Source: a virus
Direction: 5' to 3' (one strand)
Virus record (IMG/VR): IMGVR_UViG_3300023084_000003
Length of the DNA: 64,000 bases
Shown here: one piece after another, positions 1 to 64,000 of the stretch
Layout: each line of letters begins with the position of its first letter
How positions within the stretch are numbered: position 1 is the first letter of the stretch
The notes under the pieces: model-generated
The model's input: only the letters and a program-made list of their open reading frames with translations
Database searches by the model: none
Told to the model about the DNA's origin: nothing
Made by a program: the position numbers and the translations under genes

Positions 1-117
1 AACCATTCCCTAGCTTCTTTTTCAGTTTCGCATATGACAGCACAGCACTCAGGCAATTCACTCTCGACTGCTTGGCACATAGTGCTAAATTGTGTTGTTA
101 CTGTCCAAGTCATAATA

Positions 118-423
118 TTACTCCACGGTTACGTGTACATCATGACGGCTATGGCCATCAACGACAAATCCTGGAGAACAAGGGCAAGAGCAGCCTGCAT
201 ATTGGCTCCAACGAACCTTGGTATCAGCAGGTAAACCCATTGCTTCCAAGACGCCAGGAATAACTTCTTTTTTGTAAACAGTATGTTCACGTTGCTTACG
301 GTTCATCAAGTTTTCCATGATGGTCTCACCCTGTGGCCAAACATAGATGCGAGTTTGCTTAGAGTACTCTCTCCAAGATACCATTGGACCACGTTCACGG
401 ATATCGATATCAGTCGTTTTCAT
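118..423 (-). CDS. hypothetical early protein
   Basis: 101-aa ORF; its start overlaps the stop of 423..752, downstream of the early promoter at 782-810. Confidence 0.7.
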   Translation of the reverse strand: MKTTDIDIRERGPMVSWREYSKQTRIYVWPQGETIMENLMNRKQREHTVYKKEVIPGVLEAMGLPADTKVRWSQYAGCSCPCSPGFVVDGHSRHDVHVTVE

Positions 424-752
424 TACACCGCTTCCTTTTCAATAAAGCCAAAACCTAAAACTTCATATTCAACACCGTCAACTTCCATACGATCAAACAT
501 TGAAGTTGAACGAAGACCGTAACCACCCTCATGAAGAGGAGCTAGACGAGTAACGTTTGGATTGTAGTCACCGTTATCTTCGATGTCTGTACGGCTCCAA
601 GAACCCATTACGTTGTTAGTCCAACGGTAAGCATACTCAAGAGCATCCATTACATTGTCGAAACCTTCAGCAAGAACTTCTGCTACTGGAGTGAAACCTT
701 CAACGTCACCAGAGATTTCGTTGCGGTCCATGTGCTTAACGATGATTTTCAT
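423..752 (-). CDS. hypothetical early protein
   Basis: 109-aa ORF with an AAGGA RBS, first gene after the early promoter. Confidence 0.75.
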   Translation of the reverse strand: MKIIVKHMDRNEISGDVEGFTPVAEVLAEGFDNVMDALEYAYRWTNNVMGSWSRTDIEDNGDYNPNVTRLAPLHEGGYGLRSTSMFDRMEVDGVEYEVLGFGFIEKEAV

Positions 753-781
753 GTTGTTTCCTTTTCATTCCTTATAATAGT

Positions 782-810
782 AATATAGTACTTTGGAAGG
801 TAAATGTCAA
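782..810 (-). promoter_or_regulatory. sigma70-type early promoter
   Basis: Minus strand TTGACA-17nt-TATATT with AAAGTAC just before the -10; the same layout recurs at 17823-17851, 30866-30893 and 45874-45902. Confidence 0.8.
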
Positions 811-857
811 CCCTTTTTCGCACTTTTTTTCAAATAAAATGAAAAAAGATTTGCAAG

Positions 858-872
858 GAAATCAATGGCTTA
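858..872. repeat. 15-bp motif GAAATCAATGGCTTA, copy 1 of 3
   Basis: Exact copies at 858-872, 18352-18366 and (reverse complement) 45823-45837. Confidence 0.85.
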
Positions 873-910
873 TAAAATAAATAGTAAATAATTTGCAATA
901 GGGGTTAAAA

Positions 911-1405
911 TTGCGCAGTCCTTTGATACATTTAGACTATGAAATCGATAAAAAAAGATGGAGAGATATCTTTTATGATAACATACAAGAGTATGGTCAG
1001 TGGCACAGATCTGTTCCGAAAGCTCAAAACTTGTATTGGTATCAATTGTTCATATCAGATGACCATCCACTCAAGAAATTAACTATAGACGTGGAAAGAG
1101 ATCTAAACATCTATGGGATGAACAATTTTCCTAGGTTTTCTTATCAATTCAAATATTCAAAATTAGAACACCACCAAGACGAAGACAAGATGGTGTCTAT
1201 AAACATCAATCTGTTTGACACACAACCAGTCATACACATAGAACATAAGCCTTATCCTTATGAATGTGCATTTGTGGATGTCGGCCATGTTATGCATGGT
1301 GTTGAGCCAGACCCAAACGATAGACTTATATTAAAGTTTGCTCTGCGACATCCTTGGGATGAAGTTTATGAAAGACTTGATAAATTTGGTTTACTCAATG
1401 AATAA
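911..1405 (+). CDS. putative 2OG-Fe(II) oxygenase-fold protein
   Basis: HxD (EHHQD), distal His (MHGV) and Arg (DRLILKF); paralogous to the next two ORFs. Confidence 0.6.
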   Translation: MRSPLIHLDYEIDKKRWRDIFYDNIQEYGQWHRSVPKAQNLYWYQLFISDDHPLKKLTIDVERDLNIYGMNNFPRFSYQFKYSKLEHHQDEDKMVSININLFDTQPVIHIEHKPYPYECAFVDVGHVMHGVEPDPNDRLILKFALRHPWDEVYERLDKFGLLNE

Positions 1406-1853
1406 CACTATTTTAAAGTTTAAATCTCCTTGGGATACATCAATTCTTCTATCAGAATGGAATAGAGATACTGCCAATACGTTTAGTAAGTTAAACGAAA
1501 AGTGGGAAAAAACGTGGTCTATAGGTAGTTACGGCAAATCTATAGCGGATCAATTTAAAGGTGAAATAAAGATTGGTTATTATTTCCAACCAAAAGGCAC
1601 AGATATAAAGCCGCATAGAGATACTGGATGCAAAACCAGAATAAATGTAGTGCTATTAGGCGGCGAACAAACACTATACATTAACAATCAAGAACACGTA
1701 TATGATTGTGCATTAATTAATGTTAATAAGTATGAGCATTACTTGAAAGAAGCCGAAGAAGATAGATTGTTATTTTCTATTATATTTTTAGATAGTTCTT
1801 TTGAAACTGTTTACGACATCATTAAAAGTAATATCGAATATAGAAAACTTTAG
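1398..1853 (+). CDS. putative 2OG-Fe(II) oxygenase-fold protein
   Basis: KPHRD...YEH...DRLLFSI; start placed at ATG 1398, overlapping the upstream stop (track ORF starts at 1338). Confidence 0.6.
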   Translation: MNNTILKFKSPWDTSILLSEWNRDTANTFSKLNEKWEKTWSIGSYGKSIADQFKGEIKIGYYFQPKGTDIKPHRDTGCKTRINVVLLGGEQTLYINNQEHVYDCALINVNKYEHYLKEAEEDRLLFSIIFLDSSFETVYDIIKSNIEYRKL

Positions 1854-2288
1854 TAGCAATCTTTCTTCATCGTATGGCGGTACCCAATGTTCTTTAGAAG
1901 TGTCTAGAACAGCGCACTTATAAAAAGCTGGTTCTTGCCCTGTAAATTGAATAGGACCGTAATTATCAGAAAGAACTATATTAATAGAACACTTTGTGTT
2001 ATGATCTATGTGTGGTGGTACCTCAGTATTTTCTTGTTGTTTGTAAAATCTTGGCCTTACATCTTTGGAAGAAGTTACTTCCTGTATTAAGTCAGTAAGT
2101 CTTTTTACTTCCTTAAACATAAAGTTTGATAGATCCGTGACTTTTGCTTGTTCCCACGTTGGAGCATAATCAAACCAACTGCCTTTATTCCCTCCCGTTG
2201 AGAAAGGGTTGTAGTCTAAAGATTCTGCTTCTAGTAATAAGAGATCTTCGTTGTATTGTAAATTTAAGTGATATAGCATTGTACTCAT
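1788..2288 (-). CDS. putative 2OG-Fe(II) oxygenase-fold protein
   Basis: PPHID...KEHWV...ERLLLKFSI; same motif spacing as 911..1405. Confidence 0.6.
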   Translation of the reverse strand: MSTMLYHLNLQYNEDLLLLEAESLDYNPFSTGGNKGSWFDYAPTWEQAKVTDLSNFMFKEVKRLTDLIQEVTSSKDVRPRFYKQQENTEVPPHIDHNTKCSINIVLSDNYGPIQFTGQEPAFYKCAVLDTSKEHWVPPYDEERLLLKFSIFDITFNDVVNSFKRTI

Positions 2289-2295
2289 ATAAATA
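2288..2295 (+). promoter_or_regulatory. T4-type late promoter TATAAATA
   Basis: Exact T4 gp55 consensus upstream of 2321..2641. Confidence 0.65.
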
Positions 2296-2320
2296 AATAG
2301 AAATAAAAAAGAGGCGGTCT

Positions 2321-2641
2321 ATGAAAAGAGTATATTATAAGGTTAGTTTTGTTTCAGCACTAGATAGTCCTGAAGCTGGAAGAACAATAATGAATGATGC
2401 AGTGTCAAATTCTGACGCGGCAATGTGGACTAGACTATCTAATTCAGGCCTCTACTCGCACCGTACTGCAGTTAGTTTTTTCGAAGGATCAGATAGCATC
2501 ATCGAAAATCAATATGACATAGAAGACTCAGTGTATGATAATCTAACAAATGGATTAGATGATGTAATCACTGATCTAAGAAATATTTTAGAAGCAAGCC
2601 CACAGATTTCTGCAGCAGAGATCACCATTACTAATCTTTAG
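2321..2641 (+). CDS. hypothetical late protein
   Basis: 106-aa ORF with a GAGG RBS after a late promoter. Confidence 0.65.
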   Translation: MKRVYYKVSFVSALDSPEAGRTIMNDAVSNSDAAMWTRLSNSGLYSHRTAVSFFEGSDSIIENQYDIEDSVYDNLTNGLDDVITDLRNILEASPQISAAEITITNL

Positions 2642-3264
2642 CGTATATACGCCCTTCTTAATATCCTATGGCCGTCAGCATTAAAGTATGGCTTACGTCT
2701 ATGGATAGTAGAATGGTTTGCATACACTGCCAACTTCTTAGGTTTCCAATATACTTCTTTTGGTTCTCGTGTTAAGAAGATCTGACTTAGTTCCTCATTA
2801 ATTTCTTCTGGCAAAATTGTAAAAGGGCACCACCTCGCATAATATCCTTTTTCATCTTTTTGAATAAGAGGAGTTTTTCCTCTATAAGCTTTCATTCTAT
2901 ATAAACGTTCTTGAGCCTTTGTTTCAAAAATAAAGAATTTGCCAGCGTTCATAGGTTTGGAAAAATCTAATCCAGTTTCGATGTCAATGTATTTTTTAGC
3001 AACATCTTCATCCAATCGAGTAGAAATATATTGTGTTGCAGGGCATGCCTCTTCAGCTTCCTCGCACCACAGAGCTGCATATTTTGGAAAATCAACTACG
3101 TGAGATCCGTCTTGATGCCACTCTTGATCTGGAACAGTAGCAGTCTCGTGAGATGTTACAGTTCCTAGATTGAGATCCGTTTGAACATTTCCAAATTGCT
3201 TGCAAATTTCTATAGCTTCGTCAAACGAGTTTACGTTTTCGTATTCATATAATTCAATTGTCAT
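2638..3264 (-). CDS. TauD/TfdA-family 2OG-dependent dioxygenase
   Basis: WHQD; W-x6-YANHSTIHRR; RILRR C-terminal motif. Confidence 0.8.
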   Translation of the reverse strand: MTIELYEYENVNSFDEAIEICKQFGNVQTDLNLGTVTSHETATVPDQEWHQDGSHVVDFPKYAALWCEEAEEACPATQYISTRLDEDVAKKYIDIETGLDFSKPMNAGKFFIFETKAQERLYRMKAYRGKTPLIQKDEKGYYARWCPFTILPEEINEELSQIFLTREPKEVYWKPKKLAVYANHSTIHRRKPYFNADGHRILRRAYIR

Positions 3265-4078
3265 AGTAAAACGCCGTCCTATATAGTTCTCTTTCTTCGG
3301 GTCCTAAAAGCGCATTTTCTCTTTTATGGATAGTCGTAATTTGATCCATAAACATGATATCGCCTTCTTCCCATTCATGACGATAGATATACTTTGGTTG
3401 CATTAATCTATCGATCAATTCTTGTTTATGTTTAAAATCATCCATCAACGGATATGGAAAGTACAAAACTTTTTGTTTAGTGATGGGATGAATTTGTACA
3501 ATTTTCTTTTTAACACTAATTAGCCATCTGCCGTTCTTTAATTGTTTAGCTCTCATTTTAGGATGTTTTTGCATTGTCATAAGACCATCACGAGATCTAA
3601 AGTTGTATTCATCTAATCTTCTATGATCTTCTACATCGTGACCATCTTTACCCGTATAGATGCCACCATTACCAGAAACATTCTTGTAGTTTGTAATAGT
3701 AACTTCTACGTCGTCCAATTCATCTTTTAAAGTCTGCGGTAAATCGTTATACATTTTTGTAGAATACGCTACGATTGTAGGAGCATCTTTAATAACCTTT
3801 TTACCATAAAGAGCAACGACCTCTTCTGGATCTAGGCAGCAAGCGCTATTACAGTGCCACTCTAGTTCTCCTTGGCTAAACAATCCTCTCTTACCATTTT
3901 CTAATGTTTTATTTGTAATTCTAAACAACGCTGGAAATTTTGGATGACGTACAAACCAGTTGTCGGTTAGATGTTTTCCTAGACCAAGAACATAATCGTT
4001 GAATTCTTGATCTGACATAGTCTGATTTTTAAGTACTGCAGTACCATTTTCAGCTAATTCTTTTATTACGTCATGCAT
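3254..4078 (-). CDS. TauD/TfdA-family dioxygenase with an atypical HxN ligand set
   Basis: LEWHCNS; HPITKQKVLY; HEWEEGDIMFMDQITTIHKR; RELYRT. Confidence 0.8.
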   Translation of the reverse strand: MHDVIKELAENGTAVLKNQTMSDQEFNDYVLGLGKHLTDNWFVRHPKFPALFRITNKTLENGKRGLFSQGELEWHCNSACCLDPEEVVALYGKKVIKDAPTIVAYSTKMYNDLPQTLKDELDDVEVTITNYKNVSGNGGIYTGKDGHDVEDHRRLDEYNFRSRDGLMTMQKHPKMRAKQLKNGRWLISVKKKIVQIHPITKQKVLYFPYPLMDDFKHKQELIDRLMQPKYIYRHEWEEGDIMFMDQITTIHKRENALLGPEERELYRTAFYYDN

Positions 4079-4889
4079 TTACAATCTCCTCAATTGCCGG
4101 TATATAAAGCCTCTTAGCAACTATTTCATGAGCTTCTTCTGTAAAGTGTGCCCATTCATCTTCGAACATTGTGCTGTAGTCTTCAAAGTTATTCAAGACC
4201 CAGTGAAACGGGTTTTCTGTTAAAAAATTATCTTCATTCACATAAAAAGGAAAAGGTCCTATAGTATGAATATACTTATACGGACACTTTACCGCTGATT
4301 CGAACAGTAATAAATCTTTAGCAGCTTTCTTTCTATAATAACTAGACAATCTGACATCATTAGAAAAATTTACAACAGTATCAAAATCTTTTCTATTTTC
4401 AGCTCTTCTCTTGAAGGCATCGTATAAGGTAAGATTTGAATTTGGTATTTGCTGAGCCTGCAACCATTTAGCATAATCTATTTTTTGTTTCTTATCTATC
4501 AACATTACAGCTTCTGCTGGCATGGTAGACGGCAATTCGAAAATTTCAGGAGGAATATAGCCTCCGATTGGAACAACACCCTTGAAAGATTTATAAATCA
4601 CTTCTGAGTAATTATCTCGCTCTATGATAGAATCAATTTCTATCTCTCGCGTCTCTGTAGCCACTGGTATAGAAAATCTATACCAAGGAGGCAGGTCTGC
4701 TATAACAAGGTCCGGATTCCAATCTTCATTGACTTTGTATTCGTCATAGATATGATCGGGCGTAATTCCTCTTAGCGCAGCATTTCTTACTTGAATGTTT
4801 GGAAAATGTTCTGCAACCCACTCTGGCCAGCATTTTAGTGGGGGTCTACAGCTATTGGACGTACCCAATATCAGTATTTTCTTCATCAT
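4071..4889 (-). CDS. SGNH/GDSL hydrolase-like protein
   Basis: ILILGTSNS (block I), RNAALRG (block II), DEWAHFTEEAH (block V-like). Confidence 0.6.
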   Translation of the reverse strand: MMKKILILGTSNSCRPPLKCWPEWVAEHFPNIQVRNAALRGITPDHIYDEYKVNEDWNPDLVIADLPPWYRFSIPVATETREIEIDSIIERDNYSEVIYKSFKGVVPIGGYIPPEIFELPSTMPAEAVMLIDKKQKIDYAKWLQAQQIPNSNLTLYDAFKRRAENRKDFDTVVNFSNDVRLSSYYRKKAAKDLLLFESAVKCPYKYIHTIGPFPFYVNEDNFLTENPFHWVLNNFEDYSTMFEDEWAHFTEEAHEIVAKRLYIPAIEEIVNA

Positions 4890-5898
4890 TTAAAACTCCA
4901 TAAGGTATCAATACATCAAATGTAGTACCCTCTACACTATGAGTATATCGTTCATTGTCAAACTGCATAATGTTATATTTATTATTGCAGCTCGTGGTAG
5001 TAGAAAAAACGTTTTCTTTTATCTTAAATCCAGACCAATCGCCTTTTAACTTTATTTTCATATGTACTGGAAAGGCCTTTGCTTCTACACTTGCATCCCG
5101 ATGCTCAGGAACATCGGCATAGACTCTAGCAAGCATCACCTTGTACAATTTTTTATAATACTTTCTTTCTATATATTTGATAACCGTGTGGTCAGGTATC
5201 ATCTCAGTTAAATTTATAACGTTAATGATGGACTCATCTGACAACCACGTGTGATCGTTGACATCTAATCCCTTATTATCTAGCAACTTAGACAAACCGA
5301 GTTCATACTTTTTAAACTCTGGATCATAACCTTGCTTAATCATTGGAGGCAGATTCAACGCGTAATCACTTTTCTCATTTAGTATCACTTGACAAACTCT
5401 TTGCTTAGTGTCATTGATGTTGTAATATCCATCCAAAGTTTTACTAGAACAGTTGTGTGGTTTTAGATATGGTAAGGAATATTCCGAAATCTGCTGAAAG
5501 AATATATCGCGTGATATATTCTCCATAGACCAGAACAAACCAGACAATCCGTGTTCCCTTGCTACTCTAATTTGATTTGGTATCAAATAATCCCAGTTCG
5601 GTCTAAATCTTTTTTTCCTATGCCATCTGTCTGAATACTTAGGTGGAACATAATATCTAGAGCTTACTCGTCCAATGTCGTCTGTTATACGTTGAAGTCC
5701 AGACATACATACAATCTCTAGATTTTCCATGTTTATTAAGACATCGTATGTTAACATTTGATCCAGTCTTAATCTTTCCATAGTATAATTATATTTCAAC
5801 GCCATTTTAGATTTAGCTATGGCTTCTAGCTCTTCTTCTAGAATATCCCAAACAAAACTAGGGCAGCTGTCTTTTAAATCGTATAGTTTAAACTCCAT
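4852..5898 (-). CDS. two-domain protein: possible GNAT-like N-terminus plus 2OG-Fe(II) oxygenase-like C-terminus
   Basis: C-terminal PEHRD...YTHSV; N-terminal MSGLQR...GRVSSRYY segment only weakly suggests GNAT; start placed at ATG 5898 (track ORF starts at 5931). Confidence 0.45.
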   Translation of the reverse strand: MEFKLYDLKDSCPSFVWDILEEELEAIAKSKMALKYNYTMERLRLDQMLTYDVLINMENLEIVCMSGLQRITDDIGRVSSRYYVPPKYSDRWHRKKRFRPNWDYLIPNQIRVAREHGLSGLFWSMENISRDIFFQQISEYSLPYLKPHNCSSKTLDGYYNINDTKQRVCQVILNEKSDYALNLPPMIKQGYDPEFKKYELGLSKLLDNKGLDVNDHTWLSDESIINVINLTEMIPDHTVIKYIERKYYKKLYKVMLARVYADVPEHRDASVEAKAFPVHMKIKLKGDWSGFKIKENVFSTTTSCNNKYNIMQFDNERYTHSVEGTTFDVLIPYGVLNDEENTDIGYVQ

Positions 5899-6403
5899 GA
5901 TGATCTGCGTGCGCTCCTTCAAACGGTGCAAATAAATTAATCCACCATCTGTTTACGGCAGATCCATCACTATGACCGAAGTAATTTAAAACACCCATTC
6001 CAATATAGCCCATAATCACAGTAGGCAAAGATATGATTACTATAGGAACAAACATGTAAATTCCATATTTTTGAAAAAACATTATACGCGGATTTTTTAA
6101 AAGATCTTTTACTATTCTTGGAGGAATCTTGGTATCAGACCAATCAGAGATCAAGACCTTATATCCTTTGTGCTTAGGAGAATGCGGGTCTTTTTCTGTG
6201 TCATGATACTTATGATGCAACCTATGAATACCTATCCATCCCAATGGTTTATATACACCAATGAAAAGAGCGCAGGTGAGACTTAGCCATTCCCACCAGA
6301 CTCTTCTTTTCCCTCTTCTATGAGCCCAGTATTCATGTAATCCAAACGAAGCGCCTATAGAAGCAACAACAATGTAAAACGCATACCAATATAATAGTAT
6401 CAT
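5888..6403 (-). CDS. membrane fatty-acid desaturase, delta-9/DesC-like, unusually short
   Basis: Three His boxes HEYWAH, HRLHH (followed by DTEKDPHSP) and EGAHADHH, with hydrophobic segments. Confidence 0.85.
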   Translation of the reverse strand: MILLYWYAFYIVVASIGASFGLHEYWAHRRGKRRVWWEWLSLTCALFIGVYKPLGWIGIHRLHHKYHDTEKDPHSPKHKGYKVLISDWSDTKIPPRIVKDLLKNPRIMFFQKYGIYMFVPIVIISLPTVIMGYIGMGVLNYFGHSDGSAVNRWWINLFAPFEGAHADHHGV

Positions 6404-6429
6404 TTCTGTTTCCTCGCTTATGTCAATTA

Positions 6430-8139
6430 TTATTTATCAAAGACTAACCCAAAATTCTTACTGATAAAATGAGTCATTACTGTGTTTTCTCTTTTCACGA
6501 TGTCCCACAGTCTTGTACTAGAAACGTCCCATTGTGCGGTACCCTTCTTAAACGATCTAGGATCATTGACATCATGCTTGTTATGCCACATCTCGCATAG
6601 ACTTTCAACAGGCACCTGATTCTTTTCTACCTTATAGGACATAATTGTTTCATTATCATATCCAAATGCAGCTTGAATCTGCGGTGGATAGATTGAAAAC
6701 TCTTTAAGCTCTTTCATCTTTGCAATCACTTCTTCTATATCACTAAAATAATCAAGCTGCGCCATGATAGGCCTAGAAGCCATCATAATTCCCGTATTAA
6801 AAATATCGTTACCTGGTTCTAGATCTTCATCTTGTAATAAAGCGTGCGCATTCCAATATTTGCTTTGAGGGGATCTAAAATCATAGTGGTAATTTTTAAA
6901 ATAGTTTGGTTTGTTTGGAAATACTTCAGCCTCTTCTTTTGTTGTTTTGTTACAACAAAGAGCCACCTCTGCTTTCAAATAATTAAACGCGTCTACATGA
7001 CTATGGAAGTATACGTCGTAATCAATATATAGAACTAGATCGTAATCGTGTGTAAGCTTGTCAAGCAACCAAACTTTGTATAGATTAATTATATCATATA
7101 CTGAAAGATCTGTAAACCTTTTTGCGAACTCAATATACTGATCATCATGCCCAAACTCGATGTAATCCGCGCCAATGGCCTTTGCATACTCTGCGTGATT
7201 TTGATGCAACTGTTCTTTGTATTGGGCTAAACGCTCTTTTGTTCTTTTACTTTTATTTACAGGATCATCTTCATGTCCTCTTGGATTATCAAGCTTGTCG
7301 TCTGGTATTTCAATATAGATTGAATACACGCATTTTGTTTTATCGTTAAAATAAGCATTAAACTTTTTGTTTACAAAATGAGCTATCTTGATCTTATTCC
7401 AATCTGGTATGACAGGATCTCGGCTTAAAATCCAATTCCATTCTTTATCCATTATAACATAAGGTACCTTATATTTTTCCATAATATAAGAAAAGATGCT
7501 CTCATTGTTTGGATAATAGTAAGCTCTTAGAAAATGAGCGTCGTCTCTATATACGTTGCCATCCTTAATATTTTTAATAAGCTCTGCGGCTTCAATCATA
7601 CGCTCTGAATATTTTATTTCTTTAATATGCTCTGATTTAGCAATCATGATTCCAGTATTCATCACGTGATTATCTTGACCATCTAACATGTCTTTTGTAA
7701 TATGGTACTTAATCGTAGGACTGCGTTGACCAACCATCTCAAATAAAATACTCTCGAGCTCTTTATTCTTAATATCCTCATCTTGATCTATTATATGAAT
7801 GCCTTTGCTTAGATCTAATTCTTCAAACACATTTTCATTCGTATTGAAGATTACATCCATATCTACATACATCACCTCGTCATATTTTTCTGCAAGCTGA
7901 GCAAACAATACATGCTTATATAGATTCGCCTTCGTGAATTCATTATCGCCGATATCCATATCATCCATCTGATTGTGATAGAATATCCAATCCACTCCAA
8001 TCTTTTCGGCATAATCCTTTTTATTTTGGATCAACCTGTCAAAGTATTCAGAAATCATATGCTGAGCATGATCCGCCACTTGCCATCTATCTTTTGGTAT
8101 GTCAATATTGTCGTATGTTGTAAAGATTACTCTCTTCAT
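6430..8139 (-). CDS. tandem two-domain GT-A glycosyltransferase
   Basis: Two DxD motifs (YVDMDV, YIDYDV), each followed by NTGIM and N-E-x-I; internal duplication. Confidence 0.75.
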   Translation of the reverse strand: MKRVIFTTYDNIDIPKDRWQVADHAQHMISEYFDRLIQNKKDYAEKIGVDWIFYHNQMDDMDIGDNEFTKANLYKHVLFAQLAEKYDEVMYVDMDVIFNTNENVFEELDLSKGIHIIDQDEDIKNKELESILFEMVGQRSPTIKYHITKDMLDGQDNHVMNTGIMIAKSEHIKEIKYSERMIEAAELIKNIKDGNVYRDDAHFLRAYYYPNNESIFSYIMEKYKVPYVIMDKEWNWILSRDPVIPDWNKIKIAHFVNKKFNAYFNDKTKCVYSIYIEIPDDKLDNPRGHEDDPVNKSKRTKERLAQYKEQLHQNHAEYAKAIGADYIEFGHDDQYIEFAKRFTDLSVYDIINLYKVWLLDKLTHDYDLVLYIDYDVYFHSHVDAFNYLKAEVALCCNKTTKEEAEVFPNKPNYFKNYHYDFRSPQSKYWNAHALLQDEDLEPGNDIFNTGIMMASRPIMAQLDYFSDIEEVIAKMKELKEFSIYPPQIQAAFGYDNETIMSYKVEKNQVPVESLCEMWHNKHDVNDPRSFKKGTAQWDVSSTRLWDIVKRENTVMTHFISKNFGLVFDK

Positions 8140-8801
8140 ATTCCAATCACCATATATCTTGTATATTCTTCGGAGGGGCTCATTTCACCCTTATAAAATA
8201 CTCTTACTAAATCTAAAGACTCTACAAAAGAATCTAGACTATCGTGAGTATTAATGTGTTCTGGTTCTGCGTGATAGTTGTTTGATTGAAAGCAAACCAT
8301 CGTATTATGATCTTTAGAATTTGTGATGAGCTTAATATCGTCGGGCTCCATGTGTTCACAGCTTGTATTAATAATCAGCTGAAAAGCATCTTTTCTTTCT
8401 AAGAAATAATTAATAGCATCATCAGTTATGCCAAGATTGTTTCTACACTCGGGAATATTTTGTTTTAATTCCCAGTGAATGCGTTCACACATAGGATCTG
8501 AATCAACATTCCAGATCTTTACTTCTTCATTAATGTGTTCTCTTAGTAAAATTCCAGTAAGACCGTACCAACTTCCCATTACCAGAATATCTTTCAAAGG
8601 TGCATATGGATAATAGTCATCAGTAAGATATTTTGAGAGCTCAGATACTAGCCATTCTTTACTGGCCATTTGTGCATCGTTAATGCTGTTTATAATATCG
8701 AACGATCTATATAAATCTTCGTCTTGGTTATATTGTGAATCTTTATAAATTCTTTCGATTTCTTGAATAGCATTCTTATAGATCAGTTCTTTGTAGTTCA
8801 T
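8136..8801 (-). CDS. class I SAM-dependent methyltransferase
   Basis: ILVMGSWYG motif I, acidic VDSD motif II, INTSCEH. Confidence 0.8.
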   Translation of the reverse strand: MNYKELIYKNAIQEIERIYKDSQYNQDEDLYRSFDIINSINDAQMASKEWLVSELSKYLTDDYYPYAPLKDILVMGSWYGLTGILLREHINEEVKIWNVDSDPMCERIHWELKQNIPECRNNLGITDDAINYFLERKDAFQLIINTSCEHMEPDDIKLITNSKDHNTMVCFQSNNYHAEPEHINTHDSLDSFVESLDLVRVFYKGEMSPSEEYTRYMVIGI

Positions 8802-9390
8802 ATTTTAATCCATTATACATATCAATTGGCGCATCCCATTCAGCAGGGTTTGCTATACTGTTTACTATTCCATTTTTAAATGTGTTGTGTGGAATCTTTT
8901 CGTGTACAAGAAACCTATCAATGCCTGGATACTTTCTCATGAAGTAATCCTTATTAGATAGAAAGTGTTCCCATACATCATGTTGCTGTCCTGCCGTCCA
9001 TGTAATTACAGAACTATTTATGTGCACGTCATAGGCATGCGGAGCCATGTACAGATCATCTTTCCAATAATCTTTAAGTATTGTTAGACCATCCCATGTA
9101 ATAAACTCAGACGGATCTCTTTTAATATCCATATCTAAATCAAAGTAAAGACACTTACCTTCTACAGGAAAGTCTTTACTGAACATAGCAAGCTTATTCC
9201 ACCAGTATTTTAGTTTTGGTTTTTCAAATACTGGAATACATGGAATAGCTACACCGTAAGTATCGTCTGTATAACAATAGAATTTTGCTAATGGAAAATA
9301 CTTTACTAATTGTTCTGTTAATCTGTTTACGTGTTCATAGTTATACTTATCACCGTGTTTTACGAATATAATGTTTAACAATCCTGCCAT
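8776..9390 (-). CDS. GT-A glycosyltransferase
   Basis: KHGDKY...WWNKLAMF...LYFDLDMDI...INSSVI. Confidence 0.75.
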   Translation of the reverse strand: MAGLLNIIFVKHGDKYNYEHVNRLTEQLVKYFPLAKFYCYTDDTYGVAIPCIPVFEKPKLKYWWNKLAMFSKDFPVEGKCLYFDLDMDIKRDPSEFITWDGLTILKDYWKDDLYMAPHAYDVHINSSVITWTAGQQHDVWEHFLSNKDYFMRKYPGIDRFLVHEKIPHNTFKNGIVNSIANPAEWDAPIDMYNGLKYELQRTDL

Positions 9391-10451
9391 CTGAATCCTC
9401 GTATGCCATTCATAATTTCAATTTTACGATATAACTCATCGTACATAGACTGATCAAATTCAGACACTAATCCTTGATTGACTGTATCTAATTCTTCTTG
9501 TGTTCGAGTAGTTAAATAGTTCATTTCAGGCGGATTAAATAATAGATTATAACTTCTAAGTTCATTGTCTCCTATAAACACATGAGGATTATCAGCATAA
9601 AAATCATTGATTTCTTGCATATCAAGTATATTAAAATAAGATACAGTAGGAACTACTTTCGGGACAATACCAGCTTCTTCGTTGAGCTTTTTAATTGTTT
9701 CTAGTGTATTGTTAAAATTAGTTCCACGTATCCATTCATATTTTCTGCCAATATGATCTAGACTCGCTACCATTTCTACTTTTTTAAATTTTTTTAAAGT
9801 GTTCATAAATCGTTTTGAAATTAAAGAACAATTTGATGTAAGCCACACAGTACAATCAGGATTTACTTCTGCTAACTCTTCAAGTATTTTAGCATTTCGT
9901 AGATCAGAAAAAGGTTCACCACCTTTAATATGCAATACATGCAGATCAGGCAATAAGCTTATAATCTTTTCAATATCAGACTCAGTCAAATTAACATGAG
10001 GCTGTTGATGATTACCAAATAAATGATCGATTGTGGCCCATTTAGTACTGAAATAACTACTACACATTATACAAGTTTGGTTGCAAATATTGCTTGTAGT
10101 AAATTCTAAATAACTAATCTTTCCCGGCTCATATTTTCTCCATTCTGGATTCAGCCAATAGAATGCTCCAGCGTGGGTGCCATCTTTTTGTTTTATTCTT
10201 GAAGCACAATTATCGCATGCAACAGTTCCCATAATACCTTTTTCTTCAAGCTCTCGTCTTATATGCATATTCAAATCAGAGTAGGGAAAGTCTTCATATT
10301 CAGTTGCCGTAGCAATTTTGTATTCTTCTATACTATCAGTTGCAATAATTTCATTTATGTGTCTAGTGAATACCATGCAACAAGGCTTGAGCCAACCTTG
10401 TGGATCAATTACTAGCGCATGATCTGGCCATCTACATGCGGGTATATTCAT
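9375..10451 (-). CDS. radical SAM protein with N-terminal SPASM/twitch-like Cys domain
   Basis: CNQTCIMC (CxxxCxxC), GGEP, N-terminal C...PCC...CxxC. Confidence 0.9.
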   Translation of the reverse strand: MNIPACRWPDHALVIDPQGWLKPCCMVFTRHINEIIATDSIEEYKIATATEYEDFPYSDLNMHIRRELEEKGIMGTVACDNCASRIKQKDGTHAGAFYWLNPEWRKYEPGKISYLEFTTSNICNQTCIMCSSYFSTKWATIDHLFGNHQQPHVNLTESDIEKIISLLPDLHVLHIKGGEPFSDLRNAKILEELAEVNPDCTVWLTSNCSLISKRFMNTLKKFKKVEMVASLDHIGRKYEWIRGTNFNNTLETIKKLNEEAGIVPKVVPTVSYFNILDMQEINDFYADNPHVFIGDNELRSYNLLFNPPEMNYLTTRTQEELDTVNQGLVSEFDQSMYDELYRKIEIMNGIRGFRWQDC

Positions 10452-11614
10452 TTCAGTCGCTCAATATATTGACGATACATTTCAATATTTTTAATGCAAA
10501 TTTGTTCATCAGTACCAAACTCAATCAGAGCATTGTTTAAATAGTTTCTAAGCTTATCTAAATACTCTGGAGTCTCTTCTTCTACTGCCCAAGGTGCGAT
10601 ATCTTGCGGGGATGTTGTTCCACCCATAGGAGCCAAGACATGATAGGCAAAAGAAAGATTTTTTCTATTACAAAATGATACTATTTTAGGCAAAGTCCAC
10701 ACGTTATCTTTACTAATCACAAATGAACAACCGACATCAGCAACACCATATGATTGAAGTTCATCTATATGTTTTAAAACCGTTTCTAAATTACCATTTC
10801 TTCTTAAATCTTGATATATCTCAGGATCAATTGAATCTAATGAAATCGTAAATTCAGTGTTTGGCCTTTGAGCAAATTTTCTTGCGTATCCATTTAAGAT
10901 ACTACCGTTTGTTGTAAATTGAATGCGAAGATTTTCTGGGTTTTCCTCCTCTACCATCTTAAGAATTTTATGTACTATTCTTTGAGCAAATGGCTCCCCG
11001 CCTGTAAAGTTTAATTTATAAACTTCATGTATAATTTCACGTAAAGATTCTACGAAAGCATCACCAACTTCTGGATCATCATATATACTTGTAAATCTAT
11101 GCGCAGTTTCTGGATTCTTCTTTACAAAATCTTCCATATGTTGAGAAGAATGATATGGACTGCAGAATTTGCATTTATAATTACAAGTATTTGAAAGTTC
11201 TAATTCTATATCCCTTGGAACAGGATGATTTAAGTCTCTCTCACCACCTACCCAGTCTGCATCTAAACTGCTTGGAGGTTTATCTGCATCGCATTGCTCT
11301 TTGCAATACCTGCACCATTCATGCAAATCACCCATCATAGAAGCTTGACGAATTTCTTCAAAGCCTTCATCATTTTGCCATAGATCTCTTAAGCTGTCTC
11401 CTGGTTTCCATCGTGCCTGATTGGTAAAAGGATCTTTTTCGTAAGGTGTAGTATCTTTATGCTCTCTTACATGGCGCATAACAAAAGGGCAGACCTTTAA
11501 ATTGCCTTTCTTATTAATATGAATAGCTTGAAAAGGCGCCCAACAACTTACTGTTTTATATAAAGCTGGTAGTTCGGGTCTTCTATACTTGTTAATTTTA
11601 TCGACGTATTTCAT
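10448..11614 (-). CDS. radical SAM protein with N-terminal SPASM/twitch-like domain
   Basis: CNYKCKFC, FTGGEPF, FTTNG. Confidence 0.9.
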   Translation of the reverse strand: MKYVDKINKYRRPELPALYKTVSCWAPFQAIHINKKGNLKVCPFVMRHVREHKDTTPYEKDPFTNQARWKPGDSLRDLWQNDEGFEEIRQASMMGDLHEWCRYCKEQCDADKPPSSLDADWVGGERDLNHPVPRDIELELSNTCNYKCKFCSPYHSSQHMEDFVKKNPETAHRFTSIYDDPEVGDAFVESLREIIHEVYKLNFTGGEPFAQRIVHKILKMVEEENPENLRIQFTTNGSILNGYARKFAQRPNTEFTISLDSIDPEIYQDLRRNGNLETVLKHIDELQSYGVADVGCSFVISKDNVWTLPKIVSFCNRKNLSFAYHVLAPMGGTTSPQDIAPWAVEEETPEYLDKLRNYLNNALIEFGTDEQICIKNIEMYRQYIERLK

Positions 11615-12810
11615 TTATATTCCTTTAAATATGGAGCCAACTCATATATGTCTTCGTTATTTTCTCGTGCTACTAAACAAAAATCAATCCATTCAATCAT
11701 TCTTTTTCTTATTTCCGCAGGAGTTTTAAACGGATCTATTGTTGTTTCAACACTCATTACATTGTTTAAATTACTTACATGCAGTTTATCACTTACCCAA
11801 TATGTGTCTGATCTTTTAGTAAACTTAGATTCTAAATAATCAAATAGATTTTTCTTTCCTTCTTCCTGATGTTGTATTGTTAAGAAGTTAGGTGAACAAT
11901 ACTTTGGAAACGTTACAAGGTTCGCCATACTGATACGAGGAACACCTGGCACATCAATAAAATAATCAATGAGTTCTGGAAGATGCATCCAGTTATAAAC
12001 CGAAACAGTGGATACTACGATAACATGCCTGCCTGCATATTTATGATATCGTTTAATGTTGTTTATTGTTTTTTGAAAATTGCCTCCTCGGATCCAATCA
12101 TACATTTCATGCACACCGTCAATGCTTGCTTGGACATGAACTTCATCGATGCGATGTAGCAACTCAATTACATAATCAGTAACTAACTGAAAATTAGTGC
12201 AAATCTCAACACGGCACTTCGGATTCGTTTCAGCAAGCTTTTTAAGGATAAGAATATTATTTGGATCGGCAAACGGCTCGCCACCTTTAATCGTAAGATG
12301 CTGTAGATGTGGTACTAGATCTAATACCTTATCCACATCTTCTTTCGTCATCTTATACATTTCAGTATGAAACTTGTGGTTCTCATCTCGCCAAGTAAGG
12401 CCAGATTCTACAGCCATTTTCTCATATGGCGCCCATTTAGAACTATACTTACCAGAGCAAGTAACACACATCTGGTTACAAATATTGCTCGTAGTAATTT
12501 CCAAAAATCGAATCGGAGTAATTGGCGCGTCTTTATCTTCTTCATATGTTGGAAAAATAAAGCGATTATAAGAATCGAAACGGGCTATACGACCAGCTTC
12601 CCAGTGTACCTTACACACGTTACATTGTTTTGGAAAGTTACCTTCTTTAAAATCTTTACGAAGCTTATCATAAACTTCACCATTAAAGAACTCAGTAAGA
12701 TCAGGAACGTCTTTAATATGAGATATAGCTGTGTTGTCCCCAGCACAACATAGAACTATTTCGCCAATAGGATTAATTGTTATTCCTGTTTCAGGCACCA
12801 TGCATTTCAT
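11611..12810 (-). CDS. radical SAM protein with N-terminal SPASM/twitch-like domain
   Basis: CNQMCVTC, KGGEPF, SIDG...WIRGG. Confidence 0.9.
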   Translation of the reverse strand: MKCMVPETGITINPIGEIVLCCAGDNTAISHIKDVPDLTEFFNGEVYDKLRKDFKEGNFPKQCNVCKVHWEAGRIARFDSYNRFIFPTYEEDKDAPITPIRFLEITTSNICNQMCVTCSGKYSSKWAPYEKMAVESGLTWRDENHKFHTEMYKMTKEDVDKVLDLVPHLQHLTIKGGEPFADPNNILILKKLAETNPKCRVEICTNFQLVTDYVIELLHRIDEVHVQASIDGVHEMYDWIRGGNFQKTINNIKRYHKYAGRHVIVVSTVSVYNWMHLPELIDYFIDVPGVPRISMANLVTFPKYCSPNFLTIQHQEEGKKNLFDYLESKFTKRSDTYWVSDKLHVSNLNNVMSVETTIDPFKTPAEIRKRMIEWIDFCLVARENNEDIYELAPYLKEYK

Positions 12811-12827
12811 AATATAACTCTATAAGA

Positions 12828-13388
12828 TTATTTAATTAAACTGTCGATTATCGCCAAGCCTTCGGTAATTCTAGTTGATTTTCTAATTTTTGATTTAATG
12901 TCTTTATCAGCTTCTTTTACTACATCAAGTTCTAAAGCCCATAACTTAAACTTAAACAGCTCTTCTTTACTTTCATTATCTTGCCAAAGAATTTGAAAGA
13001 ACCCAGTGTCAATCTCATTCTTTTTGATCTTAACTTGTTTGTCTAAATTGAGTAGAGTTGACTCTTTATCAGAAACTTTCTTTTCAAGTTCTTCTTTTTG
13101 ATCTTGAAGAACCTTCAGACCTAGCATTTCACGAGCAAGTTCTTTCGCTGCGAGATTGATTTGTATGTTATGTGCTTTTGATTCTGCTTTTAATCTATCA
13201 ACAGTATCATTCAAAATTTTATCGTGATCCCAACCTTCTTCCATCAATGCTTGATAGTCTGGATTGTTTTCATCATTTGGAAACGAATAAGGAAAAAGCT
13301 TTTCATCTTCCTCATATAGTACTTTAATAATAGTGCGCTCTGTGTTAGCATACTGAGCACTCACTATTCTTCCGCTAAAATCTGCCAT
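12828..13388 (-). CDS. hypothetical protein, possible fibre assembly/chaperone
   Basis: 186 aa with a coiled-coil C-half, directly downstream of the fibre-like gene; function inferred from context only. Confidence 0.45.
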   Translation of the reverse strand: MADFSGRIVSAQYANTERTIIKVLYEEDEKLFPYSFPNDENNPDYQALMEEGWDHDKILNDTVDRLKAESKAHNIQINLAAKELAREMLGLKVLQDQKEELEKKVSDKESTLLNLDKQVKIKKNEIDTGFFQILWQDNESKEELFKFKLWALELDVVKEADKDIKSKIRKSTRITEGLAIIDSLIK

Positions 13389-13399
13389 TTATTTACTCC

Positions 13400-15373
13400 T
13401 TATGCTGTGCCGGCGTATTGGAATTTATAATAACCGGTATCAATAATATTTGATCCTGCAGCATCACTTGCAATTTCAATTTTATATGTTAGATACTGCC
13501 CAGTACCATATGATGTAAGGGTTCGAGAATCAGCAAACAAAAACTCAACAGAATTGGCTGCTGTAGCACCTGGCTGTAATATATGCCACGTATTCATTGC
13601 ATCGCCTTGTTGTGTTATGGTGCCAGTGCTTGTTCCACTATCAACTGTTCCACGAACATAATAAGTACCAGCAAAATAGTTTGAGAAATTGATATCACTA
13701 TTGGTTGCCGAATTCCTATAGTCTGACCAGTTTTGCATTGTTGTAGCAGACCAAGTCGTGCCGCCGCCATAGTCATTTCCGTGTTCAACTTTACCGGATA
13801 TGTTAACCCCTGTAGCTAGTCTAAATCCATGTTTAGTTCCATGCGTTTGTTCGGCTGGGTTTGTTTTTGGAGTTCCTTGTGTACCTTCTAATCTTATATT
13901 ATCGCCTTCTAATTGATTATGGTAGTAACCTGTTGAAACAATATTACTACCTCCGCTATCAGTTGCAATTTCAATTTTCCATCTATGGAATTTTGTATTA
14001 TAAACGGGTGGGTTTGCAGTATCTGTAATATTCCAAGAACGTGATGTTGTATTATCTAAAGTTAACCAAGTATTTAAGCTATCTCCTGAAGTTGTCAGAC
14101 CGCTATTAGAGTCAATGGTTGCTCTAATATACCATGTTTGTGTTGGTCCAGAATTAACCCAATCGGCGTGGTTATTAGCGCTATATTCAGGAGTTCTAGT
14201 AGAATCCCGATCTTCAACAGTAGCATCGCTGTTAAATCTCCATCCAAGTGTAATGTTGTTAGTATCTTTTTGTGCATAACCATTAACGTGTTCAGTTGTT
14301 TCAGGCACTGATTGAGTCCCTTCAAGAGATGTGGTTTCAGCAGCTGAAGGTATACCTTGATAAATCTTAAATGATTGGCTTTGTACAACCGTTGTGGTAC
14401 CAGTTGGAAATTCTTGTGTACGATAATCGTTAGTGTTAACATAAAGCTGTTGATAGTTACCACCGCCTCCAGCACTTCCGTCTGGAGTACGACGTTCGTC
14501 TATATACAGTGCACCATTTAGAACACCATCAGATCCGTCTACATTATATGAGAGTTGATACTGACCAGCAGAGTTTGAAGACAGATAGTATCTCAAAAAT
14601 TTATTCATAAGAGTTGACCAAGACCCTGGAGTATGGGCATTGATTCTATTGTTTGCAAAATCCCAATATATTGGAAGTTGGTCATAAATTTCTGGATAGG
14701 AAGCTGCAGGATAATCTACTTTTGCTAGATAATAATTCGTATCGATAGTTTGTTCTACTGCTTCCGGAATACCTGAGGCTGTATAAGCTGCCGTATCTGA
14801 TACTTTGTTTATTGCTATGGGTGTAGTACTGACAAGTGAAGCATTAGCTGGCGATGCTGACGTGGTAATGAAATACGTTCCGCCTTTTGCAGCAGTCTGT
14901 CCACCGCCACCAAACTGAGTTAAAACCGGAGCCACAAAAGTATCATAGAAGTCTGAAATTGTCATAGCTCGCAAGTGAGTATTGATATCTTCACCTTCTT
15001 CACCGTCTGGATTATACAAGTATAAAGGATACTCGTGATTATTTGCATCTCCAGAAGGCGCTGATACGGCATCTGTTACTTGACGAATACGTGAATAGTT
15101 CTCAGTAGTGAGTACAATATCTGCTGTTTCTGCTTCAGTTGCAAATCTATCAACACGAGTACTATAAGCACCGGCTACATAAAATGTATCTACGAAAGGC
15201 TGTCCTGAAATGACTGAGCCGTTTGAGCCTTGTACTTCTAGTGATGGATTAGGATCTTGAGCAAAGGCATATCCTGCAAACTCATGAAGAGCTGTCATAT
15301 ATGTTGAATCGCCTTCTGCAATTTGGTTCGTACCTGATGCGTCTGATAAGAAAAGTGGTGATCTTACTGCCAT
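13400..15373 (-). CDS. putative virion structural / tail-fibre or receptor-binding protein
   Basis: 657 aa, rich in Thr/Gly/Ser/Asn, with a duplicated C-terminal domain (KIEIATDSGGSNIVSTGYY / KIEIASDAAGSNIIDTGYY). Confidence 0.6.
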   Translation of the reverse strand: MAVRSPLFLSDASGTNQIAEGDSTYMTALHEFAGYAFAQDPNPSLEVQGSNGSVISGQPFVDTFYVAGAYSTRVDRFATEAETADIVLTTENYSRIRQVTDAVSAPSGDANNHEYPLYLYNPDGEEGEDINTHLRAMTISDFYDTFVAPVLTQFGGGGQTAAKGGTYFITTSASPANASLVSTTPIAINKVSDTAAYTASGIPEAVEQTIDTNYYLAKVDYPAASYPEIYDQLPIYWDFANNRINAHTPGSWSTLMNKFLRYYLSSNSAGQYQLSYNVDGSDGVLNGALYIDERRTPDGSAGGGGNYQQLYVNTNDYRTQEFPTGTTTVVQSQSFKIYQGIPSAAETTSLEGTQSVPETTEHVNGYAQKDTNNITLGWRFNSDATVEDRDSTRTPEYSANNHADWVNSGPTQTWYIRATIDSNSGLTTSGDSLNTWLTLDNTTSRSWNITDTANPPVYNTKFHRWKIEIATDSGGSNIVSTGYYHNQLEGDNIRLEGTQGTPKTNPAEQTHGTKHGFRLATGVNISGKVEHGNDYGGGTTWSATTMQNWSDYRNSATNSDINFSNYFAGTYYVRGTVDSGTSTGTITQQGDAMNTWHILQPGATAANSVEFLFADSRTLTSYGTGQYLTYKIEIASDAAGSNIIDTGYYKFQYAGTA

Positions 15374-15383
15374 AACAAAACTC

Positions 15384-15602
15384 CTATACTATTGCCTGGA
15401 TACCAGGCGTAACAGCAAAGTACCAAGTTTTAGTTACACTACCAGAAGAATCATAAATTTTAAGGGTATGATTCTGCATACGAATTCCCATTGCTATGGA
15501 AGATGCAGATGTTGCATCAGTGTTTGCAATATTTAATAAATGTCGGCTATCATTAATAACCTCACCACTGAATGTGGTGTTCGCAGAAACTCTAAGTACC
15601 AT
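15384..15602 (-). CDS. small structural-type protein, paralog of 15612..15803
   Basis: Shares L-x-NIANTD and L(K/R)IYDS(S/T)G with its neighbour; GGAG RBS. Confidence 0.65.
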   Translation of the reverse strand: MVLRVSANTTFSGEVINDSRHLLNIANTDATSASSIAMGIRMQNHTLKIYDSSGSVTKTWYFAVTPGIQAIV

Positions 15603-15611
15603 GATCTACTC

Positions 15612-15797
15612 CTATGTTACAGCAGCAGCGTATAGCGTACGTACTTCTGTCCCGGTAGAATCATATATTCTTAGAACGTTATCTTGAATTGCCACCGCAT
15701 AATTGATAGATCCGCGTGTTGTGAGATCTGTATTGGCGATGTTTTGTAGGACAAGTGAATTTGTTATCACTGTCGTTGTGCTTACTTTAATTGCCAT
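15612..15797 (-). CDS. small structural-type protein
   Basis: MAIKVSTTTVI N-terminus; paralog of 15384..15602; AGGAG RBS favours ATG 15797 (track ORF starts at 15803). Confidence 0.6.
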   Translation of the reverse strand: MAIKVSTTTVITNSLVLQNIANTDLTTRGSINYAVAIQDNVLRIYDSTGTEVRTLYAAAVT

Positions 15798-15823
15798 CTT
15801 CAACTCCTTTGGGTTTCAGGCTA

Positions 15824-16021
15824 CTATCCACGGTCGTATCGGCGTAATCTCTCCTCTCGACCTATTCTCTTACCATAACCAAGATCTTTCATAATTCTCA
15901 TACGCTCTTCTTCAGCGTAATTAGACCATTCAGAGATCTGTTCTTTCGTTCTACCACAGCCTATGCAATAACCCTTAGAAGGATCAATATAACAGATAGA
16001 CATGCATGGTGTTACGTACAT
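15824..16021 (-). CDS. DUF1289-family Cys-rich protein
   Basis: TPCMSIC...YCIGCGRT..QI..W...ER pattern. Confidence 0.85.
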   Translation of the reverse strand: MYVTPCMSICYIDPSKGYCIGCGRTKEQISEWSNYAEEERMRIMKDLGYGKRIGREERLRRYDRG

Positions 16022-16040
16022 TATCGACCTCTTTATTTTC

Positions 16041-16052
16041 TATTTATAAATA
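16041..16052. promoter_or_regulatory. bidirectional late promoter, palindrome TATTTATAAATA
   Basis: TATAAATA on both strands between divergent genes 15824..16021 and 16105..16416. Confidence 0.7.
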
Positions 16053-16104
16053 GTATTGTGAACTCTTCGGCATGAATTTGAACTTAATTATATAGGAGAT
16101 TAAG

Positions 16105-16416
16105 ATGGCTGAAGACAACGGTTACCATCCAGCGGATACAAACGGCGACGGTGTTGTAGATGATATCGAACGCGAAATGTATCTTGAATTTAAAAGAAAA
16201 GAATTAGAAGACAAGGACGCACAGCGTGATGCAATGCGTGGGATGACTTGGTTTGCTTTATTCGGCATGCTACTTTATCCATTTGCAATTGTCTTAACAT
16301 CATATTTTGGACTAGATACTGCAGCAGGAATCGTTGGTGATATTGCACCGACATATTTTGTTGCTATTTCTGCTTTGGTTGCAGCATTCTTTGGTGCTGA
16401 CGCTATCCGTAAGTAG
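16105..16416 (+). CDS. small two-TM membrane protein, possibly holin-like
   Basis: DTNGDGVVD Ca-loop-like motif followed by two hydrophobic helices; AGGAG RBS. Confidence 0.7.
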   Translation: MAEDNGYHPADTNGDGVVDDIEREMYLEFKRKELEDKDAQRDAMRGMTWFALFGMLLYPFAIVLTSYFGLDTAAGIVGDIAPTYFVAISALVAAFFGADAIRK

Positions 16417-16423
16417 ATAAATC

Positions 16424-16454
16424 AAAAGGGAGGCCTTCCTAGGTGCCTCCCTTT
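16424..16454. terminator. bidirectional intrinsic terminator
   Basis: AAAAGGGAGGC-loop-GCCTCCCTTT stem with A/T tails on both sides. Confidence 0.8.
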
Positions 16455-16820
16455 CTATCTGTTTGTTTCGATGTACAGCACCCGGCTAGCTTTCCATTCG
16501 GTACTAGCGACTCACCGACCATCCAAAAGCTGCAGACTTATGGATGGATTTTTTTGGGTACGTTCGCGTAATTGCAGGCTTTCCCCGTGCGCCATAAGTA
16601 ACGAGGACTGAGTTCTTACTGCCTGGTCGAGTTTTCCTCAGTCCTCGCTAATTCTGGTTTTCACGTCACCGGTATTTCACGGGCGGTATATTCACCAGAA
16701 TGTTCTTGCCCGACCTTGTTTACTCACGACGCGCAGGCTACGTCAGGCAATATATCTCTTTAATCCATTTTTGCCACTTTAGCGGCTGAGGGTTTGGAAC
16801 CTCTCAATATTGCCTTGATA
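16425..16820 (-). ncRNA. unassigned ~390-nt structured RNA
   Basis: No substantial ORF; GC-richer than flanks; stems 16599-16612/16637-16650, 16651-16658/16694-16701, 16519-16525/16541-16547 and 16745-16753/16807-16815; bounded by a promoter and a terminator. Confidence 0.7.
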
Positions 16821-16825
16821 CTATT

Positions 16826-16853
16826 AATATATACTTTTTCTAGTAAATGTCAA
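16826..16853 (-). promoter_or_regulatory. sigma70-type promoter driving the putative ncRNA
   Basis: GGG-TTGACA-16nt-TATATT on the minus strand. Confidence 0.7.
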
Positions 16854-16873
16854 CCCTTTTATTGAATTTTTTT

Positions 16874-17074
16874 TCAAATTTCTTCTACCGTTACCTTATA
16901 CAACTTACCGTTGAAGTCTTCCATAGTAATGGTTTTCTTCGTTGACAGCATGTAACCATCGATAGGATGCAAATCCATTTTTACTCTACCAACCTGAGTA
17001 ATCTTATTTTCTGGTTTATCATTGTTGAAAGCGGTACTGATCACGTGTGCGATATAGTCGCAATAAGCCAACAT
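16874..17074 (-). CDS. hypothetical protein
   Basis: 66-aa ORF in a minus-strand early cassette. Confidence 0.7.
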   Translation of the reverse strand: MLAYCDYIAHVISTAFNNDKPENKITQVGRVKMDLHPIDGYMLSTKKTITMEDFNGKLYKVTVEEI

Positions 17075-17088
17075 AACAAAAATTCCTC

Positions 17089-17301
17089 TTAACGCATTGT
17101 AGCGTTATCTACATAGACTCCATCGTCGTTTTCGCCGACATAAACGCGGTTGATATTTGAACCATATGCTATCTTATAAACCCACTCGCCACTGGCATTG
17201 CGGATATCGTCGGTAACACATACAGTAACGGGATCTCCATCCCAGCCTTGATCTGCTAGGAGGGTGTTCATTTGTTCAACTGTAATATTTGCAGGATCCA
17301 T
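17089..17301 (-). CDS. hypothetical protein
   Basis: 70-aa ORF abutting 17302..17571. Confidence 0.65.
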   Translation of the reverse strand: MDPANITVEQMNTLLADQGWDGDPVTVCVTDDIRNASGEWVYKIAYGSNINRVYVGENDDGVYVDNATMR

Positions 17302-17571
17302 TTAAGCCTCTTTCATATATTCTACGATAAGTTGCAGATCTTCTTTGGAAAAATCTGATTTACGAGTACCCCAAGTAGCGCCGAAGCGAGTAAGCTTGTC
17401 ACCGACAACTGCAAGATGATTAGATTTTGCATCATCTTTTTCTGTGGCTGCACAGTTCATCATGTAACGACCGATAACACCAAGCTTTTTCTGGTTAGGA
17501 GTAGTTTCCATCATATTTATATTCCTCATTGATTGTAGAACTATTATATCAAAGTTTGAAAGAGCTGTCAA
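17302..17571 (-). CDS. hypothetical protein
   Basis: 89-aa ORF overlapping the upstream stop. Confidence 0.65.
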   Translation of the reverse strand: MTALSNFDIIVLQSMRNINMMETTPNQKKLGVIGRYMMNCAATEKDDAKSNHLAVVGDKLTRFGATWGTRKSDFSKEDLQLIVEYMKEA

Positions 17572-17795
17572 CCCTTTTTTTGAAAAAACTTTACGAAATC
17601 TAAAAATAATTCGTAAGCTACTTCCTCAACATAGTCGATTGGAGTATGGCACAACAAAGGCTCAGCTGCATATGCATCCAAAACGATTTGTTTGTAAGCA
17701 GGGAATGATGTAACGTTCTCATTCTCAGCTTGTTCATCGATCACACCTACGATGCGTTCTTCCATTTCCATTACTAATTCTTTCATTTGACCCAT
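17568..17795 (-). CDS. hypothetical early protein
   Basis: AGGAG RBS; first gene after the promoter at 17823-17851. Confidence 0.75.
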   Translation of the reverse strand: MGQMKELVMEMEERIVGVIDEQAENENVTSFPAYKQIVLDAYAAEPLLCHTPIDYVEEVAYELFLDFVKFFQKKG

Positions 17796-17822
17796 ATTGG
17801 TCTCCTTTCATCTTATATTAAT

Positions 17823-17851
17823 AATATAGTACTTTCAGAATGCAATGTCAA
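17823..17851 (-). promoter_or_regulatory. early promoter
   Basis: GGGG-TTGACA-17nt(...AAAGTAC)-TATATT. Confidence 0.8.
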
Positions 17852-17854
17852 CCC

Positions 17855-18286
17855 CTAAAGTGAAAAATTTAGTGTTTTTATGCATTTTAATGCAAGTTTT
17901 TCTTCCATTCTGAATGCTTGTAACTCCCAAGGTGCCTTAGAGTAAGGCGTTTTGCTGTGATCTTTGGTTTTCCACTTAGTTTTACCGTTAACGTCACGTA
18001 ATTCTTTCTTAGCATACTGTTTTACGTGAATCATCTCATGAACGATAGTGGATACTAGATCGTAAAATGGCAAACCTTTTTTGATTGTAAGCGTAAACTC
18101 ACGACCTTTGAAGTCTTCATTCATACAATACCCATAAGCCTCGATTTTTCCATCGAATTCTAAGGATATGTCAAGTGTACGAATACGAGGCATCATTTCT
18201 TTGATGCACCAGTCAACAACAAGGGCGGCAAGCTCGCGTTCCTTAGCTTTACCGCCCCTAAAGTATACTTCGTTTGCCATATGCAT
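17855..18286 (-). CDS. HEXXH zinc-metallopeptidase-like protein
   Basis: TIVHEMIHVKQY and a downstream PWE-x-QA; paralog of 30890..31270. Confidence 0.7.
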   Translation of the reverse strand: MHMANEVYFRGGKAKERELAALVVDWCIKEMMPRIRTLDISLEFDGKIEAYGYCMNEDFKGREFTLTIKKGLPFYDLVSTIVHEMIHVKQYAKKELRDVNGKTKWKTKDHSKTPYSKAPWELQAFRMEEKLALKCIKTLNFSL

Positions 18287-18307
18287 TTCCTTTCATTTGA
18301 TATATCT

Positions 18308-18335
18308 ATTATATCACAGTGGAAAGTAATGTCAA
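18308..18335 (-). promoter_or_regulatory. early promoter
   Basis: TTGACA-16nt-TATAAT with a TGn extension. Confidence 0.75.
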
Positions 18336-18351
18336 CAAGAACGTTTCTTTT

Positions 18352-18366
18352 GAAATCAATGGCTTA
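18352..18366. repeat. 15-bp motif GAAATCAATGGCTTA, copy 2
   Basis: Exact match to 858-872. Confidence 0.85.
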
Positions 18367-18370
18367 GAAA

Positions 18371-18865
18371 TTATTTTTTCTCGTTTGCCTCTTCAATGAC
18401 CATTTTTTCGTACTCGGCACGATCTACAACACCTTCAGCAAGTAAACGTTCGCGGTTTGCCATATGCTGTGCTTGAACGTCTTCTTTAGATCCGCCAAAG
18501 TAAGCCACACAATGACCTTCTTCGATCATAATGTCAGTCACCAAACGACCATCCGCTGCACGGAAATCACCAAGGATACGACCAAACTTACCCTTCATAT
18601 CTTCGCCTGATTTATCTTCTGTGGTAATGAGTTTTGCGTCTTTTTCTAGCAGAGAATAGAGTCTATCCTTTGCTGCAAGACCAAAGAGTTTTTCTACTCT
18701 GTCTGAAGTTCTACTTTCAGGAGTGTCAATACCCATGATTCGAACTCTTTCGTCTTTAAGGCAGATACCGAAACCTAGATCAATGTCTACATCTACAGTA
18801 TCACCATCAACTACTTTAATGACGTGAACGTCGTATTCATTTTGCGTTGCCATGTGTTCCTCCAC
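18371..18865 (-). CDS. thermonuclease (SNase-like) family nuclease
   Basis: VVDGDT, RVRIMGIDTPE, GKFGRILG motifs. Confidence 0.9.
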   Translation of the reverse strand: MEEHMATQNEYDVHVIKVVDGDTVDVDIDLGFGICLKDERVRIMGIDTPESRTSDRVEKLFGLAAKDRLYSLLEKDAKLITTEDKSGEDMKGKFGRILGDFRAADGRLVTDIMIEEGHCVAYFGGSKEDVQAQHMANRERLLAEGVVDRAEYEKMVIEEANEKK

Positions 18866-18907
18866 CTGAGCGTTATTGTTATCATGGTAAAGAAATCACA
18901 ATAATAT

Positions 18908-20098
18908 TTATAGTTCTTTTAGTTGTGGATGCAGTTCATATATGTTTATGTTTCTTTTTAAATTCATAAACGAAGCAAACATGTGCATTCGACTGCGCCA
19001 ATTGTTATAATCTTCTATGGTCGGTATGATCGGATCGTTACTCATAAATTCTTCATTTTTAATAAACATGTGCCTATGCAAATTATCTGGCCATTTCTTA
19101 TAGTTATTTCGCCAATCTTCTAGTTCTTTAAAAGTTAGAATTCTTTGAGGTGCAGCGTATTTTGGTTCGTGAACCCATCCCATCTGTGTAAAGCTTACTT
19201 GAGTGTCGTTTACTCTTTGATTCCAGTAATCAAGCACTTCATTGTAGTTCCACATATTAAAAATATTTAAGCGATGATTGATATTAATCCATCCAGTAAT
19301 TCCAGATGATTTCCATCTTTCAATATTTTCTATTGTTTGCTCAAAAGGAGTAGATCTTACCCATTCGTATGTTTTACCAATACCATCCATTGAAACGGAT
19401 ATCTTTACTGGATTTGAAGCTTTAGATAGTAAGTCGATATATCGCTGTGGAACCTTTGACATGTTTGTTGTCATATCAATCAAGCACTTATCATTTACTT
19501 TTACGAGTTCTTCTAAGATGTAATAGTTGTTATTGTCAGCGAAAGGCTCACCGCCTTTTACAACGATCTGTTCTAAGTTAGGAAGTATAGGTAAGATCTT
19601 TTCAATGTCTGAATCCGACATTCTGTATAACGAAGCACCAAAGTCATTGAAGCCTGGTTCACCGGGATTCTTCCAGGATTCTAAGTCAAGTGACATTTCA
19701 GTTGCTTCCTGCTCTAACCCAATCCATTTAGAACTATAATAACTTGAACATGTCACGCAGGTTTGATTGCATAGATTTGAAGTTGTAAATTCTAGAAAGC
19801 GTATCGTCTTATCTGTTGGAATACTCGCTCTACGAGATTCACCTTTTACATTTGCGTGAAACCATGAATTCTTCATGCCAAGTTTAGCGTTGTTTAAACA
19901 GTATCCACAAACTTTACTCACCAAAGGCTCTTTATCTTGACGCAGAGATTCAAGATCTGAATGGTTGCCCCATAATTCAGCAATATTATCTACATTACTA
20001 ATATGGTTGAAAGACCAAGTTCTTTCTGCTGCACAGCATATAGAAAGATTACCGTCTGGTTGAATTGTTAGTGAATTGTGAGGAGCAGTACAATACAT
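18908..20098 (-). CDS. radical SAM protein with N-terminal SPASM/twitch-like domain (4th paralog)
   Basis: CNQTCVTC, KGGEPF, SMDG...WVRS; close to 11611..12810 and 9375..10451. Confidence 0.9.
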   Translation of the reverse strand: MYCTAPHNSLTIQPDGNLSICCAAERTWSFNHISNVDNIAELWGNHSDLESLRQDKEPLVSKVCGYCLNNAKLGMKNSWFHANVKGESRRASIPTDKTIRFLEFTTSNLCNQTCVTCSSYYSSKWIGLEQEATEMSLDLESWKNPGEPGFNDFGASLYRMSDSDIEKILPILPNLEQIVVKGGEPFADNNNYYILEELVKVNDKCLIDMTTNMSKVPQRYIDLLSKASNPVKISVSMDGIGKTYEWVRSTPFEQTIENIERWKSSGITGWININHRLNIFNMWNYNEVLDYWNQRVNDTQVSFTQMGWVHEPKYAAPQRILTFKELEDWRNNYKKWPDNLHRHMFIKNEEFMSNDPIIPTIEDYNNWRSRMHMFASFMNLKRNINIYELHPQLKEL

Positions 20099-20202
20099 AG
20101 TAACCTTTTATTATCCTTTGTTACATTGTCAAAACTTTGACACTTTTTAACATATGTCAAAATATGTTACATGTCAATTCTATATTTATGGAGTTTAGTT
20201 TG

Positions 20203-20210
20203 TATAAATA
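20203..20210 (+). promoter_or_regulatory. late promoter TATAAATA
   Basis: Exact consensus upstream of the secreted-protein cluster. Confidence 0.65.
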
Positions 20211-20256
20211 AGAATGAATAGAAGTGACTTCACATAATGAATTCTTGGAGGATACA

Positions 20257-20820
20257 ATGAGAATTTTAATATTACTTTGCGTGTTATTTCTTGGGTCTGC
20301 TGCAGCGGCTCAGGAAGCGCCTGAATGTCCGGAAGGCTACGTTTGTACTCAATCGGGCACAGACAGTACTATTAGGTCTGAAGGCAATATGACGACTACG
20401 ATCGTTCAACCGCCGCCGTCTGCAGTTTCACCACAATTTAGCGCCGGCAGTAACAGCGATCTGTGTACAATTGGTGTTGCCGCTGCGGTGCAAACTCAGA
20501 TATTAGGTATTTCTGGTGGCGCAACATTTACTGAAGAAAATTGTAAGCGATTGAAGAACGCTAAAGTATTGTATGATATGGGAATGAAAGTTGCGGCTGT
20601 ATCTGTAATGTGTCAAGATGAGAATGTTTTTGACGCGATGATGCAAGCTGGAACGCCTTGCCCTTATGACGGACAAATCGGCGATGCTGCAAAGCTTGGC
20701 TGGGAAACGCACAAAGAAAAAATAAGAGAGGAAACAGGTGGCGGAAATCTTAAAGAAAATGCTAAGAACGCAGCTCCTTTTGCTGGCCTTGGTATTTTGG
20801 CCTTCTTACTCTTCCTCTGA
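20257..20820 (+). CDS. secreted Cys-containing protein with a C-terminal membrane anchor
   Basis: GGAGG RBS before ATG 20257; signal peptide ending AAA-Q; hydrophobic C-terminus (track ORF starts at GTG 20224). Confidence 0.7.
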   Translation: MRILILLCVLFLGSAAAAQEAPECPEGYVCTQSGTDSTIRSEGNMTTTIVQPPPSAVSPQFSAGSNSDLCTIGVAAAVQTQILGISGGATFTEENCKRLKNAKVLYDMGMKVAAVSVMCQDENVFDAMMQAGTPCPYDGQIGDAAKLGWETHKEKIREETGGGNLKENAKNAAPFAGLGILAFLLFL

Positions 20821-21667
20821 GAGTATTAAGCCTTACTACGGAGCTACTCCGAACGCTGCTGCAAACGGACTTTCTTGGTCTATGGGCAATGTATTGCCGA
20901 CTCCTCCAGGATTAGATATTCAGAACGTGTTGTATAGTTATACCATTATTAAAGAAAACGGTGAAGCTGTTACAGTATACGTTCAAAACAAATTAGCTGG
21001 CTCAGATAATGAGTACATTTTTAGAGATCGCGAAGACTGGTCTCCTACATCGCCATCAGGACAAGAAGTGCGTAAAGTAATTCCTGTTGGTAACTTACAT
21101 AGAGATCTATGGGGTGATGGGGAGATAGATGTACAAGGAAACGGATCTGTGGAAAATCCTAGTGTGATTTATACATATCGTGTAGATCCATGTTATAATC
21201 CGCAGTTCGATCCTAACTGCCCCGGCTATGAGGTTCCATACGTAGAGCCTCCAGAAATTGATTACGAAATTTACGACGCTTATGCAGAAGGCGACGCTCA
21301 ACGTGATCAATACCGTTATGAAGATGATGATGAACTGCAAGAAGAGGAAGATGAAGAGAAAAGACTGGCAGAACTTGAAGACGAAGAACGTGAGAGGGAA
21401 GACCGTTTAGAAAAGGCAATGTTTGAAGCAAGCAGAGCAGAGCTTTTTGCATTGGCTTTTGCGAGAGGTCAAATGAAAGACTCAATTAATCTTAATATGA
21501 ACTCTTATTATGATGCAAACATTCCAGGTGGTACTTATAATGACTCGCTTGTTTTATTAGATACCAAACTTCCTGAAAACCAAAGTGGTTTACGCAATGG
21601 ACTTGCACAACAATTACTACACCAACAAATGGTTGATATGCAATATAATTTAAGTACAGGACAATAA
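20738..21667 (+). CDS. secreted protein with an acidic coiled-coil segment
   Basis: N-terminal hydrophobic signal; CYNPQFDPNC; EDDDELQEEEDEE run; ATG 20759 is a plausible start. Confidence 0.7.
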   Translation: MAEILKKMLRTQLLLLALVFWPSYSSSESIKPYYGATPNAAANGLSWSMGNVLPTPPGLDIQNVLYSYTIIKENGEAVTVYVQNKLAGSDNEYIFRDREDWSPTSPSGQEVRKVIPVGNLHRDLWGDGEIDVQGNGSVENPSVIYTYRVDPCYNPQFDPNCPGYEVPYVEPPEIDYEIYDAYAEGDAQRDQYRYEDDDELQEEEDEEKRLAELEDEEREREDRLEKAMFEASRAELFALAFARGQMKDSINLNMNSYYDANIPGGTYNDSLVLLDTKLPENQSGLRNGLAQQLLHQQMVDMQYNLSTGQ

Positions 21668-21678
21668 GGAGGACTTCA

Positions 21679-22188
21679 ATGTTCAAATCAACTATCATAG
21701 GTGCCACTATCGCTCTTATCGCTTCATGCGGAGTTGCGGTTGCTGCTGACACTCCTATAAACGGCTCAGTACAGTCGCGTTGTATTATTCAAACAGATAC
21801 ATCAGGTACTTATGCTAACCCCAATGCTTACACACTTACAACATCGTCAACTGATGGCGGCGAGAAAGCACGCATTCGTGTAGATATTTCTCTGGCAAAT
21901 GCTTATTATGTTGAGATTACAGCGCCTACGGAATTCTCATCTTCACCTAACCTCCCTGATGTGGTAAGCTGGACTGGAGATACTACAGTAGATGCTGTTT
22001 CAGATGCTACCAATATGGGTGATTATGAAACAAATAAAGTAGAACTTGGAATGATGGACCGTTACGACATGACAGCGACTGGATCAACGTGGTTTGTAAC
22101 CTCGTCGGTTGCTACTATGGGAGGCAATAAAGCATTTCCAGGCGGTAACTATACTGCTGTAGTGCAAGCGGAATGCATCGCTCAATAA
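21679..22188 (+). CDS. secreted fimbrial/pilin subunit-like protein
   Basis: Signal peptide AVA-A; N-terminal I-x-G-x-V-x-x-x-C and C-terminal G-x-Y-x-A strand reminiscent of chaperone-usher pilins. Confidence 0.5.
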   Translation: MFKSTIIGATIALIASCGVAVAADTPINGSVQSRCIIQTDTSGTYANPNAYTLTTSSTDGGEKARIRVDISLANAYYVEITAPTEFSSSPNLPDVVSWTGDTTVDAVSDATNMGDYETNKVELGMMDRYDMTATGSTWFVTSSVATMGGNKAFPGGNYTAVVQAECIAQ

Positions 22189-22204
22189 AAAAGGTTTATA
22201 CATC

Positions 22205-22594
22205 ATGAAGTATTTGTTTATGCTGGTTTTTCTCGTATTTACGAGTAAAGCTTATGCACATGAGATGGTACCTACCTATCCTGTGTTAAAGCAATCTTAT
22301 ATGGATGGGCTCCTCGTTACTACAATGACGATGTTTAATAAACGGCCGGAAGTAGATTATTATGAGATCGGCGTTTATGACGACAACTGGGAGCCCATTC
22401 GTTTTGTTTCCAATTATAAGATATGGAAAATTCCGTATTTAAGTACGGTATCTTTTGATATCTATATACGCTCTGATGATAAATATAAGGTTAGATATAT
22501 ATGCTCAAAATCTAAACTTCGTAAGAGCAACATGACAAGGACCGCAGTTTCATCTAGAATTTGTTCTAAAGTGAAAAAGCCGGGTGAAGAGTGA
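22205..22594 (+). CDS. secreted protein resembling a fimbrial chaperone N-domain
   Basis: Signal peptide AYA-H; short beta-rich body; follows the pilin-like gene. Confidence 0.4.
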   Translation: MKYLFMLVFLVFTSKAYAHEMVPTYPVLKQSYMDGLLVTTMTMFNKRPEVDYYEIGVYDDNWEPIRFVSNYKIWKIPYLSTVSFDIYIRSDDKYKVRYICSKSKLRKSNMTRTAVSSRICSKVKKPGEE

Positions 22595-23016
22595 TGAAAA
22601 GATATATAATATTAGCAGCTTTGCTTTTTAGCTCGCCAGGACTGGCAGATAATATTGGCCTACAGCTACCCAATATGGGGCAGGCTTATGGCCAAGATAG
22701 CATTCGCTCAGGTGAGATTGATTGTAAGAATTCAATCGGTGGTTCAACAAATCTTGAGTTTGGAGTAACCGGTATAATTGATAATTATAATAGCCCGTTT
22801 AGTGGTGGCAATAATATGGATACGAGTCGAGATATAGGTGTTTATGCTCGTATTATTATTCCACTAGATGGACCTAAAGAAAGAATTAATTGTAACGATT
22901 TGTATGAACTTGAATTGAGAAAGAAGAGACTTGAGGTCTTAAAGCTACAACAAGAACTTGAGCAACTTCGTCGTTTGAATGAGAATAGTGAGGGAGAAAT
23001 CTCATTTGAAAACTAA
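22591..23016 (+). CDS. secreted hypothetical protein
   Basis: Signal peptide; Cys pair; C-terminal coiled coil. Confidence 0.7.
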   Translation: MMKRYIILAALLFSSPGLADNIGLQLPNMGQAYGQDSIRSGEIDCKNSIGGSTNLEFGVTGIIDNYNSPFSGGNNMDTSRDIGVYARIIIPLDGPKERINCNDLYELELRKKRLEVLKLQQELEQLRRLNENSEGEISFEN

Positions 23017-23028
23017 ATAGGAGTTTCT

Positions 23029-23670
23029 ATGGCCGATAAAGACCTAGGGGATGGCCTTGAACAACTTGACGAAGAAGTAGAAAAGTTAAAGAATACCAAG
23101 TTTAAGTTATTTGGTATTTCTATGACACCAACTACTATTGGTGCAGCTTTTGCCTTGCTTGGGGCAATCGGCGGATCCTTATATGGATCCTTTGAAGTCT
23201 ATAAAGACTATATGGACATGAAAGAAATTGTTCAAAATATTGATGTTGACTCAATAACAACACGCAATAATGAAATTGAAGTATCGGTCGAGAATGCAAA
23301 GGCTGAACTGATAATTCAAATAGCTTCCATCCAAAAACAAATAGACGACTTAGAAAAACGCACACGAGAAAATAAAGTTGATACGAGAGATCAAATAAAC
23401 ACTATGGACTCGCAAGTTCGCCGTGTCGAAAAGCTCGTGCGTGATACTGAATCAGACGTAAGACAAATAATTCAAAATGCTGAGGAGCGTTTTGATAATA
23501 AAAGGGATGCGCTACAGAATCAGTATGATACAAAAGCTTCTCAATTAAGAGAATCTAGTGACACTCGGATGACTGATTTAGAAAACAAAGTTGAACGAGA
23601 CATGCGTAATCTAGAAACAGAACTCATGAATAAACTACAAAAGGCCTTAGACAACCCACTAGCAAACTAG
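23029..23670 (+). CDS. single-TM coiled-coil protein
   Basis: One hydrophobic helix followed by a long heptad-rich region; AGGAG RBS. Confidence 0.7.
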   Translation: MADKDLGDGLEQLDEEVEKLKNTKFKLFGISMTPTTIGAAFALLGAIGGSLYGSFEVYKDYMDMKEIVQNIDVDSITTRNNEIEVSVENAKAELIIQIASIQKQIDDLEKRTRENKVDTRDQINTMDSQVRRVEKLVRDTESDVRQIIQNAEERFDNKRDALQNQYDTKASQLRESSDTRMTDLENKVERDMRNLETELMNKLQKALDNPLAN

Positions 23671-23679
23671 GAGTGATAC

Positions 23680-23847
23680 ATGATCGGACCAAAACGTACT
23701 TGTAAAAATTGCGGACATAAGTGTCACTGTTATCAACCGGATTGCGATGATTGTCATAACGACGTTTGCATTAAATGCGATTGCAAAACACCAGACGAAA
23801 AACAAACAAATACGGATGCACGATCATGGGATGGCTATTTAAAGTAG
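23680..23847 (+). CDS. 55-aa Cys/His-rich protein, metallothionein-like
   Basis: Manual translation MIGPKRTCKNCGHKCHCYQPDCDDCHNDVCIKCDCK...; 9 Cys; AGGAG RBS; not in the ORF track. Confidence 0.65.
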   Translation: MIGPKRTCKNCGHKCHCYQPDCDDCHNDVCIKCDCKTPDEKQTNTDARSWDGYLK

Positions 23848-24077
23848 AGAAAGAAGACGACGATGCAGAACTTGCCAAACGGTTGGAATTTGATATTAAA
23901 ATTCGAGACATCCGCAGAAGAATTGAAAAGCTCAGGGAGAATTTTCATACCCCACGACGAGTACGAGTGGAAGAGCCACATGAAGTGGATGAACAGGCAC
24001 AAAAAAATAGACAACAACGCGACAAAGATAATGAAATTAATGAGATCAAGGCAAAACTCTTAGGGAGGAAAAAATGA
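23826..24077 (+). CDS. hypothetical charged protein
   Basis: Track ORF 23775..24077; ATG 23826 (MGWLFK) more plausible. Confidence 0.55.
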   Translation: MGWLFKVEKEDDDAELAKRLEFDIKIRDIRRRIEKLRENFHTPRRVRVEEPHEVDEQAQKNRQQRDKDNEINEIKAKLLGRKK

Positions 24078-24784
24078 TTTGTAACAAAATGGCTAGGCTA
24101 GCTGAATTGGCTTACTTAGATGGTAAAGAAGCTAAGAGCAAAATGAAAGCTCTCGGTTACACCGGACACAAGTTCTTTGAGAACGATGGAGCTCAGTGTC
24201 ACGCGGTATGGAATAAAGAAGAATATGTTCTTGCATTTCGTGGTACAGAACCAACCGAGATCTCAGATGTTCTTGCAGATCTAAATGCTATTCCACGTGG
24301 AGCAATGACACATGGTTTAGTTCATTCAGGTTTTAGAGGTGAATGTGATAAAATATGGGATGAGATTGTAGCACATCACGGTAAAGGACACCAAGATAAA
24401 AAGCTTTGGATCACAGGGCACTCTCTTGGCGCTGCTATGGCTACTATTGCAACTTCAAGATTCGAAGAAACTCAGAAGGTTGAGCAACTTACAACGTTTG
24501 GCTCACCTAGAGTTGGTACTCGTAGTTTTGTGAAACATATTGAAACAAAACATATGCGGTTTGTTAACAATAACGATATCGTCACAAAGGTTCCACTTAT
24601 GCTGATGGGTTACAAACACCACGGCGAATTAAAGTATATTAACTTTTATGGTAATGTCCGCAAAATGACTCCTTGGCAGATGCTCAAGGATCGTTGGCGC
24701 GGTTGGAAATCAGGTTTACTAGATGGTGCAAAAGATCATGGTATGGATAACTATGTTCGTTGCACTGATAAATTGGAGTACTAA
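24074..24784 (+). CDS. lipase class 3 (alpha/beta hydrolase)
   Basis: AFRGT, VHSGF, ITGHSLG nucleophile elbow, TFGSPRVG, NDIVTKVP, DHGM. Confidence 0.9.
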   Translation: MICNKMARLAELAYLDGKEAKSKMKALGYTGHKFFENDGAQCHAVWNKEEYVLAFRGTEPTEISDVLADLNAIPRGAMTHGLVHSGFRGECDKIWDEIVAHHGKGHQDKKLWITGHSLGAAMATIATSRFEETQKVEQLTTFGSPRVGTRSFVKHIETKHMRFVNNNDIVTKVPLMLMGYKHHGELKYINFYGNVRKMTPWQMLKDRWRGWKSGLLDGAKDHGMDNYVRCTDKLEY

Positions 24785-24787
24785 ACT

Positions 24788-25099
24788 ATGTGGGAAATGA
24801 TAACAAGAATGTTCGGCGATACGCTATGGATTTATACGGCTATCGCTGGCTCTTTGGTTGGTGCAGCATTTTTAGCATGGTTTCGTAATACACACGCAGC
24901 ACTTTATTTGATGGGAAAATTTGATGGTTTCTTAGATTATTTGGTCGATAGATTCGGTTGGGATTGGCTGCAAGATGATCCCGAAGCATGGCGTAAACGT
25001 TATCCAAAGGTCACGAAAAAAATCGACGATCTGGAGCTTCGTATAAAAAATCTAGAAGCTCAAGCTAAAACTAAAGTCATTAGACAAAAGGAGAAATAG
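24788..25099 (+). CDS. membrane-anchored hypothetical protein
   Basis: N-terminal TM helix and C-terminal coiled coil. Confidence 0.7.
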   Translation: MWEMITRMFGDTLWIYTAIAGSLVGAAFLAWFRNTHAALYLMGKFDGFLDYLVDRFGWDWLQDDPEAWRKRYPKVTKKIDDLELRIKNLEAQAKTKVIRQKEK

Positions 25100-25100
25100 G

Positions 25101-25166
25101 ATGTCTTGTAACAATCCTAATTGCAAATGTGGTCCTACGTGTGACTGTCAGGATTGCAATTGCTAA
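25101..25166 (+). CDS. 21-aa metallothionein-like peptide
   Basis: MSCNNPNCKCGPTCDCQDCNC*; 7 Cys; AGGAG upstream; not in the ORF track. Confidence 0.6.
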   Translation: MSCNNPNCKCGPTCDCQDCNC

Positions 25167-25381
25167 ACGTCTACTTAGAATTTATCATAGATCAAACTTT
25201 ACACAACATTTCAACATACGACAAAGCTTTAGGGACTAATCTTGCTAGAGATTATAAAAGATTTGTATGGTGGAATATGAGAGAACTTCAGAAACCTATG
25301 CTGAATTCTCTATTCAAAAACGGTAGAGTGTGGCGTCTATTAATGGACAAACACTTATCCCTATAGTAAAAGGAGACTAAT

Positions 25382-25534
25382 ATGAACTGGTTAATGTCAA
25401 GACTAAAAGAGCGTACTTCATGGGATGGAGCAGCTCTTATCGGTGTTGGCCTAGTAGGCTTGCTTATGCCACTAGACCTCGTATCTTACGCGGCGATCGC
25501 GTGGGGTGTTATTACGCTACTAAAGTCTGAGTAG
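25382..25534 (+). CDS. 50-aa two-TM membrane protein, possibly holin-like
   Basis: Manual translation MNWLMSRLKERTSWDGAALIGVGLVGLL...; AGGAG RBS. Confidence 0.7.
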   Translation: MNWLMSRLKERTSWDGAALIGVGLVGLLMPLDLVSYAAIAWGVITLLKSE

Positions 25535-25802
25535 CATAGTACTTTTTATATAGCTCGGCGATCTTATCAAGCTCAGGATGGTTGTGAATCCACTGACCGG
25601 TGGATGGATCAAATTCTTTCTTGAAAAAATCGTCGAGCTTTTTATTGCCGGTATCAAGTTGAGGATCTATAGCAAGACAAAGCTTATCGAACTCTCCATC
25701 AGAAATAACTGATTCGTTCTCTTTCTCATATGCATACGCGTATATACAGAGTTTAATACGATTACGTATTTCTTTCTCCGCTACAGATCCCCAGCTCATC
25801 AC
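25512..25802 (-). CDS. stand-alone protein resembling NAD-dependent DNA ligase subdomain Ia
   Basis: AYAYE..NESVISDGEFDKL resembles the YY-x4-P-x-ISD-x-EYD-x-L signature. Confidence 0.55.
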   Translation of the reverse strand: MMSWGSVAEKEIRNRIKLCIYAYAYEKENESVISDGEFDKLCLAIDPQLDTGNKKLDDFFKKEFDPSTGQWIHNHPELDKIAELYKKYYATQTLVA

Positions 25803-25939
25803 CCTCGCCCTTGTCCTCTATATTTCTTCATACTTGCTTTTTTACTTTTATTCATAGAAGATAACTTAAGGTTTCGTTTACCAATCGAAGTCTTCTTATA
25901 ACTTTTTTGCTTTACAGCAACACCTACTGTTTTTGCCAT
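25799..25939 (-). CDS. 46-aa basic protein ending KYRGQGRG
   Basis: Manual translation; AGGAG RBS; the YRGQG ending is typical of a small conserved marine T4-like ORF. Confidence 0.7.
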   Translation of the reverse strand: MAKTVGVAVKQKSYKKTSIGKRNLKLSSMNKSKKASMKKYRGQGRG

Positions 25940-25942
25940 ACT

Positions 25943-26767
25943 TTACTCCTCAATTTTAAATAAATTACCAAATGTTTGGCCAGTATTTTTAGGACAACAC
26001 CAATCGTAATCAAATAGCTGATCTAACGTTGCGTGTTCTCCCTTTAAGTTCCACCAGTTACGAACATACTCAAAAGAAACTTGAGCAACTCTTGCTAGCT
26101 TAGCATCTGAGTGATCGTGAACTGTAGTTGGAAATCTTTCTACATTGTGATTAAACAATGGATGAATATGAGTAATACCCAAGCCATATATGATATTCTC
26201 GATGGTTGGTTTCATTCTCACGGTTTTCTCTTTATCAAGTCTTAGAAGCAAAGGCATCCTAAAACGAATATGATTATCATCTAGAAAATAATAATCTACA
26301 ATTTTCTTAGCATAGCCACGCTTAATAATATAACATTGTAAGCCATGATCCCATCCAACTCTATGCCGTGGAGCCATCACTGCCCACCCTTCGTGCATTA
26401 CACAAAGCTGCAAAGCATCCCATAGAACACCATGTTTTTTTACATAGTCTTCCCATACGAATGGCCATTGGTCTATTTGATTGAAAAGGCAGTCATCCTC
26501 AAAGATAGCAACCATATCTTCATCTGTTTCTTCATACCATTTTTTGATTGTAAGTAGATGAGATGATGTCGCACCAAAAGGTAAGATTTGGCACTCAGGT
26601 GTGCCAGTGATCTTGAGATTAGAATCTTCTAATCGAGGATAAGAACATATTCTATAGTTGGTTATTCCTAGCTTCTCAAATTCACCAATCATATATTCTC
26701 GGCGGTCTTTACTCTCTTCAAGATTGACCACCCAACAGCTGGGAAACCCCTTCAATTTTGGATGCAT
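25943..26767 (-). CDS. glycosyltransferase family 25-like
   Basis: VVNLEES-x-DRR, GATSSH, AIFEDD. Confidence 0.8.
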   Translation of the reverse strand: MHPKLKGFPSCWVVNLEESKDRREYMIGEFEKLGITNYRICSYPRLEDSNLKITGTPECQILPFGATSSHLLTIKKWYEETDEDMVAIFEDDCLFNQIDQWPFVWEDYVKKHGVLWDALQLCVMHEGWAVMAPRHRVGWDHGLQCYIIKRGYAKKIVDYYFLDDNHIRFRMPLLLRLDKEKTVRMKPTIENIIYGLGITHIHPLFNHNVERFPTTVHDHSDAKLARVAQVSFEYVRNWWNLKGEHATLDQLFDYDWCCPKNTGQTFGNLFKIEE

Positions 26768-26991
26768 TATTTAATTCCGTTGTTATACTCACTAACTAGT
26801 TCTTGTACACTATCAATTGCCATATCTAATTGAATATCGGTAATTGGCGGCAATTCTTTCTTGTACATTGCAATGATGACTTCGTCTTCAATCTTATCGC
26901 GATTTACTTTACCATTTTTAATAGGCAAATGAAAACCATTTTGCATAATGTCAATCGCGAGTTCGCATGATATCATTACATCTTTGTCCAT
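26767..26991 (-). CDS. hypothetical protein
   Basis: Start placed at ATG 26991 (track ORF starts at 27045, within a promoter-like region). Confidence 0.55.
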   Translation of the reverse strand: MDKDVMISCELAIDIMQNGFHLPIKNGKVNRDKIEDEVIIAMYKKELPPITDIQLDMAIDSVQELVSEYNNGIK

Positions 26992-27048
26992 ACTTTTTCT
27001 CCGTGTATATATCTGTAAATATATTACATAATGAAGAAATGTCAACCC

Positions 27049-27531
27049 TTAATCCCACAAATTTTCATAATATTTTCCAAATAATCTGAAGCCGTTGCTC
27101 ATTCGTTCCTGATGCGCCTTCAAGCCGTCACGATCAATCCATTCAAAATCGCCAATGCCACTATCACTTGGAATATGTGGTCCATAATACTCATCTTCCC
27201 AATTGTCTTTTACCTTTTGTTCAAAGGCCCAGATCATTTCATCCATAATCCAATCCCAACGATCAAAAAACTTAGGATCAGCTGTACCGTCACCTTCGTA
27301 TGCACGTTTCCATTTAGCAGTAGGACGCAACTCTTTTGGTACATCACTTGGATCTGTATTAGGAGCGCCGTGCTTTGTTTCTTTCAACTGTTTTAGCATA
27401 GGCAAGATAATCGGTGCAAGAGTATAATCCATGCTCCAAGTATCATAATCGTGTATTGCGACTTCTATCTTTTGCGGCCTATCATCTTTATAAGGCCCTA
27501 TATAAACTTTCATTATATAAACAACTCCCAA
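27049..27531 (-). CDS. conserved T4-like hypothetical protein
   Basis: DTWSMD-x-TLA...WDWIMDEMIWAF...GFRLFGKYY-x-NLWD. Confidence 0.7.
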   Translation of the reverse strand: MGVVYIMKVYIGPYKDDRPQKIEVAIHDYDTWSMDYTLAPIILPMLKQLKETKHGAPNTDPSDVPKELRPTAKWKRAYEGDGTADPKFFDRWDWIMDEMIWAFEQKVKDNWEDEYYGPHIPSDSGIGDFEWIDRDGLKAHQERMSNGFRLFGKYYENLWD

Positions 27532-28022
27532 CTTGGATGTTTGATTGTAAATTCCATTTGTTTACGTTTACGAACTAATTCCCAGTAACCAGGTCTATAT
27601 GGTTTATATTTAGGCTTCCAGTCCATCCTGTTTCCTTTAATAGAATTACAAGGATTGCAGGCTGCTACTATATTGGTCCACTCTGTTTTACCACCACGGC
27701 TGAGTGGAACAACGTGATCCATAGTCAAATGCGATCTACTGAACTTATATCCGCAATACAAACATTTGTACTGATCACGTAAATAAAGGTTAGATTTTGA
27801 AAACCTAACCTCTGACTTGGATTTGATATATTGTTTCATCATAATCACAGCGGGAACTTTGGTTTCCCAAGAGGGGCTCCGGACTAGCCAATCGTCATAC
27901 CATTCTAACACATCACATTTATCGTGATAAATGTACCGTATGGCTTCTTTCCAATTAATAACGCTGAGAGGGAGATAGTTGACGGGTTGAGCATTTGCAT
28001 TAAGAATCAAAACGTCGGACAT
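27513..28022 (-). CDS. HNH endonuclease
   Basis: RDQYKCLYCG, TMDHVVPLSRGG, NIVAACNPCNSIKG. Confidence 0.9.
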   Translation of the reverse strand: MSDVLILNANAQPVNYLPLSVINWKEAIRYIYHDKCDVLEWYDDWLVRSPSWETKVPAVIMMKQYIKSKSEVRFSKSNLYLRDQYKCLYCGYKFSRSHLTMDHVVPLSRGGKTEWTNIVAACNPCNSIKGNRMDWKPKYKPYRPGYWELVRKRKQMEFTIKHPSWELFI

Positions 28023-28042
28023 CTATCTCTCCTTTGCTGCTT

Positions 28043-28921
28043 TTAACTATTTATCTCCAATCTGTACTGATCTTCACACATTTGGTAGATATCTTTCGTG
28101 AGTACACAATATTCTGATAATTCATCAACTACTGAAGCAGTAGCATCACCTTCTCTACGATCTTCGAAAACTCGTTTCATTTCTTTGCCGGTAACTTTAT
28201 CCATAGCATCTAAGACTTCAAGAACACTGAATCCTGTATTACTACCAAGGCATTCATACGGAGTATTACGAGGACCTTCTTCTACAGCCTTTACTATAGC
28301 AGCACTAAGATCACAGACGTGTATATAATCGCGAATGCAAGTACCGTCCCTAGTATCATAATCGTTACCAAAGATGCTAATGTGGGGATATTTTTCAGCA
28401 GCCACCATAGCAGCAACACGAATAAGATGGGTTGGAGCACCCAATTGCCGATTAACGCCATCAGTACCAGAGACATTAAAAAAGCGAAAAATAGTATAAC
28501 CATTGGCTTTCTCCTTAATAATATCTTCAGCAGCCACCTTACTGCGAGCATAAGGCGAAGCCATCTCCCATGCTGATGATGTACTTGCAAAGATAAAGTT
28601 TGGAGTTTTTACTTTGTCAAGCATATTTGATGTGCCCATAGCATTTACACGGTAATACTCCGTGGGCTCTTTAAGTGACTGAGGTACTACACTGCGACCA
28701 GCCAAATGAACTACAGCATCATATGTACCATGTACAGCAAAGGGATCTGTGACATCTACAGGCTCAAACATGTTTACATATTTAGATATATCATTATGCT
28801 CGCCGTGGATGTTTGTATCCCAGCCATCAACATAGTGGCCATACTCTTTAAGTAGTTTACATACATGGCTGCCAATATAACCCGTGGCACCAGTTACTAA
28901 TACTTTCATGCATACCTCCAA
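28043..28921 (-). CDS. galE: UDP-glucose 4-epimerase
   Basis: TGATGYIGSH, VHLAG, YARSK (YxxxK), RFFNV, DGTCIRDYIHV. Confidence 0.9.
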   Translation of the reverse strand: MEVCMKVLVTGATGYIGSHVCKLLKEYGHYVDGWDTNIHGEHNDISKYVNMFEPVDVTDPFAVHGTYDAVVHLAGRSVVPQSLKEPTEYYRVNAMGTSNMLDKVKTPNFIFASTSSAWEMASPYARSKVAAEDIIKEKANGYTIFRFFNVSGTDGVNRQLGAPTHLIRVAAMVAAEKYPHISIFGNDYDTRDGTCIRDYIHVCDLSAAIVKAVEEGPRNTPYECLGSNTGFSVLEVLDAMDKVTGKEMKRVFEDRREGDATASVVDELSEYCVLTKDIYQMCEDQYRLEINS

Positions 28922-28940
28922 TTATTACAAAATTATTAAT

Positions 28941-28969
28941 ATTCTATACTGTATTTAGCCAAATGTCAA
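28941..28969 (-). promoter_or_regulatory. sigma70-type promoter for galE
   Basis: TTGACA-17nt-TAGAAT, back-to-back with a plus-strand late promoter TATAAATA at 28971-28978. Confidence 0.65.
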
Positions 28970-28982
28970 CTATAAATAAAAC

Positions 28983-29501
28983 ATGAAACATTTACTATTA
29001 CTTCCACTGATTATATATCTAACAGCATGCTCGAGTGATACCGACTATGCTCTTTCTCGCAAATTGCCAGAATCAAAACAAACTCTAGCTCACAAGGCGT
29101 ATTTCTGGTATGGCTTGTCAGAAGAAAAAGATCGCCAAACAATCAAAGATATTACGGGAGTGGATCCAGTAACTACTGAGTGGTGTGCTGCTTTCGTGAA
29201 TATGGTGTTGCTTGAGAATGAACTTCCAACATCAAGATCTGTAAGTGCTTTCCCACTTATGGCCAGATCATTTGTAACTTACGGTCAAGAAGTTACAACT
29301 CCCGAAAAGGGAGATATTTTAGTCTTTGAAAGAGGCGAAGCCGGATGGCAAGGCCACGTTGGTTTTTATGTCAGTCAAACCAAAGATATGTCGACCGGTC
29401 AAATTTGGTATAACGTAATTGGCGGAAATCAAAATGATAGTGTTTCCATACAAAAATACCCAGCCGATAAATTAATCACAATACGTAGAGTTTCACTTTA
29501 A
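28983..29501 (+). CDS. NlpC/P60-type (TIGR02594-like) peptidoglycan hydrolase, lipoprotein
   Basis: Lipobox LTAC; WCAAFV, GDILVF, GHVGFY, GGNQ. Confidence 0.8.
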   Translation: MKHLLLLPLIIYLTACSSDTDYALSRKLPESKQTLAHKAYFWYGLSEEKDRQTIKDITGVDPVTTEWCAAFVNMVLLENELPTSRSVSAFPLMARSFVTYGQEVTTPEKGDILVFERGEAGWQGHVGFYVSQTKDMSTGQIWYNVIGGNQNDSVSIQKYPADKLITIRRVSL

Positions 29502-29714
29502 AGTTCTAGGATCAAATTCTAGTGGTATACATACCGCTTGAGTGTTTGGCGGGTAATAACCAGATGGCATTTCAAAAAGAGCTGAAGCTAAACTTTCTCT
29601 TGCTTTAAAACAATCTACGTTCGTTGTAAAAAAGCCCATATTTTGTGCGTTAACGTGTAAGGCTTCTTTAGTTGGTAATAACATGACAAGTACTAGTACA
29701 AAGACTTGAGTCAT
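29493..29714 (-). CDS. small secreted hypothetical protein
   Basis: Hydrophobic N-terminus and a Cys pair. Confidence 0.6.
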   Translation of the reverse strand: MTQVFVLVLVMLLPTKEALHVNAQNMGFFTTNVDCFKARESLASALFEMPSGYYPPNTQAVCIPLEFDPRTLK

Positions 29715-29737
29715 AGTACTGCCTTTCAGTTGTTAAA

Positions 29738-29813
29738 TGGTGCCCCCACACGGACTCGAACCGCGGACCCACAGATTACAAATCTGTTGCTCTACCAGCT
29801 GAGCTATAAGGGC
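29738..29813 (-). tRNA. tRNA-Thr(UGU)
   Basis: 76-nt cloverleaf; anticodon arm ACAGA-TTTGTAA-TCTGT; GTTCGAGTC T-loop; encoded CCA. Confidence 0.95.
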
Positions 29814-29837
29814 ATTATCTATTTATTAGACTGGCGA

Positions 29838-29845
29838 TATTTATA
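29838..29845 (-). promoter_or_regulatory. late promoter upstream of tRNA-Thr
   Basis: TATAAATA on the minus strand about 25 nt before the tRNA 5' end. Confidence 0.55.
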
Positions 29846-29960
29846 CAACTTTACATAGTATGCAAACGACCTAGGGTAGTTTCGAGGATTCGGTAAAGTG
29901 ATTCCTCGACTACCCCAGTACTGTAAAAATAAAACTATTTGTTTGTCTGTCATAATAAAC

Positions 29961-30037
29961 TGGCCTGCGCTGAGGGATTCGAACCCCCGACCTAGTGCTT
30001 AGAAGGCACTTGCTCTATCCAGCTGAGCTAAGCGCAG
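29961..30037 (-). tRNA. tRNA-Arg(UCU)
   Basis: 77-nt cloverleaf; anticodon arm AGTGC-CTTCTAA-GCACT; GTTCGAATC; encoded CCA. Confidence 0.95.
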
Positions 30038-30042
30038 ATTCT

Positions 30043-30150
30043 TTAAGCGTTATCAATAAAACGCTGGAAAATTTTCTCTGGTATCATACAAAGCTGTATA
30101 TAAACAGCCCAGAAACCAATATTCCAAATGATGATTTCAGGCCAGTTCAT
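30043..30150 (-). CDS. 35-aa hydrophobic protein
   Basis: MNWPEIIIWNIGFWAVYIQLCMIPEKIFQRFIDNA; ATGA overlap with the upstream stop. Confidence 0.5.
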   Translation of the reverse strand: MNWPEIIIWNIGFWAVYIQLCMIPEKIFQRFIDNA

Positions 30151-30599
30151 TTACGAAACTCCAATTGATACCACTTGCCATCATGCTTGAATTTGATGAT
30201 GCTGTGAGAATAAACTGATGTATTTTGATTTTCATACAGTGTTTTAGTCTCACATTTCTCTTGAAGGCGGTAGCCAACAATTTTGTCACTACCTTTTTGT
30301 GCTTTGTCAGCTCCAATAATACCACCAATTACTGCACCTGCTGCAGCACCTTGGTCATTACCAGAAGCGCCTTTACCAAGTAAGCCACCAATAATCATAC
30401 CCATCAAGGCACCGCCTGCAGCATCACCTTGTTCATTAGCGTATACGGGTACTTCTACCTCATAACACTCAGTATGTTGAAAAGGAACTCGTTTACTTAC
30501 GTAACGATATTCGTCAGTGATAGTAGCTTGCACTTTGTCAGCATAGGCTGGTGCTGCCACTAATAGAGCTAGAGCACTAACTCCAATCTTTGATATCAT
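30147..30599 (-). CDS. glycine-zipper 2TM domain protein
   Basis: Signal peptide; GALMGMIIGGLLG...GAAAGAVIGGIIG; start moved to ATG 30599 (track ORF starts at 30662). Confidence 0.8.
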   Translation of the reverse strand: MISKIGVSALALLVAAPAYADKVQATITDEYRYVSKRVPFQHTECYEVEVPVYANEQGDAAGGALMGMIIGGLLGKGASGNDQGAAAGAVIGGIIGADKAQKGSDKIVGYRLQEKCETKTLYENQNTSVYSHSIIKFKHDGKWYQLEFRK

Positions 30600-30714
30600 A
30601 GACATCTTTATAAACCTTTTCTGTGTCATTGTGGCCGTGGCGATATCCCACAACATATCCAATTACTCCACCAAGGATTGTACAAATTAAAGCCATTTCT
30701 GTTACAATACTCAT
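30577..30714 (-). CDS. 45-aa single-TM protein
   Basis: Manual translation MSIVTEMALICTILGGVIGYVVGYRHG... Confidence 0.5.
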   Translation of the reverse strand: MSIVTEMALICTILGGVIGYVVGYRHGHNDTEKVYKDVYDIKDWS

Positions 30715-30719
30715 GATGC

Positions 30720-30839
30720 TCACCATTCCAGGGATTGTTGAATAAAGTTTGGTTGAATGCTACTACAACCATTGCAGTATTCAAATGGATCTGAGTATCC
30801 AAAAACAGCTAGCATGCCGTCGTATTCTTGTTCTATCAT
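30720..30839 (-). CDS. 39-aa early protein
   Basis: AAGGA RBS directly after the promoter at 30866-30893. Confidence 0.5.
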   Translation of the reverse strand: MIEQEYDGMLAVFGYSDPFEYCNGCSSIQPNFIQQSLEW

Positions 30840-30865
30840 GTTTGATTCCTTCTTATTATTATATT

Positions 30866-30893
30866 AATATAGTACTTTCTTGGAGAATGTCAA
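30866..30893 (-). promoter_or_regulatory. early promoter
   Basis: GGG-TTGACA-16nt(...AAAGTAC)-TATATT. Confidence 0.75.
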
Positions 30894-31270
30894 CCCTTTC
30901 TTTGAAATTTTTTCACAAATTCTAAAAGAATTTTCTCCGATCGTTCTCTGGCTTCTTGTTCCCACCAACAAGTGTCATAGTTGTAACCCTTGTCAAGAAG
31001 CTCTCCAAGATTATCATACATGAACTGCTTCACATGAACCATTTCGTGGGCTATACTAGTATATATCTGGCTTATGTTCTTGTTCTTCTTAGAAATCAAA
31101 ATTAAATAGTTATCTTCATCAATATCAATACACAGACCAGACTTGTCGTTTACGATCTTATCTTCTGCAACAATCTCAATACTCTTTGGCCAAGCTGGCA
31201 AATTCTCGCAGCAAAAACGAGTAAAGTGAGTTGTGAGTTTTGGATCTAATCCTTTTACCTTAACTTTCAT
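30890..31270 (-). CDS. HEXXH metallopeptidase-like protein
   Basis: SIAHEMVHVKQF, WWEQEA; paralog of 17855..18286. Confidence 0.7.
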   Translation of the reverse strand: MKVKVKGLDPKLTTHFTRFCCENLPAWPKSIEIVAEDKIVNDKSGLCIDIDEDNYLILISKKNKNISQIYTSIAHEMVHVKQFMYDNLGELLDKGYNYDTCWWEQEARERSEKILLEFVKKFQRKG

Positions 31271-31511
31271 CTCTGTACAACGTAGTTCTGCTATTGATTG
31301 CTTGATGAATGATTTGCCACTTTACCCATGCTTCCATGCAGTGTTCTATTTCTTTATAGAAGATAGCATTGAGCAACCAAACTATATGCCATTTACCATT
31401 TCTTTTCCTTTCCCACTGAGCTGCAGAAAAAGATTGATTTAACCTGCCACCAATTATAACATTAAAAAGAATAGAAGTGGCAATAATTATTCTTTTAAAG
31501 TACATTTTCAT
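31260..31511 (-). CDS. hypothetical protein
   Basis: 83-aa ORF abutting the gp52 stop. Confidence 0.65.
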   Translation of the reverse strand: MKMYFKRIIIATSILFNVIIGGRLNQSFSAAQWERKRNGKWHIVWLLNAIFYKEIEHCMEAWVKWQIIHQAINSRTTLYRDES

Positions 31512-32852
31512 TTAATCTAATCCCTGTAGATCACTCTCATATTGTTTTGCGGGTGTTGTTTTATTCCAGAAATTTAATTCTGCTTGAGTTGATTTAATTT
31601 CCTTGGCTAGTTCCTTTACCATTTCATCTGTCAAGCTCATGATATTGATACGTAGCAATCTATCAACGTCAGATTCAATAGCATGTGTATTTTGTAGTAT
31701 CTGATCGCCAACATCTTTCTTCTTACGGTTTTTAAACACGATGCGATCGTCAAGTACTGCTTGAATAAATTGCATCTTCACATTAAGCCAACGAAGATCT
31801 TCTTGAGCTTCTTCTCTACGCTTCTCAATTCGTTGTTGTAGTATACCAAGACGATAGTCGACAAAGTCTTTGATTAAAAGACGCTCGTCATCATACTCAC
31901 GAAGCTTTCCATCTGGTCCAATCACCGTTAAGTTTTCAGACAACGGCTTACTCAACTTAAACTTAGAAATGATCTTAGCATCATTCCAGTTTGCTGAAGT
32001 GTTTTGCTTTAATTTGATTTCAAAAGAGAAACCAGTCTTATCACAAAGATCTTCATATGATACGATGTCACCATCATCTTCAAGCTTATCAAGTACCTTA
32101 ACATATGATTCACGATCAAAACCATATGGAACTTCAGTAATCATCATTACTGTTTTGGTTTTCTTATGGTATTTACCATAAACAATGTGGCGATCTTCAA
32201 CCGGATCATAGTCGACTCGTCCTTTGAACTCAGGAAATGACACTGGAGCCTTGTTGGTTATATTACCATCCGACAAGTATTCACGAACGAGGCGAGAGAG
32301 GTCTTCTACTGATCGTGGAAGAATGTTTGTGGCAAAACCAGTGGCAATACCCTTAGTTCCATTAGCCAATACCAAAGGAAGTACTGGTAGATAGAATGCA
32401 GGTGGCTCGTGTTCAGGGTCATCGTGTGCGGGGGCCAGGTCAACATCGCGAATATACTTCTCAAAGTTTTCGCTTAGGCGCGTATAGACATAACGTGGTG
32501 CGCCTGCTTCTTGAACTAGTCGAGTACCAAAGGAACCACGACCCTCGACTAGGCAGACATTGTTATTCCACGTTGCAGCCATCAGTTGCCCGGCCCCCGC
32601 GGCAGAAGCCTCTCCATGATTGTACCCATAGTCTGATATAATACCTGCAACGGCGGATACTTTCTTGAAGTCACGCTTTGAGTTGAGGATACTGCTATAA
32701 AGGTAGAACCTTTGGACAGGCTTTAACCCGTCAATCATATTAGGAATCGCTCGTGATTCCACGGTGTACATTGCAAAGGATTTCCACTCATTGGCTGCAA
32801 CCTTTGAGATCGGATATTCATTTGCTTCAACTGTAAATTCCATCAATGACAT
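31512..32852 (-). CDS. 52: DNA topoisomerase II, gp52 (GyrA/ParC-like) subunit
   Basis: RAIPNMIDGLKPVQR, YNHGE, APRY (active-site Tyr), NGTKGIATGF. Confidence 0.95.
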   Translation of the reverse strand: MSLMEFTVEANEYPISKVAANEWKSFAMYTVESRAIPNMIDGLKPVQRFYLYSSILNSKRDFKKVSAVAGIISDYGYNHGEASAAGAGQLMAATWNNNVCLVEGRGSFGTRLVQEAGAPRYVYTRLSENFEKYIRDVDLAPAHDDPEHEPPAFYLPVLPLVLANGTKGIATGFATNILPRSVEDLSRLVREYLSDGNITNKAPVSFPEFKGRVDYDPVEDRHIVYGKYHKKTKTVMMITEVPYGFDRESYVKVLDKLEDDGDIVSYEDLCDKTGFSFEIKLKQNTSANWNDAKIISKFKLSKPLSENLTVIGPDGKLREYDDERLLIKDFVDYRLGILQQRIEKRREEAQEDLRWLNVKMQFIQAVLDDRIVFKNRKKKDVGDQILQNTHAIESDVDRLLRINIMSLTDEMVKELAKEIKSTQAELNFWNKTTPAKQYESDLQGLD

Positions 32853-32905
32853 GACGAACCCTTTTTCAATTTATAAGACTATTCTATCACAGTTTTTGGT
32901 ATATG

Positions 32906-33115
32906 TCAACCAAAATATTTTTCAAGCATGTCTAAAACGTCTTGATATTTAGCCATTTCAAGGATTTCTGTTTCCATTGCTTCAAAAACATCTGGATGCT
33001 CGCCAATTCCTGCTGGATTATTAAGATATACCTCAACATTCATTCTATGTTTTTGAATATGTCCGTGGGCATGAGCCTTCATTGCTTTAATCATTACTTC
33101 TTGTTCTAGTGCCAT
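32906..33115 (-). CDS. hypothetical protein
   Basis: 69 aa; AGGAG RBS; NPAGIGEHPD motif. Confidence 0.7.
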   Translation of the reverse strand: MALEQEVMIKAMKAHAHGHIQKHRMNVEVYLNNPAGIGEHPDVFEAMETEILEMAKYQDVLDMLEKYFG

Positions 33116-33126
33116 TATTTTTCTCC

Positions 33127-34947
33127 TTATTGGAACATGTAGTCTTTACGTAATTGCGAATCTTTTCCAAACATCATTTGGAACATACCAGCATCATCAA
33201 CCGTAACTGTGTCGTACACTGGTTTATTGATAATAGTATCATATTCTTCTTCCGTCAAACTTCCTAAACCTTTGATGTAGCGATGTTTCCACCCATCTTT
33301 GCTTGACTTAAATTCATTCGCCTCTTCATATGTATAAAACCACTTGATTTGAGATCCTTTTGTAGAAATCATAATTGGTGTACGAGTGATTTTAACTTTC
33401 TTTTCAAGAAGAAGACGAGGCCAAAACTTATAAAAGAATGCAATAAGCAATGGACTAATGTGGCCGATACCATCGTGGTCAGCATCAGTCAGTGTTGCAA
33501 TATGTTCATATGTCATATCATCAACTGAGTTTGGATTTGTAATATCCAATCCAAGAACTGAGATCAATTCTGAGAGCTCTTTGTTCTTAAGAACATCAGC
33601 AGGTTTCATATCCCATGTGTTCATAATAACACCACGAAGAGGATAAGCACCCACCTTATTTGGATCACGTACTTTGAGAAGGAAGCCCATCGCTGAGTCA
33701 CCCTCCACGATTTTCAAAGTGGCATCATCCTTATTTGCTGCAATATGCTTAGCCACCTTAACCTTACGCAATTTCTTTTGAGCAAGAGTAGCAGCTCGTT
33801 TGTCTGCAGCGATTTTCTTTGCAAGCTGAGCCTCAATAATCGGATCAATAATAGATGGAGTATTCAGGATCTTACGAGCAAAGAAATCAGCCTCACGAAT
33901 GCCAGACGCAATCGCATGTTCTTTCACATTACCCATTGGATTCGTCAGTCTTTCTTTTGTCTGCGAGTCAAATTTTGGGTTAGTAAAGTTCTTAGCGAAC
34001 ATGACAAACGTAAGACCGTTCTTGATCGTTGATTTTACAACTTCAATCTTATGCTTGCGCTTAATCATAGTTGTAAGTTCTTCAACAATACCATTCACGA
34101 TAAAGTCTACATATGTACCACCTTGTCGTGTATTCACACCATTTACAAATGAGTTGGTACGGAAACCATCTTCAGATGTAGTGATGAAGAATGAAAGATC
34201 TTCAGTTTTCTCTATGATTGCTTCTTCACCAAAAAGCTCAGCATACTTTTTCAGGTTGTTGACCTTGATGCGTCGCTTATTAAAAGAGAATGCAATTTCA
34301 GGGAATGCCATTTGAAGCGAAGACAAACGATCTTCAACTAAAGCAACTGTATCTAGTTCTTGTAAACTGTCGACTTCGAACAAATCGAAATCAGGAGTAA
34401 ACCAGACTTCAGTTCCGTTTCCGTCTTTTGGAGTTTGCTTTTCACGAATATCCTCTGCACCATTCTTACATTCAACTGTAAGCATATTGCCGTTAGACCA
34501 AGTCTTACCGACAAACTTAGATGATAAGAAGTTAGTAGCAGCTGAGCCAACACCGTTGGTACCAATAGTTACTCGTTCATCGTCAAAACTTGTACCCGCA
34601 TTAACACGTGTCCAAGCTGCAGTCGCACGAGCAATCTTGCTGTCTGTTGTCTCATCATAAACAAGCTCTTGCGGAATACCACGGCCATTGTCCGTGATCG
34701 TCACCTTATTATTATCTATAGACACGTTGATTTTGTTCGCATACTCAAAGTTTGTGCGAATGGCTTCGTCTATAGAGTTGTCAAGAATCTCGTCAATCAT
34801 TTTCGATAGCGCTGGAACATACCGTGAGGTTTTCCATTCACCCATCACAAAACGCTCGACCTGTTCTTGAGCACTAGAGCCCATATACATACCAATACGT
34901 TCTCTGACGTGTTGGCGAGCTGTTAAGATTTTGAACTGTTCAGTCAA
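33127..34947 (-). CDS. 39: DNA topoisomerase II large subunit, gp39 and gp60 in one polypeptide
   Basis: EILDNSIDE, DNGRGIP, GTNGVG ATPase motifs; VEGDSA, PLRG, TDADHDG, YIKGLGS TOPRIM motifs. Confidence 0.95.
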   Translation of the reverse strand: MTEQFKILTARQHVRERIGMYMGSSAQEQVERFVMGEWKTSRYVPALSKMIDEILDNSIDEAIRTNFEYANKINVSIDNNKVTITDNGRGIPQELVYDETTDSKIARATAAWTRVNAGTSFDDERVTIGTNGVGSAATNFLSSKFVGKTWSNGNMLTVECKNGAEDIREKQTPKDGNGTEVWFTPDFDLFEVDSLQELDTVALVEDRLSSLQMAFPEIAFSFNKRRIKVNNLKKYAELFGEEAIIEKTEDLSFFITTSEDGFRTNSFVNGVNTRQGGTYVDFIVNGIVEELTTMIKRKHKIEVVKSTIKNGLTFVMFAKNFTNPKFDSQTKERLTNPMGNVKEHAIASGIREADFFARKILNTPSIIDPIIEAQLAKKIAADKRAATLAQKKLRKVKVAKHIAANKDDATLKIVEGDSAMGFLLKVRDPNKVGAYPLRGVIMNTWDMKPADVLKNKELSELISVLGLDITNPNSVDDMTYEHIATLTDADHDGIGHISPLLIAFFYKFWPRLLLEKKVKITRTPIMISTKGSQIKWFYTYEEANEFKSSKDGWKHRYIKGLGSLTEEEYDTIINKPVYDTVTVDDAGMFQMMFGKDSQLRKDYMFQ

Positions 34948-35011
34948 GATTTTATCCCTTTTGGAAACATTATTAAGCTATTCTATACTATTTCTTTTGT
35001 TATGTCAACCC

Positions 35012-35086
35012 TTAAATTTCTCCAATCCAGTGGGTACAGTCATCGCAAGGATCATCGAATTGATAACACCGATAGTCTTCGGCCAT
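35012..35086 (-). CDS. 24-aa Cys-containing peptide
   Basis: MAEDYRCYQFDDPCDDCTHWIGEI*; AAAGGA RBS; downstream of a minus-strand late promoter. Confidence 0.5.
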   Translation of the reverse strand: MAEDYRCYQFDDPCDDCTHWIGEI

Positions 35087-35112
35087 GCAGTTCCTTTCGG
35101 TTGTTGGCTCAT

Positions 35113-35124
35113 TATTTATAAATA
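35113..35124. promoter_or_regulatory. bidirectional late promoter, palindrome TATTTATAAATA
   Basis: Identical to 16041-16052; upstream of gp3 on the plus strand. Confidence 0.7.
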
Positions 35125-35163
35125 CTATCATAGAGTTTCAGAAATGTCAACAGGAAATTTCAT

Positions 35164-35646
35164 ATGATTACAAATTATCTGTCTCCAGTTGGCTTTGTGG
35201 TGTCAATTCAACGACTACCAAATGTAGAATTTTTCACACAAAGAGCCACGATTCCAGGAGTCAACATTACACCTGCACCTCAGGCTGCTCCCATCCATCA
35301 GTTGTATGCTGTTGGTGATCGCCTTGAGTACCAAGAACTCGACATGAATTTTATCGTGGACGAGTCTATGAATAATTATAATGAGATCCTTGCATGGATG
35401 GAAGGTATTGGTACTCCAGAAAAGTCGACACAGTTCAGAGATCTTGAGAAAGGTGACGGCACTACATCAGACATCCGCATCGTGATTTCAAACTCTAACA
35501 AGAATCCAAACATTGAGTTTACTTTCTTCGATTGCTTTCCAACTAGCCTCAGCCCAATCTCTTTAGATGTGACAGGAACTGACGTCATCTACCCTGAATG
35601 CTCAGTAACTTTCAGGTATACTCGTTTCGAATACAGAAAAATGTAG
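35164..35646 (+). CDS. 3: tail completion / sheath stabiliser gp3
   Basis: NYLSPVGF...P-x-VEFF-x-Q...IPG; position before uvsY-uvsW as in T4-like phages. Confidence 0.8.
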   Translation: MITNYLSPVGFVVSIQRLPNVEFFTQRATIPGVNITPAPQAAPIHQLYAVGDRLEYQELDMNFIVDESMNNYNEILAWMEGIGTPEKSTQFRDLEKGDGTTSDIRIVISNSNKNPNIEFTFFDCFPTSLSPISLDVTGTDVIYPECSVTFRYTRFEYRKM

Positions 35647-35647
35647 T

Positions 35648-35676
35648 TGACATTTCTATCAAAGTGTGATAGAATG
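35648..35676 (+). promoter_or_regulatory. sigma70-type promoter for uvsY-uvsW
   Basis: TTGACA-17nt-TAGAAT. Confidence 0.7.
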
Positions 35677-35705
35677 TATTATAAAATGGTTTTGAAAGGT
35701 ATGAA

Positions 35706-36143
35706 ATGAGTACTGATGATATAAGTGAGATTTGGGCAAAAGATGCAAACATCGACGAAACGAATCTCGTCGGTGAGTCTAAGAAAATCCCTTCATTACA
35801 TAGCAAGTACTATAACATGTACTTCCGAGAAGCGCTTAAAGTGAAGAAGCTTCGTTATGATTACAAGCAACTTGAGCTTGCAAAGAGAGAGTGGTATGAT
35901 GGATCTATGGCTGAAGAAGATCTTCGTGAACGCGGATGGAAACCATACCAGAAAAAAATCATTCGTCAGGATATAGATAAATATATCCAAGCAGACAAGG
36001 ATATTGTAAATCTAAGTTTAAAGATCGACTATCATACAGCTCGAGCAGATTACTTAGAAGACATTGTGAAAACTATTCATAGTAGAAACTTCATTATTAA
36101 ATCAATGATTGATGTGTTGAAGTTTCAAGCAGGAGAGTACTAG
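35706..36143 (+). CDS. uvsY: recombination mediator UvsY
   Basis: W-x-KD-x-x-ID...IP-x-LHSKY; I-x-SRNF-x-IK ending; synteny. Confidence 0.9.
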   Translation: MSTDDISEIWAKDANIDETNLVGESKKIPSLHSKYYNMYFREALKVKKLRYDYKQLELAKREWYDGSMAEEDLRERGWKPYQKKIIRQDIDKYIQADKDIVNLSLKIDYHTARADYLEDIVKTIHSRNFIIKSMIDVLKFQAGEY

Positions 36144-36146
36144 ATT

Positions 36147-37637
36147 ATGAGTGATGTGGTGAATGTTGAGGAAGGAAATGCGGTACACCTGAAGGTGACG
36201 GCCGATCCCGGCACTCGCCAAGAAATCGCTGAATACTTTTCTTTCAAGCCATCCGGCTACCAGTTCTCTCCAGCATATAAAAATAGAGTGTGGGATGGTA
36301 CCATTCGTTTGTATCAACCTATGCGCCCAGTACTTTATGTTGGTTTGTTTCCAAGACTGAAAAAGTTTTGCGAAGATCGTGGTTATGAGTTAAATGCACC
36401 AGCACATCTAATGCATGGAGAGGAGATTCCTGATGACTACGGTTATGAATTGGCTAAAGAGATTGGTTGTAAGTTTGAACCACGCGATTACCAAAACCAA
36501 TACGTTGTTGATGCAATCCGGGATTCAAGATCACTCTCCTTGTCTCCTACTAGTTCTGGCAAATCGTTAATCATCTATCTGATACAACAACACTATTGGA
36601 GAGTTTATGAGCACAGAACACTTATCATCGTCCCAACAATCTCACTGGTTCATCAGATGGCTGGAGACTTTAGGGACTATGGATGCGAAGACGACATATA
36701 CACGATTCAGGGCGGTGTAGATAAGAATACAGATGCTTCAATCGTTATCTCAACTTGGCAGTCACTCATCAAACAACCAAAGGATTGGTTCTCTCAGTTT
36801 GGTGTCGTACTTGGCGACGAAGCTCATTTGTTCCAGGCCAAAAGCCTTCAAAAAATTATGGAAGGTTTAGATCAGTGTTACTATCGACATGGCTTTACTG
36901 GTACTTTAAAATCAGAAGAAAGCAAGACACATCGGCTGGTACTAGAAGGTTGCTTTGGCGGCGTAAGAAGGCACGTGACGACTAAAGACTTGATGGATTC
37001 AGGTACTGTTGCAGACTTTAACGTTAAAGCAATCGTATTGTCACATCAACAGGATGTAAGAAAAAGCTTTAAGAAAGCGATTGGTCAGATACAGGTAGCA
37101 AGTAAAAAGTATCCTGCTGAAAGAGAATTCATTGTCAACAATCACAAGCGAAACATTTTTATTAGAAATTTGCTTTGGTCTCTCAAAGATCAGAACAATT
37201 TGGTTTTGTTTGATTTGGTTGAAAAGCATGGCAAGATCCTAGAGCCGATGCTAAAGAAAGATGATCGCCAACTCCATTTTATATATGGTGCTACAAAAGG
37301 CGACGAGAGAGAACGTATCAGACATCTCGTTGAGAATGATCCCATCAAACAACATGATATCCTTGCATCATATGGTGTTTTCTCAACGGGTGTAAATTTA
37401 AAAAAACTTGATAACGTAATCTTCGCTTCTGGTTCTAAATCTGAAATCAAAGTATTGCAATCAATTGGTCGTGCCCTTCGAAAGGGCAACGACGCCGATA
37501 AGGCGACTCTGTATGATATTGCTGACGATCTTTCGGTGGGTACTTACCAGAACTATACTCTCCAGCATTTCCGGAAACGGATTGAGATCTACGGTCAGGA
37601 ACAGTTTGCTGTCAAGATATACACAGTAGAAATCTAA
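36147..37637 (+). CDS. uvsW: SF2 DNA helicase UvsW
   Basis: PRDYQ, SPTSSGKS, GDEAH, GFTGT, QSIGRALR. Confidence 0.95.
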   Translation: MSDVVNVEEGNAVHLKVTADPGTRQEIAEYFSFKPSGYQFSPAYKNRVWDGTIRLYQPMRPVLYVGLFPRLKKFCEDRGYELNAPAHLMHGEEIPDDYGYELAKEIGCKFEPRDYQNQYVVDAIRDSRSLSLSPTSSGKSLIIYLIQQHYWRVYEHRTLIIVPTISLVHQMAGDFRDYGCEDDIYTIQGGVDKNTDASIVISTWQSLIKQPKDWFSQFGVVLGDEAHLFQAKSLQKIMEGLDQCYYRHGFTGTLKSEESKTHRLVLEGCFGGVRRHVTTKDLMDSGTVADFNVKAIVLSHQQDVRKSFKKAIGQIQVASKKYPAEREFIVNNHKRNIFIRNLLWSLKDQNNLVLFDLVEKHGKILEPMLKKDDRQLHFIYGATKGDERERIRHLVENDPIKQHDILASYGVFSTGVNLKKLDNVIFASGSKSEIKVLQSIGRALRKGNDADKATLYDIADDLSVGTYQNYTLQHFRKRIEIYGQEQFAVKIYTVEI

Positions 37638-37662
37638 TATTGGTTTGTAACTGATAAATCAG

Positions 37663-37691
37663 ATTATACCAGGCTTTGATAGTGATGTCAA
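37663..37691 (-). promoter_or_regulatory. consensus sigma70 promoter pointing antisense into uvsW
   Basis: Minus strand TTGACA-17nt-TATAAT. Confidence 0.6.
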
Positions 37692-37724
37692 CAGTTTTTT
37701 TCACAATATAGTAACTTTTTACAG

Positions 37725-37753
37725 TTGACATTTCAGTCAATATGTACTATATT
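37725..37753 (+). promoter_or_regulatory. early/middle promoter for gp55
   Basis: TTGACA-17nt-TATATT. Confidence 0.7.
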
Positions 37754-37789
37754 ATATCTAAGCAACATTAGGAGGCGCAAAGAAATGCT

Positions 37790-38296
37790 ATGGCTAAAAG
37801 AGCAACCCGCAATTACGTAAACAACAAAGATCTTCTTGAAGCACTCATCAAGTACAAAGAAGAGTGTAGAGAAGCAGAGGATGCAGGAGATCCGTTGCCA
37901 CGAGTGCCAGACTACATTGGAAAGTGTATCTATCAGATCGCTACTCGGCTTGCAACAAAACCAAACTTCTCTGGATATTCTTATAAAGAAGATATGATTT
38001 CAGATGGAATTGAGAACTGCCTACTTTATATCGGTAACTTCAATCCTGAGAAATCTCAGAATCCATTCGCTTACTTCACTCAAATTATTTGGTACGCGTT
38101 CCTGCGTCGTATTCAAAAAGAAAAGAAGCAGATGTACATTCGATTTAAGTCATCTCAGAACATGTTAGCAACAGGTGATACTTATTCTGGAGGTGAAGAG
38201 GTTAATTTGAATCTTACAACAAGTGCAGATTATATGAATACATTTATTGAAGATTTTGAAGATAAGCTGAAGAAAGATAAGGAAAAGAAAAAGTGA
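37790..38296 (+). CDS. 55: late-transcription sigma factor gp55
   Basis: NYVNNKD, KPNFSGYSYKEDMISDG, NPFAYFTQI, RRIQKEKKQ. Confidence 0.95.
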   Translation: MAKRATRNYVNNKDLLEALIKYKEECREAEDAGDPLPRVPDYIGKCIYQIATRLATKPNFSGYSYKEDMISDGIENCLLYIGNFNPEKSQNPFAYFTQIIWYAFLRRIQKEKKQMYIRFKSSQNMLATGDTYSGGEEVNLNLTTSADYMNTFIEDFEDKLKKDKEKKK

Positions 38297-39357
38297 AGAT
38301 AGCAATCGTAACAGATATGCATATCGGAGTCCGTGGTGATTCCAAAGTTTTTGCAGATCATCAAGAGAAGTTCTTCTTAGAATGTTTCTTTCCATATCTT
38401 GACGAGCATGGGATTGATACTGTATTTGATCTAGGCGATACATTCGATCGTCGTAAGTTCATCAACTATGTATCACTTAAGCGTGGTAAAGAGTTCTTCT
38501 TTGATCAGCTTGCAAAACGAAACATTGAGTATCATGCTCTGGTTGGAAATCATACGACATACTACACTAATACGAATGAAGTGAATAGTATGGATCTTCT
38601 TCTAAAAGAGTATGACAACTTTCACATCTATCAGCACGAAACAAAAGAGTTGACATTTGGATCAACTAAGTTTATAATGGTACCGTGGATTACAAAAGAC
38701 AATAATCAGCATTGCTTTGATAGCATCAAGAACTCAGATGCTCATGTCCTTGCTGGTCACCTCGAGCTTAAAGGCTTTGAGATGATGAAAGGTCAAGTTT
38801 GTACTCACGGTATGGATAAAGATCTGTTCAGTCATTACGAGCAGGTTTGGTCTGGTCACTTCCATCATCCTTCTAAGTATGGTAACATCGAGTACCTTGG
38901 TGCACCCTACGAGATGACTTGGTCAGACTATCAGGGAAAGCGTGGCTTCCATGTTTTTGATACAGAAACAAGAGAGCTTACTCGAATTGATAATCCATTC
39001 CAGATATTCCACAAAATTGAATACGATGATAGTGATATGACAATTGAAGATATTGCTCATCTTGATACCACAAACATCAAAGATGCGTATATCAAAGTGA
39101 TTGTAAAGAACAGAACAAATCCTTACATTCACGATTTGTTTATCAACAAACTTGCAGACGCTGGTGCCACTGATGTTAAATCAATCGAAGACACCTTGAA
39201 TATTGAAAGTGAGGGAATGGATGAAATCCTTGATGAAACCCAAGATACGAAGGACATACTTCATGCCTTTATCGATTCTATGGAAACAAAGGTAGATAAA
39301 GTGAGTGTAAAGAGAGTTATTGATGATTTATATATTGAGGCACAAAGTATTGCATGA
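38293..39357 (+). CDS. 47: recombination endonuclease subunit gp47 (Mre11/SbcD-like)
   Basis: TDMHIG, LGDTFDRRK, VGNH, SGHFH. Confidence 0.95.
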   Translation: MKIAIVTDMHIGVRGDSKVFADHQEKFFLECFFPYLDEHGIDTVFDLGDTFDRRKFINYVSLKRGKEFFFDQLAKRNIEYHALVGNHTTYYTNTNEVNSMDLLLKEYDNFHIYQHETKELTFGSTKFIMVPWITKDNNQHCFDSIKNSDAHVLAGHLELKGFEMMKGQVCTHGMDKDLFSHYEQVWSGHFHHPSKYGNIEYLGAPYEMTWSDYQGKRGFHVFDTETRELTRIDNPFQIFHKIEYDDSDMTIEDIAHLDTTNIKDAYIKVIVKNRTNPYIHDLFINKLADAGATDVKSIEDTLNIESEGMDEILDETQDTKDILHAFIDSMETKVDKVSVKRVIDDLYIEAQSIA

Positions 39358-41066
39358 AGATATTATTTAAGGAATTGCGTTATAAGAATATTCTATCTAC
39401 GGGAAATTCTTTTACAACAATTCATTTAAACAAACAGACAAACACTCTAGTGAGTGGTACGAATGGCGCAGGCAAGTCTACAATGCTTGACGCCATTGTA
39501 TTTTCTTTATATGGTAAACCTTTCCGTAAGATTAATAAGCCACAGCTTATCAACTCTATCAATCAAAAAGAATTACTTGTTGAGATTGATTTTGTAATTG
39601 GCCAAGCTCAGTATATGGTACGCCGCGGTATCAGACCAAACTTGTTTGAAATCTTTAAGAATGGTGAGCTTATCAATCAAGATGCGGCAGCTCGTGACTA
39701 TCAAACATATCTTGAGAAAAACATTTTAAGATTAAATTATAAGTCATTTACTCAGATCGTTGTACTTGGTAGCGCTACATATGTACCATTTATGGAATTG
39801 CCAGCACATGGCAGACGAGAAGTTATTGAAGATCTTCTTGATATTCAAGTCTTTAGTACAATGAATACTCTTCTCAAAGAACGTTTGATCGAGAACAAAG
39901 AACAGATCTCTGAAAACAACTATCAAAAAGATTTGACAAAATCTAAGATTGAATCTGCTGAAGCTCATAATGCTTCTATTCGCCAGATTCGCCAAGATGA
40001 AGTTGACAAAATCAAGGAAAAAATGAATGAGCACATATCTAAGATTGAGGCAGAGAAAGCAGAAATTGAAAGCACTCAAGAAGCTATTGAAGAACTCATC
40101 AAAACAATCTCAGATAAATCAGACGTCAAGTCAAAAATCGACAAAGCTCGAAACCTAAATCAAGAACTTAATTCTAATCTTCGTAATTATATGAAAGAGC
40201 TTGCTTTCTATCATGATAACGATAGTTGTCCTACATGTAAACAAGGTATTGCTCATGAATTCAAACAAGAACAAATTATTACCAAAGATCAAAAAGTAGC
40301 AGAGCTTGAGAAAGGTATCGAAGAGTTAGCAGCAAAGGTTACTACATATGAAAACCGCATCAATGAAATATCTTCGATTGAGGATAAAACTGCATCTCTT
40401 AACGTGCAAATTAGTGAGCATCGAGCAACGATTAAAATCTCAAAAAATGCACTTGTATCTTATAAAAAAGAGCTTGACAAAGCTGAAGAAGAAGTCGAAG
40501 CGGTAGATCAAACTCAACTCAATCTTTTACGAGAAACAATGCAGTCTATCGAGACTCAACAAACCGATCTCTTTAATCATAAAGAAGTCTTGTCTGTGGT
40601 GTCAACTATGCTTAAAGATGGAGGCATCAAATCAAAAATCATTCGTCAGTATATCCCAGTGATGAACAAACTCATCAATAAATACTTGAGTGCTTTTGAT
40701 TTGTTCGTTGACTTTCAACTTGACGAGAACTTCAATGAGGTGATTAAGTCTCGTTTCAGAGATGCTTTCTCATACTCTTCATTCTCAGAAGGCGAGAAGC
40801 TTCGCATCACTCTATCAATTATGCTATCATGGAGAACCGTAGCAAAGCTTCGTAACTCAGTATCAACAAACTTATTGGTACTTGACGAAACTCTTGATGG
40901 CGCAATGGATGGTGTAGGTGTTGAAAACTTGATTGAAACTCTACAAAATCTAAATGCAGAAGATAACATCTTCGTTATTAGCCACCGTGGCGACCAGTTT
41001 GGTGACAAGTTTGAAGGCCATATTAAATTTCAAAAGGTTAAAAACTTCAGTGAAATAGCGGCCTAG
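39354..41066 (+). CDS. 46: recombination ATPase gp46 (Rad50/SbcC-like)
   Basis: GTNGAGKS, zinc hook CPTC, FSEGE, LDETLD, ISH. Confidence 0.95.
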   Translation: MKILFKELRYKNILSTGNSFTTIHLNKQTNTLVSGTNGAGKSTMLDAIVFSLYGKPFRKINKPQLINSINQKELLVEIDFVIGQAQYMVRRGIRPNLFEIFKNGELINQDAAARDYQTYLEKNILRLNYKSFTQIVVLGSATYVPFMELPAHGRREVIEDLLDIQVFSTMNTLLKERLIENKEQISENNYQKDLTKSKIESAEAHNASIRQIRQDEVDKIKEKMNEHISKIEAEKAEIESTQEAIEELIKTISDKSDVKSKIDKARNLNQELNSNLRNYMKELAFYHDNDSCPTCKQGIAHEFKQEQIITKDQKVAELEKGIEELAAKVTTYENRINEISSIEDKTASLNVQISEHRATIKISKNALVSYKKELDKAEEEVEAVDQTQLNLLRETMQSIETQQTDLFNHKEVLSVVSTMLKDGGIKSKIIRQYIPVMNKLINKYLSAFDLFVDFQLDENFNEVIKSRFRDAFSYSSFSEGEKLRITLSIMLSWRTVAKLRNSVSTNLLVLDETLDGAMDGVGVENLIETLQNLNAEDNIFVISHRGDQFGDKFEGHIKFQKVKNFSEIAA

Positions 41067-41077
41067 AAAGGATTACA

Positions 41078-41305
41078 ATGCAACACTCTATAGAAGATCT
41101 TATTAAAAGAATAAACGCTATGAAAGATAAAGCGATTCAAGTTCATCGACTTCGAAACGAATTTGCTGAAATTTCTGGTAAAGAATATGATAAGGAATCC
41201 TGTAAGAGGTTGATTGAAGATATTCAAACACTGGCCTTGGGTATTGCTATGGACCGAGAAGGTGATGACATAATTACAGAGATGGATTCTTGGAAAGAAA
41301 AATGA
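41078..41305 (+). CDS. hypothetical protein
   Basis: 75 aa; AAGGA RBS. Confidence 0.7.
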   Translation: MQHSIEDLIKRINAMKDKAIQVHRLRNEFAEISGKEYDKESCKRLIEDIQTLALGIAMDREGDDIITEMDSWKEK

Positions 41306-41997
41306 AGCTTCTTGATCCTAAAAGATACATTACAACTCACTTACATGACAGAGATACTTATGCTACTATGGTGCACGAGTTTTTCAATCTCGACACGTAC
41401 GGTTGGTGGTATCAAGTAAAGCCAGGTGATATTGTAATGGATATTGGTTCTTGCATTGGAATGTTTACTTGTAAAGCACTCGAACAGGGTGCTAAACATG
41501 TTTATTCAGTAGAACCAAACATTAAACTTCTTCACACTACTATGGTCAATGCTATGCCTGCTATCTCAAGATCGGCAGAGCAAAGAGTAACTCCTATTAA
41601 TGCCTTCATCGGCCACTCAGATCACGGGTTTGGTGTTAAAGGAGATGAAGCACCACATAAATCATTTAAAGAGATTATAGAAGAATACGAAATAGATCAT
41701 CTTGATTTCTTAAAAGTCGATTGTGAAGGTGGTGAGTATGATATCTTTATGAAAGAAAACTATGACTTCTTATTCAATAAGGTACATCATATTGCTATGG
41801 AAGTACATCTTGACGTATATCCCGAAGCGCCCGAACGATTTATCAAGATGAGAGATAAATTTATACGAAGATGGCCAGGCCATATTCGGTTTTTAAAGTT
41901 AGAACATAGAAAGAAAACATGGGACGACAACTACATAAGAGGAGACTGGCCAATAGGCTGGGGAAGCTCTTGGATGATCTATCTAACACGCATTTAA
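41290..41997 (+). CDS. FkbM-family methyltransferase
   Basis: MDIGSCIGMF, SVEP, FLKVDCEGGE. Confidence 0.85.
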   Translation: MERKMKLLDPKRYITTHLHDRDTYATMVHEFFNLDTYGWWYQVKPGDIVMDIGSCIGMFTCKALEQGAKHVYSVEPNIKLLHTTMVNAMPAISRSAEQRVTPINAFIGHSDHGFGVKGDEAPHKSFKEIIEEYEIDHLDFLKVDCEGGEYDIFMKENYDFLFNKVHHIAMEVHLDVYPEAPERFIKMRDKFIRRWPGHIRFLKLEHRKKTWDDNYIRGDWPIGWGSSWMIYLTRI

Positions 41998-42051
41998 TGG
42001 TTTACAAAATGAACATTATGTGTTATAATGTAAAATATATGATACAAACAG

Positions 42052-44589
42052 GTGAACATGTCTAAATTCTATACATCAGTCGAACGCTTTATCAACGACA
42101 TTCTAGTTCGTGGTTATGAAAACGGCAGACCATTCCAACGCAAAGTCAAATTCAAGCCAACATTATATGTTCGTGCTCGTGATAACGCCACTCACAAATC
42201 ATTGATTGGTGATGTGCCTCTCGGTGCTACTCGTTTCAATAGCATGATCGAAGCTCGTGATTTCATTACTCAATACAAAGATGTACATGGTTTCGATATC
42301 TGTGGCACTATGAATTACGTCACTCAATTTATTCAAGAAGAATATCCTGGCGAGATCAATTTTGACATGTCTAAGATCAACATCTGTTCTTTTGACATCG
42401 AGGTTGATATCTCGAATGGATATGCAGACATCAATACCGCTGACAAAGAAATCACTTCGATTGCATACAAATCTTCTAAGTCTAGTACATATCATCTTCT
42501 CGGTCGTAAAGATTTCGATAAGACAAAAACAATTACAGGTATCAATCCAGACGATATATCGTTTATGAAGTTTGATACCGAGGTGGCACTGCTTGAAAGA
42601 TTTATTCAGATCTGGCAGATGGAATATCCCGAAGTTGTTACAGGTTGGAACGTCGAGTACTTCGACATCCAATATATTGTCACTCGAATCATTCGACTTA
42701 TGGGTGAAGAAAAGGCTAAGAAGCTTTCGCCTTGGGGTCGTATCTCACCACACTCAATCACCAAATTTGGTAAAGAACAGAAATCATATATCATATCTGG
42801 CCTGACCATCATTGACTATATGGATGCTTTCAAGAAGTTTGGTTACAAGTACGGTCCACAGGAATCTTATAAACTCGATCATATCGCCCATGTAGTACTC
42901 GGCGAGAAGAAATTGGACTACTCTGAATATGGAAATCTTAACGCACTTTATGAACAAAATCCTCAGTTATATCTTGATTATAACCTTAAGGATACTCAGC
43001 TCATTCAAAGAATGGAAGACGAATCTGGACTTCTTTCGCTTGTACTTACTGTTGCTTATGGCGGTGGGGTTAACTTCAGCGATGCATTTGGTACAGTAGG
43101 AATTTGGGAAACAACAATATATCGCCGTTTGATGAAAGACAAAATTGTTCCACATCTTAAAGGTGGACCCGGCGAGCGAGCTGGTGAACTTGTCGGTGGT
43201 TATGTTAAAGATCCAAAAGTCGGCATGCATCCTTGGGTTGTATCGTTTGATTTGAACTCTCTGTATCCACACCTGATGCTACAATATAATCTATCTCCTG
43301 AAACTTATGTCGAAGGCGAACGTGAATATGTATCTCAAGAAATGGTACTCGACGGCTCATATCAAAACAAAACTGATTATGCAGTATGCGCAAACGGTGC
43401 ATGTTTCCGTAAAGACAAACTCGGCATCATTCCTGAGATCATTGATGAATATTATAATCGTCGTTCTGGTATCAAGAAAGAAATGCTTGCAGTAGAACAA
43501 GCTATTGAGAATGAAACCGATCCTGCTAAGAAACGGCAACTTCAATCTCAACAAACACAGCTTCATAACAACCAGATGGCTATAAAAATTGCTATGAACT
43601 CTCTTTATGGCGCAACTGCTAATATCTACTTCCTCTACTATATTAACGATATGGCTGAAGCTATTACGACATCCGGTCAGCTTTCAATTCGTTATGCTCA
43701 AAAGTCCGTGAACGAGTATCTTAACAAGATTCTCAAGACTGACGGTAAAGACTATATCATCTATATCGATACAGACAGTATCTATGTTGATTTTGGTCCT
43801 CTTGTTAAAGCTTCATTTGGTACTGTTGACATCGATCGTAAGAAAGGTGAAGAATTCCTCGATAAGATCTGTAAGATGAAGATCGAGGAAGTAATCGAAA
43901 ATGGTTATAAAGATCTTGCTTCGAAAATGGGTGCATATCGTCAAGCTATGGTAATGAAACGTGAAAAGATTACTGATAAGTCAGTATTCATTGCTAAGAA
44001 GCGTTACATCATGAATACTCTCAACTCAGAAGGTGTTCATTATGAAGTTCCAAAGATCTCTGTAACCGGCCTTGAATCTGTAAGATCATCGACACCGGAA
44101 GTCTGCCGTGATAAACTCAAAGAATCGTTCAAGGTTATCATGAATGAAGGCGAAGAAGCAATCCAGCAATTCATTGCTCAATTCAAATCTGAGTTCTTTA
44201 ATCTTCCACCAGAAGATGTTGGTCGTAACTCAGGTACTGATAACATCGAGAAGTATACAGTTCGTGGTACTTACAAGAAAGGTTGCCCAATGCATGTTCG
44301 TGGTTGCATCCTCTACAATAAGTATCTCAAAGAAAATGGCCTGTCGAATCGTTATGAATCGATTACGTCAGGTGATAAGATTAAATTTGTATATCTCAAA
44401 GTACCGAATCCAATCAAAGAAAATATCATATCGTTCCCAGCGGTTCTACCTAATGAATTCAATCTCAAACCGTATGTGGATTATGAAACTCAATTCAATA
44501 AAGTCTTCCTCAGTCCTCTTGAGTCTATTCTTGAAGCTCTCGGATGGTCTGCTGAGAAGACAAACACAATAGAGGATTTTTTCGCATGA
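42052..44589 (+). CDS. 43: family B DNA polymerase gp43
   Basis: FDIEV exonuclease motif; SFDLNSLYP; KIAMNSLYG; YIDTDS; KKRY; promoter TTTACA-17-TATAAT upstream. Confidence 0.97.
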
Positions 44590-44768
44590 CTCAAAAAAGA
44601 CTTGCCCAACTTGAAGCCGCATGGCGTTATCAAAACACAGTTGTAGAAGCCTTGGAAGCTGAACGAGCACCTGACAAATACGTTACTAAAGCTAAAAAAG
44701 AACGTCTGCGTATTAAAGATATGATCGCACACTTAAAGGGAAATATAGAAAATGATGATAGCAAATAG
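44586..44768 (+). CDS. DUF465/YdcH-like small coiled-coil protein
   Basis: L...H/Y-x-x-L...KKERLRIKD-x-I pattern. Confidence 0.55.
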
Positions 44769-45009
44769 GGAAAAACTTGAAGTACTTACCATTACAATGG
44801 AAGAGTGTGCAGAAGTAATTAAAGAATGCGCTAAAATACAGCGATATGGCATACAAGGGAATAAAGAAAAACTTGAAACAGAAATTGGAGATCTAGGATG
44901 TATGTTTGACATTCTAGCAGAATATGATATAATCGACTTGGGTAAAGTTAAAGAAGCCGCTAAGAATAAACGTGAAAAACTTAAAAAATGGAGTGATTTA
45001 GATGTCTGA
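44752..45009 (+). CDS. MazG-like nucleotide pyrophosphohydrolase
   Basis: TMEECAEVI...LETEIGDL. Confidence 0.7.
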   Translation: MMIANREKLEVLTITMEECAEVIKECAKIQRYGIQGNKEKLETEIGDLGCMFDILAEYDIIDLGKVKEAAKNKREKLKKWSDLDV

Positions 45010-45448
45010 TTGGGCAAATGATATTTACATGATGCATAACAAATTTGGTGTGCGTGATTGGTTTGAAGCAAATAAAGATAACAAGGAACTAATGCGTAAG
45101 TATCTTATGTTCCGTGCTCTAATGTGTCAGGAGGAATTGAGTGAAACATTGGCTGCAATCAATAATGGAGATGCTGAAGAAATCGTTGACGGTCTTATTG
45201 ATCTTTGTGTTTTTGCTATTGGCACTCTCGACGTATTTGGTGTTGATGCTAATGACGCTTGGGATCGTGTTTATAGTGCTAACATGGCAAAAAGTCCTGG
45301 AATTAAGCCGGGCCGCCCTAACCCGTTTGGGCTTCCAGATCTTTTAAAGCCAAGTGGATGGACACCACCAACTCATGATGGTAATCACGGCGAGTTTGAA
45401 AAAGCTCTAGATGTTTTACCTCAGCCAAAACCCGAAGGTGGCTGGTAA
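45002..45448 (+). CDS. MazG/PRA-PH-like NTP pyrophosphohydrolase
   Basis: QEELSE...EEIVDGLIDL...V-x-x-ANM-x-K...LLKPSGW-x-PP. Confidence 0.8.
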   Translation: MSDWANDIYMMHNKFGVRDWFEANKDNKELMRKYLMFRALMCQEELSETLAAINNGDAEEIVDGLIDLCVFAIGTLDVFGVDANDAWDRVYSANMAKSPGIKPGRPNPFGLPDLLKPSGWTPPTHDGNHGEFEKALDVLPQPKPEGGW

Positions 45449-45559
45449 CAAAATGTTTCATGTTACCGTTATCATTTTTTGTTAGCGGTAACATTTATCA
45501 ACCTTCTGTATAAATACGGTTATATTGTTATGCTGTACTTGCAAAAAGGAGGTCCCACC

Positions 45560-45802
45560 ATGTGCAGTTCATTTGTACGTAAAGAAGCCAACCGAATGAA
45601 TTGGATCGTTAAAGGTAAACTTATAGATCCATCCTGGTCCGACAGAGACGTCGAAGCTACCTATAATTCATACATGAAGCGATTATGGGGAAACAACGAA
45701 AACTATGTTCATGAAATTGGATTTGAACAAGCCTGGAAGGCTAGAGAAGCAGAACAATTATCAAAAGAGTTAGAATCAGTCGCTGTCCTAGGATACGATT
45801 GA
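45560..45802 (+). CDS. hypothetical late protein
   Basis: AGGAGGT RBS before ATG 45560; TATAAATA at 45509-45516 (track ORF starts at 45479). Confidence 0.7.
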   Translation: MCSSFVRKEANRMNWIVKGKLIDPSWSDRDVEATYNSYMKRLWGNNENYVHEIGFEQAWKAREAEQLSKELESVAVLGYD

Positions 45803-45822
45803 TTTTTTTTTCAACTTTTTTA

Positions 45823-45837
45823 TAAGCCATTGATTTC
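45823..45837. repeat. 15-bp motif TAAGCCATTGATTTC, copy 3
   Basis: Reverse complement of 858-872. Confidence 0.85.
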
Positions 45838-45873
45838 ATTACAAACGTTTTTTCATTTTATTTGAAAAAGGGG

Positions 45874-45902
45874 TTGACATTGCCCTGCAAAAGTACTATA
45901 TT
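45874..45902 (+). promoter_or_regulatory. early promoter
   Basis: GGGG-TTGACA-17nt(...AAAGTAC)-TATATT. Confidence 0.8.
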
Positions 45903-45933
45903 ATTAATATAAGGAAAAACAAAGGAAATCAAA

Positions 45934-46203
45934 ATGCTACTACCAAACGGTTCAATGATCAAAAACGACGTAATCGAATGCTTTAACGCGGCGGTTGCAG
46001 ACGAATTCAATACACGTCCTGGTGTTGGTACAACTGACTTCTGGAACTTTGTTGAGTCTGACATGTATCAAGGTCTTCGTATGTTCTACAACTCAGAATA
46101 CATCGACGAGTGCTTCGAAGTATTGGCTGACGAATTCGAAGGTAATCTAAACCTTGAGCGTATCGAAATCTTGAAAAAAGATTTTCTAGGTATGGAGGCG
46201 TAA
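45934..46203 (+). CDS. hypothetical early protein
   Basis: AAGGA RBS; first gene after the promoter. Confidence 0.75.
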   Translation: MLLPNGSMIKNDVIECFNAAVADEFNTRPGVGTTDFWNFVESDMYQGLRMFYNSEYIDECFEVLADEFEGNLNLERIEILKKDFLGMEA

Positions 46204-46205
46204 TT

Positions 46206-46346
46206 ATGGAAAAGCTACTTACAGCTGAAGAATACGCCACATACGAAGATTACTGCAAGCCTCGGCGTGAACTTGGCTTGGGCGTCATTCCCCTCTCTCT
46301 TTTCAAAGCTTTAAAAGCAAATCCAATTCCAGCATCGGAGAAGTAA
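46206..46346 (+). CDS. 46-aa hypothetical protein
   Basis: GGAGG RBS; manual translation MEKLLTAEEYATYEDYCK... Confidence 0.6.
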   Translation: MEKLLTAEEYATYEDYCKPRRELGLGVIPLSLFKALKANPIPASEK

Positions 46347-46347
46347 T

Positions 46348-46554
46348 ATGAAATATGATGAAAGACATGGTGGTCCATTCGATCGTGGTTCTGCAGACAG
46401 CTACTATGGCCGTGGATTAAATCCTCACTATTATAAAGGTGCAACATACAGTTCTGAACGTGTTGAACGCGATCAAATGACTGCTGAAGAAATAGAAGCA
46501 TATTATGCTGGTTATGATGAGAACGAAGAATCCGGTAATAAAAAAGAGTGGTAG
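46348..46554 (+). CDS. hypothetical protein
   Basis: RHGGPFDRGSADSYYGR; GGAG RBS. Confidence 0.75.
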   Translation: MKYDERHGGPFDRGSADSYYGRGLNPHYYKGATYSSERVERDQMTAEEIEAYYAGYDENEESGNKKEW

Positions 46555-46655
46555 AATTTACGTAATCAATGGGCGTAAATTTGACTGTGTTTTAGATGCA
46601 ATTGAGTATCGGGATCATCTCGATGCTCATTATATACGTGTAGAATGGCACGAAT

Positions 46656-46684
46656 ATGTTACAAAAGTGTCATAAAACTTTTAC
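46656..46684 (+). promoter_or_regulatory. Pho box, three half-sites at 11-bp period
   Basis: ATGTTAC-AAAA-GTGTCAT-AAAA-CTTTTAC versus PhoB consensus CTGTCAT-A(A/T)A(A/T)-CTGT(C/A)A(C/T). Confidence 0.65.
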
Positions 46685-46777
46685 GTAGCATTCATAAATA
46701 TTGTAGGCAGAGGGTAAAGCTCTGCCTTTTTTATGTGAGCGACGGGGTAAATCCGTCAAACAAGAAGGAGAAGTTTA

Positions 46778-47743
46778 ATGGAACTACTCACATTATGGAG
46801 CCTTGTCGGCTTCCTGCTTGCTGCATATGCGGTTATAGCGAACGATTCAGTGCAAACTCTCGGCACGTGGATGGCATCTAACAATGAGAGATTTAACTAT
46901 AAAGTACTATGGGCAGCGGCTTCTGCTGTTCTTCTAGCAACACTCTGGTACGGTTGGAGTGTTAATGGTGGCGACATTAGTTATGGTCGTTTGAATAAGA
47001 TCCCGTGGCAAGAAGTACAATGGTACCACGCCGCAGCACCAGCTATTCTTGTTGCTTTAACACGAATTGGTGTACCAGTTTCAACATCATTCTTAGTTCT
47101 ATCAGTATTTGCTTCAACCTTTGTGTTGGAAAAAATGTTGATGAAATCTATTATGGGTTATGGCGTAGCAGCCTTATTTGCTTACGCAGTATGGTTTGCC
47201 ATTAATAAGTTTGCTCATAAATGGTTTGATGAAACTCAACCAGTAAGTGAAGGCAATAAACGTTTTTGGCGGATTGCTCAGTGGGTTGCTACTGGCGGAT
47301 TGTGGTGGACTTGGTTGTCACATGACATGGCAAACATTGCGGTATTCCTCCCGCGTCAAGTACCTGTAGATCTTATGATTTTGATCTCATTTGTATTTGT
47401 CGGTGGTTTGTTCTTTATGTTTAGAGAACGTGGTGGTAAGATCCAACAAATCGTTTTGGAAAAACATAACACAAGATATGTTCGTTCAGCTACGTTGATT
47501 GACTTATTCTATTGGTTGTGTTTATACTTCTTTAAAGAGCTAAACGATATTCCTATGAGTACAACTTGGGTATTCGTTGGTTTGCTAGCAGGTCGTGAAC
47601 TTGCGATGGCTACATACTTTGGTAAGAAGAAAACAAAATCTGTATTTCCTCTTGTAGCGAAAGACTTTGGAAAGATGATGGTAGGACTTGGAGCTTCAGT
47701 TGCTCTTGTACTAATGGTACATTACATTATCAATCCAGTGTGA
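46778..47743 (+). CDS. multi-TM protein, PiT (inorganic phosphate transporter)-like
   Basis: About 10 hydrophobic helices; IANDSVQ and SHDMANI resemble the two PiT GANDxAN signatures; PVSTS motif; upstream Pho box. Confidence 0.6.
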   Translation: MELLTLWSLVGFLLAAYAVIANDSVQTLGTWMASNNERFNYKVLWAAASAVLLATLWYGWSVNGGDISYGRLNKIPWQEVQWYHAAAPAILVALTRIGVPVSTSFLVLSVFASTFVLEKMLMKSIMGYGVAALFAYAVWFAINKFAHKWFDETQPVSEGNKRFWRIAQWVATGGLWWTWLSHDMANIAVFLPRQVPVDLMILISFVFVGGLFFMFRERGGKIQQIVLEKHNTRYVRSATLIDLFYWLCLYFFKELNDIPMSTTWVFVGLLAGRELAMATYFGKKKTKSVFPLVAKDFGKMMVGLGASVALVLMVHYIINPV

Positions 47744-47778
47744 CATTTTTGTCAAGTAAAAAAATTTTACAGAAGGGG

Positions 47779-47807
47779 TTGACATTTAACTCCTTTTGTG
47801 TTATATA
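47779..47807 (+). promoter_or_regulatory. sigma70-type promoter for the tmRNA gene
   Basis: GGGG-TTGACA-17nt-TATATA. Confidence 0.7.
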
Positions 47808-47813
47808 TAAGAA

Positions 47814-48212
47814 GTGGACGTTGAAACAAAATAAAAACGGATCGGACCGCGGGGCAGTACCGCGCACCTCCACCATAAACACATGAGGATATAATGAATT
47901 GGGATTGGCACTGGATTAGTTGGTTTAAAGGAACACCTTTTCAATGGGGTGATTTTAGATTCAATAGTGGCAAGCCATATAAAAGTTATAGACTTGGACC
48001 ATTACTTATTCGTGTGTTTATGTAAGCACATGTGTTTATGATGGGGGTGAACAAGGATCGACGGACGGAATAGTTGAGTGGAGTTCACCGTGTTGACCTA
48101 CGTTATTCGGTCAAACAAACTAAATGCAAACGATAACTTTGCACCATCTGGTTACGCACTAGCTGCATAACACAGGGGGCTGGCCACTTGCCTAGCAACA
48201 GAAAAGTGGCAC
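47814..48212 (+). ncRNA. ssrA: two-piece (circularly permuted) alphaproteobacterial-type tmRNA gene
   Basis: Acceptor piece ends GCGG-GGCAGTA-CCGC-G-CACCTCC-A-CCA (47875). Coding piece starts GGGGGTG (48043), giving a G3.U alanine acceptor stem. Tag frame 48126-48170 reads ANDNFAPSGYALAA*. 3' element GCCTAGCAACAGAA. Outer ends approximate. Confidence 0.92.
47894..48025 (+). CDS. 43-aa Trp-rich peptide nested in the tmRNA intervening segment
   Basis: GAGGA RBS at 47885-47889; MNWDWHWISWFKGTPFQWGDFRFNSGKPYKSYRLGPLLIRVFM*. Confidence 0.6.
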   Translation: MNWDWHWISWFKGTPFQWGDFRFNSGKPYKSYRLGPLLIRVFM

Positions 48213-48249
48213 ATAACACATTTAATAAAAGTAATAAGAAAGGGACAGG

Positions 48250-49029
48250 ATGTTTAATAAACTACTAATTACAACAGCATTGGTCTGCGCAGCAGGCTCA
48301 GCAATGGCCGCAGACGTTGGCGGTGAAATTACAACTGAGATTGCAGAAAACGCAGCAGGCAACTGGGGTGCAACAACATCCTTCGACCTAGGTATCGCAT
48401 CAATGGGTACAGCAGTACCTGCATTTGCTGCTATTGATTTGGACATGAACACAGACGGTGATATTACCCTTGATGAATGGCAAATTGGTACAGTAGTAAA
48501 TGGAGATGCAATGATCTCATTCGGAGATCAAGGTAATGTTTGGATCGATTCAGAAGACGGTTCAACATTGGCAGATCCAGCCATGAAAGAATCTATTGCA
48601 GTTAAAGCCCTTGGAGCAAAAATGGGTATTAGCTGGAAAGATATCGAAGCGGATGTAACAGAAATCGAAACAGTAGCCGGTATGTACGAAATGAATCTTG
48701 GTCTTGTTAATCTACAAGCCGCAGGTTCATACAACATGGTTACTGAAAACTTTGCGATTGGTTCTCGCAGTGATTATCTGTTGAACGACAATATTGGTCT
48801 TGGTGCTGCAATCACTTATGATTCAGGATCAGAAGATATTGGTTTTGAAGTAGATGCTGGCGCTTACGGTGCTACAGTATTCGTAAACGGCGATCAGGAT
48901 GAAATGCTTCAAAACGTAGGTGGTTCTTACACTTACGGCTTCATCGGGCTTGAGCTCGAAGCAGGAGCGTCATACAACCTAGACAGCGAAGAATTGACAC
49001 CTACTGCATCTGTTTCGTTCAGCTTCTAA
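48250..49029 (+). CDS. outer-membrane porin-like beta-barrel
   Basis: Signal peptide AMA-A; alternating amphipathic strands; C-terminal ASVSFSF (terminal Phe, BAM signal). Confidence 0.75.
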   Translation: MFNKLLITTALVCAAGSAMAADVGGEITTEIAENAAGNWGATTSFDLGIASMGTAVPAFAAIDLDMNTDGDITLDEWQIGTVVNGDAMISFGDQGNVWIDSEDGSTLADPAMKESIAVKALGAKMGISWKDIEADVTEIETVAGMYEMNLGLVNLQAAGSYNMVTENFAIGSRSDYLLNDNIGLGAAITYDSGSEDIGFEVDAGAYGATVFVNGDQDEMLQNVGGSYTYGFIGLELEAGASYNLDSEELTPTASVSFSF

Positions 49030-49060
49030 GCTGAGATAAACTTGCAGAAAAAACTTAGTA

Positions 49061-49083
49061 GAGGGGCCTTTCGGGGCCCCTTT
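49061..49083 (+). terminator. intrinsic terminator
   Basis: AGGGGCC-TTTCGG-GGCCCCT followed by TT. Confidence 0.7.
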
Positions 49084-49129
49084 GGTCATTATAAATAAAA
49101 ATGAAAACTTTCATCAGCGGAGGCTTATA

Positions 49130-49681
49130 ATGTCACTAAAATTGAAAGAGCTTACATGGGCTCACCACCAATCTGCTGAACGGCGTAAGTTCGCTAAACA
49201 TCTTATTAGCGGCAAAATTGAGCCTAAACTCTATCACAAATTTTTATGTTGCCAGTACTTAAACTATGAAGCACTGGAATCTAAAGTAATCATTCCCCCA
49301 AATTTACAACCAATTAAAAGGTCCAATCGCATTTGGACTGATATTCGTGAGCTTGAAAACGAATATGGATTAGAGCCAGATGGTAACTATCCGCCTTCTG
49401 TAGAGAAGTACACCAATCATATACATGCACTTGCGGAGTGGGATGCTAACGACAGACTGTTGGCTCATATGTACGTAAGACATTTTGGTGAACTACATGG
49501 CGGGCAGATCATCAAAAAGAAAGTGCCTGGCTCAGGCAAGATGTATGAGTTTGAAGGAGATACTAAGATCCTTATTGAGGAATTCCGCAAACTCTTGCAT
49601 GATGATATGGCAGATGAAGCTAAGATCTGTTTTGACTTTGCATCAGAGTTATTTGATGAGTTGTCTGAAGAAATTAGTTGA
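49130..49681 (+). CDS. hemO: heme oxygenase (HemO/Ho1-like)
   Basis: LKELTWAHHQSAE (proximal His), AHMYVRHFGELHGGQII; late promoter at 49090-49097; start placed at ATG 49130 (track ORF starts at 49082). Confidence 0.9.
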   Translation: MSLKLKELTWAHHQSAERRKFAKHLISGKIEPKLYHKFLCCQYLNYEALESKVIIPPNLQPIKRSNRIWTDIRELENEYGLEPDGNYPPSVEKYTNHIHALAEWDANDRLLAHMYVRHFGELHGGQIIKKKVPGSGKMYEFEGDTKILIEEFRKLLHDDMADEAKICFDFASELFDELSEEIS

Positions 49682-49705
49682 CATTTACCCATATCTTGAT
49701 ATAAT
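49678..49705 (+). promoter_or_regulatory. sigma70-type promoter
   Basis: TTGACA-16nt-TATAAT overlapping the hemO stop. Confidence 0.7.
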
Positions 49706-49740
49706 ATAATTGTTAATAGCCAAACGTAGGAGGTATCCTT

Positions 49741-49911
49741 ATGCATAAAGAAGTTGCATTCGAAGAAGTAGCCACTAAACCACTTACACGTCAATTTCGA
49801 ATGGGTAAGAGTGAATCTGCTAGAAAGCGACGAAGATCCTTGAAAGAGGTTCGTGAAACTAGGCTAATGAATACTTTTGCAAAAGCACGTAGAGCAAGAA
49901 AGCGTAAATAA
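49741..49911 (+). CDS. 56-aa highly basic (Arg/Lys-rich) protein
   Basis: AGGAGGT RBS; ...ARKRRRSLKEVRETRLMNTFAKARRARKRK*; TAATG coupling to the next ORF. Confidence 0.65.
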   Translation: MHKEVAFEEVATKPLTRQFRMGKSESARKRRRSLKEVRETRLMNTFAKARRARKRK

Positions 49912-50087
49912 TGGAAACTTTAACTGTTCACGAAGATCCCCAATCCGGGGATCTTTACTTACAATTCACAGACGATCTTCTAGAAAAATTAGGATGGGAA
50001 CCAGGTGACAGCCTTGCTTGGATTGATAACGAGGACGGAACTTGGACACTAACAAAGCATGACACATCCACTATGGAAGAGACTTAA
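49911..50087 (+). CDS. AbrB/MazE/SpoVT-like small DNA-binding protein
   Basis: GDLYLQFTDDLLEKLGWEPGDSLAW...GTWTLTK pattern; manual translation. Confidence 0.65.
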   Translation: METLTVHEDPQSGDLYLQFTDDLLEKLGWEPGDSLAWIDNEDGTWTLTKHDTSTMEET

Positions 50088-50745
50088 TCAGTACTCTGAT
50101 TTTATATTTAATCAATTTGATGAGCACTTCGAGCGCTGGGACAATCCTAGTTACACCGAAGATATGCACTTCAAAGGTTGGACCGATACCTTTTGGCATT
50201 CCGATGAAGTGTATAAAGCTCATCTAAAAACAATCATTCCTGAAGATGGCAAGGGCCTCTGGTTGATGCACGTTAACGTGTTCCCAGAGAGATACATTGA
50301 ACTGCCTATCTTAGGATTTGATATTGTAGCGGGGCCAAGAAAGATCACCGGATCTTTTATGGACTATAGTCCTTTACATGGAGTTCCGCACCCTTACTTA
50401 GATTTTATGGCTCGAACAGTAGAAGGATTGGAGTGGAACAAACAAAGAGAACTTCCACCTTGGGCGCAAGAAATATTTTCAGAAAACATGATCGCCGTTG
50501 GTAACATAAACACCGACGAAGAATTAGATCAGTTTATAGATGTAACTTCACAACTTCTAGAACACTATTTAGAAAACTTAGAAGCTAACGCGTTTGCGTC
50601 ACATCGAGATACTTTACCAGCACTAAACAAATACTGCAAGAACCAAAAAATGAATCCTCACTTGCACAGATCTATCGAAGCTATGGGCATATCAAAAGCC
50701 GATAAAAATCGATACGTCGACAATGTTTTATTTGAGGAAAGATAA
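50059..50745 (+). CDS. pcyX: ferredoxin-dependent bilin reductase, PcyX/PcyA family
   Basis: AHL...LWLMHVNVFP...LPILGFDIVAG...TGSFMDYSP...YCKNQKMNPH; near hemO. Confidence 0.8.
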   Translation: MTHPLWKRLNQYSDFIFNQFDEHFERWDNPSYTEDMHFKGWTDTFWHSDEVYKAHLKTIIPEDGKGLWLMHVNVFPERYIELPILGFDIVAGPRKITGSFMDYSPLHGVPHPYLDFMARTVEGLEWNKQRELPPWAQEIFSENMIAVGNINTDEELDQFIDVTSQLLEHYLENLEANAFASHRDTLPALNKYCKNQKMNPHLHRSIEAMGISKADKNRYVDNVLFEER

Positions 50746-51101
50746 TGGATTTATTCTTTGGACTGTTACTTAGTGCACACGTTGGTTTGGAAAATGAATA
50801 CAATTGGATCCATCCTCATGTAGGAGCTTACTTAAATGAAGATCGTACTATAAGTGTCGGTACATACTTCAATAGTGAAAAGAAAATGAGTACATATGCT
50901 GCTTACACGTATGATTTTGGACCGCGGTTCTTTATGGAAGTTGGAGCAGTTACTGGATATACGGGTGCAGATGTAAAGCCAATGGTGAAGTTAAACTATA
51001 ACAATTATTTCATTGCGCCCACCGTTGAAACGTTTCTACGAAACGGAGATATCGATAGACAAAACGCTGGGCTCATATTCGGATTAGAATGGAGACAATA
51101 A
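50745..51101 (+). CDS. small outer-membrane beta-barrel-like protein
   Basis: G-x-YFNS...STY...GAVTGY strand pattern; C-terminal FGLEW. Confidence 0.5.
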   Translation: MDLFFGLLLSAHVGLENEYNWIHPHVGAYLNEDRTISVGTYFNSEKKMSTYAAYTYDFGPRFFMEVGAVTGYTGADVKPMVKLNYNNYFIAPTVETFLRNGDIDRQNAGLIFGLEWRQ

Positions 51102-51746
51102 ATGGCTTTCTTAGTTCACCCTTTGCCACCTGTTAATGTTTATGTACGAAAAGAATACTTGTATGATTTAGAGAAGGGGCACGGTGAATATACTCCAGGA
51201 ATCTGGATTAGTGTTAAAAGCACAATGCACAAAGCTCTTTATTTCGAAACACTCTTAACTGATTATGGAGCGCTATATGACAAACTTCCTATATCGGCAT
51301 TTGTTTGGAAAATACCGCACGGCGAGATTCTTCCGCTTGATGTGCTACAGCTTTGGGATTGTTTTGATTACGACATTACCGTTGTCCAAAAACCCATCTT
51401 GTCTAGATGTGAATTTTTTGGAAAGGACAAACGTATGCATGCCGGTGAGTATGAGTTCACCATCGATAATTGTCACCGCGATTCTTCCATCATCGACACA
51501 AATTTCAGTGAACACGACCCCGAACACAAGTCTTTCAACGTTATACGACTTGACAACGGTCAATTCGCTGCTCAGCCTAACAATCGGGTTATCTGGCGTG
51601 ATAGCTCCTTAACTCCTGATAAACTATTACGTCCTGACTTTAAAGTATGCACTCAAAACTATGCGGTTGAAACAGAACCTAAATGGTCTGTTGGCCACAC
51701 TGATGAATGGCAATATAAAACTAAGGAAGAAAGCGAAATGGAATGA
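51102..51746 (+). CDS. conserved hypothetical protein
   Basis: 214-aa intact ORF; YVRKEYLYD, YDKLPISAF, AQPNNR. Confidence 0.75.
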   Translation: MAFLVHPLPPVNVYVRKEYLYDLEKGHGEYTPGIWISVKSTMHKALYFETLLTDYGALYDKLPISAFVWKIPHGEILPLDVLQLWDCFDYDITVVQKPILSRCEFFGKDKRMHAGEYEFTIDNCHRDSSIIDTNFSEHDPEHKSFNVIRLDNGQFAAQPNNRVIWRDSSLTPDKLLRPDFKVCTQNYAVETEPKWSVGHTDEWQYKTKEESEME

Positions 51747-52027
51747 TATTAACTATTACGGAAAATGCTAAAGCTTATCTAAAAAAGGTTGGCAAACCTA
51801 ACGTATCACTTACGGTAAAAGGTGGAGGCTGTTCTGGTTTTCAATATGAGTGGGGAACCACGGAAGAAAGTCCAACTATTGAAAATTTATGGTTAGATCC
51901 AATGGCTGAAATGTTTGTTTTTGGCTGCACAATAGATTATGTGGAAGAGCTTGGTGGTTCTTATTTAAAAGTAATTAACCCTAATGCCACTGCTTCATGT
52001 GGCTGCGGAGAAAGTTTTGCTGTCTAG
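51743..52027 (+). CDS. HesB/IscA/SufA Fe-S assembly protein
   Basis: GGGCSG, TIDY, NPNA...CGCGESF. Confidence 0.92.
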   Translation: MILTITENAKAYLKKVGKPNVSLTVKGGGCSGFQYEWGTTEESPTIENLWLDPMAEMFVFGCTIDYVEELGGSYLKVINPNATASCGCGESFAV

Positions 52028-52037
52028 GGAGATTTCA

Positions 52038-52200
52038 AATGGACATAAAACCTCACTATTACATAGAAGACCAAGAATGGAAACATTTTCAAGAAGTACA
52101 ACGACTGCAATATATCACAAAAATTAAAGAACATGAGGCGAACAGAACTAGCACAGACGATCGTAACAAATATTGGAAGGAGAACAAGTATGGAAAATAA
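52038..52200 (+). CDS. hypothetical protein
   Basis: Within track ORF 51997..52200; GGAG RBS suggests a start at MDIKPH near 52038 (approximate). Confidence 0.45.
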
Positions 52201-52393
52201 ACCGTTGACAATAAATGGTTGTTGTGATAATATTAATATAACAAGTGGAAGTACATACGTTATGTTCGGTAAGCATAAGTACATGGTTTACGTTTCCTTT
52301 TGTAAAAACTGTGGATCTCATAAGGCCACGTCTAATATTCAACATGTGAGGGAGAATAGAGATGAGCACGTTCGTCAATCAGTTTCTCGGTGA
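52133..52393 (+). CDS. small Cys-containing hypothetical protein
   Basis: CC...CKNC; GGAG RBS suggests an internal start at MENKPL near 52190. Confidence 0.5.
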   Translation: MRRTELAQTIVTNIGRRTSMENKPLTINGCCDNINITSGSTYVMFGKHKYMVYVSFCKNCGSHKATSNIQHVRENRDEHVRQSVSR

Positions 52394-52568
52394 GCGAGAA
52401 GGGAATCAGCTTCGAGCAGAGATTTATGAAGCAGATCAAGGTTACACAATTCGTTATCATATTAACGGTAATTTCGTTAAAGAAGAAACTATTAAGGGCC
52501 ATAGCATTCATTATATTGAAGATGCTGCAACCAACTGGTTGGATGGTATTAAGGTACTAAACGGCTAA
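52362..52568 (+). CDS. hypothetical protein
   Basis: 68 aa; coupled to gp33. Confidence 0.7.
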   Translation: MSTFVNQFLGEREGNQLRAEIYEADQGYTIRYHINGNFVKEETIKGHSIHYIEDAATNWLDGIKVLNG

Positions 52569-52801
52569 TGATTACACCAAGAACTCCTGAAAAAGTGCAT
52601 CATGATATATCAGAGATGCTAGCGCGCGGTGTTAACTATATTGACGCTTTAGTAGAATACGCGCGTCAAAATGAATTAGAAATTGAAACAGTCGCAGATA
52701 TTGTAAAGAAGTCTTCTATTCTAAAAGAGAAGGTTCGCAGTGAAGCGATTGGCTTGAGAATGGTTAAACAAGATGATCAAACACTCGACGAGTTTTGCTA
52801 A
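52568..52801 (+). CDS. 33: late-transcription coactivator gp33
   Basis: YIDALVEY...EIETVA-x-x-V...LKEKV-x-x-EA; synteny with 59 and 32. Confidence 0.88.
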   Translation: MITPRTPEKVHHDISEMLARGVNYIDALVEYARQNELEIETVADIVKKSSILKEKVRSEAIGLRMVKQDDQTLDEFC

Positions 52802-53372
52802 CGAAGAGTCGTTTAAGTATTATGTGATGTTCTTGGCAATGAAGAAACACTTCGGCAGCCAATACGACTATCACAAATATCATGGGAAAATCAAGGCTTC
52901 TTTTGACAAGTTTCGTACTAGTCAGTATGCATACTTCTTTGAGAAGCTTTCCCATAAAGAAGATCCTGAGAATCTCATACTTGCAAACATGATTGTAAAG
53001 CCTGACGTTTGGATACGTGAGATTCTGGATGATGAAGGTGAGGAACGTTATTTGCAATGGAAGATTAAGATGAATTCTATGAGTCGTCTTTTCAAAGCAG
53101 ATCTAGAAAAACTAGATGATAACTACCAAGCCAACTTTGCTGTACATAACGGTCAACATCCTTATGTAATGACTCTGTACAGCCAAAAGCAGATATCACT
53201 TGAAACTTTTACTATACTTACTCACATGGCTAATATTTTTGGCTATTGGGAGCAAAATATAGTTGACAAAATCATAGCAAGTGATATAATAAAACTATCA
53301 AAGAAGTACAAACCTTTTTTGAATCTCAACGAAAAAAAGTTGAAAGACCTTGTCAGAAATCGGTTTTTCTGA
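52773..53372 (+). CDS. 59: helicase loader gp59
   Basis: FLAMKKHF...YDYHKYHGK...YFFEKLS...ISLETF. Confidence 0.9.
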   Translation: MIKHSTSFANEESFKYYVMFLAMKKHFGSQYDYHKYHGKIKASFDKFRTSQYAYFFEKLSHKEDPENLILANMIVKPDVWIREILDDEGEERYLQWKIKMNSMSRLFKADLEKLDDNYQANFAVHNGQHPYVMTLYSQKQISLETFTILTHMANIFGYWEQNIVDKIIASDIIKLSKKYKPFLNLNEKKLKDLVRNRFF

Positions 53373-53447
53373 TATAAATATATGGTCGGTCCGCCGATAC
53401 ATATTTCGCAATACAAACATACAACGCAATATTAAGGAGATACGCAT

Positions 53448-54371
53448 ATGTCATTTGATGCACTCAAAAAAAATCGTTCAAGCTCACTTCAGAAATTGAA
53501 CGCCCAGCTCGAAAAAGTATCACAGAAGAGCTACTCAGATCCCAACGAAGGTAAATTTTGGAAACCAACCCGCGATCAAGCTGGTAATGGTTTTGCTATT
53601 ATTCGCTTCTTGCCTGCTCCAGCCGGCGAGGAAATGCCATTCGTTCGTATCTGGGATCACGGTTTCCAAGGTCCAACAGGCTTATGGTATATTGAGAACT
53701 CTCTAACTACCATTAATCAAGATGATCCAGTATCAGAATACAACTCAAAGTTGTGGAATTCTGGTCTTGATTCAGATAAAGAAATTGCTCGTAAGCAGAA
53801 GCGCCGTCTAAAGTACGTTGCAAATATCATGGTCATTAAAGACTCTGGTAATCCTGCTAACGAAGGTAAAGTCTTCATGTATCAATTTGGTAAGAAGATC
53901 TTCGACAAACTAAACGATCTAATGAATCCACAGTTTGAAGATGAGGATCCAGTAAACCCATTTGATCTATGGGAAGGTGCTAACTTCCGTCTGAAGATTC
54001 GTCAGTTTGAAGGCTATCCAAACTATGATAAGTCTGAGTTTGATGCTCCTTCAGCATTGTCTACAGATGATGCAGAACTGGAACGTATCTATAACCAAGA
54101 GCATTCTTTGCAAGAATTGATTGATCCTAAGAACTTCAAGTCTTATGCAGAGTTGAAAGCAAAACTTTATCGTGTACTTGCTCTCGATGAAGAGCCTTCC
54201 ACGCCAACTACTGCTGAAGATGATGATGAGTTTGATCTAAGCAGCATGGGTAATACCCAACAAGCTGCGCCCCAGCCAACTATGCCAGCTGCGGCACCAG
54301 AACCAGCGTCTAATCTATCTATGGATGATGACGACGATCTATCAATCTTTAAGGAACTAGCGAATGGCTAA
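53448..54371 (+). CDS. 32: single-stranded DNA-binding protein gp32
   Basis: FWKP-x-x-D-x-AGNG-x-A-x-IRFLP, WYIENS, GKKIFDK, acidic tail; late promoter at 53373-53380. Confidence 0.96.
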   Translation: MSFDALKKNRSSSLQKLNAQLEKVSQKSYSDPNEGKFWKPTRDQAGNGFAIIRFLPAPAGEEMPFVRIWDHGFQGPTGLWYIENSLTTINQDDPVSEYNSKLWNSGLDSDKEIARKQKRRLKYVANIMVIKDSGNPANEGKVFMYQFGKKIFDKLNDLMNPQFEDEDPVNPFDLWEGANFRLKIRQFEGYPNYDKSEFDAPSALSTDDAELERIYNQEHSLQELIDPKNFKSYAELKAKLYRVLALDEEPSTPTTAEDDDEFDLSSMGNTQQAAPQPTMPAAAPEPASNLSMDDDDDLSIFKELANG

Positions 54372-54690
54372 TAAAACCTACGAAGAGGTTTTAGATTTCG
54401 ACTTCGGCTTCAGCTTCATTGATGAAGAGCTTCAAGAAAAAGAAGCTGCGGCCGAAGAAACTATTCAGAACATCAGCTCTGAAAAGCAATCACTGGAGGA
54501 CCAACTCACAGATGCTAAAGTCAAAGCTGATGATCTGGAGTATCGACTCGAACTCCTCTATAAATCAATTACTCCGTTCTTAACAAACCTTTGTAAGAAT
54601 CCGGATAAATCAACAATCTATTGGCCTGATCGAGTTGGAAAGATCGAGGCCTATAAGGCTAAATTGCTTACAATCGTGGAAGGTACATAA
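54364..54690 (+). CDS. conserved T4-like hypothetical protein
   Basis: DFDFGFS...L-x-NL-x-KNP-x-K-x-x-IYWP-x-R. Confidence 0.75.
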   Translation: MANKTYEEVLDFDFGFSFIDEELQEKEAAAEETIQNISSEKQSLEDQLTDAKVKADDLEYRLELLYKSITPFLTNLCKNPDKSTIYWPDRVGKIEAYKAKLLTIVEGT

Positions 54691-55766
54691 TGAGTCTACT
54701 AGACAAACTTGTAAAAAATAGTACCATCAAGATGACTGCACCGATTACTGATTCTAAAGTATTCGGTAAGAAAGAAATGGCACCGACACCAGTTCCTATG
54801 GTAAACGTTGCACTATCTGGTAGCATCGATGGAGGATTAACGCCAGGTCTCCTTGTCCTGGCTGGTCCGTCAAAACACTTCAAATCTGCTTTTGCTCTAC
54901 TTATGGCAGCAGCATATTTGAAAAAGAACCCTGATGCGGTTCTTCTATTCTATGACTCAGAGTTTGGTACTCCTACCTCATACTTTGAGTCTTTCGGCAT
55001 TGATATGGATCGTACTGTACACACCCCGATTACCAATGTTGAAGAACTAAAATTTGATATTGTTCAGCAAATGGATAATATTGACAAGGGCGACAAGGTT
55101 GTTGTCGTTATTGATTCGGTAGGTAACCTCGCATCTAAGAAAGAAGTGGAAGACGCACTCGATGGTAAGTCTGTTGCTGATATGTCTCGTGCGAAAGCTC
55201 TTAAATCTTTGTTCCGGATTGTTACGCCACATCTTAACCTTAAAGACATTCCTCTTATCGCTGTTAACCACACCTACAAAGAGATTGGTCTATTCCCTAA
55301 AGATGTCGTGTCTGGTGGTACTGGCATTTATTATAGTGCTGATTCTATTTGGATTATTGGTCGTCAACAAGATAAGGTTGGCACTGAGATTCAAGGCTAC
55401 CACTTCGTAATCAATATCGAGAAATCTCGTCATGTAAAAGAAAAATCTAAGATTCCAATTAGTGTTTCTTGGGACGGCGGTATCGTCAAGTGGTCAGGCT
55501 TGATGGAGATCGCTGAAAAAGGTGGGTACATAACCAAACCCAAAGTAGGCTGGTATGAAGCCATCGATCCAGCCACGGGTGAAGTTTTATCAGAAAAACT
55601 GCTTCGAGCAAAAGAAATTGTTGACAATTCTCAGTTTTGGGATATGATATTTAATAAGACAGACTTTGCAAATTATGTGAAGAATGCTTTCTCTGTCGGA
55701 GGCAGTATTATTATTCCAGATGAAGACAACAATGAAGTGCTAGAAGAAGTGGTTGAGAATGATTGA
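54690..55766 (+). CDS. uvsX: RecA-like recombinase UvsX
   Basis: AGPSKHFKS Walker A, FYDSEFG, IDSVGNL, SGGTG. Confidence 0.96.
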   Translation: MSLLDKLVKNSTIKMTAPITDSKVFGKKEMAPTPVPMVNVALSGSIDGGLTPGLLVLAGPSKHFKSAFALLMAAAYLKKNPDAVLLFYDSEFGTPTSYFESFGIDMDRTVHTPITNVEELKFDIVQQMDNIDKGDKVVVVIDSVGNLASKKEVEDALDGKSVADMSRAKALKSLFRIVTPHLNLKDIPLIAVNHTYKEIGLFPKDVVSGGTGIYYSADSIWIIGRQQDKVGTEIQGYHFVINIEKSRHVKEKSKIPISVSWDGGIVKWSGLMEIAEKGGYITKPKVGWYEAIDPATGEVLSEKLLRAKEIVDNSQFWDMIFNKTDFANYVKNAFSVGGSIIIPDEDNNEVLEEVVEND

Positions 55767-57180
55767 AAAGACGGTACTATCACACCTAATATTTAATGAA
55801 GACTATTATCGCAGAGTGTTCCCCTACATCAAAGGGGAATACTTTGATGATAACAACTTGAAAAAGATATTTGCAACATATTCAGATTATGTAGCAGATT
55901 ACAAAGAGCCTCCTTCTATCGAGGCTCTTAAAATTACTTTAGATAAACGTAAAGATCTCAATGAAGATTCATATAAACAGGTGATGTCTACTGTTGATGA
56001 TTTATCCGTTGACAAAGCAACTGATATCGATTGGCTTGTATCTGAAACCGAAAAGTTCTGTCAGGATAAGGATCTATTCAACTCGATTCGTAAAGCCATC
56101 TTAGTTATTGATGGCGAAGATAAAGAAATGGATAAGGGTGCGTTGCCAGAACTCTTATCGAATTCTTTGTCTATCAGTTTCGATACATCGATCGGCCACG
56201 ACTTCCTTGATGATGCAGATTCTCGTTATGACTTCTATCATCGTAAAGAAGAACGTCTGCCGTTTGATATCGAACTTCTAAACAAAGTTACCAAGGGTGG
56301 CTTACCCCGCAAATCTATGTCTGTTCTCCTTGCTACTACCGGCGGTGGTAAGTCACTCGTTAAATGTCATATGGCAGCAAACTATCTTACACAGGGTAAG
56401 AATGTCGTTTATATCACTATGGAAATGGCTGAAGAACGCATCTCAGAACGCATCGATGCTAACCTGATGGATGTAACTCTTGACGATCTCAAGATCATGC
56501 CACGAGATGTTTATCAAAAGCGTATTGAACGTATTACATCTAAATCGCCCGGCAAACTTATCGTTAAAGAATATCCAACAGGCTCGGCTCATGCCGGACA
56601 CTTCAGACATCTACTCAATGAACTCAAAATGAAACGAGGATTTGTTCCTGATGTTGTCTTTATCGATTACCTTAACATTTGTGCTTCAGCTCGCGTTAAA
56701 GGTGCTGCTGCAGCAAATAGTTACACATTAGTAAAATCAATCGCGGAGGAAATACGTGGACTGGCTATGGAGTTTAATTGTGCAATTGTTACTAGCTCTC
56801 AGTTTAATCGTGATGGTTACGGTAATTCTGATGTTGATCTTACAAATACCTCCGAATCAATGGGTATCACTCATACTGCAGACTGTATTCTTGGATTGAT
56901 ATCATCAGAAGAACTAGATAATCTTGGCCAACTTATGATTAAGCAGCTTAAGAATCGCTGGGGCGATCTTGGTTATTATCGTCGATTCGTTGTAGGTATT
57001 GATCGTGCTAAAATGCAAATCTATGATCTAGAACCTGGAGCTCAGCAAACTATAAGTAGGGATACAGCTCAAGTTGCTAATTCATCGCCAAGAAGTGTAC
57101 TTGATCTGAAACCAGATGATGATATGCCAGTATTCGATAAAGGTAAGAAGAAACTTTTTGCAGCAGGAGATTTCACATGA
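55753..57180 (+). CDS. 41: replicative DnaB-like helicase gp41
   Basis: TTGGGKS, MEMAEE, KEYPT, IDYLNI, SESMG, KQLKNR. Confidence 0.96.
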   Translation: MRMIEKTVLSHLIFNEDYYRRVFPYIKGEYFDDNNLKKIFATYSDYVADYKEPPSIEALKITLDKRKDLNEDSYKQVMSTVDDLSVDKATDIDWLVSETEKFCQDKDLFNSIRKAILVIDGEDKEMDKGALPELLSNSLSISFDTSIGHDFLDDADSRYDFYHRKEERLPFDIELLNKVTKGGLPRKSMSVLLATTGGGKSLVKCHMAANYLTQGKNVVYITMEMAEERISERIDANLMDVTLDDLKIMPRDVYQKRIERITSKSPGKLIVKEYPTGSAHAGHFRHLLNELKMKRGFVPDVVFIDYLNICASARVKGAAAANSYTLVKSIAEEIRGLAMEFNCAIVTSSQFNRDGYGNSDVDLTNTSESMGITHTADCILGLISSEELDNLGQLMIKQLKNRWGDLGYYRRFVVGIDRAKMQIYDLEPGAQQTISRDTAQVANSSPRSVLDLKPDDDMPVFDKGKKKLFAAGDFT

Positions 57181-57368
57181 GTTACATTGTAAAACAATAC
57201 GCAGAGAGATCTTATAGAATCTACGACACATCAAAGGATGAGTACATCAACATAGATCTGTCTCGCCATCGAGCAAATCAAATTGCAAGAAAAATGAATC
57301 TAGGTTCAGGGTTCGACGGGTTTATTCCAGACTTCTTCAATAAGGAATACGTCATTCCTTATAAATAA
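57177..57368 (+). CDS. hypothetical protein
   Basis: 63 aa; LGSGFDGFIP-x-FF motif; coupled to gp41. Confidence 0.7.
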   Translation: MSYIVKQYAERSYRIYDTSKDEYINIDLSRHRANQIARKMNLGSGFDGFIPDFFNKEYVIPYK

Positions 57369-57395
57369 CAATAAAACAATTACCGGAAAAAGACA

Positions 57396-58184
57396 ATGAA
57401 ATCCTTTAAGAGTTTTATTGGTGAAGAGCTGGAGCTATTGCTTATGTCTGCAAGATCTGATAAATACGAAGCCGATGTAGCAGACTATATTAATAGCATG
57501 AACGGTGTCACCGCATCTCGTCCTAAAGTTAGCACAAAATATGCAGACGTAAAAACAGAATTCAATCGTAAGAAAACATGGATTGAAGTCAAGATGAATC
57601 ATACAGACAATCTTGGCAATACTCGTGTTTCTTATATTGATGGTAAGTGGACTGCAGCAGCACCTCTAGATCCTGTTAAACAGTTTGCTATAGAGTATCT
57701 TTCTAAAGATCGCCAGACGCAACAATTCCTTAAAGACGTTGCAGAATTTGCCGGTGTTAAGAACTGGAAAGATATGACCGTTCCTTCTACTCAAGGTCCT
57801 TTGAAAAATAAGAATGCTGTTTCATATGAAAAGATGAAAGAGTATATGAGTAAAAGAACACAGTATATTCTTGACGTTAAGAATGTAGATCTAGGCGAGC
57901 TTGTTACTCGTCACTATCTAGAAGGTAAAGCAGAGCCTGCACACTATATGCAAGCGGGTGATGACTTCTATATGATCGGTAAAAAGAATCCTCTTGGCCT
58001 ACCAGTTGATATTCCGGAGCTAGGTAGAAAAGGTCAGTGCATGGGTTCATTTAGAATGCGTATTGGTATTCGTGGTAGCAAACCTTATTACGAAATTCAA
58101 CCTGAAATAAAAATCAATAATATGCCAACATCGGCGTATTCAATCAAACCAGGAACTCGTAAGAAGAATCCATTCGCGGTGTAA
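57396..58184 (+). CDS. putative capsid-internal protein with a PD-(D/E)xK nuclease-like motif
   Basis: N-terminus MKSFKSFIGEE resembles the T4 capsid targeting sequence; YADV...WIEVK; late promoter at 57360-57367. Confidence 0.55.
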   Translation: MKSFKSFIGEELELLLMSARSDKYEADVADYINSMNGVTASRPKVSTKYADVKTEFNRKKTWIEVKMNHTDNLGNTRVSYIDGKWTAAAPLDPVKQFAIEYLSKDRQTQQFLKDVAEFAGVKNWKDMTVPSTQGPLKNKNAVSYEKMKEYMSKRTQYILDVKNVDLGELVTRHYLEGKAEPAHYMQAGDDFYMIGKKNPLGLPVDIPELGRKGQCMGSFRMRIGIRGSKPYYEIQPEIKINNMPTSAYSIKPGTRKKNPFAV

Positions 58185-58185
58185 T

Positions 58186-59415
58186 ATGCTTAGATTTAAA
58201 CAATATCTTTCCGAATCAAAAAACGTCCACATGGAACACCTCGAAGATTCTATCTTGAATCTCGGTGTTGATGGTACTCGTACTGCTATTAACTTTCTAA
58301 GAGCATTGAGAGATATGCTCGATGGTACATCAGCAAAGGCTGTTAATGTAACAGTAAAGTGGGATGGTGCTCCTGCTGTATTTGCCGGTAAAGATCCAAG
58401 CGATGGTAAATTCTTCGTCGCTAAGAAAGGTATTTTTAATAAGAATCCAAAGGTCTATAAGACCAATGCTGATATTGACGCCGATACAAAAGGCGACTTA
58501 AATGTGAAGTTGAAACTGGCCCTTGCTGAACTACCAAAGCTCGGTATAGAGGGTGTAGTACAGGGTGATTTTCTATATGCGAAAGAAGATATTAAAGAAA
58601 CTACAATTGATGGAGAGCCGTATATTACTTTTCATCCTAACACGATTGTTTACGCGGTACCTAAAAACTCGGACCTCGCAAAACAGATTCTCGGATCCAA
58701 GATCGGAGTGGTCTGGCATACTACATACCGAGGATCAAGCTTTGAAGAAATGTCTGCAAGTTTTGGAGAGGAGATTGCATCTGGCCTCAATCAAACAAAA
58801 TCGGTCTGGTCGGTAGATGCAGTCTATAAAGATGTTTCCGGTACTGCAACATTTACCAAGAAAGAAAGTGCAGAAGTAACTAAACTACTATCTGCTGCTG
58901 GTAAGAAATTCAATACAATTAAAGCGCCAACACTTAATGGTATCGCTAAGAATGAAGATACCTTAATTAAAATCAAAACCTTTGTCAATAGTAAAGTAAG
59001 AGCCGGTGAAAGAATCAGAGATCCAAAAAGATTTGCTAAGGATCTGGTTCAATACATCGATGACTATTACGAGAAGCAGGCTGCGGGTCGTAAGACTGAA
59101 AAAGGTAAGGCCGGACAAAGAGCCAAGAAAGACGCAACACTAGAGTACTTTAATAGAACGCCAGAGTCTCAGATTGTTGCAGTATTCGAATTATATAATC
59201 TACTTATCGACGCAAAACATTTAATCATTCGTAAACTAGATAAAGCAAAGCGTATCGGTACATTTTTGAAAACTGCTGATGGATATGAAGTAACAGAGCA
59301 AGAAGGTTTTGTTGCAATCGATCATACGGGTAAAAACTCTGTTAAGCTTGTTGATCGTCTTGAGTTTAGTAATGCTAACTTCTCAGACAAATATATCAAA
59401 GGGTGGCAGAAATAA
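58186..59415 (+). CDS. conserved T4-like protein (DUF6267-like), possible capsid-internal protein
   Basis: MLRFKQYLSES N-terminus; KNVHMEHLED, TVKWDGAPA, KLVDRLEFS. Confidence 0.65.
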   Translation: MLRFKQYLSESKNVHMEHLEDSILNLGVDGTRTAINFLRALRDMLDGTSAKAVNVTVKWDGAPAVFAGKDPSDGKFFVAKKGIFNKNPKVYKTNADIDADTKGDLNVKLKLALAELPKLGIEGVVQGDFLYAKEDIKETTIDGEPYITFHPNTIVYAVPKNSDLAKQILGSKIGVVWHTTYRGSSFEEMSASFGEEIASGLNQTKSVWSVDAVYKDVSGTATFTKKESAEVTKLLSAAGKKFNTIKAPTLNGIAKNEDTLIKIKTFVNSKVRAGERIRDPKRFAKDLVQYIDDYYEKQAAGRKTEKGKAGQRAKKDATLEYFNRTPESQIVAVFELYNLLIDAKHLIIRKLDKAKRIGTFLKTADGYEVTEQEGFVAIDHTGKNSVKLVDRLEFSNANFSDKYIKGWQK

Positions 59416-59795
59416 TGGCAAATATTCATTATCTTAAAAGAGCAGCAGGTGAAGCTGTAGTTAAAATTTACACCACAGAGTCTGCGGGAGAAACCATTGA
59501 CTTAGACATAGCAAACCTAGCAGCTGCTGACGAAACATTTGATGCTAATACGGCTCACGTTGCATTTCGCGAAATATTTTGGGGTGCTAAGAAAGATAAG
59601 CAAATAGATATTTCTCGTAAACAGCGCGGAGGATCTGACGTTCATGGTCATTATTATTTCACAGATTCAGGTTCGTATGACTACACTGGATTTGTAGATG
59701 ATGTCTATCCAGATTGGGATGTTCGAGTAGTGTTAGATGGTCCAGGCCACGTTATTCTTAAACTTATTAAGAAAGAAGGCTACACTACAAGCTAG
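59415..59795 (+). CDS. hypothetical protein
   Basis: MANIHYLK... start at ATG 59415 overlapping the upstream stop (track ORF starts at 59403). Confidence 0.7.
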   Translation: MANIHYLKRAAGEAVVKIYTTESAGETIDLDIANLAAADETFDANTAHVAFREIFWGAKKDKQIDISRKQRGGSDVHGHYYFTDSGSYDYTGFVDDVYPDWDVRVVLDGPGHVILKLIKKEGYTTS

Positions 59796-59934
59796 TCACT
59801 TTCTGCATAGCGGGTTTACCAAATTGGTAACCCTTATTTACCAATTTTCCTAATAAATATATTTGTAAAAGGGCTAAAGCTAAGCGGTCGCTTAGAGCCG
59901 GATCACATACATACATATACATTAGGAGAATCAA

Positions 59935-60177
59935 ATGACACAAGCTATCTTGGCAGCAAGTCATGCGCTCCACATAGACGCACTATTCGATTGGGTTCGT
60001 GATCTAAGTAGAGCATATGTCAGGCAGAGAAATATTCAAATCACTAAGAAAGAACTGGGTGCTCTTACCGACAGAGAGTTGTGGGATATTGGAATTAGCC
60101 GCGGCGAAATTCACGATATCGCTGTATCATCTTTTCCGAAAGCAAAATCAAACGACAATTTGAAGGGATGGGTCTAA
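59935..60177 (+). CDS. DUF1127 (YjiS-like) small protein
   Basis: TKKELGALTDRELWDIGISRGEI matches the DUF1127 signature; AGGAG RBS. Confidence 0.88.
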   Translation: MTQAILAASHALHIDALFDWVRDLSRAYVRQRNIQITKKELGALTDRELWDIGISRGEIHDIAVSSFPKAKSNDNLKGWV

Positions 60178-60353
60178 TGACAGCAGCAGTAATGAAATAC
60201 ACTTTCGCGCCACTACAAGGATTTTGGACAGGCTTTAGTAATTTCTGCGAAGTAGCAGGATATTCAAGAGCAGCAGCACACCTTGCTTCACTAGGTTATT
60301 ACGACGAAGCAAAGAATTGCATGATGCAAATTGAGAAGATTAAGAACAGATAA
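60177..60353 (+). CDS. small hypothetical protein coupled to the DUF1127 gene
   Basis: TAATG coupling; GYSRAAAHLASLGY. Confidence 0.7.
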   Translation: MTAAVMKYTFAPLQGFWTGFSNFCEVAGYSRAAAHLASLGYYDEAKNCMMQIEKIKNR

Positions 60354-60375
60354 GTTCTATAAAAGTTGAATAAAT

Positions 60376-60398
60376 AAAGGGGCTGCGGCCCCTTTTTT
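60376..60398 (+). terminator. intrinsic terminator
   Basis: AAAGGGGC-TGCG-GCCCCTTTTTT. Confidence 0.85.
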
Positions 60399-60417
60399 AA
60401 TATGATGAGGCTATATA

Positions 60418-61065
60418 ATGTACATACCTAAATTTAATTCTTATTTCATTCATATACCTAAGTGTGGTGGTTCTTCTATAGAGCAATACTTCTTTAATCT
60501 AGATGGACTATATCCTAATATGGAAAACGTATTTGGATCTCTTGGTAGGGAAGTAGGAAGTAAGTATCATTTTGGTAATTATGTACGTGGACTTCAACAT
60601 TCAGAAACTCAGCATCTGAGTGTATGGGATTGCAGAAGATATCAAGTAAACGATTTTTTAAACTCAAATTATAAGTTTGCTTTTGTAAGAAATCCTTGGC
60701 ATCGATTTGTATCCGAGGTTCATTGGAAAAGAAAGCATTTGCGCATGACAAATCACTCATTCCAGGATCAAATAGAAATGCAAAAGCGTTTCGCCGATAA
60801 TAACCTAAGCAACAATCTTAGGCCTCACAACACTCCCCAATGGAAATTTGTATTCAATGAAGAAGGTAAGCTTGCCGTTGATGACGTATTCAAATTAGAA
60901 GAAATAGATAAAGCTGAAAAGAGACTATCAGAGGTATTCGGGGTAGAAGTAAAATTTCCGCATGTAAATAAAACAGAAAAGAAAAATTACGAAATCGATC
61001 AAGGAATAAAAAATCAACTTCTTCCTTTGATCAAAACAGATTTGGAGGTATTCGGATATGAATAA
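60418..61065 (+). CDS. sulfotransferase family 2 protein
   Basis: FIHIPKCGGSS (5'-PSB motif), FVRNPWHRFVS (3'-PB motif). Confidence 0.85.
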   Translation: MYIPKFNSYFIHIPKCGGSSIEQYFFNLDGLYPNMENVFGSLGREVGSKYHFGNYVRGLQHSETQHLSVWDCRRYQVNDFLNSNYKFAFVRNPWHRFVSEVHWKRKHLRMTNHSFQDQIEMQKRFADNNLSNNLRPHNTPQWKFVFNEEGKLAVDDVFKLEEIDKAEKRLSEVFGVEVKFPHVNKTEKKNYEIDQGIKNQLLPLIKTDLEVFGYE

Positions 61066-61759
61066 AACTATCTGGATGTACTGGCACGACGGGTTTGAAA
61101 ACTCACCAGCAATTACTCAAGAATGTTTAAAGAGTTGGAAGAAATGGAATCCTGATTATGAAGTGGTTGAATTGAATAATGAAAATTTAAAAGATTATAT
61201 TGATTATCCAATTGCTCAGCCAAAATCGCTAGCAGCAAGATCTGATATTATAAGAATTAATTTACTTAAAGAGCACGGTGGTATCTGGTCAGATGCTACC
61301 GTTTTATGTAATAGGCCGTTGAAGGAATGGGTGCATATGTATGATAAACAAGGATTCTGGGCCTTCTCAGATCCTACACCAGCCAATATGATATGCAGTT
61401 GGTTTCTCGTAGGTGATAAAGATAACCATATAGTTAAAACCTTCTGTGATGAAGTCAATAAATATTGGGACAACGGTAGACAAAAGCCAGATGTGTATCT
61501 TTGGTTTCATGGTATATTCGATCATCTATTTCATGTTGATCCGATATTTAAAGATCAATGGGTACTAGCTTCTAAGTATAAAGCTAACTGGCAGCCAATG
61601 GCAAAGGATGGAACAAATCCACATTACTTTGCACCTTATATAAAGGAAAGATTAGATCAACTACCATTTAAAGACATGACGGCTCCTCTTTACAAATTAA
61701 CAAGAGGCCAGTCTAATATGTTAATGAACAACAAACTGATAAAGGGATTATTGATATGA
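61058..61759 (+). CDS. capsular polysaccharide synthesis / GT32-like glycosyltransferase
   Basis: IWMYW, SW...NPDY, SDIIR-x-x-LL-x-x-HGGIWSDAT. Confidence 0.85.
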   Translation: MNKTIWMYWHDGFENSPAITQECLKSWKKWNPDYEVVELNNENLKDYIDYPIAQPKSLAARSDIIRINLLKEHGGIWSDATVLCNRPLKEWVHMYDKQGFWAFSDPTPANMICSWFLVGDKDNHIVKTFCDEVNKYWDNGRQKPDVYLWFHGIFDHLFHVDPIFKDQWVLASKYKANWQPMAKDGTNPHYFAPYIKERLDQLPFKDMTAPLYKLTRGQSNMLMNNKLIKGLLI

Positions 61760-62478
61760 AGGTTGAAAAGACCTATATTGTGAGAATTGACACCGAGATG
61801 TCAAAACGTTACGCAGCAGATACAGCAAAGTCGTGTGACAATCTCGGTATTGAATGGGAATATTATGATGGCTATAACGTAAGAACTGGCCAGCAAGAAA
61901 TCTATCAATGGCAAAACTTTGCAGAGACTGCAGGAGTTAGAGTTGAAAAAGTAAAACGCATGCAGCCAGGCGCTGCCGGTTGCACTATGAGCCATCTTGC
62001 TTTGTGGAAAAAGATTGCTGATAATCATGAATGTGCTGTAATCTTAGAACATGATGCTATAATGCTTCATCCATTGACATTGGATATTCCAGATGGTAAG
62101 ATTATCCATATGGGTTATAAGTATCCAGACTATGAAAAATATAATGCGAAGGTAGCTGGTCCTCCCAAACGTATTGTTGATATGGCGTTTGCTCCTGGTT
62201 CTCATGCCTATGCACTTACTTGGAGAACTGCTCAGAAACTCGTACAAGATTGTGAGAGGGAAGGTATTACAGAAGCAATTGATAATCGACACTTTATGCA
62301 TACAAGAGCAAACTATACAAAGGTTCCTATTGCTATGACTGATCCAATTTGTGCTATGGGATGGTTAAGAGATTCTACTATCTGGGGTAGAAGTGCAATT
62401 CATAACAACACTGGTCAAATGTTAGAATCATTCAAGACCAACTTTGCGGCATCGGTAATGCCTCATGATTATAAATAG
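61756..62478 (+). CDS. glycosyltransferase family 25-like
   Basis: GCTMSHLALWKKI...VILEHDA...HAYAL. Confidence 0.8.
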   Translation: MKVEKTYIVRIDTEMSKRYAADTAKSCDNLGIEWEYYDGYNVRTGQQEIYQWQNFAETAGVRVEKVKRMQPGAAGCTMSHLALWKKIADNHECAVILEHDAIMLHPLTLDIPDGKIIHMGYKYPDYEKYNAKVAGPPKRIVDMAFAPGSHAYALTWRTAQKLVQDCEREGITEAIDNRHFMHTRANYTKVPIAMTDPICAMGWLRDSTIWGRSAIHNNTGQMLESFKTNFAASVMPHDYK

Positions 62479-62510
62479 AAAAAAGCTTTACATGAAAACA
62501 AGGTAGACTC

Positions 62511-64000
62511 ATGTCTGACAAGGCAAAAGATAAAAAGAAAAAGGTGAAAGGCTTTAAGGAATTTGATCCTGGCCAATACATCGACGTAGAACCAAGACTA
62601 GATGAAGCAAAGAAAGGCACTGCAGTATTTGCATGGGGTCGTATGAATCCTATGACTGCAGGTCACGAGAAACTGGTGCAGAAAGTAATCTCAGTTGCTC
62701 GTTCAGAAAAAGGCATGCCTCATATCTTTCTAACACATTCATTTGATAAAAAGAAGAATCCTCTTGCTTATGGCGACAAGATTAGATTTGCTCAGAAAGC
62801 ATTCGGTCCTATTGTAAAAAAATCAGATGCTAAAACAATCTTTCAACTTATGAAGCAACTTGAAAGAAACTTCAATAGAGTTGTATTGATTGCTGGATCA
62901 GATAGAGTAAAAGAGTTCGAGTCTGTCTTAAGCAAATACAACGGCAAAGAATATAATTTCGATGAGATTAAAGTAGTCTCAGCCGGCGCTAGAGATCCAG
63001 ATGCAGACGACGTCTCAGGTATCTCAGGTACTAAAATGCGTGAATATGCGGCATCAGATATGAAAAAATTTCAATCCAATTTACCAGCTAAACTCAAAGG
63101 CGACGCAGAAGAGATTGCAAAAGCCGTTAGAAAAGGTATGAACATGTCAGAAGATAACGAATCATTTGAAGGCGAACAACTAGACGAAATCCTAAATCGT
63201 CAACAACGCCGTAAGCGTGCATTGCTCATGAAACGCATGAAACATAAAATCAAGCGTGGACAAGAGAAAGCAAAGCATAGAACTGCTACTATGGAGACTC
63301 TGAAGAAGAGAGCACGTAAACAAGCTATTATGAATCTAAAGCAAAGATTCTCAAAGAATAGAAGATTCGCTGAGTTATCAGCTGGCGAAAAAGAAGTAAT
63401 CGAAAAGCGCATTTCAAAGATCTCAAAGAAAAGAATTGAGATGATGGCTCGTAAACTTCTACCTAAGGTAAAACAAAATGAAAGAGATCGTCGTAAGGCT
63501 ATGGTTAAAAAAGAGGATGTCGATCTAAACTCTCGTTTTGAAACATTCATGGAAGATTATTATAAAGGTGTTCCAAAGGATAAGAAAGACGACCGCGAAG
63601 CGCACTTTAAAAAGTATGCTGAGAAGCCAGGTGACAAAGGAGCGGACAAAGATTCTAACTATAAGGATGCACCGGGCGACATCGGTAAAGATGGTGAAAG
63701 AGTCAAAACAAAACTTTCTAAGCATACTAAGAAATATCGTCAGATGTATGGTGAAGATCTAAACGAGTGGGTATGCGGTGTATGTCATGCCGAGCCATGC
63801 ATGTGTGAAGGTGATGGCTCAGAGCCATTGCATGAAATGTGGGGATCATATGTAACTAAACGTCCTCATATGCTAATGGATAAGAATGGTAAAGTTAAGT
63901 TCGACAAACGCTTTAAGATGTATAAACAAAAGCCAGACCTTACAGAAGAGTTGGTAAATCTAGTTGAATCTACAGAAGATTTTGCTCTTGAGCTTAATGA
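62511..64000 (+). CDS. cytidylyltransferase/nucleotidyltransferase-like domain plus long charged extension (partial, runs off the window)
   Basis: Manual translation FAWGRMNPMTAGHEKL, AGSDRV, SAGARDPD, ISGTKMR; frame appears open to the window end; late promoter at 62470-62477; absent from the ORF track because it is incomplete. Confidence 0.8.
   Translation, partial: MSDKAKDKKKKVKGFKEFDPGQYIDVEPRLDEAKKGTAVFAWGRMNPMTAGHEKLVQKVISVARSEKGMPHIFLTHSFDKKKNPLAYGDKIRFAQKAFGPIVKKSDAKTIFQLMKQLERNFNRVVLIAGSDRVKEFESVLSKYNGKEYNFDEIKVVSAGARDPDADDVSGISGTKMREYAASDMKKFQSNLPAKLKGDAEEIAKAVRKGMNMSEDNESFEGEQLDEILNRQQRRKRALLMKRMKHKIKRGQEKAKHRTATMETLKKRARKQAIMNLKQRFSKNRRFAELSAGEKEVIEKRISKISKKRIEMMARKLLPKVKQNERDRRKAMVKKEDVDLNSRFETFMEDYYKGVPKDKKDDREAHFKKYAEKPGDKGADKDSNYKDAPGDIGKDGERVKTKLSKHTKKYRQMYGEDLNEWVCGVCHAEPCMCEGDGSEPLHEMWGSYVTKRPHMLMDKNGKVKFDKRFKMYKQKPDLTEELVNLVESTEDFALELN

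Follow-up and report, generated by a model that had tools for sequence, protein, structure and literature searches.

Our analysis indicates that the interval between positions 16,424 and 16,853 of the window, by which we mean the whole 64,000-nucleotide stretch of viral DNA that was analysed (IMG/VR record IMGVR_UViG_3300023084_000003), is an early-type transcription unit of an uncultured T4-like phage, its product being a non-coding, minus-strand RNA of about 396 nt, and that this transcript is a chain of independently folding, exchangeable modules that we call A, B, C, D and E-F-P6. It is well supported that the 3' module (125-175 nt; 16424-16596 in the window) defines a new phage RNA family, its newness being judged against Rfam 15 and the GenBank phage records, with a catalogue of 10,006 candidate viral RNAs (PMC10690425) lying outside the comparison. 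The explanation that we consider probable is that the unit is a polycistron of autonomous stable RNA modules, with a new single-copy phage RNA as its 3' core. By analogy with the species 1 and 2 RNAs of T4, GOLLD and ROOL, the modules would be stable structural RNAs made beside the phage tRNAs and tmRNA, and the unit in the window would be the local, tRNA-free version of a variable stable-RNA island that carries tRNA genes in related phages.

The minus-strand promoter proposed in the initial annotation is present at 16826-16853, with a -35 element TTGACA (16853-16848) and a -10 element TATATT (16831-16826) that match the consensus at 11 of 12 positions, and transcription is predicted to start at about position 16819. 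This promoter is identical in the nearest virus record (G001) and belongs to an extended promoter family, GGTTGACA-N15-19-TANNNT, of which ten copies lie in the window where shuffles predict 0.17. Just 5' of the phage's two-piece tmRNA gene stands a similar GGGGTTGACATT upstream motif. The intrinsic terminator at 16424-16454 (minus strand) is likewise where it had been predicted: it consists of hairpin P6, with a GC-rich stem of 10 bp and a loop of 10 nt, followed by UUUU, and is common to the RNA unit and to the convergent gene at 16105-16416. A consensus terminator scan missed it, probably because that scan accepts loops of at most 8 nt. The GC content of the unit (0.48-0.50) exceeds that of its flanks (0.33-0.41), as first noticed, and the view that the gap holds no credible ORF was borne out: just two ORFs overlap the region, of 42 and 46 aa, both on the plus strand and both disrupted in G001 by a 20-nt insertion and swapped hairpins. 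The RNA is assigned to the minus strand because its G.U pairs are valid on one strand only, in agreement with the strand-specific pairing already pointed out; relative to shuffles, the fold-energy z-score is -5.9 for the minus strand and -3.7 for the plus strand. Promoter, terminator and fold z-score together support the original description of a complete, non-coding and highly structured phage transcription unit. A PHROGs search of the ten neighbouring ORFs turned up nothing informative beside the RNA, and neither a reverse transcriptase nor a TnpB, IscB, Cas or Ro-like partner lies among them.

Three observations lead us to assign the window to an uncultured aquatic T4-like phage: its DNA polymerase is about 45% identical to cyanomyovirus polymerases, it holds an alphaproteobacterial-type permuted tmRNA, together with two tRNAs, away from the RNA unit, and the sequencing runs that contain the stretch are salt-marsh metagenomes and metatranscriptomes. 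T4-like marine myophages with a two-piece tmRNA have already been described (PMC9004378).

The initial annotation had seen in this interval a stand-alone structured RNA of about 390 nt. A single unit of about 396 nt does stand, but a single global fold does not, the modules being permuted or separate in relatives. On the minus strand of the window the modules run from A (16815-16708) through B (16701-16651), C (16648-16601), D (16594-16554), E (16548-16519) and F (16518-16459) to P6 (16454-16424), and the linkers between them measure 2-7 nt both here and in G001, which is 86-88% identical over the unit and is the sole relative with the same module layout. In G001, hairpin E and a sub-domain of A have been exchanged, the former for an unrelated hairpin, and a 20-nt palindromic hairpin has been inserted exactly between two parts; outside these three changes the two units are identical. 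Elsewhere among the related contigs, the modules are permuted, stand solo between a promoter and a terminator of their own, lie behind protein genes, or have tRNA genes between them. Three contigs (L002-L004) have a promoter, a leader hairpin, B, A, another element (labelled X in L004), tRNA-Thr, tRNA-Pro and E-F-P6, while L006 and G002 have a promoter, a C-type leader, D-E-F-P6, another element, tRNA-Trp, in G002 a small ORF, tRNA-Pro, B and a terminator. The order in L117 is tRNA-Pro, C and E-F-P6. Module A stands between a promoter and a terminator with nothing more in L314, and directly follows a promoter and leads an array of nine tRNAs in L315. The island of G002, a complete genome of 221 kb, converges on a gene that, at its visible 3' end, resembles the 3' end of the window gene at 16105-16416, and it therefore appears to lie in the equivalent genomic slot. 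Across the relatives the modules are interspersed with tRNA-Thr, Pro, Trp, Arg, Met and Asn; the unit in the window has no tRNA.

These arrangements bear on the possibility that the transcript is instead one large ncRNA or ribozyme of about 390 nt, in which a multibranch 5' domain and the 3' domain cooperate in a global fold. The whole interval does fold far better than shuffles (z = -5.9), and G001 keeps the order of the parts with very short linkers. A long-range helix of 16 bp even connects the two halves of the RNA in the minimum-energy fold. However, the partner segment of this helix is absent in most relatives with other arrangements, and the helix has a U-U mismatch in G001, which is why we read the unit as modules. 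It is also difficult to reconcile a cooperative fold with A standing solo in L314, with the orders B-A-X-tRNAs-E-F-P6 in L004 and C-E-F-P6 in L117, or with E-F-P6 lying by itself behind genes. As for catalysis, no Rfam ribozyme model matches, and D has neither the P3 hairpin nor the invariant C of HDV-like ribozymes, so that the suggested ribozyme finds no support. We consider a single cooperating molecule quite improbable as a general account, and return below to the chain of modules; the short linkers in the window and G001 nonetheless mean that the modules might act as one molecule in this sub-lineage. All four long helices listed at the outset (16599-16612/16637-16650, 16651-16658/16694-16701, 16519-16525/16541-16547 and 16745-16753/16807-16815) are part of the minimum-energy fold, and each is kept in homologs by compensatory change or by replacement of the whole hairpin; the short hairpins are present as well, and every other listed feature lies where the initial annotation had placed it.

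Module A (16708-16815, minus strand) is the multibranch 5' domain of the original proposal. Its 9-bp closing helix (16815-16807/16753-16745) surrounds two hairpins, one T-loop-like (16806-16787) and one with the UAAA loop noted before (16786-16773), and the module also contains an invariant hairpin (16744-16728) whose loop could pair with 16713-16708 as a candidate pseudoknot. In an alignment of 6 sequences (A5), five include the closing helix, which is 100% paired in each of them and has compensatory changes at 5 of its 9 pairs, and the 3' hairpin and the candidate pseudoknot are invariant. Module B (16651-16701, minus strand) forms a hairpin of 51 nt, which rests on an 8-bp base helix and has internal repeats in its interior. 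Its core of 45-48 nt is 100% identical in most of its otherwise differing contexts (about 96% in L006), the base helix and flanking pairs covary across these contexts, and the copy in G002 is a short form that lacks the inner 26 nt. B also forms a branch of an RNA of about 175 nt with a covarying closing helix in L066-L068; in L067 and L068 this RNA lies just upstream of a MazG-like gene. Module C (16601-16648, minus strand) is a hairpin of 12-14 bp with a conserved 24-nt loop. In L006 and L117 the loop is kept and the stem is compensatorily changed, and the module acts there as a 5' leader or stands for D before E-F-P6. A covariance model places the stem of C on the pseudoknot helix PK1 of D (see below), and C and D may on this modelling be variants of one accessory domain.

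The 3' family is defined by a variable hairpin E, the motif UCGGU, helix P4 with a loop starting UACCG, a second UCGGU-like motif, hairpin P5, the trinucleotide AUA, and hairpin P6 with its palindromic loop. All of the helices are present in the window, with domain F in the rarer of its subtypes, shared with L071 and L077. A gapped pattern for D gave 24 distinct variants in IMG/VR. When 20 variants were aligned with MAFFT and a structure was drawn by hand, 93% of the cells were paired and 17 pairs were compensatory, which none of 500 shuffles equalled. The covariance model built from this alignment (R1) scores 153 bits in the window (E = 1e-48, full model length, one copy) and finds one strong copy each in G001, the complete genome G002, G004 and G005. 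A 15-mer scan and a gapped F-core scan of viral contigs yielded chance matches for the most part, which were sorted out by eye on flanking sequence for the 15-mer and with the covariance model for the F core. A 28-nt pattern for the core of F matched 104 metagenome contigs, ranging up to 205 kb and seemingly for the most part of marine, coastal and estuarine origin, and its single match in 185,579 prokaryote species genomes lies on a MAG contig of 3.6 kb that is probably a mis-binned phage fragment; as far as these sequence searches reach, the 3' core is phage-specific. R1 aligns 100 matches from marine and estuarine viral contigs, 85 of them distinct. In this alignment (A4) 96.3% of the cells are paired and 28 of the 38 pairs are compensatory, with 0 of 500 shuffles as high and 34-46% pairing in slid controls, although these counts lean towards the model structure, to which the alignment was fitted. 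For the 3' module, the structured RNA first proposed is thus backed by covariation among homologs, seen in P1, P2, P4, P5 and P6. RNAalifold offered two alternatives, in which the 5' GGC pairs over a long range or another pairing takes the place of P4; both were set aside because the hand-drawn P1 and P4 covary.

Module D (16554-16594, minus strand) comprises helix P1, the small hairpin P2 and the pseudoknot PK1, formed by a loop GGG and a downstream CCC. PK1 covaries, its middle pair being G-C in 29 sequences, A-U in 12, C-G in 2 and U-A in 2, and the alignment is unbiased towards it because PK1 lay outside the search model; in one sub-lineage it measures 7 bp. According to a screen of upstream motifs, D is present in 37 of the 85 members, replaced by a C-type hairpin in 5 and absent in 43. 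D is therefore optional, and the conserved core is E-F-P6, of about 125 nt. Hairpin E (16519-16548, minus strand) has a CUGCAG loop in the window and is exchanged for unrelated hairpins at the equivalent position in homologs. Domain F (16459-16518, minus strand) contains UCGGU, P4 with its UACCG-starting loop, the second UCGGU-like motif and P5. A further pseudoknot, PK2, is plausible from the possible pairing of CGGU with ACCG, the four core pairs being invariant in the 85-variant alignment. Nine of the 10 stem pairs of P6 covary, and its loop in the window exposes the palindrome CCUAGG. P6 marks the end of the 3' module and, in the window, doubles as the terminator. Many members have a U-tract after P6; in others it is absent and further modules or an ORF come next, so that transcription must run on and termination is not the family's defining role.

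The genomic setting of the family is also informative. Forty-three of its 85 members lie directly behind an ORF of at least 60 aa (in 8 loci the preceding element is the stop codon of a gp32-like SSB gene), 20 lie directly behind tRNA-Arg, tRNA-Pro or tRNA-Met, and the remaining members sit within RNA islands. tRNA-Arg accounts for 17 of the tRNA-following members, with a TCT anticodon in all four that were examined closely. The element does not resemble a riboswitch or another 5' UTR regulator, since it lies behind genes or tRNAs and the genes downstream of it are varied or convergent. Its presence as a single copy per genome, in shifting places, argues for an autonomous RNA unit over a general operon-end device. 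The latter deserves consideration, as the modules could be cis-acting end structures of a tRNA or mRNA operon, with A as a 5' cap and E-F-P6 as a 3' exonuclease block and terminator; the window would then hold an operon stripped of its tRNA cargo, persisting as an empty cassette. The position of A directly behind the promoter in the window, G001, L314 and L315 is what such a role would predict, as is the fact that E-F-P6 always closes a cistron or transcription unit, behind varied genes and tRNAs and often with a U-tract, and the relatives do carry tRNAs in between. Yet a general end-protection device would be expected at many operon ends, whereas there is one copy per 221-kb genome, and where a plain terminator would suffice, about 65 more nucleotides with two candidate pseudoknots and invariant loops are conserved. 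Moreover, two diverged phages have both retained the tRNA-free layout, in which hairpins have been exchanged but have not decayed, and A also occurs as a gene of its own, where there is nothing for it to protect. We thus regard a role restricted to operon ends as unlikely, and autonomous RNA modules as the better description of the unit.

A further property of the core is the self-complementarity of its apical loops. In 84 of the 85 members (0 of 2000 shuffles as high) the P6 loop, of 10 nt, holds a palindromic hexamer, which reads CUGCAG in 55, CCUAGG in 26 and CUCGAG in 3, with CCGCGG in a further lineage. The loop of P5 has a palindromic tetramer in 83 of 85 members, ACGU or, in the subtype of the window, UCGA, and 56 of 59 distinct E apices contain a palindrome of 4-6 nt, compared to 24 +/- 4 in shuffled loops. 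Since self-complementarity is kept while the sequence changes, and adjacent bases in one loop cannot pair with each other, the pattern points to pairing between two copies; the same palindrome-switch argument was previously applied to OLE and GOLLD and confirmed by their structures (10.1101/2024.12.08.627333). The switching of the terminal loop among palindromic hexamers suggests, at the level of sequence, the signature of symmetric kissing loops. On a tree of F cores, however, the P6 allele changes 20 times, against 24 in shuffles, which shows cassette swapping or a poorly resolved tree and not stepwise covariation. With P6 alleles swapped as cassettes, only four independent alleles stand behind the palindrome argument. 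In addition, the palindromes of the E apices may stem merely from perfect inverted repeats, and a dimeric protein could recognise the loop palindromes as a site in DNA.

This last possibility is part of a broader one, that the interval acts as DNA, whether as a recombination hotspot, a replication origin or a set of protein-binding palindromes, or is a functionless decaying remnant. The swapping of modules between genomes as cassettes would fit such a reading, as would the many apical palindromes, which are also recognised by dimeric DNA-binding proteins. It is highly improbable in our view: numerous G.U and U.G pairs, which hold on a single strand only, are used in the family (one pair of E is U-G in 26 members and one pair of P6 is G-U in 18), the covariation of a pseudoknot is meaningless in duplex DNA, conservation is high over the 85 variants, and the stretch is found in RNA libraries. 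Returning to an RNA that acts as such, we would give self-association of the E-F-P6 core, which is suggested by its loops, a real chance that nevertheless falls short of even; the contacts would be made by the palindromes in the apical loops of E, P5 and P6. The more specific proposal that E-F-P6 is a compact self-assembling RNA, in which E, P5 and P6 make symmetric kissing contacts to form a homodimer or a closed higher-order assembly, is tentative and somewhat doubtful. If true, the core would correspond, on a miniature scale, to the cages of GOLLD, ROOL and manA, and would be made with the phage tRNAs and tmRNA, and the assembly would perhaps scaffold or enclose these, with the swappable A, B, C and D or the tRNAs as cargo or decoration. 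With loop alleles that are palindromes only, RNA self-assembly is open here to a concrete and cheap test, and the topic has been prominent since the cryo-EM work of 2024-2026 on RNA-only cages. The dimerisation initiation site of HIV-1 is a hairpin loop with a purine-flanked palindrome of 6 nt, with alternative palindromic alleles among strains; the likeness is one of mechanism only, the molecule and the biology being unrelated.

The structure had initially been thought to lie outside the known RNA families, and a scan with the Rfam covariance models agrees. At the gathering threshold, Rfam 15 finds only the tmRNA and two tRNAs in the window, all located elsewhere, and with E values up to 10 the region 16300-16950 gave chance hits only, which fell mostly on the terminator or beyond the RNA. 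The families covered include RNase P, 6S, SRP, tmRNA, group I and II introns, riboswitches, GOLLD, ROOL, OLE, HEARO, raiA, manA and the self-cleaving ribozymes. The same scan of fourteen related loci returned tRNA and tmRNA only, and the window RNA and a typical family member had no blastn match among 50,697 GenBank phage records. A 6S-like RNA and a Y RNA were discarded, as no model matched, a type III antitoxin for want of tandem repeats, and a guide RNA for want of a partner gene; a retron msr was without support. An HDV-like ribozyme was also rejected for D, which is a simple H-type pseudoknot with only GAAA at the position of P3 and a joining strand that varies between C and U, and which is absent in more than half of the members. 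The T-box antiterminator bulge has the sequence UGGNACC, and domain F contains the heptamer UGGUACC in an RNA that is associated with tRNA genes. Unlike in a T-box, for which no model match was found, the UGG of domain F covaries with the 3' strand of P4 (variants CUAG/CUAG and CUGA/UCAG), and is therefore paired internally and not free for the CCA end of a tRNA.

Several enigmatic structured RNAs have been described from the tRNA islands of phages, such as the species 1 and 2 RNAs of T4, known since the 1970s, GOLLD and ROOL, none of which, to our knowledge, has an established function. The new family joins this group with a molecule of 125-175 nt, small enough for direct structural work, and with an unusual mode of evolution, in which RNA modules move as cassettes between tRNA islands, stand-alone positions and the 3' end of gene 32. 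Like species 1 and 2 (rnaC, rnaD), which are small stable ncRNAs of a T4-type phage, it can follow tRNA-Arg: in T4 the species 2 and species 1 RNAs lie directly behind tRNA-Arg, at the distal end of the tRNA cluster. In contrast to rnaC, which has a tRNA-like T-arm at its 3' end, the new family has none, and the unit in the window has no adjacent tRNA; a covariance model run with filters off and blastn over T4 70908-71171 detected no homology to rnaC or rnaD.

GOLLD and ROOL are large, ornate RNAs of phages and prophages that form homo-oligomeric nanocages seen by cryo-EM (10.1101/2024.12.08.627333). The new RNA resembles them in being phage-borne, in lying in or beside tRNA islands, with tRNAs sometimes inside a variable linker, and in its pseudoknots and its putative symmetric kissing loops that switch between palindromes; with GOLLD it also shares a conserved 3' region and a variable 5' region. 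It differs in matching neither Rfam model, in its secondary structure, in the size of its core (125-175 nt against about 580 to more than 800 nt), and in having been found only in contigs of uncultured marine and estuarine T4-like phages, and its oligomerisation is predicted from loop sequences. The manA motif of cyanophages is a short RNA that forms kissing-loop cages (10.64898/2026.07.01.735769). Like the new RNA, it is shorter than 200 nt and occurs in marine T4-like phages, and several of its apical loops make intermolecular kissing contacts of the kind we propose. However, the Rfam manA model does not match the new family, manA lies in 5' UTRs and the new family at 3' ends, and kissing in manA pairs different loops, whereas here each loop is self-complementary.

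Finally, contigs from four metatranscriptome libraries cover 16492-16800 with zero mismatches. The transcript expected from the initial annotation is to this extent in evidence, although these are assembled contigs, from which strand, ends and abundance cannot be read and in which DNA carry-over is possible. In all four RNA libraries depth peaks at 16471-16737, but no weight is given to this, as the runs were chosen for containing the stretch and contig depths cannot rank genes. The promoter (about 16808-16855) is uncovered by the listed X18, X19 and X20 contigs and is crossed by one X4 contig. Three contigs from different studies end at 16799-16807, at most a weak hint at the start site. Other RNA-library contigs from the same habitat join invariant parts of the unit to other module variants; their divergence from the window sets in within D, within E or at either end of the invariant stretch on the 3' side of A, and these junctions match the modular picture.

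In many related viral contigs (L007, L069, L077, L078, L080, L081, L082, L092 and L142) the start of the RNA family coincides with the stop codon of the gene for the gp32-like SSB, and phages with this arrangement would carry the RNA as the 3′ UTR of their gene 32 message. The gene 32 message of T4 is notably stable. At the other end of the family, a GA dinucleotide lies directly 3′ of the stem of P6, the terminal hairpin, in essentially all 85 members (window 16422-16423), and AUA is found just 5′ of the stem. Together, these flanking bases suggest that the base of P6 has a conserved extension or contact of a non-canonical kind.

The nearest relative (L001 1770-1795 (-)) has a 16-nt hairpin, a perfect palindrome with the apex CCGCGG, inserted exactly between modules A and B, which shows that module junctions tolerate insertions. 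Module B also occurs as one branch of a structured RNA of about 175 nt, whose closing helix covaries, in L067 (5150-5330 (-)), L068 (6385-6560 (+)) and L066 (560-740 (-)). This larger RNA matched no Rfam family. In L067 and L068 it runs up to the Shine-Dalgarno sequence of a gene for a MazG-like pyrophosphatase, and it is a candidate 5′ UTR regulator.

Module A stands at the head of a nine-tRNA array in L315 (11300-13840 (+)), several inter-tRNA spacers of which are long, GC-rich and apparently structured. In the window itself, tRNA-Arg(TCT) and tRNA-Thr(TGT) are separated by a 147-nt spacer (29814-29960 (-)) that contains a long, near-perfect hairpin, possibly a further non-tRNA module of the kind found in the RNA unit. 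The complete genome G002 (L100 1700-2090 (-)) carries an extra element of about 115 nt with a 13-bp closing helix between D-E-F-P6 and tRNA-Trp, and, between tRNA-Trp and tRNA-Pro, a small ORF (about 54 aa); in L070, L074 and L089, too, the RNA family is followed by an ORF of this family.

A gene for a 103-aa protein (window 16105-16416 (+)) converges on the RNA, and the terminator is common to both. The protein, acidic in its N-terminal part and hydrophobic in its C-terminal part, had no match in PHROGs. A convergent gene also adjoins the RNA island of G002, and its visible 3′ end resembles that of the window gene.

The extended promoter motif GGTTGACA-N15-19-TANNNT, which often has an A/T-rich run ahead of it, occurs 10 times in the window versus 0.17 expected (copies include 782-812, 17543-17573, 17821-17853, 27018-27047, 30866-30895, 32881-32911, 34980-35010 and 45872-45904), and marks the early-type transcription units of this phage. 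A similar motif also lies ahead of the tmRNA (47766-47786).

Follow-up and report, generated by a model that had tools for sequence, protein, structure and literature searches.

In the permuted tmRNA of alphaproteobacteria (RF04321/RF01849), which also occurs in phages such as Methylophilales phage Melnitz (PMC9004378), an acceptor piece, an intervening segment (IVS) and a coding piece follow one another, with a CCA end and a tag ending in ALAA. RNase P, together with RNase III/E and exonucleases, generates the ends of tmRNA (PMC3968760), and the mature molecule lacks the segment (PMC11915505). Two-piece ssrA is known in about 50 aquatic phages. In a survey of 97,179 tmRNA sequences, the only IVS contents mentioned are a tRNA-Ala gene and a repetitive element, and ORFs are not among them (PMC11915505); the Melnitz paper never mentions the segment (PMC9004378). 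ORF-bearing IVSs are described in 23S rRNA genes (S23p; Coxiella, Leptospira, Brucella), where a stem-closed insert with an ORF sits in a stable-RNA precursor; these IVSs are excised without ligation, occur sporadically and have moved horizontally (PMC4990558). In the hyperplastic regions of T4-like phages, PeSL-mediated shuffling uses short conserved flanks as exchange points for unrelated small genes (PMC4122927).

The window, by which we mean the whole 64,000-nucleotide stretch analysed, belongs to the genome of a T4-like phage, as seen from a DNA polymerase with 45% identity to cyanomyophage gp43 and from genes for gp33, gp59, heme oxygenase and bilin reductase near ssrA. The original prediction placed a two-piece tmRNA at this locus, and its layout holds throughout, with the CCA ending at 47875, G1 of the coding piece at 48043 and an IVS of 167 nt. 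ARAGORN calls a permuted tmRNA (tmRNA*) here, and both Rfam models, tmRNA_permuted RF04321 (117.6 bits, cut-off 47) and alpha_tmRNA RF01849 (105.7 bits, cut-off 50), match over their full length, which establishes the alpha type. The parts of the gene are as follows.

47779..47807, forward strand: probable sigma70-type (early) promoter, TTGACA, 17-nt spacer, TATATA; read from the sequence, its function putative
47814..47875, forward strand: tmRNA acceptor piece with T arm, 3' strand of the acceptor stem and CCA (RF04321 and RF01849 alignments, ARAGORN)
47876..48042, forward strand: IVS, an exchangeable cargo slot (sequence, Rfam, swap analysis, survey)
48043..48213, forward strand: tmRNA coding piece (sequence, ARAGORN, Rfam)
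48126-48170, forward strand: tag reading frame ANDNFAPSGYALAA, of the form (A)NDN...ALAA, with its stop (sequence, ARAGORN)
within 48043..48213, forward strand: 3' hairpin of the coding piece with the conserved CAACAGAA motif (sequence, ARAGORN, Rfam)

The T-arm/CCA acceptor piece lies 5' of the coding piece and the acceptor stem is of the 7-bp alanine type, so that the locus is a member of the permuted tmRNA family, in which phage two-piece genes were already known. A duplicate acceptor end was looked for in the window and none was found. We considered and rejected a tmRNA containing a group I intron, as the insert sits after the CCA of a permuted gene and Rfam gave no intron family match. 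An integron gene cassette or an ssrA-integrated island was likewise set aside, since no integrase-sized ORF of that kind adjoins ssrA and the stem arms vary between cargos.

Most related ssrA genes are also preceded by a TTGAC-type -35 box and an AT-rich -10 element; the promoter of the window was missed in a consensus scan because the scan demands T at position 6. A 15-pair hairpin (window 47768-47800) overlaps the -35 box and may end transcription of the membrane-protein gene upstream; terminator and promoter would then form a composite that recalls PeSL motifs. That upstream gene (46778-47743) encodes a 321-aa membrane protein without a Pfam match, from a cluster of 698 members. Downstream (48250-52027) lie genes for a porin-like 259-aa protein with a signal peptide, heme oxygenase, bilin reductase and an IscA-like protein, and the genes on both sides form a host-physiology island. 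The alpha-type tmRNA and the hemO/bilin-reductase pair suggest that the host is an alphaproteobacterium, yet Melnitz also has an alpha-type tmRNA and its host is OM43.

The IVS of the window departs from its described bacterial counterparts, which in our sample have a median length of 28.5 nt and are ORF-free, in being long and in coding for protein. Its gene lies where the original prediction had located it, and consists of two elements.

47885..47889, forward strand: Shine-Dalgarno (SD) sequence GAGGA (sequence)
47894..48025, forward strand: 43-codon ORF with the family motif FNSGxPYxSYRxGP (selection, family, AlphaFold2)

An ATG ORF of at least 43 aa arises by chance in 1% of shuffles. Homologous loci were collected with a DNA scan of IMG/VR (30 loci) and a profile scan (57 loci). 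On a tree of the 23 distinct IVS-resident alleles, dN/dS is 0.14 (p 3e-20), with 58.5 synonymous against 36.5 non-synonymous changes by tree-based counting, and variable columns are distributed 7/13/26 over codon positions 1/2/3. None of the 23 alleles is broken by a stop or frameshift, and each of the remaining five frames carries stops in 20-23 of them. Because the loci had been found via sequence motifs, the count was redone on 15 codons used in no search, for which dN/dS is 0.22 (p 7e-8). The purifying selection and intact frames on which the original prediction had staked the gene are thus both present in homologous phage ssrA loci. A profile search of 1.84 billion representatives returned 41 matches at 50% clustering, of which 39 were aligned; these 39 are credible short proteins with FNxGxPYxSYRxGP in common. 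Three matches (P0055, P0061, P0077) were dropped from the family as repeat or pheromone-like, and P0004 (407 aa), found in the exact-match cluster, is unrelated and was left out. Distant members of the family stand on their own as ordinary genes among strings of small ORFs, in some cases next to primase/helicase genes of phage type. With purifying selection in one frame, an SD and a start, homologs and a product predicted to fold, the comparisons and the model indicate that the nested ORF is a real, selected gene.

A gene shaped by selection elsewhere could still ride untranslated in the IVS, as a silent passenger like S23p of Coxiella. The partly occluded SD, the homologs outside tmRNA genes and the Coxiella precedent would fit such a history. 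However, the dN/dS estimate was taken from IVS-resident alleles only, dS among them is about 0.5, no allele is broken and the SD is mostly kept, and we regard silent residence as very improbable.

The predicted product is a basic 43-aa peptide of 5.4 kDa (pI 10.2, 28% aromatic), which AlphaFold2 models as a four-stranded beta-meander (pLDDT 93) with no transmembrane helix. Searches of Pfam, PHROGs and the ESM Atlas gave it no named family (best score 0.81, lead level only). Fold searches with the model returned only generic beta-meander matches (best Z 4.4, to WD40 blades; viral matches at E 0.12 or worse), and therefore no function follows from them. A tblastn search with the peptide against cultured phages gave no match; a sample of 401 genomes from the class to which a Planktomarina genome belongs also yielded no family member, in a search that had no positive control and so does not speak for absence. 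Our leading guess is that the protein may be an early cytoplasmic host-modulating factor, binding a partner via beta-strand addition or binding a membrane surface.

To place this IVS among others, we ran an unbiased scan with one acceptor-piece pattern and took IVS counts from the matches listed. Among these, the 108 distinct viral IVSs have a median length of 79.5 nt and reach 266 nt, and the 110 bacterial ones have the short median given above. An ATG ORF of at least 24 codons over at least 60% of the segment, our definition of ORF-filled, is present in 26/108 viral IVSs (shuffle mean 5.2, maximum 11) versus 0/110 bacterial IVSs among the matches listed, although in about 5 of the 26 calls (e.g., L037, L059, L113) the frame has probably arisen by chance within an RNA cargo. 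For bacteria, this bears out the earlier statement that the segment is normally short and non-coding. The 84 IVSs of at least 45 nt among the matches listed fall into 54 cargo families. Three other pairs of cargo ORFs have pN/pS of 0.14, 0.29 and 0.45, and by this measure other cargo ORFs too look to be under selection. Matches to the acceptor pattern extended to MAG contigs that carry the labels Saccharibacteria and Bacteroidaceae (L250, L269, L282, L284); these may reflect mis-binned contigs or a one-piece gene whose T arm is similar.

Many IVS cargos are ORF-less and GC-richer, and Rfam gave no family for those in 20 loci. Such cargos occur in L043/L045/L086/L102, L106/L149, L143/L153, L046, L054, L100, L096, L113 and L105; some carry tRNA T-loop-like GGGTTC(A/G)A motifs, without an Rfam match in the loci scanned. 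They are possibly a collection of new small RNAs.

Cassette exchange is visible in both directions. The ORF cassette of the window is 97-99% identical between tmRNA genes that are about 65-70% alike, and in 17 pairs the cassettes are at least 97% identical while the tmRNA pieces are less than 72% alike and the flanks unrelated. Conversely, 15/46 pairs of near-identical tmRNA genes carry unrelated cargo. The tmRNA of L032/L034 matches that of the window at 98% in the acceptor piece and 94% in the coding piece, and the downstream gene of L032 is 90% identical to the window's, but its IVS is an unrelated 85-nt non-coding segment. The cassette borders coincide with the IVS ends, and in divergent swapped pairs the identical flank mostly spans just 8-16 nt to the left of the cassette and 4-20 nt to its right. 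The correlation between cassette and tmRNA identity is nevertheless above zero (Spearman 0.37). IMG/VR contigs could hold mis-assemblies at conserved flanks; the swapped pairs recur in independent contigs. Taken together, these comparisons indicate that the IVS is an exchangeable cassette slot, a point beyond what the original prediction had seen.

Of the 66 long viral IVSs among the matches listed, 64 have a closing stem of at least 7 bp (4% in shuffles), and the arm sequences vary from cargo to cargo. In the window, the perfect 12-bp inverted repeat 47874-47885 / 48029-48040 is present as originally described. An end-anchored Watson-Crick stem of at least 12 bp occurred in 0/100,000 shuffles; this test replaced an unanchored inverted-repeat test, which stood at 6% because local palindromes get counted. 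Two elements of the stem concern us here.

47874..47885, forward strand: 5' arm of the closing stem, which prolongs the acceptor helix in the precursor and takes in the CA of the CCA tail together with the SD's initial G
48013..48022, forward strand: 3' arm of the ORF cassette, formed by the last ORF codons and the only 3' arm in most relatives

Since the CA of the CCA tail lies within the 5' arm, 10 bp are left after excision. The 3' arm sequence occurs twice (48013-48022 and 48031-48040), and folding predicts that the first copy is the pairing partner in the excised piece and the second copy in the precursor. On the simplest reading of the folding energies, selection on the closing stem would reflect its service as a clamp that helps the tRNA-like domain to fold. 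In the cargos of L114, L145, L124, L129, L077 and L199-L210 the SD itself is the 5' arm of the closing stem; in the subfamily L199-L210 the SD AAGGA sits inside the arm.

We consider it probable that permuted tmRNA genes of aquatic T4-like phages have in their IVS a strongly transcribed slot that is tolerant of cargo, that the slot here holds a real small gene whose mRNA would be the uncut precursor, and that cassettes would recombine between phages. Any insert would be tolerated provided that an end-to-end stem joins the two tRNA-like halves for host processing, and the cargo here would be a small phage gene driven from the early promoter of ssrA. Translation would most likely take place on the nascent uncut precursor, ahead of or in competition with stem closure. 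Host tRNA-processing nucleases would then cut out the IVS, RNase P at G1 and RNase E/III plus exonucleases at the CCA, and the excised IVS would decay, so that each transcript may yield a short burst of protein and one mature tmRNA.

The position of the stop codon points to the uncut precursor. In 21/23 alleles it lies 8-13 nt inside the coding piece, past the expected RNase P cut, and therefore the excised RNA would be a non-stop message there and full-length protein can come from the uncut precursor only. The computed energies for opening the initiation region (-18 to +12) are in line with early translation: in the window, 6.8 kcal/mol is needed in the early nascent transcript, 10-17 kcal/mol with the 3' arm present and 12.3 kcal/mol in the excised piece. 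In the relatives the predicted cost is 5-11 against 13-24 kcal/mol. Overall, opening the region is predicted to be roughly half as costly while the 3' arm is still missing. In four salt-marsh metatranscriptomes, contigs cover the IVS and bridge both junctions, one with an exact match across the IVS/coding junction (47992-48136) and one from a related strain across the CCA (47838-48030). These contigs fit precursor RNA, with DNA possible, as they tell neither strand, ends nor level, may include DNA, and come from four runs that are possibly one campaign. In three runs, contig cover is absent just upstream of the promoter, and such holes in contigs prove nothing.

The original prediction proposed two roles for the segment, one of which is a hairpin-protected mini-mRNA. 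On this reading, the excised piece would itself be what the locus mainly makes, a message or small RNA shielded by its stem and freed by tRNA-processing enzymes, like mitochondrial tRNA punctuation. The allele of the window could serve as such a message, as its excised segment has an SD, an ORF and a stop and is predicted to refold into a closed stem. The stop lies at or before G1 here and in about 16/26 cargo ORFs, the many GC-richer ORF-less cargos recur as families, which suggests that released RNA matters, and the IVS is well represented in the RNA contigs. The proposal is weakly supported: the non-stop state of 21/23 alleles after RNase P cleavage extends to the Melnitz ORF, the SD of the excised piece is occluded by the closed stem and its initiation region is harder to open, and the analogous 23S IVS of Coxiella is rapidly degraded (PMC4990558). 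We thus regard a main role for the excised segment as unlikely, and retain the uncut precursor as the probable mRNA.

The other proposed role is control of tmRNA maturation by translation of the ORF. As a selected switch, it would tie tmRNA supply to translation status, with ribosomes keeping the stems open or the two 3' arms alternating. The footprint of the 30S subunit does overlap the 5' arm, ribosomes in most alleles have to traverse the 3' arm and enter the acceptor stem, and in one subfamily the SD lies in the stem and a synonymous change in the 3' arm compensates for it. As a selected function, however, this role is not supported. Near-identical tmRNA genes carry non-coding segments, such as the unrelated 85-nt IVS described above, or segments of 9-30 nt; conservation extends to the amino-acid sequence and fold, beyond a mere open frame; and the ORF persists intact outside tmRNA genes. 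Because maturation-competent genes have non-coding or tiny segments and the protein sequence is conserved, a regulatory link to maturation is quite unlikely. Some competition between ribosomes and folding would be an unavoidable side effect and does not speak for a selected role, and the second 3' arm is explained as a deletion remnant.

Comparison with sister alleles accounts for this remnant. In most relatives the IVS is 149 nt long, the last ORF codons form the 3' arm and the frame continues into the coding piece. The sister alleles of the window in the tree, L155 and L161, carry tandem cassettes, the ORF followed by a 109-nt non-coding cassette that stands alone in L109. The window retains a trace of it.

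48023..48042, forward strand: emptied second cassette; of the 109-nt non-coding cassette of L155/L161, both arms are left and about 89 nt of the body are gone (alignment)

From this emptied cassette come the TAA of the ORF itself and the second 3' arm at 48029-48040. The alignment indicates that the allele of the window goes back to an array of two cassettes in which the second, non-coding one has lost its body, which explains both the duplicated 10-mer and the stop gained inside the IVS without a switch. The recurring structured cassette of 106-109 nt (L155:2630-2740, L161:2630-2740, IVS of L109) has no Rfam match and is a candidate new RNA motif; it is also seen as loose ends in the salt-marsh RNA run X4.

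Other loci capture the cargo outside the slot. L193/L194 carry a decayed acceptor piece and the ORF, followed by a new promoter and ssrA. In L186:1005-2140, an orphaned acceptor piece with the ORF cassette is followed by a reverse-strand HNH endonuclease gene (PF01844, E 1e-4) and a new promoter; the new complete permuted ssrA, 3' of the HNH gene, has a 32-nt IVS. The ORF lies immediately upstream of ssrA in L196, L208, L212 and L213, as do homologs of five other cargos, and copies occur in loci without tmRNA (L165, L170, L176, L182), some with scraps of tmRNA flank. L165 has the ORF on both sides of a thyX-like gene (1687-1836 and 2501-2647), L176 an ORF insertion with a duplicated target near 2501, and L170 and L182, two 50% GC phages, the ORF with scraps of the tmRNA 5' end near 2501.

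Under the cargo-slot model, cassettes would pass between phages via recombination in the short conserved flanks. An identical stretch of 4-16 nt in the flanks offers little to homologous recombination, and therefore exchanges may be rare or assisted. Assistance by ssrA-cutting homing endonucleases or a dedicated recombinase in place of plain short-homology recombination would be compatible with the expression model, and concerns mobility only. The very short flanking identity, the coincidence of cassette borders with segment ends and the HNH gene of L186, placed between the orphaned acceptor-plus-cassette and the new complete ssrA, lend it some weight. Against this, stem arms that differ between cargos offer no fixed recombinase site, no nuclease or integrase ORF adjoins ssrA in the window, and L186 is the single HNH-linked case among the loci examined. 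We find such a route doubtful and keep short-flank recombination as the working assumption.

The locus resembles two described systems beyond its own family, working like both and being a member of neither. With 23S rRNA IVSs it shares the terminal stem; those have one ORF family, apparently untranslated and decaying in Coxiella, and are excised by RNase III (PMC4990558). The tmRNA slot, unlike these, is a pre-existing part of a permuted gene, takes dozens of unrelated cargos and holds an ORF under purifying selection. S23p-type membership fails on location, in ssrA and not in an rRNA gene, and on the product, which is modelled as all-beta without a Pfam match and not as a four-helix bundle. 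The 15/46 near-identical tmRNA pairs that differ in cargo amount to PeSL-like shuffling in its working. Here, however, the flanks are two tRNA-like RNA halves and not promoter-terminator PeSL motifs, and the cargo, which includes ORF-less RNAs, would be cut out at the RNA level. In 2009, Mao et al. reportedly described rickettsial palindromic elements that insert and swap in permuted ssrA, a hotspot of mobile sequences; those elements are bacterial repeats, whereas the cargo of the window is a self-contained phage gene with SD and ORF. We found no description of protein-coding cargo in a tmRNA IVS in the searchable literature, which leaves subscription journals largely outside; in this scope the earlier remark that no tmRNA with a nested gene had been described is upheld.

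The Melnitz genome shows how such a gene escapes notice. Inside its annotated SsrA (MZ577097.1; L334:1070-1253) we find a 142-nt IVS with a GGAG SD and a 54-codon ORF at 1089-1253 that is homologous to the cargo of L089, ends about 40 nt inside the coding piece and is unannotated in GenBank. The ssrA annotation hides such genes because callers mask everything under the ssrA feature, as in this record, with the result that early small proteins and ORF-less RNAs, a class encoded by abundant aquatic phages, are being missed. As a tentative extension, the tmRNA spacer might be a general plug-in expression platform, in which host tRNA-maturation enzymes release a loaded mini-mRNA or structured RNA (dozens of uncharacterised proteins and RNAs) and cargos can be stacked in arrays; a cargo with its stop in the coding piece would be switched off by maturation and its last non-stop product tagged by its own tmRNA, giving a self-timed early burst. 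The permuted layout, as an insert-tolerant and strongly transcribed slot, may offer a partial answer to the commonness of two-piece ssrA in aquatic phages. One transcript would serve as both mRNA and stable-RNA precursor, for which Melnitz with its OM43 host H5P1 provides an experimental system.
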